27,209 nt of DNA from an uncultured bacterium (GCA_938003565.1 CALKYB010000300.1:1-27209); one strand, 5' to 3'. Shown: positions 1 through 27,209, counted from the stretch's first letter. Program-made: numbers and translations. Notes: generated from the letters alone by a model not told the origin.

Positions 1-41
1 GGATAAGGTCAAGTAGCGATTTTCTTCTATCGCTGGTGATA

Positions 42-50
42 TGCTATAAG
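42..50 (+). promoter_or_regulatory. Putative extended -10 promoter for polX-nth-VOC
   Basis: TGcTATAAG at 42-50, 56 nt upstream of the polX ATG. Confidence 0.4.
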
Positions 51-106
51 CTGTCCCCTGTTAATCAAATACTACCTGAAGAACTTATTCACAAACATCC
101 AAAACT

Positions 107-1846
107 ATGACCTCAAGCGAGATCGCTGATAATCTTGAAGAAATTGCTACCTTACTAGAACTACAAGGTGCAAATGTCTTCCGTATAAGAGCCTTTAATA
201 ATGCCGCGAGGGTGGTTAGATCCGTCGAGATTGAACTATCCGATTTTGTAGAGGAAGCGAGCGCAGGAAAAGTGAAAGGTATAGGACCAGCGATAAGTGA
301 GAACATTCAAGTTCTTTTCAATGAAGGAGAGCTGCCTTTTCTTGACGAGTTGCGAGATAGTTTTCCTGAAGGACTTCTAGAGCTGCTAAATATACCCGGT
401 CTGGGCGCTAAAAAAGTCAAAAAACTATATGAAGAATTGGAAATCGAATCCCTTAGTGACCTCGAGGAAGCCTGCAAAAACGAAAAATTGTCAGATCTAA
501 AAGGATTTAGCAGCAAAACAGAGACTAATATCCTCGAATCAATTGAAAGATACCGAAAATTTAGTTCTCAATTTCTTTATAGAACTGCCCTTGAAAAATC
601 AAAAGAGATTTTAGAATACCTAAGTAAATCTAAACTTACTGGAAAAGTTGAGCTGGCCGGCTCGCTCCGACGCAACAAAGAGGTAGTCAAAGATATTGAC
701 ATAATTGCTACCTCCCGCTCACCAGTAAAGCTAATGGAGAAATTTACGAGCTACCCTTCAGTAGAGAAGATAGTCGCTGAAGGTGAAACCAAATCCTCTG
801 TGATAATCGAAGACGGCCTCGGAGTTGATCTTCGAGTTGTCAGTGAAGAAGAATTCGCTGCGGCTATTTTACATTTCACAGGTAGCAAAGAACACAATAC
901 TAGGCTGAGAAGCATAGCCATAAAAAAAGGCTTAAAGTTAAATGAGTATGGTTTGTTCAAAGATGACACTGCTCTTTCACTAGACTCAGAGGAAGCCATA
1001 TACAAAGAGCTTGGTCTAGCTTGGGTACCACCTGAGCTGCGAGAAGATCGAAGTGAAATTGAGGAGGCTCAAAGACTTCTTAAAAAAAAGAGCACCTTTG
1101 CCCGACTCATTGAAGTTGATGACATAAAGGGAATCCTGCACGCCCACTCAACTTACTCCGACGGCAAACACACCCTTGAGCAGATGGCCCTTGCTGCTAA
1201 AGATTTAGGATTTGAATACCTTGGGATTACAGACCACTCCCAGACCGCTGCATATGCTGGTGGACTAAAACCTGCCGCAGTCAAGAAACAACACAAAGAA
1301 ATTGATGAGCTAAACAAAAAGCTAGCGCCATTTAAAATCTTAAAGGGCATAGAATCCGACATTCTTGCTGATGGCTCACTTGACTACAACGAAAAAGTAC
1401 TCGAGTCTTTTGATTTTATAATTGCCTCTGTCCACTCCCAATTTAATTTGGATGAATCTGCTATGACTAAAAGATTCATCAATGCCATTAAGAATCCTTA
1501 CACCACTATAATTGGACACCCCACCGGCAGACTACTCCTCAAAAGAGAGGCCTATGCATTAAACATTCCGGAAATTCTGTCTGCGGCCAAGGAGTATGGT
1601 GTTTCAATAGAGCTAAATGCCAATCCTCGCCGGCTCGATTTGGATTGGCGATACCTTTCTCAAGCCAGAAAATTGGGCATCAGCATTCCGATCAATCCCG
1701 ACGCCCACTCAATCGAGGGTATGCAAAACATCGCCTACGGGGTGAAAGTAGCACGCAAGGGGGGACTAACTAAAGACGAATCCCTTTGCTGCATGAATCT
1801 AAATTCTTTAGAAAAATTTCTTGATGCTAGACGTAATGACTCCTAG
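107..1846 (+). CDS. polX: DNA polymerase X family with C-terminal PHP domain (PolX-PHP)
   Basis: N-terminal HhH/8-kDa region (IPGLGAKK), PolX catalytic motif GSLRR..KDIDI plus VDLRV, HFTGSKEHN; PHP motifs HAH, TDH, ESDI, VHS, GHPTGR, PDAH all present. Confidence 0.95.
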   Translation: MTSSEIADNLEEIATLLELQGANVFRIRAFNNAARVVRSVEIELSDFVEEASAGKVKGIGPAISENIQVLFNEGELPFLDELRDSFPEGLLELLNIPGLGAKKVKKLYEELEIESLSDLEEACKNEKLSDLKGFSSKTETNILESIERYRKFSSQFLYRTALEKSKEILEYLSKSKLTGKVELAGSLRRNKEVVKDIDIIATSRSPVKLMEKFTSYPSVEKIVAEGETKSSVIIEDGLGVDLRVVSEEEFAAAILHFTGSKEHNTRLRSIAIKKGLKLNEYGLFKDDTALSLDSEEAIYKELGLAWVPPELREDRSEIEEAQRLLKKKSTFARLIEVDDIKGILHAHSTYSDGKHTLEQMALAAKDLGFEYLGITDHSQTAAYAGGLKPAAVKKQHKEIDELNKKLAPFKILKGIESDILADGSLDYNEKVLESFDFIIASVHSQFNLDESAMTKRFINAIKNPYTTIIGHPTGRLLLKREAYALNIPEILSAAKEYGVSIELNANPRRLDLDWRYLSQARKLGISIPINPDAHSIEGMQNIAYGVKVARKGGLTKDESLCCMNLNSLEKFLDARRNDS

Positions 1847-1852
1847 GTCAAC

Positions 1853-2485
1853 ATGAAAGAGTTAAGCCAAAAAGCAAGCCTGGTAAACCGAAGGCTAAAA
1901 AAAGAGCATCCGGACGCTCATTGCGAACTCAACTACACCTCACCAGACCAGCTCCTTGTAGCCACTATTCTCTCTGCCCAATGCACAGATGAAAGAGTAA
2001 ACAAAGTCACCAAAGAGCTTTTTAAAGAGTTCAAAAATCCAAAAGATTACATTTCAAAACCCCTTAAGAAACTTGAAACCATGGTTAACTCGACTGGATT
2101 TTTTCGCATGAAAGCTAAAAATATCCGAGGAGCCATGTCTACGATCCTTGAGAAACATAATGGAGAGGTTCCAAAAACAATGGAAGAGCTACACGCGCTT
2201 CCAGGGGTAGGACGAAAAACGGCCAACGTAGTTCTTGGCAATGCCTTTGACATCCCAGGGCTTCCAGTTGACACTCACGTGACAAGACTCTGTAACAGAA
2301 TAGGCATTACCAAAGAAAAGGATGCTGTAAAAATTGAACTTCTACTTAATAAATTGCTCCGAAAAGAACACTGGACAATGTTTAGCCTAAGACTAATATT
2401 TCACGGCCGCCGAGTTTGTAAAGCAAGGACTCCAAATTGCGAACAATGCTGCCTCAGTGATATTTGCGATTTTAATAATCAATAG
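1853..2485 (+). CDS. nth: Endonuclease III (HhH-GPD DNA glycosylase/AP lyase, 4Fe-4S)
   Basis: LVATILSAQCTDERVN, HhH LPGVGRKTANVVL, VDTHV, and C-x6-C-x2-C-x5-C cluster motif CKARTPNCEQCCLSDIC. Confidence 0.97.
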   Translation: MKELSQKASLVNRRLKKEHPDAHCELNYTSPDQLLVATILSAQCTDERVNKVTKELFKEFKNPKDYISKPLKKLETMVNSTGFFRMKAKNIRGAMSTILEKHNGEVPKTMEELHALPGVGRKTANVVLGNAFDIPGLPVDTHVTRLCNRIGITKEKDAVKIELLLNKLLRKEHWTMFSLRLIFHGRRVCKARTPNCEQCCLSDICDFNNQ

Positions 2486-2499
2486 GAAACTCTATAGCT

Positions 2500-2796
2500 A
2501 TGAAAGACTCAATCCACCATGTAGCGATAATGGTTGCAGATATCCAACGCTCGCTACAATGGTACACTACCAGCTTTAACTGTGAAGTAGCTTTCTCTAG
2601 CGACACCGAAGCAATACTTAAATTCGAGAACCTTAGCCTTCAACTACTGTTGCCAAGCCAAATGCCAGCCCACATTGCCTTTAGCAGAGAAGATGCCGCT
2701 ACCTTTGGTGAGCTTAGAGATAACAGAGACAATACTAGCTCTTGCTTTGTTTCAGACCCGACCGGCAATCCTGTAGAGATTGTCTCCAAAAACTAG
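2500..2796 (+). CDS. VOC (glyoxalase/bleomycin-resistance) family protein
   Basis: N-terminal IHHVAIMVADIQRSLQWY, central HIAF and C-terminal DPTGNPVEI are typical VOC motifs; 98 aa. Confidence 0.8.
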   Translation: MKDSIHHVAIMVADIQRSLQWYTTSFNCEVAFSSDTEAILKFENLSLQLLLPSQMPAHIAFSREDAATFGELRDNRDNTSSCFVSDPTGNPVEIVSKN

Positions 2797-2803
2797 AAGC
2801 TTT

Positions 2804-3520
2804 TTACTTTTTTCTATTAACACCACGAGTCGTGGTCTTAATATTCAAGAACTCCACGAGTAAAGAGAATCCCATGGCAAAATAGATATATCCTTTATCT
2901 ACATGTGTTCCCCAGCCTTCTGCCAACAGCATAACACCTATGAGGAGAATGAAAGACAAAGCTAAAACTTTGAAAGTTGGATACTCTTCAATAAAATCGC
3001 TTATATGCTTAGCAAAAAATAGCATCACTAAAACTGAGATGATTACAGCGATAATCATAATTGGCAGACTTTCAGACATTCCAACCGCAGTAATTACTGA
3101 ATCAAGCGAAAAAACTATGTCTATAATAATAATCTGCACTACTGCTGAAGCTAAAGACTTTGGCTTTTTAAGAGCGTCAACATCGGATTCGTCTTCCATT
3201 TTCTCATGAATTTCATGTGTAGACTTTCCAATTAAAAACAAACCCCCTACAATTAAAATTAGGTCTCTTCCAGAAATTTCGTTGCTAAAAAAAACAAACA
3301 AAGGTTCTGTTAATCTCATTATCCAGGAAATCGCACAAAGCAGTCCGACCCTCATAATCATCGCTAGGGCTAAACCTAGAGTACGTACTTGAGCCTGTTT
3401 CTCTTTGGGTAGCTTAGAAACAATGATTGCAATAAAAATTACATTGTCAATCCCCAGGATTATCTCAAGCCCTGTCAGGGTGACTAGGGCAATAATATTT
3501 TCAGATGTTAGTAAGTCCAT
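2804..3520 (-). CDS. TerC-family integral membrane protein (metal/Mn2+ homeostasis-type)
   Basis: GLEIILGIDNVIFI, IIIIDIVFSLDSVITAVG and KVLALSFILLIGVML..EG..KGYIYFAM signature motifs; about 7 hydrophobic segments. Confidence 0.93.
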   Translation of the reverse strand: MDLLTSENIIALVTLTGLEIILGIDNVIFIAIIVSKLPKEKQAQVRTLGLALAMIMRVGLLCAISWIMRLTEPLFVFFSNEISGRDLILIVGGLFLIGKSTHEIHEKMEDESDVDALKKPKSLASAVVQIIIIDIVFSLDSVITAVGMSESLPIMIIAVIISVLVMLFFAKHISDFIEEYPTFKVLALSFILLIGVMLLAEGWGTHVDKGYIYFAMGFSLLVEFLNIKTTTRGVNRKK

Positions 3521-3594
3521 TCCTAAAAACTAGCATTTTCAGAGGGTTCTGTGTAGACCCCTAAACGGGGAAACTGAAACGAGTTTACCTGCTA

Positions 3595-4848
3595 TTAATG
3601 CAGGCCTACGAGTCTTTTCATTTTCCCAAAGACCCCCTGAGGACTGACTTTGATTTCTCCACGCTTAAACCTCACCATATCCTGGGTCAGTTCACGAATA
3701 ACAGACCGAACAGGTTCTTCAGCAAGATCGTAAAAGGACACTCCAGGCGCACCCCATCTCCTACCAGATTCCGAGAACTGAATTGTATGCAAAGGCATTG
3801 ACTCAGGAAACAATCCACAATCGTCACACTCATCAGAAACATCATCGGGTTGAAGTAATTTCGAAGAATAGCCATTCATGACTAAACGCCATTTTGCAAA
3901 GTCGAACTCCTCAGAATCATCAGTTTCTCTAGAAAGCCGTCGCAGACTATCAATCGTTCTACGCAAACTCATGGCATCATCATCAGTAACCAGAACAACG
4001 TCCTGACAGAAAGGCAATGTAGCGAAATGAGCAATTCCCCAAGACCTTCCAAGATCCACTACTACTACATCAAAATTATCCTGAAGTAGTGGAAGTAAAC
4101 TCTCAATAAAGGCCTGAGCACTTGGGGCACCCTCAAGTACGTCCGCTTTGAAATGAAAACTTTCGTGATAATTCTCTGGCTGCCCAACGATTGAAATAGA
4201 TCGCTCTTCGCCCTCAATATTCGCTAGACACTCTGAGAGTCTATAGACTGGTACTTGACCTTGTCTCATTAATTCAGTGACGACAGAACGACGTCCGGAG
4301 GGAATTCTCGCCCAGTCGGTAAGCTGTGGGTTGATATCGTCTAAATCAAGAATAACAACAGAAAGTTCGTGCTCTGCCCAACAGGTCGCCATCGCAGCCG
4401 CAAGAGTAGACGCTCCCACTCCTCCTTTTAGTTGAGCAACAGCCACAATCCCCTCACCATTACGCCCAGAAACCCTTGTCTTTTTCTGATTGTCTAAAAG
4501 GAAGCTAGAAATGCTTGCGATATCCGCAACAGGCATAACAGTAAGACCTAGAGCTCTCCTAAGTTTTACCGCTTCCAAAGCATAAGTATCATTCTGAAGA
4601 ATAATACCCAGAGCGGAACGAGGATATGTATTTCGAACTACCTCACATACTTCCTCACAGTTCTCAAAGCAGCCTGGACCTACAAATACTATATCCGGGG
4701 AAATCCCTGCATTTCTTGATTTGAGAACTTCGAGGTCACAACTCTCAAGCTGAACTCGTCGAAGACCAGACTGTTTTACAGCTTCGTTGACACGAGACTC
4801 GAGTGCAGCAATTAAATCTGCAGACTGGTCAATTACTAGTATCTCCAT
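3595..4848 (-). CDS. CpaE/TadZ-like MinD/ParA-fold pilus localisation protein with N-terminal pseudo-receiver
   Basis: Deviant Walker A KGGVGAST (CpaE/TadZ type), ILDLD and DVVVVDLG motifs. The N-terminal REC-like segment has PDIVFVGPG, with no phospho-Asp. Lies downstream of tadA/B/C-like genes. Confidence 0.8.
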   Translation of the reverse strand: MEILVIDQSADLIAALESRVNEAVKQSGLRRVQLESCDLEVLKSRNAGISPDIVFVGPGCFENCEEVCEVVRNTYPRSALGIILQNDTYALEAVKLRRALGLTVMPVADIASISSFLLDNQKKTRVSGRNGEGIVAVAQLKGGVGASTLAAAMATCWAEHELSVVILDLDDINPQLTDWARIPSGRRSVVTELMRQGQVPVYRLSECLANIEGEERSISIVGQPENYHESFHFKADVLEGAPSAQAFIESLLPLLQDNFDVVVVDLGRSWGIAHFATLPFCQDVVLVTDDDAMSLRRTIDSLRRLSRETDDSEEFDFAKWRLVMNGYSSKLLQPDDVSDECDDCGLFPESMPLHTIQFSESGRRWGAPGVSFYDLAEEPVRSVIRELTQDMVRFKRGEIKVSPQGVFGKMKRLVGLH

Positions 4849-4965
4849 AAGCTTGTGCTCTTCCGCATATTGATAGGTTAAGAATCGGGCTCAACTAGCT
4901 CCGAATAAGGGAGCTGTTATTTAGATGCGTTTAAGGACAACAGGGCCCAAAAAATTTAAGGTAAA

Positions 4966-4982
4966 TTGCATTTAAAATGCAA
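4966..4982. promoter_or_regulatory. Perfect 17-bp palindrome TTGCATTT-A-AAATGCAA upstream of the cpaE-like gene
   Basis: Read directly. On the minus strand it overlaps TTGCAT-N18-TAAATT, a sigma70-like promoter. Confidence 0.5.
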
Positions 4983-4999
4983 GAATATTTGCTCTAAAT

Positions 5000-5404
5000 C
5001 TAGGGGTTCTTTTTTGGGGAGCAAACCCCTATCAAAAGTTTGCCTAGGTCATCTGGGACAAAGGGCTTCTGTAAAAAAGCGTCAGCCCCTTGCATTCGTG
5101 CCCACTCTCCGGCTTCAGCCGCATCCTCCGAGGACACGATAATCACTGGGACAGAAGGTCTAAGCTTTTTAACCTCCCGACAAATCTGAAAACCATCAGA
5201 AACAGAATTGCCATCATCATCCAGTAGACACAAATCGACTAAAACCACATCAGGATTATCCTCATTCAAGATTTGGTCTACGCCTTTAGATATAACGTTA
5301 TAAACAATTGGAGTACAACCCAACGCGGAAACGATCCCTGCTATCACATCAGCTTGCGTAGGAGAATCTTCAATAATCAAAATTCTAGTTGATTCAATAT
5401 CCAC
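5000..5404 (-). CDS. Stand-alone response regulator receiver, PilH-like
   Basis: ILIIEDSPT, DVVLVD (phospho-Asp), DGFQICRE, PVIIVSS, EWARMQGADAFLQKP; GTG start with AGAAGG upstream. Confidence 0.9.
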   Translation of the reverse strand: MDIESTRILIIEDSPTQADVIAGIVSALGCTPIVYNVISKGVDQILNEDNPDVVLVDLCLLDDDGNSVSDGFQICREVKKLRPSVPVIIVSSEDAAEAGEWARMQGADAFLQKPFVPDDLGKLLIGVCSPKKNP

Positions 5405-5417
5405 AGTTATAAGCCTT

Positions 5418-6203
5418 CTAACTTAACATCAACAAACCAGCACCAGTTCCAAGTAAAACGAATAGAACAATCACAGAACCTAAGGCAACATACATTCTCG
5501 AATTAAAAGACTCTTTTAACTGAAAAACCGCTTCCTGTTCAACATAAAAAATCTCCAGAGAATCTTTGCCACGCTCTGGCTCGCTATACCACTTCAGAAT
5601 TGCTTTAATCAGTTTTGAGACTGAGTCGAATGGCGCCAACTCTTTTACAAGCTTTACTGACATCTTAAAACTATCTTTCTCCTTGAGGGAGAATATGCCC
5701 GTCTCTAGCAACGGCCGAATTCTGTTCTGTCGATTATCCCCCGGCAAAGCATCGCAAACATCACGAAGAATATGTTTGACCGATTCATCTGCTCGAACCC
5801 GGATCGTCAGGAGAAACGCCGTCAAAGGTATCTCTCGATCATAACTTCTCTCGATCGAACTTCGAAGATATCGTAATGCAATCTTTGGCAAAATCGCAGC
5901 CAAAACTAAAACCAGTAAAGTAACAATCAAAGCATTAAACGCTGGGTAGAGAACCCAAACCAAAGCGGAGAACAAAAGACCTGCAAAAATTCCTATTCCT
6001 TGACAAAAACTGACAAACATCTCTGCTTTGTAAACATCCTCCACGGTGGTTAATCGATCTATTATACGCGCCACTACCCTTGAGTAGCTAACTTTCACAT
6101 TTGGACGAAATCTATATCGTTCGATCATCTTCTCTCGTTCCAAATCCAACACCAACCACAAGAAAAAGAACAAAGCTAAAGCCAATAGAGTAAAATTCAT
6201 CAC
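5418..6203 (-). CDS. TadC-like (type II secretion system F family) inner-membrane platform protein
   Basis: TM pair followed by RYLRSSIERSYDREIPLTAFLLTIRVRADES, matching the T2SS-F pattern, and a C-terminal TM. Probable ATG at 6200-6198 overlaps the upstream TGA (TGATG). Confidence 0.65.
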   Translation of the reverse strand: MMNFTLLALALFFFLWLVLDLEREKMIERYRFRPNVKVSYSRVVARIIDRLTTVEDVYKAEMFVSFCQGIGIFAGLLFSALVWVLYPAFNALIVTLLVLVLAAILPKIALRYLRSSIERSYDREIPLTAFLLTIRVRADESVKHILRDVCDALPGDNRQNRIRPLLETGIFSLKEKDSFKMSVKLVKELAPFDSVSKLIKAILKWYSEPERGKDSLEIFYVEQEAVFQLKESFNSRMYVALGSVIVLFVLLGTGAGLLMLS

Positions 6204-7030
6204 ACCCTCCCGATGGCTCGGTCAGCGAGATCAAAACACACGGTTAAGGCAAAGAACTGCAATATAACAAACATCTCAACCAATGGAATATGCTTCACAC
6301 TAGGAATAAAACTTGCGGCTAGAAGATCAATACAAAGAATAATAAACCCAACAGCTCCGCTGATCACATAAAGTGTTTTCCTAGCGACATTCCTATCTAC
6401 TAAAGACTCACAAATAGGAGATAAGTAGCGAAGGAGTCTAGCAATACCCTCTTTCTGTAAGCTCTCCACTCCTGATAACAAGAAAATTGAAGTTGAAAAT
6501 ATTTGCGCTTCCCTGCCTGCTATTGTTTTATTGAGGCCAAGAATCGACTGCTTAAGGGACTGATTATTGGTTAAATCTCGAAGCTCCTTTCGCAAGAAAC
6601 CCCCTTTCGCAGTTTCAAGCGAATATTCAAACGCAGTTTCTACACTCTTACCTTTGGATGTTAGAGCATCTAATTCTTTAACAAAATCTACCAGCTGAGA
6701 AGCAAACCTCACCCTTCTGTTGATACTCTTCCAACGAACAAAACGAACCATTAGAAGGTACCCTGTCAAAACAGCTGCTGAGAATCATGAAACTAAGCTG
6801 AAAAGAAGTGTAAAAATAAGACCAATGGCTACCGAAAAAAACAAGCTTATAAAAAACCATGTATAAGATAGTTTTCCTAGACCAGCTCTAAAAAGTCTCA
6901 CAAACCAATAGGAATTCTCATCTCTATCCGGTTTCCAGAGACCTTTAAAAGTTCTACCCAAACGACTCGGCATTGTCATTTCAGAGCGACTTCGAACCTG
7001 TAGTAAATGGAGACGATAAGATTCCCTCAT
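6200..7030 (-). pseudogene. TadB-like T2SS-F protein (276 codons) interrupted by one in-frame TGA at 6785-6787
   Basis: ORFs 6785..7030 and 6200..6769 are in the same frame. The joined reading ...LLFSLVS*FSAAVLTGYLLMVRFVRWKSINRRVRFASQLVDFVKELDALTSKGKSVETAF fits the TadB pattern (TMs, RR..F..QL.D, G.S...A). Start overlaps the tadA-like stop (ATGA). Confidence 0.7.
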
Positions 7031-8472
7031 CCATTATCTCCTGAAAGAAGATCGATTTTAAATTTGGCCTTTAATTTTCTAAGTAAAGGAGTTTCCTGGC
7101 CTTGAACAGACCACTGTCGTTCACCATTTGCTCTTCCCTTGAATTTTACCAAACTAGTCATTCGAAATTGTCCGGAATCAGAGGGAAGAATTTCTAAAAC
7201 CTCAAGCAACACAGGGCTGCCGGCTTCGACCCCTATTTTCAACACAATCGAAAAGGTGCGAGATATTCGTCGAACAATACTCTCTTCAGATGCAAAATCT
7301 CCTCGCATCACAAAATCTACAAACTTCCACAGCCCATCTTTTCCAGTATTAGAATCAATCGTCGTGACCGCTCCATTGAATCCCTGCTCAACTAGACTGA
7401 GAAAAGTCCCTGCCTCAGCTCCTCTCAACTCGTCTAAATACATTCTATGTGGAGCTCTTTGAACTGCAAATCTTAGAGTATCATTGGCTTCTTTAACAGT
7501 ATAACCATTGTTAAAAATCAACTTCTCCATTTGAGGATTTGCAATAAGAACCTCCGGCAGTTCCTCTACGGTCAGTATTCTCTCATTCGAGGATACTGCA
7601 TTTAGAAGTGAGCCGGCCAAAGCACTTCGCATACTATCTTTAGGACCAACGATCAGCACATTCTCCGCAGCTGTTGAACTCACTTCAGTCAACCAAGAGG
7701 CGAGTCCTGCCGGTAGAAACTTATCGGTTAGCAAATTGTAAAACGTAACCTGTATGGGCCTGGGCACACGCAAACAAAGGCGAGGAAGATTCTCCGAGTT
7801 AGGACCATCGGAGACAATGCTACAAAGCAGCTTCTGCTCATCGCCAATTAGAAACAATGAACGACCCGAAACTTCCTCTGGATCGCTTGGAGCACGATGA
7901 CGCAACAACTTTAAAAATAACTTATACTCAACAGGTGACTTAAATACGACAGCTGTCTTTTCCAATTTGGAATTTTTTCGAACGCTAACACTATTGTAAT
8001 CATCCACATATATCTCGGTTACCGTTCTATCTCGGATCAAAACATTGAGTGGACCAAATTTGTCCACTAGATCAAAAAAATATCTTTTAACAATCGAGAT
8101 ATCGTATCGAGCATATGAGACATTCGATGCACTTGTACGTCGGGCTCTTTCCACCGAGGTGTTGAAAACAGCGTTCCAATCTATCACCTGATCTCTTTCT
8201 TCTACTACAAGATCGTTAGCTACCCGAATCATATCCTGAGCTAATAAAGATATCTTCTTTGAAAAGGACTCACCAGACTCCTCCCACCCCCTAGAACTGC
8301 CTGCCTCCTCGCCTTCAGCACCGCGCTCGATCCTAGAGCTTTTTATAAAGCGGAAATCTCCGGAAACTAATTCATCCCTCTTCTTGGCCTGAGAAGGATC
8401 AACCACAACATCGCTAACTCTGTCATTAAGTCTTGCGCGAGGTTTTTGAATCTTTCTTAACAACCCAGACAT
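7027..8472 (-). CDS. TadA/CpaF-family secretion ATPase homologue with degenerate catalytic motifs
   Basis: FGPLNVLIRDRTVTEIYVD matches the CpaF GPL..LL.D..V.EI.VN motif. Walker A region is NVLIVGPKDSMRS, Asp box ERILTVEELPE, Walker B RAPHRMYLDELRGAEA, His-box region GFNGAVTTIDS. Confidence 0.85.
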   Translation of the reverse strand: MSGLLRKIQKPRARLNDRVSDVVVDPSQAKKRDELVSGDFRFIKSSRIERGAEGEEAGSSRGWEESGESFSKKISLLAQDMIRVANDLVVEERDQVIDWNAVFNTSVERARRTSASNVSYARYDISIVKRYFFDLVDKFGPLNVLIRDRTVTEIYVDDYNSVSVRKNSKLEKTAVVFKSPVEYKLFLKLLRHRAPSDPEEVSGRSLFLIGDEQKLLCSIVSDGPNSENLPRLCLRVPRPIQVTFYNLLTDKFLPAGLASWLTEVSSTAAENVLIVGPKDSMRSALAGSLLNAVSSNERILTVEELPEVLIANPQMEKLIFNNGYTVKEANDTLRFAVQRAPHRMYLDELRGAEAGTFLSLVEQGFNGAVTTIDSNTGKDGLWKFVDFVMRGDFASEESIVRRISRTFSIVLKIGVEAGSPVLLEVLEILPSDSGQFRMTSLVKFKGRANGERQWSVQGQETPLLRKLKAKFKIDLLSGDNG

Positions 8473-8904
8473 TTATCCTAACTCCTTTTTCTGGGTAGCT
8501 TCATCATCTTTGGAGGCCTTATCATCGACCGTTTCAATCTCTATCTCGGTATCAAAACACTTGCTAAAAAAGAAATGTGGAACCAATGGGTAGTTTTTAG
8601 GTATTGGCCCTCGTGTCTCGCAGCCAACCAAATGATCACTTTCTCTGATATAGTTTTTCGGCAAATGAGCTTTGTCGAAAGTTCTAAACGAAAAGTCATC
8701 ACTAGAAAGTATAATACTAGATTCAATATCTTCCCGTAGTACTAAAACTTTACTAGTGGAAGCAGCTAACCTTTGTGAATTATCAACAGGAGCATGCCCA
8801 CCATTCAAATAGCCCACAATTAGACTCGCCAAGGCCAAGACGGCAATCAACGGAACCTGCCAGTAAATACCGGCCGATCTAAATATTGTAGGGTGAACTC
8901 TCAC
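8473..8904 (-). CDS. SAF-domain protein, CpaB/RcpC-like but short (N-terminal TM + SAF only)
   Basis: TM segment PLIAVLALASLIVGYL, then VLVLREDIESSIILSSDDF...HLPKNYI...LVGCETRGPIPKNYPL, which fits a SAF domain. Its stop abuts the tadA-like ATG (TAAATG). Confidence 0.65.
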   Translation of the reverse strand: MRVHPTIFRSAGIYWQVPLIAVLALASLIVGYLNGGHAPVDNSQRLAASTSKVLVLREDIESSIILSSDDFSFRTFDKAHLPKNYIRESDHLVGCETRGPIPKNYPLVPHFFFSKCFDTEIEIETVDDKASKDDEATQKKELG

Positions 8905-8936
8905 ACTAGGTGCCCAAAGCTAAAAGTTTAAAACTC

Positions 8937-8963
8937 GAGCCAGTTCACATTCAAGCCTGGCTC
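8937..8963. promoter_or_regulatory. Palindrome GAGCCA-N15-TGGCTC, copy 1 (upstream of the Tad-like cluster)
   Basis: gagccag-ttcacattcaagc-ctggctc, 32 nt before the GTG of the SAF gene. Confidence 0.45.
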
Positions 8964-9128
8964 TTCTATGCTGATAGTTTGGATTAGGCGAAGTTCGTTA
9001 TAGATTCCGAAACTCCTAGGCAGCGATAAGTATCTGTATTTACAAGACTTACCACGGGCAAATAGTCATTTTCGCCGTAGCCACAATTATAATTTTGCTA
9101 CACAACACCTAGAGATAGGATACTTTTG

Positions 9129-10295
9129 CTAGCTAAGAGCACTTCTAGGGGATAGTCGATTGCTATACCACATCCCTAGCCAAGTAAGCCCCAACAAAAG
9201 AGGAACCCATATTCCAGTAAGTAAACTAGGGTTCAATGAAGTTATAAAAACTCCAGCGATATTCAACACAATCAGTAAATATACATCAAAGCGCTTTTCA
9301 GAAAATTCAAGATCTATACGGGATATCCTACTAAACAAATAAAGGGAAAGGGGCAGCAATAGAGTATACTCGTAGAAAAAAATATACGGACAAAATAGAG
9401 AGCTTAGTAGCAAGGTAAGTAAGAAACCATTATTATCTAGTTTCAACTTACCCTTGAGAAATAGTAACGTAACCAGCAGAATTGCCCCACCTGGCAATAT
9501 GAAACTAGGCCAACCATATATTTCGCCTGTCACATTTTGAAGAAACAGTTTCAAAACTGAGGGCAGAGATGAATTTACGTAGTTAAGTGGATTTAGTTCA
9601 ATACTCCGCCAATTGTAAAATATCTCTGGCCGCAGCACTAGAACAGCTCCATTTAGAAATAGAAATCCAAGCAAGCCAGAAACCAGAAAAACATAGTTTC
9701 TCCGCTTAAAACTCTCCAAAATCAGCAATAAACCTAGTAAGAATACACCTTGGGGTTTTATACTTAAAACCGAACAGGCAATCCCAGCTAGCAGAGGGCG
9801 TGAATAGAAATTCTTGAAAGTAAACAAACAACAAAACAAAAGTAGGAAGGAGTTTTGCCCTACATGAAGGAGATGAAATATAGGTTGGTGCAATATAGCA
9901 AGTAAACTTAACACTCCAAAAGAACATTTACTGTTAAGGAATATATCTCGGAACGAGACTACTGAGAGGAGTAAAAACAAAACAGTTGAAAACTTCCAAA
10001 TCAATGTGGAAACAATAAAAGTTGAGGAGAAAAAGGGAATAAATATCGGAATGCTCCAAGGCGGATTTAGAAAAACTTGAGGCGAAGTCTGCGAGCTATT
10101 CTCCAACTGCTGTACCTCTAGTATTCTCTCTGGATCGTAGGGATTCTCTCCATTGACTATATTTTGAACACCAGCCCAAAAAGCAATTGAATCTTTCTTT
10201 CCAAATTCAGACACCCCAAAGAATAAATCCAAGGACCACAAAAGTGCAGTGAGACACACTAGCAAAACAGTAAAAACATATTTTTGTGAATTCAT
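9129..10295 (-). CDS. GT87/DUF2029-like GT-C fold polyprenol-phosphate glycosyltransferase
   Basis: DSIAFWAG..GENPYD, FLNPPW, GQNSFL, LSIKPQ and FFYEY motifs; multi-TM. Start reassigned to ATG 10295 (MNSQK) because AAGGTGG precedes it and the longer ORF overlaps the upstream gene. Confidence 0.8.
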   Translation of the reverse strand: MNSQKYVFTVLLVCLTALLWSLDLFFGVSEFGKKDSIAFWAGVQNIVNGENPYDPERILEVQQLENSSQTSPQVFLNPPWSIPIFIPFFSSTFIVSTLIWKFSTVLFLLLSVVSFRDIFLNSKCSFGVLSLLAILHQPIFHLLHVGQNSFLLLFCCLFTFKNFYSRPLLAGIACSVLSIKPQGVFLLGLLLILESFKRRNYVFLVSGLLGFLFLNGAVLVLRPEIFYNWRSIELNPLNYVNSSLPSVLKLFLQNVTGEIYGWPSFILPGGAILLVTLLFLKGKLKLDNNGFLLTLLLSSLFCPYIFFYEYTLLLPLSLYLFSRISRIDLEFSEKRFDVYLLIVLNIAGVFITSLNPSLLTGIWVPLLLGLTWLGMWYSNRLSPRSALS

Positions 10296-10305
10296 TAAAA
10301 CCACC

Positions 10306-12057
10306 TTAGCTGTCGCAAAAATACTCTTTCTTAAAAGCTTTATAATCAATATCTGAGAAAATTTGAACAGGAGTAGTTTCCGGAAAACCAAGAGAAAGAT
10401 CGAACACCTTAAGGCTTCTCTCTTCAACACTATAGTTATATTTCCTATCGCCTCGCACCACTACGATTTCAGCACTCCCGTAGGGTTGGGCAAGAAGGTG
10501 GCAATCGCTATAAACTGAGGAAGATTCGTTTCGAACTAAAGAAGAAAAAGATTTAGTCCCCTCGGCTCCATTTAGCAAATCGATCACCGTTTCAGGAAAA
10601 TGGGATAGGCCAATTCGACTATCAATCACTTGCCCCACTCGATATTTCTTAAGGTCCTCTACTGGTGGTAAGTATAAAAAGGGAACTAAAAAATTCTCAG
10701 ATTTAGCGAGCTGATCGTTCGTAGTGTTGCCGTGAATACCAACTGGCCATGAATGGTCCCCATAAATAAACAAATGGGTTTTATCATTTCTATATTTTTT
10801 AAATTCTTCATAAAACACATTCAAGCAATGATCTTGTTGCACAAAGGAGTTTAGATAGGCTTCAATAAAGTTAGTATAAGGTTGAAAAGGATTTAATTTC
10901 TCATACTTTTTAAGCCCTCTAAAAGGATAGTGATGAGAACTAACCTTTAAATAGACCAGCTTGGAGCTAACGCCTGCATAATTATTTCTCAAGTGCTCAA
11001 AAGCCTTTGGGTAGAAAACACAATCGTCAACCCCCCACTTATGAATCACGGACTTATCTTCTGCAATGGAAGCATCATGCAATTCACTAAAGCCAATTTT
11101 CTTAATAGTAGCATCTAAGTTAGTATATTTGGGATTTGAGAAGGCCCAATAGAAAATAGTATCGTAGTCAGACTGTTTCAAAATTTCTGGCAAGCATAAG
11201 TTACTTATCTTGTTTGGGGTGTATGATAGAGATCTCGAAATGTTGTTTGTTATACCGCAAAGAGACGAAATTATTGAACGATTAGACTGTATAGAATTGC
11301 TCCAAGCGTACGGGAAAAAAACACCGTCTTTTGCGATTTTTTTCAACTCTGGCATATATTCCCCATCATAGATTTTCCCATCTATTGTAGGCGCAGAGTT
11401 GAGGGCTACTGAGTTTGCTGACTCAATCTGAAGTACAAATACACTCTCATCTGAGTTGGTGTGAAGATGGCTATTGTCGGGAATTTCAGGCAGCACGATA
11501 GTTCGATGTCGAAACAAATCTAGAGAATTCAAGATTTCCGAAACCAAAAGTCTGTCTTGAGACGGAAGAAAATACCAGCAAAATGTGAAAACTGGTAGCA
11601 AAACGAAAAGAAAAGCAGGACGAAAAAAGAACCATCTCTGACTCTTAAGATTTCCCCCCACCTTAAAATACCCCCAAGTTAAAAGAGCTAAGCCAAGTGC
11701 TAACAACACCAGTGAGATCAAAAACAGCCTGGGGAAGCTGGCCTGAAGTGTAAAAAACAAGTCGTCAAAAGAGTCAATCGCGTAGAGAAGGTCAGGCTGA
11801 GCACCACTATACTCCCAACTCAACATCAACACAAAATTGGCAATTATAACTAAAGCCAATATTGGACAAAGCAAAAACCATAACCTCGTAAGTTTTTGCA
11901 ACACAACAAGAAACAAAAGACCTATTCCAAAAAGTCCTGTGAAGTCAAAAAATGTTACAATAGCGTCTGCTGGAGCTAGTGAATTTTTAGATATTAAAAA
12001 CCAGGACGGTATCAATGCTCCGATAACAAACAATATTAATAGATTGAGTTTGAACAA
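10306..12057 (-). CDS. LTA synthase/sulfatase-like (alkaline phosphatase superfamily) membrane protein
   Basis: About 5 N-terminal TMs, then VLQIES, QSNRSIISSLCG (putative Ser nucleophile), HHYPF and YGDH metal-ligand motifs. Start reassigned to TTG 12057 after AGGTGA; the ORF track gives 12168. Confidence 0.8.
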   Translation of the reverse strand: MFKLNLLILFVIGALIPSWFLISKNSLAPADAIVTFFDFTGLFGIGLLFLVVLQKLTRLWFLLCPILALVIIANFVLMLSWEYSGAQPDLLYAIDSFDDLFFTLQASFPRLFLISLVLLALGLALLTWGYFKVGGNLKSQRWFFFRPAFLFVLLPVFTFCWYFLPSQDRLLVSEILNSLDLFRHRTIVLPEIPDNSHLHTNSDESVFVLQIESANSVALNSAPTIDGKIYDGEYMPELKKIAKDGVFFPYAWSNSIQSNRSIISSLCGITNNISRSLSYTPNKISNLCLPEILKQSDYDTIFYWAFSNPKYTNLDATIKKIGFSELHDASIAEDKSVIHKWGVDDCVFYPKAFEHLRNNYAGVSSKLVYLKVSSHHYPFRGLKKYEKLNPFQPYTNFIEAYLNSFVQQDHCLNVFYEEFKKYRNDKTHLFIYGDHSWPVGIHGNTTNDQLAKSENFLVPFLYLPPVEDLKKYRVGQVIDSRIGLSHFPETVIDLLNGAEGTKSFSSLVRNESSSVYSDCHLLAQPYGSAEIVVVRGDRKYNYSVEERSLKVFDLSLGFPETTPVQIFSDIDYKAFKKEYFCDS

Positions 12058-12061
12058 AATT

Positions 12062-12934
12062 TCACCTACCAAGACTAATTTGCTTTGGGTTACTATAGCT
12101 TTTAGCTGACAAGTTCGATGAATAGATCCCAAAAACTGAGCTGTTAAATAAGTCCTCCGCTGTTTCAAACGAGTTTACTGGATGTACAAAACTAGGGACT
12201 CCTAACTTTGAGAGTTCTTTGGCAAATTCTTCGCTCTTAGAACCGAAGGGATATGTTACAGCTGAAACCCTATTGACCTTCAAATAATCAAAAACTCGCT
12301 TTTCAGATCCCCCACTCCTATAAAGGGTGTAGATTACGTAAGGAAACTTAAAACTACCCATTGCTTCTTCTAAGTTTTTCACACCATCACCATAAATCTG
12401 TGGGACGATTCGATTCAATGGTTTAGCACTATAACCCTGAGATAGCTTGACAATCCGTTGAATCATCCTACCGAAGTCACCTTTGGTATCCAAAACCAAA
12501 AAAGCATCTGGATGTTTAGAAAACTCGAAAATTAGATCTTTGGCACTAAGGCTCGACAATCTACCGGAATACTTTTTTTGATTAAACTCTCGAAAGTCCG
12601 TCTGATCTATTGCCGCAGATAGCCCTAGACTTTTCTCCATACCTTGATGAAAGCAAACTAAGCGATCGTCTCTAGTAAACTCCAAATCAACCTCGAACAC
12701 TCTAAATCCCAAAGAATATCCCGCTTCAAAACCTTTCAAACTATTTGTGTAAGGTTCAAAACCTTCGGGAGAGAGAGCATGAAGAATAAATTTACTCTTA
12801 TCAAAAGGTTGCAAAGGCTGCTCTAAGACCTTTGAAATTCGACTGCCATAGGGGTGTCGAAGCCTATAGTTAAAAAGAAGGCAAAAAATTATTAGAAAGA
12901 CTAGTAAAAAGAGTCTGGCATTTTTATAGCTCAT
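12062..12934 (-). CDS. Glycerophosphodiester phosphodiesterase (GDPD) family protein with N-terminal membrane anchor
   Basis: ILHAL..YTNSLKGF..GFRVFEVDLEFTRDDRLVCFH and VLDTK motifs; N-terminal hydrophobic LFLLVFLIIFCLLF. Confidence 0.85.
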   Translation of the reverse strand: MSYKNARLFLLVFLIIFCLLFNYRLRHPYGSRISKVLEQPLQPFDKSKFILHALSPEGFEPYTNSLKGFEAGYSLGFRVFEVDLEFTRDDRLVCFHQGMEKSLGLSAAIDQTDFREFNQKKYSGRLSSLSAKDLIFEFSKHPDAFLVLDTKGDFGRMIQRIVKLSQGYSAKPLNRIVPQIYGDGVKNLEEAMGSFKFPYVIYTLYRSGGSEKRVFDYLKVNRVSAVTYPFGSKSEEFAKELSKLGVPSFVHPVNSFETAEDLFNSSVFGIYSSNLSAKSYSNPKQISLGR

Positions 12935-13159
12935 TGAATTAGAAGGGAAATAGATACTCTAGGGACGAGAGTAATTCTAGCCGCTAAGTAGAGAATGCAC
13001 CACCCAAAAGAAAATCCTTCACCCGCTAGTCCAGAAATTCAGGCTTATCACCACTTTAAATAAGTAAATGTCTACACATTCAGTGTCTATTTAATAATAC
13101 TACATACTGAGCCTCAATTAAATTTCGGTATAGACGACTTTTCAATCAGATGGGTATAT

Positions 13160-13177
13160 GCAGTGCGTTAGCACTGC
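13160..13177. other. Perfect 7-bp hairpin GCAGTGC-gtta-GCACTGC in the GDPD/sspB divergent intergenic region
   Basis: Read directly; function unknown. Confidence 0.4.
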
Positions 13178-13264
13178 TATAGCTCTTTAAGGGTCTTTTC
13201 TTTTCAAACTCAATTAAGTATTGAAAAGCTCAAATATGACTTCTTTTTTTTTTGGAAATTAAAT

Positions 13265-13762
13265 ATGTCAGACGAACCCACAAAAATTGATTTTTCTCAA
13301 AAAGAAAAATACGATTTTTTTAACTCGAATATTGATCAGTTCGATATTCTAATCCAACTTAATGCACGGCAAGAAGACTGTATTCTCCCTTCACACGTAA
13401 AGGGAGATCACAGTCTTACCCTCAAGATGAGCAATGCCTTTGTTTACCCGCCGCAATATGACCGACTTAAAGTCGTAGCCAATCTTAAGTTTAATGGTGA
13501 GTATTTCGAGTGTTCAATTCCCTGGGGTGCTATCTGGGCAATGTCTGCGGGCGATGAAAACCAAAAGCTTTGGCAAAAGGATATGCCCGCCGAAGTTGCG
13601 GTTAGCATTGCTAAGGACATCCTAAAACAAGCCGGAAGAACAATTCAAGAAAAATTAGGACTGGCCAAAAGCTCTAAAGAAACATTAGAGGAAGAGCCAG
13701 AAAAGAAAATTAAAAACACCGCTAAAACTAAAAAAGGCTCTCATTTAAAACGCATTAAGTAG
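13265..13762 (+). CDS. sspB: SspB-like ClpXP specificity-enhancing adaptor
   Basis: Core ANLKFNGEYFECSIPWGAIWAM, followed by a charged disordered tail and C-terminal HLKRIK resembling the ClpX-binding peptide. Confidence 0.75.
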   Translation: MSDEPTKIDFSQKEKYDFFNSNIDQFDILIQLNARQEDCILPSHVKGDHSLTLKMSNAFVYPPQYDRLKVVANLKFNGEYFECSIPWGAIWAMSAGDENQKLWQKDMPAEVAVSIAKDILKQAGRTIQEKLGLAKSSKETLEEEPEKKIKNTAKTKKGSHLKRIK

Positions 13763-13770
13763 AACTACCC

Positions 13771-16700
13771 CTACTGAGAGGCAATCCACTCCTTTGCAGC
13801 AGAAAAAGCCAAAATCCAAGGCGAAAAGCTGGCTGGCTCGATTAAATCATTAGTTTCTTGATAGAGCCAAGGCCGGTAAGGCCAATGCCAGGGTCGAATA
13901 CTTCTTTCTATATGAGGCATCATGGCCAAATGTCTACCATTCTTAGAAACAACTCCAGCTATATTCTCTAATGACCCATTAGGATTGGCTGGATAGTTAG
14001 AATAAGTATACCTAAGGGGAACATCAAAGCTGGACCCATCGCCGGAGCACTCAAACCTCCCTTCAGCGTGAGCAACCCAAGCCCCAAGGCGCGAACCAAC
14101 AAGAGGTTTCAACATGATGCTTGAGCTATCCTGAACATCTAAATTAACAAAATTCGATTCAAACTTACCTGACTCATTGTGAGCCAAATTAATCTTATCC
14201 TTCTTGCCATCCACAACAATATCCAAGAGACCCATCAGCTGGCAACCATTGCAAACCCCAAGAGAGAGAGTATCAGGCCTTGCTAAAAACCCCTGAAGAG
14301 CAGACATCGCTTTTTGATTGTATAGAAAAGATCCCGCCCAACCTTTCGCAGCGCCCAATACATCACTATTGGTAAATCCCCCAGGAAAAACTAGAAAAGA
14401 AATGTCACTCAGGTCCTCCTGGCCACTGGTCAACTCGTGCATGGTAACATCTTTGACCGCAAACCCTGCTGCATGTAAGGCAAAAGCCATTTCCCGCTCG
14501 CCATTACTTCCCTTGTCTCGAACCACCGCGGCCTGAACGGAAGAATTAGAAACTAAGAGTGGATCAATACCTTTGGATTCTAAAATTTCAAGAAAATTAT
14601 CTGGAAATTTAAACTCTAGTTTGCTCTGAGAAAGAGCGGCCTGACGTTCTTGAGCTTTTCCAGAACCAGTTTGCTTAGCATCTAAAAGAGCAGATGGGCG
14701 AAACCATATATCTCGAAACGCAGCTAGATATTCCGACAACTTCAAGGTTTGAAGCTCTAATTCAAAAAGATTTCCCCCCACAGCTCCAAGAGTAAATGCT
14801 TCTAAACCAGCCTCCTCAAATAGTTTAAGCAAAGAATCTAATTCATCATTCTGAACTTGAAGCACTACTGCGGGCTTCTCTGTAAAAAGAAATTTGGCCG
14901 ACTTCGACTCTGGTACTTTAAGTGAACAGCCTAAATCACCGCCAAAAGCCATCTCAAGGACTGTTGTAACAACACCTCCAGCCGACACATCATGACCGGC
15001 CAAAACTCTACCATCCGCTACTAAACTCTGAATAAGTTCAAAGCCAGTTTTAAAGTTAGTTGCATCTTCAACATCTGGAGCAATATCACCGATTAGCCCC
15101 AAAGTTTGCGCGAAACTACTTCCACCAAGGTTATCCTCAAGCTGGGAGGATAAGTTTATATAAAGAAGACTAGAAGACAGATTCGATTTTAAATCAGCCG
15201 AAACAGTTTTGTGAATATCCTCACAGGTGGCGGAGGCAGAGATGACTACAGTGCCTGGAGCTCGAACTTCTAGCCCATCATCATAGTTCATTGTCATCGA
15301 AAGAGAATCTTTTCCAGTAGGAACTGGTATATCCAGAGCTAGGGCAAAATCACCAACCGCTTCTACCGCCCGATACAATCGACTATTTTCACCAGGTCGC
15401 TTCGCTGGCCACATCCAGTTAGCGCTTAGAGCAACTGTCTTAAAACCATCTTCCAATTTCGCCCAGACTAAATTGGTCAGGGCCTCTGCGATCGCCAGTC
15501 TCGAGCCCGCTCGCTCATCAATCAAAGCTGGCACCGGCGCACTACCTATAGCAGTGGCTATTCCTTGAGCTCCTGTGTAACTGATAGCTGTTACGCCAAC
15601 GTCGTTAATCGGAAGTTGAAGGGGTCCAGCACACTGCTGTCCAGCAACGAGTCCAGTCACACTTCTATCAACTTTATTCGTGAGCCAATCTTTGCAAGCA
15701 ACCCCCTCGAGCGAAAGAACCCGCTGAATAGCAAGCTCCAATTCAGAGGCATCCTTAAAATCACAATCTACCGGTTGAATATCTAGAGCCTGAGGGTCCC
15801 CATTCAATACAGTCTTTGGCGTAGAACCAAATAAAACATCTAGTGGAAAATCTACAACTGGATCCTTACTCTGCTCAGAAACAAACTTTAACTTATCGTC
15901 ACTACTAACTCTGCCGACAACATACATTGGGGCCCTCTCACGAGCACAAAGCTGCTCGAGTCGAGAAAGTGCCTTTTGGGGGATAATAAGTCCCATCCTC
16001 TCTTGAGACTCGTTTGAGAGAATCTCTTTAATAGAAAGTGTCGGATCTCCCAAAGGTAAATCATCTACGCAAATCACACCTCCTGTATCCTCAACCAACT
16101 CCGCCAAACAATTCATATGTCCTCCTGCCCCATGGTCATGGACTAAACGAATCGGATTATCCTCCGACTCGACCAGAGATCTAATGACATTATAAACCCG
16201 CTTTTGCATCTCGGGGTTAGGTCGCTGAACTGCCGAAAGCTCTAACTCAGTTGAAACAGCACCGCCATCCACGGAACTCACAGAACTACCTGCCATACCT
16301 ATACGGTAATTATCTCCACCAAGAACAACGACCAACTCATCTTTTTCGGGAATGCTCTTTATCGCATTCTCTTTCGTGCTATAGCCAATCCCTCCGGCCA
16401 GCATAATGGTTCGATCATAAGCATACTGAGCCCGAGACGAGTTCCCCTCGAAAGTAAGAAGTGAGCCGGTAATTAAAGGTTGGCCAAACTTATTACCAAA
16501 GTCAGATGCACCGTTAGATGCTTTGATCAGAATATCGAGGGGAGATTGAAACTTCCAATCTCTCTCACAAAAACGACTCTCCCAATGAGAAGCTAGAGAA
16601 TTCTTAAGTCGAGGATAAGAAGTCATATACACTGCAGAACCTGCCAGGGGCAAACTACCCTTACCGCCGGCCATTCTATCGCGAATCTCCCCACCACTCC

Positions 16701-17493
16701 CAGTACTGGCTCCACTAAACGGCTCCACAGTAGTAGGAAAGTTGTGAGTTTCCGCTTTGAGCGAGACAACTGTGTCCTTTTTTATAAACTGATAAAACCG
16801 CTCGTTTCCTGGGATGAACAGATTCACCTCAGGTCCTCCCATAAAAGCTACATTATCCTTATAAGCAGAAACGAGGTTTCGCGCTCCCGAGCCTTTTGAA
16901 GTCTTTTTGATATGCTCAAAGAGCGAAAGATCTTGAGCTTCGCCAGAAATTACGAACTGGCCGTTAAAAATTTTATGTCGACAGTGCTCCGAATTGATTT
17001 GGGCAAAGCCAAACAATTCAGCATCGGATAAGTCCCGTCCAATATCTTTCGTATAGTTCTCCAAATAAACGATTTCTTCTTCAGAAAGAGCCAATCCTTC
17101 TTTCTGATTGTAGGAGCGAATATCTTTGACTGAAATAATTTCCTGTGGCTCGAAATCTGACTGCAAAGAATCTAAATCTAATCCCTCATAAATCATTTGA
17201 GTCATTGGATCGCAAGACTCTCCCGCAGAAGAGTGATTGTGCTGAAGGCTTTCAAATTTTTCAATTCTGGCCAACCCCGAAACCCCCATATTCTCAGCAA
17301 TCTCCACGGCACAGGTAGACCAAGGAGTTATCATTTCTTTTCGCGGACCAAGAAAATGTCCTGAAAAACTCTCGTTCTCAGAGGGGGTCGCCTCCAGCAT
17401 CCAAGCCAAAGCATCTATGCATCTAGAATCAAGCGAACCGTTGGCTTCTACCAAATAGATGGAATTTTTCTCGTGAAAGAAACAGCGTTTCAT
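13771..17493 (-). CDS. purL: Phosphoribosylformylglycinamidine synthase, single-chain large PurL
   Basis: QINSEHCRHKIFN, KAETHNFPT, GSGGEIRD, HDHGAGG and SNESQERM motifs; glutaminase triad GVCNGCQ / MMPHIER; 1240 aa. Confidence 0.98.
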   Translation of the reverse strand: MKRCFFHEKNSIYLVEANGSLDSRCIDALAWMLEATPSENESFSGHFLGPRKEMITPWSTCAVEIAENMGVSGLARIEKFESLQHNHSSAGESCDPMTQMIYEGLDLDSLQSDFEPQEIISVKDIRSYNQKEGLALSEEEIVYLENYTKDIGRDLSDAELFGFAQINSEHCRHKIFNGQFVISGEAQDLSLFEHIKKTSKGSGARNLVSAYKDNVAFMGGPEVNLFIPGNERFYQFIKKDTVVSLKAETHNFPTTVEPFSGASTGSGGEIRDRMAGGKGSLPLAGSAVYMTSYPRLKNSLASHWESRFCERDWKFQSPLDILIKASNGASDFGNKFGQPLITGSLLTFEGNSSRAQYAYDRTIMLAGGIGYSTKENAIKSIPEKDELVVVLGGDNYRIGMAGSSVSSVDGGAVSTELELSAVQRPNPEMQKRVYNVIRSLVESEDNPIRLVHDHGAGGHMNCLAELVEDTGGVICVDDLPLGDPTLSIKEILSNESQERMGLIIPQKALSRLEQLCARERAPMYVVGRVSSDDKLKFVSEQSKDPVVDFPLDVLFGSTPKTVLNGDPQALDIQPVDCDFKDASELELAIQRVLSLEGVACKDWLTNKVDRSVTGLVAGQQCAGPLQLPINDVGVTAISYTGAQGIATAIGSAPVPALIDERAGSRLAIAEALTNLVWAKLEDGFKTVALSANWMWPAKRPGENSRLYRAVEAVGDFALALDIPVPTGKDSLSMTMNYDDGLEVRAPGTVVISASATCEDIHKTVSADLKSNLSSSLLYINLSSQLEDNLGGSSFAQTLGLIGDIAPDVEDATNFKTGFELIQSLVADGRVLAGHDVSAGGVVTTVLEMAFGGDLGCSLKVPESKSAKFLFTEKPAVVLQVQNDELDSLLKLFEEAGLEAFTLGAVGGNLFELELQTLKLSEYLAAFRDIWFRPSALLDAKQTGSGKAQERQAALSQSKLEFKFPDNFLEILESKGIDPLLVSNSSVQAAVVRDKGSNGEREMAFALHAAGFAVKDVTMHELTSGQEDLSDISFLVFPGGFTNSDVLGAAKGWAGSFLYNQKAMSALQGFLARPDTLSLGVCNGCQLMGLLDIVVDGKKDKINLAHNESGKFESNFVNLDVQDSSSIMLKPLVGSRLGAWVAHAEGRFECSGDGSSFDVPLRYTYSNYPANPNGSLENIAGVVSKNGRHLAMMPHIERSIRPWHWPYRPWLYQETNDLIEPASFSPWILAFSAAKEWIASQ

Positions 17494-17656
17494 AGATATA
17501 TCAAATAATTAAAATGCCTTTTGAAATGCGGAAAACACTAGCATTCATTTAATTGATTAGGAAGCTGGGGAGGACTCAACCTCACAAAAACCCCGGATTC
17601 TCATGCTAGCAGAATCGACTCTATCAATAAAAACTCTCCACCTCGAGGATTGCGGC

Positions 17657-18859
17657 TCACCAAGATACCGCAGCTGACCTCTCCAATTGAAGCAAATTAG
17701 AATACGCCGTCGACGTGCCCTTTACTAACCGACCATCTCGACCTCGAGTGTTTGCTGCTTTCCACAGAAGGTTTTTGGCATGGGTCATGATATCGTCCTG
17801 CCTGGTCGATAGAATCTTTCCAACCGCGGCATTATTGTAAATTGCCACATATAGTTCAGGGTTTTCATACTGACCTACCCGTGCAGCAGCCTCTCCCATG
17901 AACTTCTCGACACAAAGGTCAAGTTCATCCATAAATTCAAGTTCATGATATTTTAATAGAAATGACGTCCCCAACAAATAGCTAATAAAGCCTCTTGGAG
18001 TATTTGAAGCCCATAAGCCATGGGACTCCACGATTCTTCGCAGGTTAAGATAAACTCCATGTTTTAGTGAATAAGCATTTCGAATCTCAGATTCATTCTC
18101 AGAACTTAGTTTAGTCAATTCCTCAGCTGAATTTCCAGCATTGAGGGCTTTACCAAACCAGGAAATAAAACTAAAAGCTAACAACTGATCTTGGGTTGGA
18201 AGAGCTACTGAGCGGGGTCCTTTAAGAAGCAAATAGTCCAAACCAGAAGCTCGATCTTTGACCAACATGCTCTCTTGTAAAACCCCAGGATCCACATAGT
18301 TTCTAAAAACCAAAGGTGTAGAGTTGCCTTGTCCAGCGATGCTAAGCTTAGTATTCGAGAGTAAATGGAGATAATCTGACCTAGGAAACAACTCTAACCA
18401 CCTAGAGTTACCGCTAATTAAAAGGCTCACATTAGGATTATTCGACAACCAACTCTCCCTCTCAGAGTTCAAACCAAGATCCCTATCAAGAAAATTAAGG
18501 GGTGCAGCCTTTCTACGCCGCTCAAATTTTTTATAATTCCTTAGGAAAACTCGAACTTCTTCCAAATCGGGATCGTCACTTAAATGGGAAATCTGCATCC
18601 CTCGAGAGTTCCCAAAAGTTAGAAAATCAAAAGCTGAAAAGGACATCAGCAACCAGATACCCAAAGGCAATAACATAAGTCCACTTGAGGGGGTTTTTAA
18701 CTTCCTCAACAAAAAGAATAAACCGAGGGAAAAAACTGGAAATGCAAATAACTGGAGTTCTTCAACTGACGACCCAAACCAAAGAGCCAAAATTGAAATC
18801 AAGGCGCAGCAAAGTAGGGCAACACCGATCCAAAAAACATATTTTAAATCTATATCCAT
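17657..18859 (-). CDS. Hypothetical membrane protein (3 N-terminal TMs, large soluble domain, possible C-terminal TPR-like helices)
   Basis: 400-aa ORF with ATG start filling the gap between purL and the kinase; three hydrophobic segments in the first 80 aa; helical YVAIYNNAAVGKIL..AKNLLWKAA..AYSNLLQL. No family recognised. Confidence 0.65.
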   Translation of the reverse strand: MDIDLKYVFWIGVALLCCALISILALWFGSSVEELQLFAFPVFSLGLFFLLRKLKTPSSGLMLLPLGIWLLMSFSAFDFLTFGNSRGMQISHLSDDPDLEEVRVFLRNYKKFERRRKAAPLNFLDRDLGLNSERESWLSNNPNVSLLISGNSRWLELFPRSDYLHLLSNTKLSIAGQGNSTPLVFRNYVDPGVLQESMLVKDRASGLDYLLLKGPRSVALPTQDQLLAFSFISWFGKALNAGNSAEELTKLSSENESEIRNAYSLKHGVYLNLRRIVESHGLWASNTPRGFISYLLGTSFLLKYHELEFMDELDLCVEKFMGEAAARVGQYENPELYVAIYNNAAVGKILSTRQDDIMTHAKNLLWKAANTRGRDGRLVKGTSTAYSNLLQLERSAAVSW

Positions 18860-19072
18860 AGGAGCAGGTTTTGCATTTTACTAGGGGTCTAAAAGCTCCA
18901 AAAATTGTTTAATTGTTGATTAAAATCCAAACCCGAAGAAGCTTGGGAATCCTCTAAGATACTTTTGAGGATTACAAGTATTTGTTTAAAATGCTAGTGT
19001 CCGTTCTAGAATAGGCCCCTCTTTTACTAAAAAGATTGGAAATTAATACTCAGAAGTCTTTAGGCTACATTA

Positions 19073-20323
19073 ATGACTAAATTGCAGTTCATTGGACAGA
19101 GAAGTGCAAAACCTAACTTTTCCTGTCGAGATTACGCCAGCGGTGAAAAGCTATCCGATTTAATACATAAGATAGGTCATGATATTGGCAATCCCCTAAC
19201 TTCTATCATTTCCCTTGGGTCTCTACTACAAAGGATCTGTTCTGAAAGTCAGAGCAGTTCTCAAAATGAGATGTTTAACAATGATAAACTCTCACTCTAC
19301 CTCGACTCAATGGTTAAGGAAGCTTGGAGAATTGGAAGTATAAATGAAAGGATGGTCATCCTGTTGTCCAACCGACCCAATAACCAAGAACTTGCACCAG
19401 TAGCTAGAATTTGCGAGCGAGCAATTCAAAAACTTCAAAATACGGACGAATTTGAAAATATAAATGTTGATTTTGAACTATCCTCAGAGGAGCTGAGTAT
19501 CCAAATTGATCCAGCTCAGTTTCAGGTCTTAATCTCAGAATTATTGAGAAACGCTTATGAGTGGAGTAAAGATCTTGAGTCAGAATCAAGTATTTCAGTT
19601 GTAGCTTTCACCGACAAAGAAGGTAAAACTAACATCGAAATCAACAATGAATTTGATGCCAATCTTCCTAAAGATTTAGAAAGTCTGTTTTTACCGTTCG
19701 AGAAAGGCTCTTCAAGTAGTAAAAACATTGGCCTCGGCCTCACAGTTGCGTGGGCTATCGTTGAAAGAGCCGGCGGAAGTGTTGAGATTTCAGAAAGAGC
19801 GATTGCTGCAAAACGAATCTTTACTACACGGATCGCTGTGCCATCAAAGCTAGTAGAAATAGACCTTAGCTCCAACCAGAACATAAAGAAAGATGATGAT
19901 AGTCAAATTCCTCAAGAAACTTCAGTTCTAATCATAGAAGATGAATCAACAGTAGCTACGGCAATTGCTAGAATCTTGTCTGTAACTTTGGGAAAACAGT
20001 CTAGCCTTGAAACAAAAATTGTTTCAGGTAAAGAAGCATTGGAATTATTTAAAAATAATAAATACTTTGATGCTATTCTTTGCGACTTAAACCTAGCTGA
20101 TATTAACGGAATGGAAATATACCAATATCTCCAAAAAGAATCTCCCGATGTTGTTCAAAGGCTTGCCTTCGTGACCGGTGATCAAAACACTCCAGAGATA
20201 CAACATTTTCTAAAATCTTCCGGCTGCCCCTACCTTCATAAACCTTTTGAAACAGAGGACCTACTGGAAATTGTCACAAAACTTGTCCTGCACTCCAGTC
20301 AGTCTAGAGCTAGGAAACTATAG
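19073..20323 (+). CDS. Cytoplasmic hybrid histidine kinase-receiver lacking an input domain
   Basis: H-box HDIGNPLTSI at about residue 36, N-box ELLRNAYE, F-box LFLPF, IGLGL; receiver with IIEDE, LCDLNL, FVTG and KPF. Confidence 0.88.
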   Translation: MTKLQFIGQRSAKPNFSCRDYASGEKLSDLIHKIGHDIGNPLTSIISLGSLLQRICSESQSSSQNEMFNNDKLSLYLDSMVKEAWRIGSINERMVILLSNRPNNQELAPVARICERAIQKLQNTDEFENINVDFELSSEELSIQIDPAQFQVLISELLRNAYEWSKDLESESSISVVAFTDKEGKTNIEINNEFDANLPKDLESLFLPFEKGSSSSKNIGLGLTVAWAIVERAGGSVEISERAIAAKRIFTTRIAVPSKLVEIDLSSNQNIKKDDDSQIPQETSVLIIEDESTVATAIARILSVTLGKQSSLETKIVSGKEALELFKNNKYFDAILCDLNLADINGMEIYQYLQKESPDVVQRLAFVTGDQNTPEIQHFLKSSGCPYLHKPFETEDLLEIVTKLVLHSSQSRARKL

Positions 20324-20324
20324 C

Positions 20325-20855
20325 ATGGCTATTAGAAGAATTATTCACTATCCTGACCCCGTATTGAGAGAGGATTGCAAAGTCATTGAGAATACGACAG
20401 ATGAAATTCGAGATCTCTTGAGCGACATGGCAGAGACAATGTATGACGCGCCTGGTATCGGTCTAGCTGCCCCTCAAATTGGCATTCCTATTAGGGCAAT
20501 CGTTGTAGATGTAGGAAGTAACAAAGAATCCGGTAGGGAATCTAAACTTTATAAGATTCTGAATCCCGAAATAGTGCAAAGCGAAGGAGAAGTCCGCGGA
20601 GAAGAGGGTTGTCTCAGTATACCGGATGTAAACGAAGAAGTAAGTAGGTTTGAAACCGTAGTAGTAAAAGGCCTCAACGAAAATGGAGATGAATTGCTAA
20701 TAGAGGCCGATGGCATGCTCTCAATTTGCCTTCAGCACGAAATAGATCATTTAGATGGCGTGCTTTTTACTGACTATCTCAAAGGAGTGAGAAAAGAATT
20801 AGTTAAAAGTAAACTAAAAAAACTTACAAAACTTTACAAAAAAACTAAGGCCTAA
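20325..20855 (+). CDS. def: Peptide deformylase
   Basis: GIGLAAPQIG, EGCLS and QHEIDHLDG motifs. Start taken at ATG 20325 (MAIRR), 1 nt after the kinase stop. Confidence 0.97.
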   Translation: MAIRRIIHYPDPVLREDCKVIENTTDEIRDLLSDMAETMYDAPGIGLAAPQIGIPIRAIVVDVGSNKESGRESKLYKILNPEIVQSEGEVRGEEGCLSIPDVNEEVSRFETVVVKGLNENGDELLIEADGMLSICLQHEIDHLDGVLFTDYLKGVRKELVKSKLKKLTKLYKKTKA

Positions 20856-21001
20856 AGTAAGCGTACAGGGAAACAAATTTAGCAATATGCAAGACCTTCT
20901 CCACAACCCAAAGCCCCATTTCAGCGGCCAGCACCCGATAGGCTTTACAAATAATGGTCACATAGATAAATTTCTCAACACCCCTCTCAAATCACCAAGC
21001 T

Positions 21002-21994
21002 ATGCCTGAGAGTATTATATACCTAGGAACTCCCGAGTTTGCGGTCCCTCCATTGCAGATGTTAGCTGCGGACCACAGTTATCGAATAGCAGCCGTTTTG
21101 ACTCAACCAGACAAACCAGCCGGACGTGGTCAAAAGTTACAACCTTCCCCCGTTAAGGTGGCCGCCCAATCCTTGGGGCTCAATGTTCTACAACCAAAAT
21201 CTTTAAAAAACCTTACTCACAAAGGCGAGCTTATTGAAGGTGGGGAACTAGGTGATGCATTAGCAAAACTAGGGCCGTTGAAAGCTGCTGTGGTCGTGGC
21301 TTATGGAAAATTAATTCCCGAGGCACTACTCTCCTATCCAGAGTTCGGAGCAATTAATATACACCCCTCTCTACTTCCTCTTTGGAGAGGAGCTGCTCCG
21401 CTACAAAGAGCAATATTTAGCGGCGCTAAGAAAAGTGGTAACTGCATAATGCAACTCGATAGCGGTCTTGACACTGGGCCAGTTTTCGCTTGCGAGGAGT
21501 GTAGTATTTGTCCAACTGACAACACAAAAGATTTACATGACAAACTGTCAACCCTATCCACCTCTTTACTTAAAACCAGCCTTCCTCTGATCCTCGCCGG
21601 TAAACTAAAATCAACCCCACAACCAGAGGGAGGCCATAGCTACGCAGAAAAGTGGAGTAATGAAGACTCAACAATCAATTGGCAGGAATCTGCTGAAACT
21701 ACATCCTTAAGGGTCAGAGCCTCTGCCCCAAGACCCGGAGCAAGAACTACTTTAAACGGCGAAATGGTTAAAATAATTGAAGCTCTACCCTGCTCGAACC
21801 TAAACTATAGCCCCGAAGAGCCAGGCTCAATCGTAGAATTAAATAAAGCAGAACTTATAGTCCAATGCGGAGAGTCTAGCTTCTTATCGATAGATAAAAT
21901 TCAATTTCCAGGGAAAAAGCCTATATCAATTGCCGATTCAATAAACGGAGGCTATATTAAAAAATCTTTTCGTTTTAAATCCAACTCTCACTAG
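21002..21994 (+). CDS. fmt: Methionyl-tRNA formyltransferase
   Basis: YLGTPEFAV, TQPDKPAGRG, VVVAYG, NIHPSLLP.WRGAAP and LDSGLDTG motifs; follows def. Confidence 0.97.
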   Translation: MPESIIYLGTPEFAVPPLQMLAADHSYRIAAVLTQPDKPAGRGQKLQPSPVKVAAQSLGLNVLQPKSLKNLTHKGELIEGGELGDALAKLGPLKAAVVVAYGKLIPEALLSYPEFGAINIHPSLLPLWRGAAPLQRAIFSGAKKSGNCIMQLDSGLDTGPVFACEECSICPTDNTKDLHDKLSTLSTSLLKTSLPLILAGKLKSTPQPEGGHSYAEKWSNEDSTINWQESAETTSLRVRASAPRPGARTTLNGEMVKIIEALPCSNLNYSPEEPGSIVELNKAELIVQCGESSFLSIDKIQFPGKKPISIADSINGGYIKKSFRFKSNSH

Positions 21995-22006
21995 CTATGA
22001 AATGGA

Positions 22007-23329
22007 ATGTTTTCTAACGAGGACCTTCTATTCAAGCTTAGATTATGCCAACAATCGATGAATATTGAATCATTCTTCACACGGCAATATTCCCTTCTAA
22101 CATTCACATTTGTTGGAATAGTCTTAATGCTCTTTAGCATTTTTACCCACCCCATTGTATCAGACCTTTTTGAATCTGAAGTATGGCGCGGTATCGATTT
22201 TAATCACTATTATGCGACGTCAGTACTGGTCTTGGACGGAAAAATTCCTTACGGCATTCCATTTTCCTCTCTTGGCCTAGAAGAGCATTTTTCATTCTCA
22301 GAGGCGGCATCGATACCCAAGGCAACTAATCCTCCCGCGCTAGCGGTTTTCCTAGCTCCGCTCGCCCTTCTAAAACCTTTACCAGCATGGATCACCTGGC
22401 AACTCAGTTTGCTACTCTATGCGATTCTCACAGTCTACCTTTCGCTAAAATTCTTTAAACTTAACTTATCTAAACATGCCTTAGTCTTATTTATTATAGG
22501 TACTATTTTCAGCCCCCCCTTTGTTCAATGCTTCAAATTCTCTCAGATAGGCCTGTTCCTAACTCTTCTAACTATAGCCGGAGCTCATTTTACTAAAACT
22601 GGAAAGTTAGGCCTTTCAGGAGCTATGTGGGGGCTGGCGATAGCACTAAAATACTACTTTTGGCCCCTCGGTTTGTATGCATTTCTTTTTGGTGACGCTC
22701 GACAACGCACATGGCTGATAGTTTCTTTCTTAGGATTCTCAATCCTACCCGTAATCATATTTGGTCCTGAAATTTACTACGCGTTTTACCAAGAAGGGTT
22801 ACCAATTGTTAAAGAATGGCAACTGACGAATCAAAATTTCAATTTTTTTATAGCAACCGAACGTATCACGAAGTACTTCTTTGACTTCGATTTATTTTAT
22901 GAAAAGTCTAGGAGCTTTTTCGTGATCCTAGTTAGCTCTATAGTAAGCTTATTAATCGCAATTAACCTAGGTTTTAGAAATAAAGCTATAGAGCACAATT
23001 TCACAGTTCTTTGCACTGTATCTACACTACTTGCCCCGGTAGCATGGGATCACTACCACACGATTTTAATATTTCCCGCTTGCTACATTCTCTCGTATTT
23101 TGGGGAAAATAAATTCAAATTTTTTCTCTCCGGCCTTCTGCTTTACGCCCTTTGGATCATTCTTCCATACCATCCATTTTTCCGAGGTCAGTTAACAGGC
23201 CTGCGTTGGTTTTGGTTTTTCGGTCAATACACAATCCTCTCGTGTCTATCTCTCATTACCCTCTCAACTCTTAGTAGAAAACTTGTGTGGAATCGAGACT
23301 CTCTGCCTAAACAACATCAATCAGTATAG
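22007..23329 (+). CDS. Second GT87/DUF2029-like GT-C glycosyltransferase
   Basis: GIDFNHYY, TNPPALAVFLAPL, SQIGLFL, AIALKYY and WDHYH motifs; about 10 TMs. Alternative start at 22058. Confidence 0.8.
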   Translation: MFSNEDLLFKLRLCQQSMNIESFFTRQYSLLTFTFVGIVLMLFSIFTHPIVSDLFESEVWRGIDFNHYYATSVLVLDGKIPYGIPFSSLGLEEHFSFSEAASIPKATNPPALAVFLAPLALLKPLPAWITWQLSLLLYAILTVYLSLKFFKLNLSKHALVLFIIGTIFSPPFVQCFKFSQIGLFLTLLTIAGAHFTKTGKLGLSGAMWGLAIALKYYFWPLGLYAFLFGDARQRTWLIVSFLGFSILPVIIFGPEIYYAFYQEGLPIVKEWQLTNQNFNFFIATERITKYFFDFDLFYEKSRSFFVILVSSIVSLLIAINLGFRNKAIEHNFTVLCTVSTLLAPVAWDHYHTILIFPACYILSYFGENKFKFFLSGLLLYALWIILPYHPFFRGQLTGLRWFWFFGQYTILSCLSLITLSTLSRKLVWNRDSLPKQHQSV

Positions 23330-23374
23330 AAAAACTGCGTATTGTCTACTGAAACCACAACGAATTTATGGTGT

Positions 23375-23402
23375 TTGAGTATCCTTCACCCAGAGGTATA
23401 AT
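23375..23402 (+). promoter_or_regulatory. Putative sigma70 promoter for rpe-plsY
   Basis: TTGAGT (23375-23380), 16 nt spacer, TATAAT (23397-23402), about 96 nt upstream of the rpe start. Confidence 0.55.
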
Positions 23403-23498
23403 GAAAATTAGAAGCCGCCCCAACCAAGTTTACTTTTCTATAGATACGTTCTAAAGAATTACTAGTGAAATTACTCAACAACGAAGGATTTAAGATTC

Positions 23499-24161
23499 TT
23501 GAACAGTTCAGCTAATATTAAAGTTGCTCCCTCTGTCTTGGCGGCTGACTGGGGAAGTCTAGAAAATGAGATCTCTAAAGCTGAGCAAGGCGGCGCGGAT
23601 CTAATACACCTTGACGTCATGGACGGTCATTTTGTACCTCCCATAACTTTTGGTGCCTCCTTTGTTAAAACTATTCGGAAACTTACTAAGCTGCCCTTAG
23701 ATGTTCACTTAATGATTGAAAAACCTGATCTCCACATCGACTCCTTTGTCGAAGCGGGTGCGGATATTATCACTGTCCATCAAGAAGCTTGTCCTCACTT
23801 ACATAGAGCTCTCCAGTCAATAAAAGAAAAAGGGCTTAAGGCAGGAGTAGCACTAAATCCTAGCACTCCTGTTTCATTCCTAAGACCCGTCACAGAGTTA
23901 ATTGACTTAGTTTGCCTAATGACTGTAAATCCTGGTTGGGGTGGCCAGTCATTTATTGAAACCTCAGTAGAGAAAGTAGCAGAAACCAAAAAGTTATTTA
24001 CAAATCATTCCATCGATATCGAAGTAGATGGCGGTATAACACCAAAAACGGCAGCAAAAGTAATCCAAGCTGGCGCCAATATCCTGGTAGCGGGAACTGC
24101 TGTTTTCGGTAGCGGTGACTACCAAGCGACTATTTCGGCAATACGCTCCTCCAAAACATGA
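23499..24161 (+). CDS. rpe: Ribulose-phosphate 3-epimerase
   Basis: APSVLAAD, HLDVMDGHFVP, DVHLMI, MTVNPGWGGQ, EVDGG and LVAGTAVF motifs; TTG start. Confidence 0.97.
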   Translation: MNSSANIKVAPSVLAADWGSLENEISKAEQGGADLIHLDVMDGHFVPPITFGASFVKTIRKLTKLPLDVHLMIEKPDLHIDSFVEAGADIITVHQEACPHLHRALQSIKEKGLKAGVALNPSTPVSFLRPVTELIDLVCLMTVNPGWGGQSFIETSVEKVAETKKLFTNHSIDIEVDGGITPKTAAKVIQAGANILVAGTAVFGSGDYQATISAIRSSKT

Positions 24162-24787
24162 CAACCTATCTTCTCCTTTTAGTTGTTTCTTTCCTAATTG
24201 GCTCAATTCCTGCTGGATATTTAATTGGCCGAGCGTTGGGAAAAGACATTCGCACTGAAGGTAGTGGGAATACCGGAGCTACCAACGCGGCAAGAACGCT
24301 CGGCAAAAAAGCTGGTTTATTAACCTTATTGGCCGATACCTTGAAAGGGGCTATTGCTACCCTACTTCCTTTGTTTATAAAAGTCGGTCAACTAAAATGG
24401 GGGTCAGCCTCACCCGAGGATCTTATCGATATTCAAAGCTCTCTAGGCTTTGCTGCAATCCTCGGTCACTGCTACTCACCTTTTTTAAAATTCAAAGGAG
24501 GAAAAGGAGTTGCCACAAGCTTGGGGGTCTTCTTAATGATCGCACCCATCGAAACACTTATAGCAGCTATTGTCTTTCTAGCTACAGTTAAGCTGACTTA
24601 TTATGTTTCCCTAGGATCGATTACTGCTGTGGCCACGTTCTCCATGTTAGTTTGCAATCAATTATTGCACACTTTTAACGGTCTGACTGTGTCCCTATCA
24701 ATCCTAACAGCAGCCCTAATAATTTCCCGACACAAGGAAAACATTAAACGTCTCATCAAAAAAACGGAAAACAAATTCCGACTTTAG
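24158..24787 (+). CDS. plsY: Glycerol-3-phosphate 1-O-acyltransferase PlsY
   Basis: GSIP, DIRTEGSGNTGATN, DTLKG, GHCYSPF..GGKGVAT and RHKENIKRL motifs; ATGA overlap with rpe. Confidence 0.96.
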   Translation: MTTYLLLLVVSFLIGSIPAGYLIGRALGKDIRTEGSGNTGATNAARTLGKKAGLLTLLADTLKGAIATLLPLFIKVGQLKWGSASPEDLIDIQSSLGFAAILGHCYSPFLKFKGGKGVATSLGVFLMIAPIETLIAAIVFLATVKLTYYVSLGSITAVATFSMLVCNQLLHTFNGLTVSLSILTAALIISRHKENIKRLIKKTENKFRL

Positions 24788-24993
24788 GCCGGCTCTAAAC
24801 CTTGCGGAATAAAGTGGGATAATGTCCCATTATCCCACATAACTGTCACAGTCTCCGTAGGTGGCTCTTGCTCATCACTATTCTTCTTAATGGAATCATG
24901 TACTGTTTCGACTCTCACTTTCTCAACAGTGCCTACCGGCCCATGAATACCCTTTCTTTTCACTCTATCGCCAATTGAAAATTTCTCTGCCAT
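24784..24993 (-). CDS. Small hypothetical protein, SH3/KOW-like beta-barrel (DUF2158/DUF4314-like pattern)
   Basis: FSIGDRVKRK..GPVGTV and VTVMWDNG patterns; ATG start; convergent 4-nt overlap with plsY. Confidence 0.6.
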   Translation of the reverse strand: MAEKFSIGDRVKRKGIHGPVGTVEKVRVETVHDSIKKNSDEQEPPTETVTVMWDNGTLSHFIPQGLEPA

Positions 24994-25326
24994 ACATACC
25001 CTAAATTCGAAACGTTTTTGAAAACGCTAAAACTCTACTAAAAAATATAAATTAACAACACCTACTTCATTGAACTAATTTACCTCAAAACAGCTATACA
25101 AATTAGATGAAGCAAAACCCAAAACGATACCAAAGCTTATCTATTTTCTCTTCATCATAATTGTAGACATCAGAATTCTACAGCCTCAGGGATATAAGAT
25201 ACCAATCTCTCGCCCCTAATACACAGAAAATACAGAGTATTTCTTCTTTCAACTTAAAGTTACTAGCGATAAAATATACTTCGAATTCTTGAACAACTTT
25301 TCCTCTAAAACGCATCTCAATAACTG

Positions 25327-25353
25327 GAGCCAACTAAATAAAGTTTTTGGCTC
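25327..25353. promoter_or_regulatory. Palindrome GAGCCA-N15-TGGCTC, copy 2 (upstream of clpX)
   Basis: gagccaa-ctaaataaagttt-ttggctc, 64 nt before the clpX GTG; same arms and spacing as 8937-8963. Confidence 0.45.
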
Positions 25354-25417
25354 TTTCAGATTCTAAAAAACGATCTAAAAATAATTTGTTGAACGATATT
25401 TTCAAAGGTTTCGAGTT

Positions 25418-26680
25418 GTGATTGGAAAAAACGATAAATTGTCTAGAAACCCTCTACTTCAGTGCTCTTTCTGTGGAAAGGCTCAAGAAGAGGTTCAAAA
25501 ATTAGTTGCAGGACCAAGTGTCTATATCTGTGACGAATGTGTTGACCTCTGTAATGACATCCTAAGTGAAGAACTGAAATCCAATACAACCTCTGAGTTC
25601 TCAGAAGGCGTTCCCACTCCACCTGAAATCAAAGAACACCTCGACCAGTATGTTATCGGTCAAGAAAGTGCAAAAAGAATTCTTTCGGTTGCTGTGCACA
25701 ATCACTACAAAAGAATCGAGAACGCCGGACGTGACAAAGACGAAGTTGAAATTCAAAAATCAAATATATTACTTCTAGGACCGACTGGATCAGGAAAAAC
25801 TCTTCTAGCTCAAACCTTGGCTAAAATGCTCGACGTGCCTTTCACAATAGCTGATGCGACTAATTTAACCGAAGCTGGGTATGTTGGAGAAGACGTAGAA
25901 AATATTATTGTTAGCCTTCTGCAATCAGCCGATTACGACGTAGATAAAGCACAAAAAGGAATTATCTATATAGATGAGATTGACAAAATTTCGAGAAAAT
26001 CAGAAAGACCTTCGGTAACTCGAGATGTCTCTGGTGAAGGTGTACAACAAGCTCTACTAAAATTGGTAGAAGGAACTGTAGCGAATATACCGCCAAAAGG
26101 TGGCCGGAAACACCCTCAACAAGAGATGTTGCAGGTTGATACTTCGAATATTCTATTTATATGCGGTGGAGCATTTGCGGGACTAGAGCAGATTGTAAAG
26201 CAACGGCTAGGCTCAAAAGAAATTGGCTTTGGCTCCAAAGTCGTTTCAATTAACGATGATGAAATAAACATATTCGATGAAGCTAAGCCAAAGGATCTAC
26301 TGTCCTTCGGACTAATTCCAGAGTTTATTGGAAGACTGCCAGTCGTAGCATCCTTAGAACAACTCAAAGAAGAAGACTTGATTCGAGTCCTAACTGAACC
26401 CAAAAATGCTCTGATCAAACAATATATAAAACTTTTCAACTACAGTGATGTGAAGCTGGATTTCACAGAAAAGGCACTCAATGCCCTCGCTAAAAAAGCC
26501 ATAGAGTTAAAAACAGGGGCTCGAGGACTACGGGCAATCTTGGAGGAAATACTGCTCGACACGATGTACGAGGTTCCGGCCTGTAAGGAAGTTTCTGAAG
26601 TGACCGTGGATGAAGACACTGTTACTGAAGGGGCGGCACCTGCAAGAACACTGGAAAAAGACACTGCGAATGCGAGCTAA
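25418..26680 (+). CDS. clpX: ATP-dependent Clp protease ATP-binding subunit ClpX
   Basis: Zn-binding [15 protein letters not shown], Walker [13 protein letters not shown] pore loop, Walker [21 protein letters not shown] loop and TGARGLR; GTG start. Confidence 0.99.
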
Positions 26681-26705
26681 CATACGCTGCCTACTATAAT
26701 TTTTA

Positions 26706-26904
26706 TTATCTAGTTAAAATCTAAGGCAGGCATATTCCTCGCCTACGCTCAGCTGTACTCGTGCACAAAAGAATACGCAGCAATGAGTCTTCTTAGATTT
26801 AGTCTAGAAAACTAAACTCGCTACCTGAGCAGCCCTACATTAGCCTGCGACTTTGTGAGCAAGTAGTTACTCCACACTCAATCAACTTTCTAAGACTAAA
26901 TCTA
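26706..26904. repeat. Three degenerate ~18-19-bp units in alternating orientation downstream of clpX
   Basis: 26793-26811 ttagatttagtctagaaaa; 26887-26904 is its inverted copy with a 1-nt insertion; the reverse complement of 26706-26724 (ttagattttaactagataa) matches the first unit at 15 of 19 positions. Confidence 0.55.
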
Positions 26905-27162
26905 TATTACCTTTAACCGCTAATCTAAAAGTGAAGCAATGCTTTCTTCTTAAAAATGCTACCCAGAAGTAGAGCCAATTTACCATCTACTAGCATCATA
27001 ACTTGGGCACTAATGACCCAACTTTAACAATCAGTTGAGCCTTTTATCAATTTTGCCTAGTATAAGAATAGCAGGAAATATTAAACATACTCATCTAAGA
27101 TTGCGGCTCCGACTCTCAAAACCACCTTATGCAAATCCAACACTATCAAGAGAACTAATTAT

Positions 27163-27209
27163 ATGAACAACTCCATGCTAAATAACTCTTCGGTTCTCAT
27201 TACAGGAGG
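27163..27209 (+). CDS. 5' fragment of an NAD-dependent epimerase/dehydratase, probably PseB/FlaA1-like (truncated by window end)
   Basis: Reads MNNSMLNNSSVLITGG (alternative ATG 27175), which resembles PseB N-termini (MLNNKSILITGGTGSFG). Only 16 codons visible. Confidence 0.6.
   Translation, partial: MNNSMLNNSSVLITG

What the first reader, a model, noticed from the sequence alone, without database searches (positions are those of the whole stretch)
3595..8904. Minimal, highly diverged Tad/Cpa-like machine with no pilin, secretin or prepilin peptidase
Seen: six co-oriented genes (SAF-only CpaB, TadA-like, TadB-like, TadC-like, PilH-like receiver, CpaE-like). The first four are translationally coupled (TAAATG, ATGA, TGATG) and the receiver follows after 13 nt. 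No flp pilin (no G-x-T-x-x-E-Y pattern in flanking intergenic DNA), rcpA/cpaC, tadV or tadE/F/G is in the locus. Known: canonical Tad loci carry these parts, and Tad-like machines have been repurposed in predators (e.g. the Myxococcus Kil system). Inference: either an accessory/regulatory second platform acting with a canonical Tad locus elsewhere, or a repurposed inner-membrane complex. Intact coupling argues against simple decay.
Basis: partly seen in the sequence, partly recalled or inferred. Interest (0 to 1): 0.75.

Follow-up and report, generated by a model that had tools for sequence, protein, structure and literature searches.

The report
Reduced Tad pilus cluster, dead motor
A marine Bdellovibrio-like bacterium keeps a stripped-down copy of a Tad pilus gene cluster with no pilin genes and a motor ATPase that has lost its catalytic residues; close relatives keep these genes under strong selection, so it probably acts as a positioning or signalling module, not a pilus machine.

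Summary
Six co-oriented minus-strand genes (3595-8904) encode a CpaB stub, a TadA-like protein, TadB-like, TadC-like, a receiver and a TadZ/CpaE-like protein. The gene junctions are as described, and the window holds no pilin, secretin, peptidase or TadE/F/G.

New context:
- The genome is an uncultured Bdellovibrionota MAG, 67% complete.
- The cluster belongs to a Tad-like family found across one class: its TadZ subfamily occurs in 39 of 111 genomes.
- Many relatives have canonical ATPase motifs. Some also carry a pilin, a TadE/G-like gene and a Ser/Thr kinase.
- In the window's clade the pilin genes are gone, CpaB is cut to TM+SAF, and the ATPase site is eroded. The Walker A differs in every one of five relatives, including K->R between two proteins 93% identical.
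- Selection is still strong: dN/dS is 0.02-0.09 between two sister species.
- The in-frame TGA that splits TadB-like reads GGA (a conserved Gly) in an independent assembly of the source run.
- KGGVGAST fits the normal TadZ consensus and is not a defect.
- Canonical Tad genes lie on other contigs.

Best reading: a Tad-derived, non-motor membrane and cytoplasmic complex tied to a phosphorylatable receiver and TadZ. It is a new variant of a known kind. An unchecked note from this scan reports a similar TadZ plus dead-CpaF pair in Melainabacteria.

The parts
8473..8904 (-). CpaB-like stub (143 aa): conserved MRVHP N-terminus, one TM segment and a SAF domain. It lacks the 150-230-residue C-terminal periplasmic region found in relatives.
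   Evidence: Searches give weak SAF, FlgA and CpaB hits. The alignment shows the window clade at 124-143 aa against 284-378 aa in other families.
7027..8472 (-). TadA/CpaF-like protein (481 aa) with an eroded catalytic site. Walker A reads GPKDSMRS, the Asp box VEELPE, Walker B LDELRGAE (G->D), and both His-box histidines are lost.
   Evidence: Pfam T2SSE 29.8 bits. Alignment to CpaF 8rkd. Motif table. AlphaFold model pLDDT 74.9, best match CpaF at E 1e-24.
6200..7030 (-). TadB-like platform protein (276 codons). In this assembly codon 82 is TGA (6785-6787). An independent assembly reads GGA, Gly, at a position where most aligned orthologues have Gly.
   Evidence: hhalign to canonical TadB gives 93%. 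The orthologue passes Pfam T2SSF.
5418..6203 (-). TadC-like platform protein (261 aa from the GTG; the likely start is the ATG at 6200, which overlaps the TadB stop as TGATG).
   Evidence: (hhalign 92% to canonical TadC).
5000..5404 (-). Stand-alone response-regulator receiver (134 aa). The acidic pair E12-D13, phospho-acceptor D57 and K113 are invariant in 13 orthologues.
   Evidence: Pfam Response_reg E 4e-15. Alignment A6.
3595..4848 (-). TadZ/CpaE-like protein (417 aa): an atypical receiver-like N-domain without a phospho-acceptor, plus a MinD/ParA-like domain with KGGVGAST, DLDD and VVVVD. It is the best-conserved gene of the cluster.
   Evidence: TadZ consensus K/RGGxGxS/T from bioRxiv 10.64898/2026.07.08.737194.
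8905..9128 (-). Upstream intergenic region, presumed to hold the promoter. It contains a motif GGAATCnATA (8999-9008) shared with two clade relatives.
   Evidence: alignment A9. Function was not tested.
4849..4999 (-). 151-nt spacer between the receiver and the TadZ-like gene, with a 7-bp hairpin at 4896-4916. It is the only untight junction in the cluster.
   Evidence: No Rfam match.

Best explanation
The locus is a reduced, fast-evolving member of a Tad (type IVc pilus)-like gene-cluster family conserved across one class of Bdellovibrionota.

Shown:
- The fullest relatives read Ser/Thr kinase, two small proteins, CpaB, TadA, TadB, TadC, a 60-75-aa pilin, a TadE/G-like protein, receiver, TadZ.
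- Across the family the three proteins always kept are the TadA-like protein, the receiver and the TadZ-like protein.
- In the window's clade the pilin and TadE/G-like genes are absent. CpaB has lost its periplasmic C-terminal part.
- The TadA-like protein keeps a CpaF fold, but its Walker A, Walker B and His-box residues are lost or vary freely.
- The two close sister species show strong purifying selection on the five genes that could be compared (CpaB-like was not covered). The receiver and the TadZ-like protein remain highly conserved.

Inferred:
- The complex no longer polymerises a pilus by itself.
- The TadA-like ring serves as a non-hydrolysing scaffold on the TadB/TadC membrane anchor.
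- Together with the phosphorylatable receiver and the ParA/MinD-type TadZ hub, it positions or regulates something. The most plausible targets are the genome's genuine Tad or type IV pilus machinery, or cell-pole identity.
- This would be analogous to the TadZ-RomR (receiver-domain) link at the invasive pole of Bdellovibrio.
For: - Family and synteny. The TadZ subfamily occurs in 39 of 111 phylum genomes at least 80% complete, one copy each in all but one.
- Relatives' TadB and TadC pass T2SSF. A small pilin reaches the N_methyl cut-off. There is a weak TadE hit.
- Motif table: 13 locus lineages (plus two database proteins) read GPTGSGKT / IEDVPE / GEIRDEE / GHxGSxATIHA. The window clade reads GPKDSMRS, GPAGSGKT, GPAGSGRT, GPNCSGRT and GAPQSSKS, always with G->D in Walker B and no His-box histidines.
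- G001 and G002 are 93% identical yet differ at the Walker A lysine.
- dN/dS between G001 and G002 is 0.02-0.09 for all five genes, with dS about 0.75 (0.46 for the receiver gene). At saturation, pN is 0.19-0.29 against pS about 0.8.
- MAG versus independent contig: 8 synonymous changes, 1 V->I and TGA<->GGA.
- The TadA/TadZ ML distance ratio is 3.3 in the window clade against 0.7-1.3 in canonical clades.
- Of 128 positions invariant in canonical orthologues, 48 are kept, 13 are shifted to a new clade-invariant residue and 67 are variable.
- Fold: CpaF is the top match.
- All receiver phospho-site residues are invariant.
- The TadZ-like protein is 69% identical within the genus, against 50% for TadA-like and 32-34% for CpaB-, TadB- and TadC-like.
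- TadB/C of this family were not found in four relatives that keep TadA-REC-TadZ, three of them 94-95% complete and one 79%.
- Family f9 keeps only a 448-aa, very degenerate TadA-like protein, the receiver and TadZ.
- TadZ-RomR precedent.
Against: - No experiment or expression data exist for any member.
- Inactivity of the ATPase is inferred from sequence only. G002 still has an intact Walker A, and several pocket residues (E297, R298, E303, R343) are invariant.
- Constraint is relaxed over the whole protein, not only the active site. That also fits slow loss of function.
- One clade member (L068) has a disrupted TadB-like frame and a 76-aa CpaB remnant. This MAG carries a TGA in TadB-like.
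- dN/dS could not be measured on the window's own branch because dS is saturated.
- The genome is 67% complete, so missing partners cannot be excluded.
Confidence: 0.5

Rival explanations
1. A Tad paralogue in the course of being lost. The motor, platform and CpaB genes are functionally dead or dying, and only the receiver-TadZ pair is still used.
For: - Catalytic motifs are lost and differ in every species.
- Evolution is about 3 times faster than TadZ.
- 52% of canonical-invariant sites vary within the clade.
- CpaB is truncated.
- Pilin and TadE/G-like genes are absent.
- The MAG has a TGA in TadB-like.
- L068 has stops or frame changes in TadB-like and a 76-aa CpaB remnant.
- Other lineages have lost TadB/C altogether.
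Against: - dN/dS between G001 and G002 is 0.045-0.091 for the TadA-, TadB- and TadC-like genes, as low as the housekeeping neighbour terC.
- The frames are intact and of conserved length in four of five species 42-72% identical; TadB-like is broken in L068.
- Translational coupling is preserved.
- The TGA reads GGA in an independent assembly, and the other population differences are nearly all synonymous.
- 13 sites are shifted to new clade-invariant residues.
Confidence: 0.2
2. The locus is still a working second pilus or secretion platform. It would use pilins, minor pilins, a secretin and the PilD-type peptidase encoded elsewhere, energised by another TadA paralogue or by residual activity.
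For: - The genome has Flp (C31), TadA-TadB-TadC (C221) and three TadE/TadG sets (C12, C227, C296).
- It has one A24 peptidase (C177) and a secretin (C128).
- B. bacteriovorus Tad genes are dispersed and share PilD.
- Six-gene relatives with canonical motifs also lack a pilin in the locus.
Against: - The CpaB-like protein lacks a periplasm-spanning part.
- The P-loop of the window protein has G->D, G->M and K->R.
- The Walker A lysine is not conserved even between proteins 93% identical.
- No secretin lies near the cluster in any relative examined.
Confidence: 0.2
3. The oddities are artefacts of metagenome assembly or of an alternative genetic code (TGA read as Gly or Trp).
For: The TGA at 6785-6787 sits where an independent assembly has GGA, Gly.
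Against: - The degenerate motifs recur in five independently assembled relatives from different samples.
- The Logan contigs agree with the window except at 14 positions in 5.7 kb.
- TGA ends TadA-like and TadB-like at the same places where orthologues end (TAA for TadA-like in G002), so TGA is a stop here.
Confidence: 0.03

Closest known systems
Canonical Tad/Cpa (type IVc) pilus systems, e.g. Caulobacter CpaB-CpaE-CpaF-TadB-TadC (CpaF structures 8rjf, 8rkd, 9e24)
   Same: The same protein families occur in one operon. There is a CpaF-fold ATPase, two single-domain T2SSF platform proteins, a TadZ/CpaE with an atypical receiver domain, and a SAF-domain CpaB.
   Different: - No Flp, RcpA/CpaC, TadV or TadE/F/G in the locus.
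- CpaB lacks the RcpC part.
- The ATPase lacks the Walker A Lys/Gly, the Walker B Gly and the His box.
- The gene order ends in receiver-TadZ rather than having TadZ before TadA.
- An extra stand-alone phosphorylatable receiver is present.
Dispersed Tad machinery of Bdellovibrio bacteriovorus with the TadZA fusion and RomR (bioRxiv 10.64898/2026.07.08.737194)
   Same: - Same phylum.
- Multiple, dispersed Tad paralogues.
- No TadV in the loci, with the peptidase shared with T4aP.
- TadZ Walker-like motif K/RGGxGxS/T.
- A functional link between TadZ, TadA and a receiver-domain protein.
   Different: - Here TadZ and TadA are separate genes.
- TadZ keeps its atypical receiver domain.
- The receiver is a canonical stand-alone domain, not RomR.
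- The ATPase is catalytically eroded.
- Whether HD100 carries an orthologue of this cluster was not determined.
Kil Tad-like apparatus of Myxococcus xanthus (PMC8460266, PMC12075869)
   Same: It is a Tad-derived system in a predatory bacterium, repurposed away from adhesion (titles and abstracts).
   Different: By those abstracts, Kil polymerises a pilus (KilP) and kills prey on contact. Nothing here indicates a filament.
TadZ of Eubacterium rectale (PDB 3fkq)
   Same: Two-domain architecture (atypical receiver plus a deviant-Walker-A MinD/ParA domain). The profile of the window's family hits 3fkq weakly (E 5e-4).
   Different: Sequence similarity is very low. The family here has its own invariant motifs (CWA, DLDDxNP, FHFKADV, GRSWG). 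Low ATPase activity and a hub role for ErTadZ are recalled from the literature and were not tested.

Membership tests
Tad (type IVc) pilus system | TadA/CpaF-type secretion ATPase (T2SSE family, CpaF fold) | tested here: met
   Pfam PF00437 gives 29.8 bits against a 24.9 cut-off. phmmer hits CpaF at 1e-8. Foldseek puts CpaF first at E 1e-24, TM 0.62-0.72.
Tad (type IVc) pilus system | Catalytic motifs of the ATPase: Walker A GxxGxGK[ST], Asp box, Walker B GE, and two His-box histidines | tested here: not met
   The window reads GPKDSMRS, VEELPE, LDELRG and GFNG..TIDS. Canonical orthologues read [20 protein letters not shown] and GHAGS.ATIHA.
Tad (type IVc) pilus system | Two platform proteins, TadB and TadC (one T2SSF domain each) | tested here: met
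   The window proteins have no Pfam hit themselves. Their orthologues pass T2SSF at 26.8 and 39.2 bits. Family profiles align to canonical TadB and TadC at 93% and 92%.
Tad (type IVc) pilus system | TadZ/CpaE: atypical receiver domain plus MinD/ParA-like domain with K/RGGxGxS/T | tested here: met
   KGGVGAST; AAA_31 E 5e-8; the N-terminal receiver-like fold lacks an acceptor Asp. Consensus.
Tad (type IVc) pilus system | CpaB/RcpC with SAF plus RcpC (beta-clip) domains | tested here: not met
   Only the TM and SAF parts remain (143 aa). There is no RcpC hit, whereas the genome's canonical CpaBs hit RcpC at 1e-19 to 1e-21.
Tad (type IVc) pilus system | Flp-type major pilin in or near the locus | tested here: not met
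   No PF04964 hit on the window contig; the only hit is on C31. No pilin-like small ORF lies in the intergenic DNA. The family-specific pilin of relatives was not found in the genome.
Tad (type IVc) pilus system | RcpA/CpaC secretin | tested here: not met
   The only secretin found is a 1094-aa open frame on C128, beside T2SSE and T2SSF genes. None lies near the cluster in G002, G007 or G024. The MAG is 67% complete, so absence from the genome is not shown.
Tad (type IVc) pilus system | TadV prepilin peptidase and TadE/F/G pseudopilins in the locus | tested here: not met
   The A24 peptidase is found only on C177. TadE hits are on C12, C227, C279 and C296. The family's TadE/G-like protein was not found in G000, G001 or G002.
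TadZA fusion systems (B. bacteriovorus type) | TadZ fused to TadA in one polypeptide, with TadZ lacking the atypical receiver domain | tested here: not met
   The genes are separate and four genes apart, and TadZ keeps its N-terminal receiver-like domain.
Kil system (M. xanthus) | Kil-specific gene set and contact-dependent killing | not tested
   Only abstracts were seen. No sequence comparison was made.

The most novel reading that the evidence does not exclude
The TadA-like protein, the receiver and the TadZ-like protein form a Tad-derived positioning or signalling device that no longer needs ATP hydrolysis or a filament. A pseudo-ATPase ring on a TadB/TadC anchor would recruit the phospho-receiver and TadZ to one place, most likely a pole, and so control the predator's real pilus machinery. 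The same kind of repurposing would have arisen several times in Bdellovibrionota. If an unchecked note from this scan holds, it also arose in Melainabacteria.
Probability: 0.3. Interest if true: 0.75.

Novelty: new variant of a known kind. Interest (0 to 1): 0.55.

Why it matters
Tad pili are central to prey attachment and invasion in Bdellovibrio, and their polar placement runs through TadZ and a receiver-domain protein. A conserved paralogous cluster has a motor that has repeatedly lost catalysis, yet it stays under selection next to a phosphorylatable receiver and TadZ. Such a cluster would be a natural example of a secretion ATPase turned into a pseudoenzyme scaffold. It gives a concrete, testable candidate for how these predators regulate or position their pilus machines. 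It also gives a paired set of active and inactive orthologues for studying what a TadA hexamer does besides hydrolysing ATP.

Tried and rejected
- The search for related loci with the single TadZ-like protein found nothing. It worked with an alignment.
- No Rfam family, riboswitch included, lies in the locus or its spacers.
- The profile of TadC-like proteins finds no solved structure by sequence.
- A literature search for degenerate or inactive TadA/CpaF paralogues found nothing relevant.
- dN/dS between the window and its relatives cannot be used because dS is saturated. Only the G001-G002 pair could be used.
- TGA read as an amino acid (code 4 or 25) is rejected. TGA ends TadA-like and TadB-like where orthologues also end (TadA-like in G002 with TAA).
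- The idea that the TadZ-like P-loop is degenerate is rejected. KGGxGx[ST] is the TadZ norm, and the genome's canonical TadZ has KGGTGATS.
- The idea that the missing pilin, TadE/G-like gene or the two small proteins moved elsewhere in the genome is not supported. They were not found in G000; the TadE/G-like gene was also not found in G001 and G002.
- The conserved 160-aa divergent neighbour gives only weak SspB-like hits (E 1e-3 to 6e-3, far below cut-off), so it is not named.
The second succeeded.

Full report
**What is in the window.** Positions 3595-8904 carry six co-oriented genes on the minus strand.
- A 143-aa protein with one TM segment and a weak SAF/CpaB signature.
- A 481-aa T2SSE-family protein.
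- Two membrane proteins of 276 and about 260 codons.
- A 134-aa receiver.
- A 417-aa protein with a receiver-like N-domain and a MinD/ParA-like domain.

A 151-nt spacer precedes the last gene.

No Flp, secretin, A24 peptidase or TadE hit falls on the window contig in whole-genome family searches. The intergenic DNA holds no pilin-like small ORF.

**Where it comes from.** The window is contig C300 of a 2.35-Mb MAG in 369 contigs, 67% complete. Record titles of related loci name uncultured Bdellovibrionales, Bdellovibrionota and Oligoflexia. The run that holds the sequence is a marine metagenome.

**The stop codon in TadB-like.**
- In this assembly, codon 82 of the TadB-like gene is TGA (6785-6787).
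- Logan's independent contigs of the run that holds 95% of the sampled words read C instead of A at 6787. That makes the codon GGA, Gly.
- Most aligned orthologues, the two sister species included, have Gly at the matching position.
- The other nine coding differences between the MAG and those contigs are eight synonymous changes and one V->I.
- So the split is either a minor allele or a consensus error, not a fixed feature.
- TGA is a genuine stop here. It ends TadA-like and TadB-like where orthologues also end; G002's TadA-like ends with TAA.

**Are the parts really Tad parts?**
- TadA-like aligns to Caulobacter CpaF. Its AlphaFold model has pLDDT 74.9, with residues 1-60 disordered. It matches the CpaF structures 9e24, 8rjf and 8rkd best (E 1e-24, TM 0.62-0.72 over about 415 columns).
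- The two membrane proteins have no Pfam hit themselves. Their orthologues in other families pass T2SSF (26.8 and 39.2 bits against a 25.2 cut-off).
- Profiles that include the window proteins align to the T2SSF region of the genome's canonical TadB and TadC at 93% and 92% probability.
- The last protein has the TadZ architecture. Its KGGVGAST fits the TadZ consensus K/RGGxGxS/T given in a 2026 preprint on B. bacteriovorus. The genome's canonical TadZ has KGGTGATS. The missing P-loop lysine is therefore normal for TadZ.
- The receiver has every phospho-site residue (E12-D13, D57, K113), invariant in 13 orthologues. 'PilH-like' is not specifically supported; its best NCBIfam match is EpsW at E 1.5e-12.

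**The cluster belongs to a family found across one class.** Orthologues of the TadA-like protein were found in both other genomes of the genus (50-53% identity). They were also found in many families of the order and class at 28-34% identity, E 1e-33 to 1e-69. The TadZ-like subfamily is present in 39 of 111 phylum genomes at least 80% complete, as a single copy in all but one. Gene maps show four architectures:
- **Full:** Ser/Thr kinase, two small proteins, CpaB of about 300 aa, TadA, TadB, TadC, a 60-75-aa pilin with a G|xxxxE leader (N_methyl at cut-off), a ~300-aa protein with a weak TadE N-terminus, receiver, TadZ (L055 (without the TadE/G-like gene), L056-L058, L060, L074).
- **Six genes plus a GT-C/PMT_2-type membrane protein** (L047, L048, L051, L038, L042, L070).
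- **Reduced forms without TadB/C** (L053, L054, L059, L064, L066, L065). Family f9 keeps only a 448-aa, very degenerate TadA-like protein, the receiver and TadZ.
- **The window clade:** the window, G001, G002, and the contigs carrying P0002 and P0004. It has a CpaB stub of 76-143 aa, TadA-like, TadB, TadC, receiver and TadZ, with no pilin.

The three proteins always kept are the TadA-like protein, the receiver and TadZ. TadB/C of this family were not found elsewhere in four genomes that lack them in the locus, three of them 94-95% complete and one 79%. The family's TadE/G-like protein was not found in G000, G001 or G002, and its pilin not in G000. No secretin lies near the cluster in any relative examined.

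**The motor's active site is eroded and unconstrained.** The motif table shows 13 locus lineages and two further database proteins with [22 protein letters not shown] and GHxGSxATIHA. The window clade looks different:
- Walker A reads GPKDSMRS (window), GPAGSGKT (G002), GPAGSGRT (G001), GPNCSGRT (P0002) and GAPQSSKS (P0004).
- The Walker B Gly is always Asp. The catalytic Glu is kept in two members and replaced by Ala or Met in three.
- Both His-box histidines are always gone.
- G001 and G002 are 93% identical over the compared part, yet they differ at the Walker A lysine.

Similar erosion is seen in L053, L054, L064/L066, L065 and f9, which are also lineages without TadB/C. L059 lacks TadB/C but is canonical. 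From the trees I infer several independent erosions. The supporting branches are weak, so the number is not firm.

**Selection.** Between G001 and G002 (dS about 0.75; 0.46 for the receiver gene), dN/dS values are:

| Gene | dN/dS |
|---|---|
| TadA-like (C-terminal 273 codons) | 0.045 |
| TadB-like | 0.084 |
| TadC-like | 0.091 |
| Receiver | 0.065 |
| TadZ-like | 0.024 |
| terC (neighbour) | 0.084 |

- Between G002 and the P0002 locus dS is saturated. Even so, pN is only 0.19-0.29 for CpaB-, TadA-, TadB- and TadC-like, against pS of about 0.8.
- Frames and lengths are conserved in four of the five species compared, which are 42-72% identical.
- The clade does evolve faster. The ML distance ratio TadA-like/TadZ-like is 3.3 for window-G002 and about 2.6 on the clade's stem, against 0.7-1.3 in canonical lineages.
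- Of 128 sites invariant in 14 canonical orthologues, 48 are kept, 13 are shifted to a new clade-invariant residue and 67 vary within the clade.
- This is relaxed and shifted constraint, not neutrality.
- Signs of real decay exist in single genomes. L068 has two stops and frame changes in TadB-like and a 76-aa CpaB remnant.

**The rest of the genome.** Canonical Tad parts lie on other contigs:
- C31: Ser/Thr kinase, TadZ, Flp, CpaB.
- C221: CpaB, TadA, TadB, TadC and a protein ending in a receiver domain.
- C12, C227 and C296: TadE/TadG sets.
- C177: one A24 peptidase.
- C128: one secretin.

This matches the dispersed, multi-paralogue Tad repertoire described for B. bacteriovorus. There PilD processes Flp, and TadZ, fused to TadA, binds the receiver-domain polarity protein RomR.

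**Interpretation.**
- Shown: a Tad-derived cluster that in this clade has lost its filament genes, the periplasmic part of CpaB and the catalytic residues of its motor. The sister species show strong purifying selection on five of its six genes (CpaB-like could not be compared), next to a highly conserved phosphorylatable receiver and TadZ.
- Inferred: it is no longer a pilus-extruding machine. It is a non-hydrolysing TadA-like ring on a TadB/C anchor that works with the receiver and TadZ as a positioning or regulatory module.
- The main rivals are slow loss of the motor and platform genes with only receiver-TadZ still in use, and a still-working platform that borrows parts and energy in trans. 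Neither is excluded.
- No expression or experimental data exist for any member.

**Novelty.** The parts and the system type are known. No searched paper describes this family's architecture, its three-protein core of TadA-like, receiver and TadZ, or the repeated erosion of the motor's active site under continued selection. An unchecked note from this scan (e1-3040056) reports an orphan TadZ plus dead-CpaF pair in Melainabacteria. If that holds, it would suggest the same kind of repurposing in another phylum. I file this as a new variant of a known kind.

Noticed in passing
window 6785-6787: The in-frame TGA that splits TadB-like in the MAG reads GGA (Gly, also found in the two sister species) in Logan's independent contigs of the source run. 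The other MAG-versus-contig coding differences in the cluster are 8 synonymous changes and 1 V->I.
   Followed up: yes
window 8982-9008 (minus strand): The motif GGAATCnATA, followed about 13 nt later by TAATC, is shared by the upstream regions of the cluster in the window, G002 and the P0002 contig. It is a possible promoter or operator element.
   Followed up: partly
It is therefore specific to this species.
   Followed up: partly
window 9129-13762: A GT87, sulfatase/LtaS-like and GDPD-like operon sits between the cluster and a conserved ~160-aa divergent neighbour gene (13265-13762). That neighbour gives only weak SspB-like hits. In the P0002 contig it directly abuts the cluster, and similar ~160-aa proteins abut it in many other relatives, so the three-gene operon looks like an insertion.
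   Followed up: partly
L068:1499-3998: In the most distant clade member (P0004 contig), TadB-like has two in-frame TAG codons and an apparent local frame change near codon 82. The CpaB-like ORF is only 76 aa and has no TM segment. This is either decay or assembly error.
   Followed up: partly
L056:7522-8685 and L057:7277-8467: The TadC-like ORF runs on in frame into a pilin-like leader (KGQRGS[IV][ST][IL]IE followed by a hydrophobic helix). This is either a TadC-pilin fusion or an unrecognised internal start for the pilin.
   Followed up: no
L071:4427-7362 (family f9, six genomes): Here the cluster is reduced to a 448-aa protein, the receiver and a TadZ-like protein. The 448-aa protein keeps only the N-terminal half and a GAANTGKS P-loop of TadA (T2SSE E 4e-4, below cut-off).
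   Followed up: partly
G000 contigs C12, C227, C296, C31, C221: The MAG carries at least three TadE/TadG sets, an Flp pilin, two CpaB genes with RcpC domains and several Hanks-type Ser/Thr kinases beside Tad genes. The kinase-Tad association recurs in relatives.
   Followed up: partly
L038:13696-14271: Two small ORFs that look like a HigB/HigA-type toxin-antitoxin pair are inserted between the receiver and the TadZ-like gene in one relative. This is judged by eye and was not tested.
   Followed up: no
L047:11276-12841, L070:10640-12337: A 500-565-aa polytopic membrane protein directly follows TadZ in the six-gene architecture. One member hits PMT_2 at E 2e-9. It may be a glycosyltransferase partner of the system.
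   Followed up: partly
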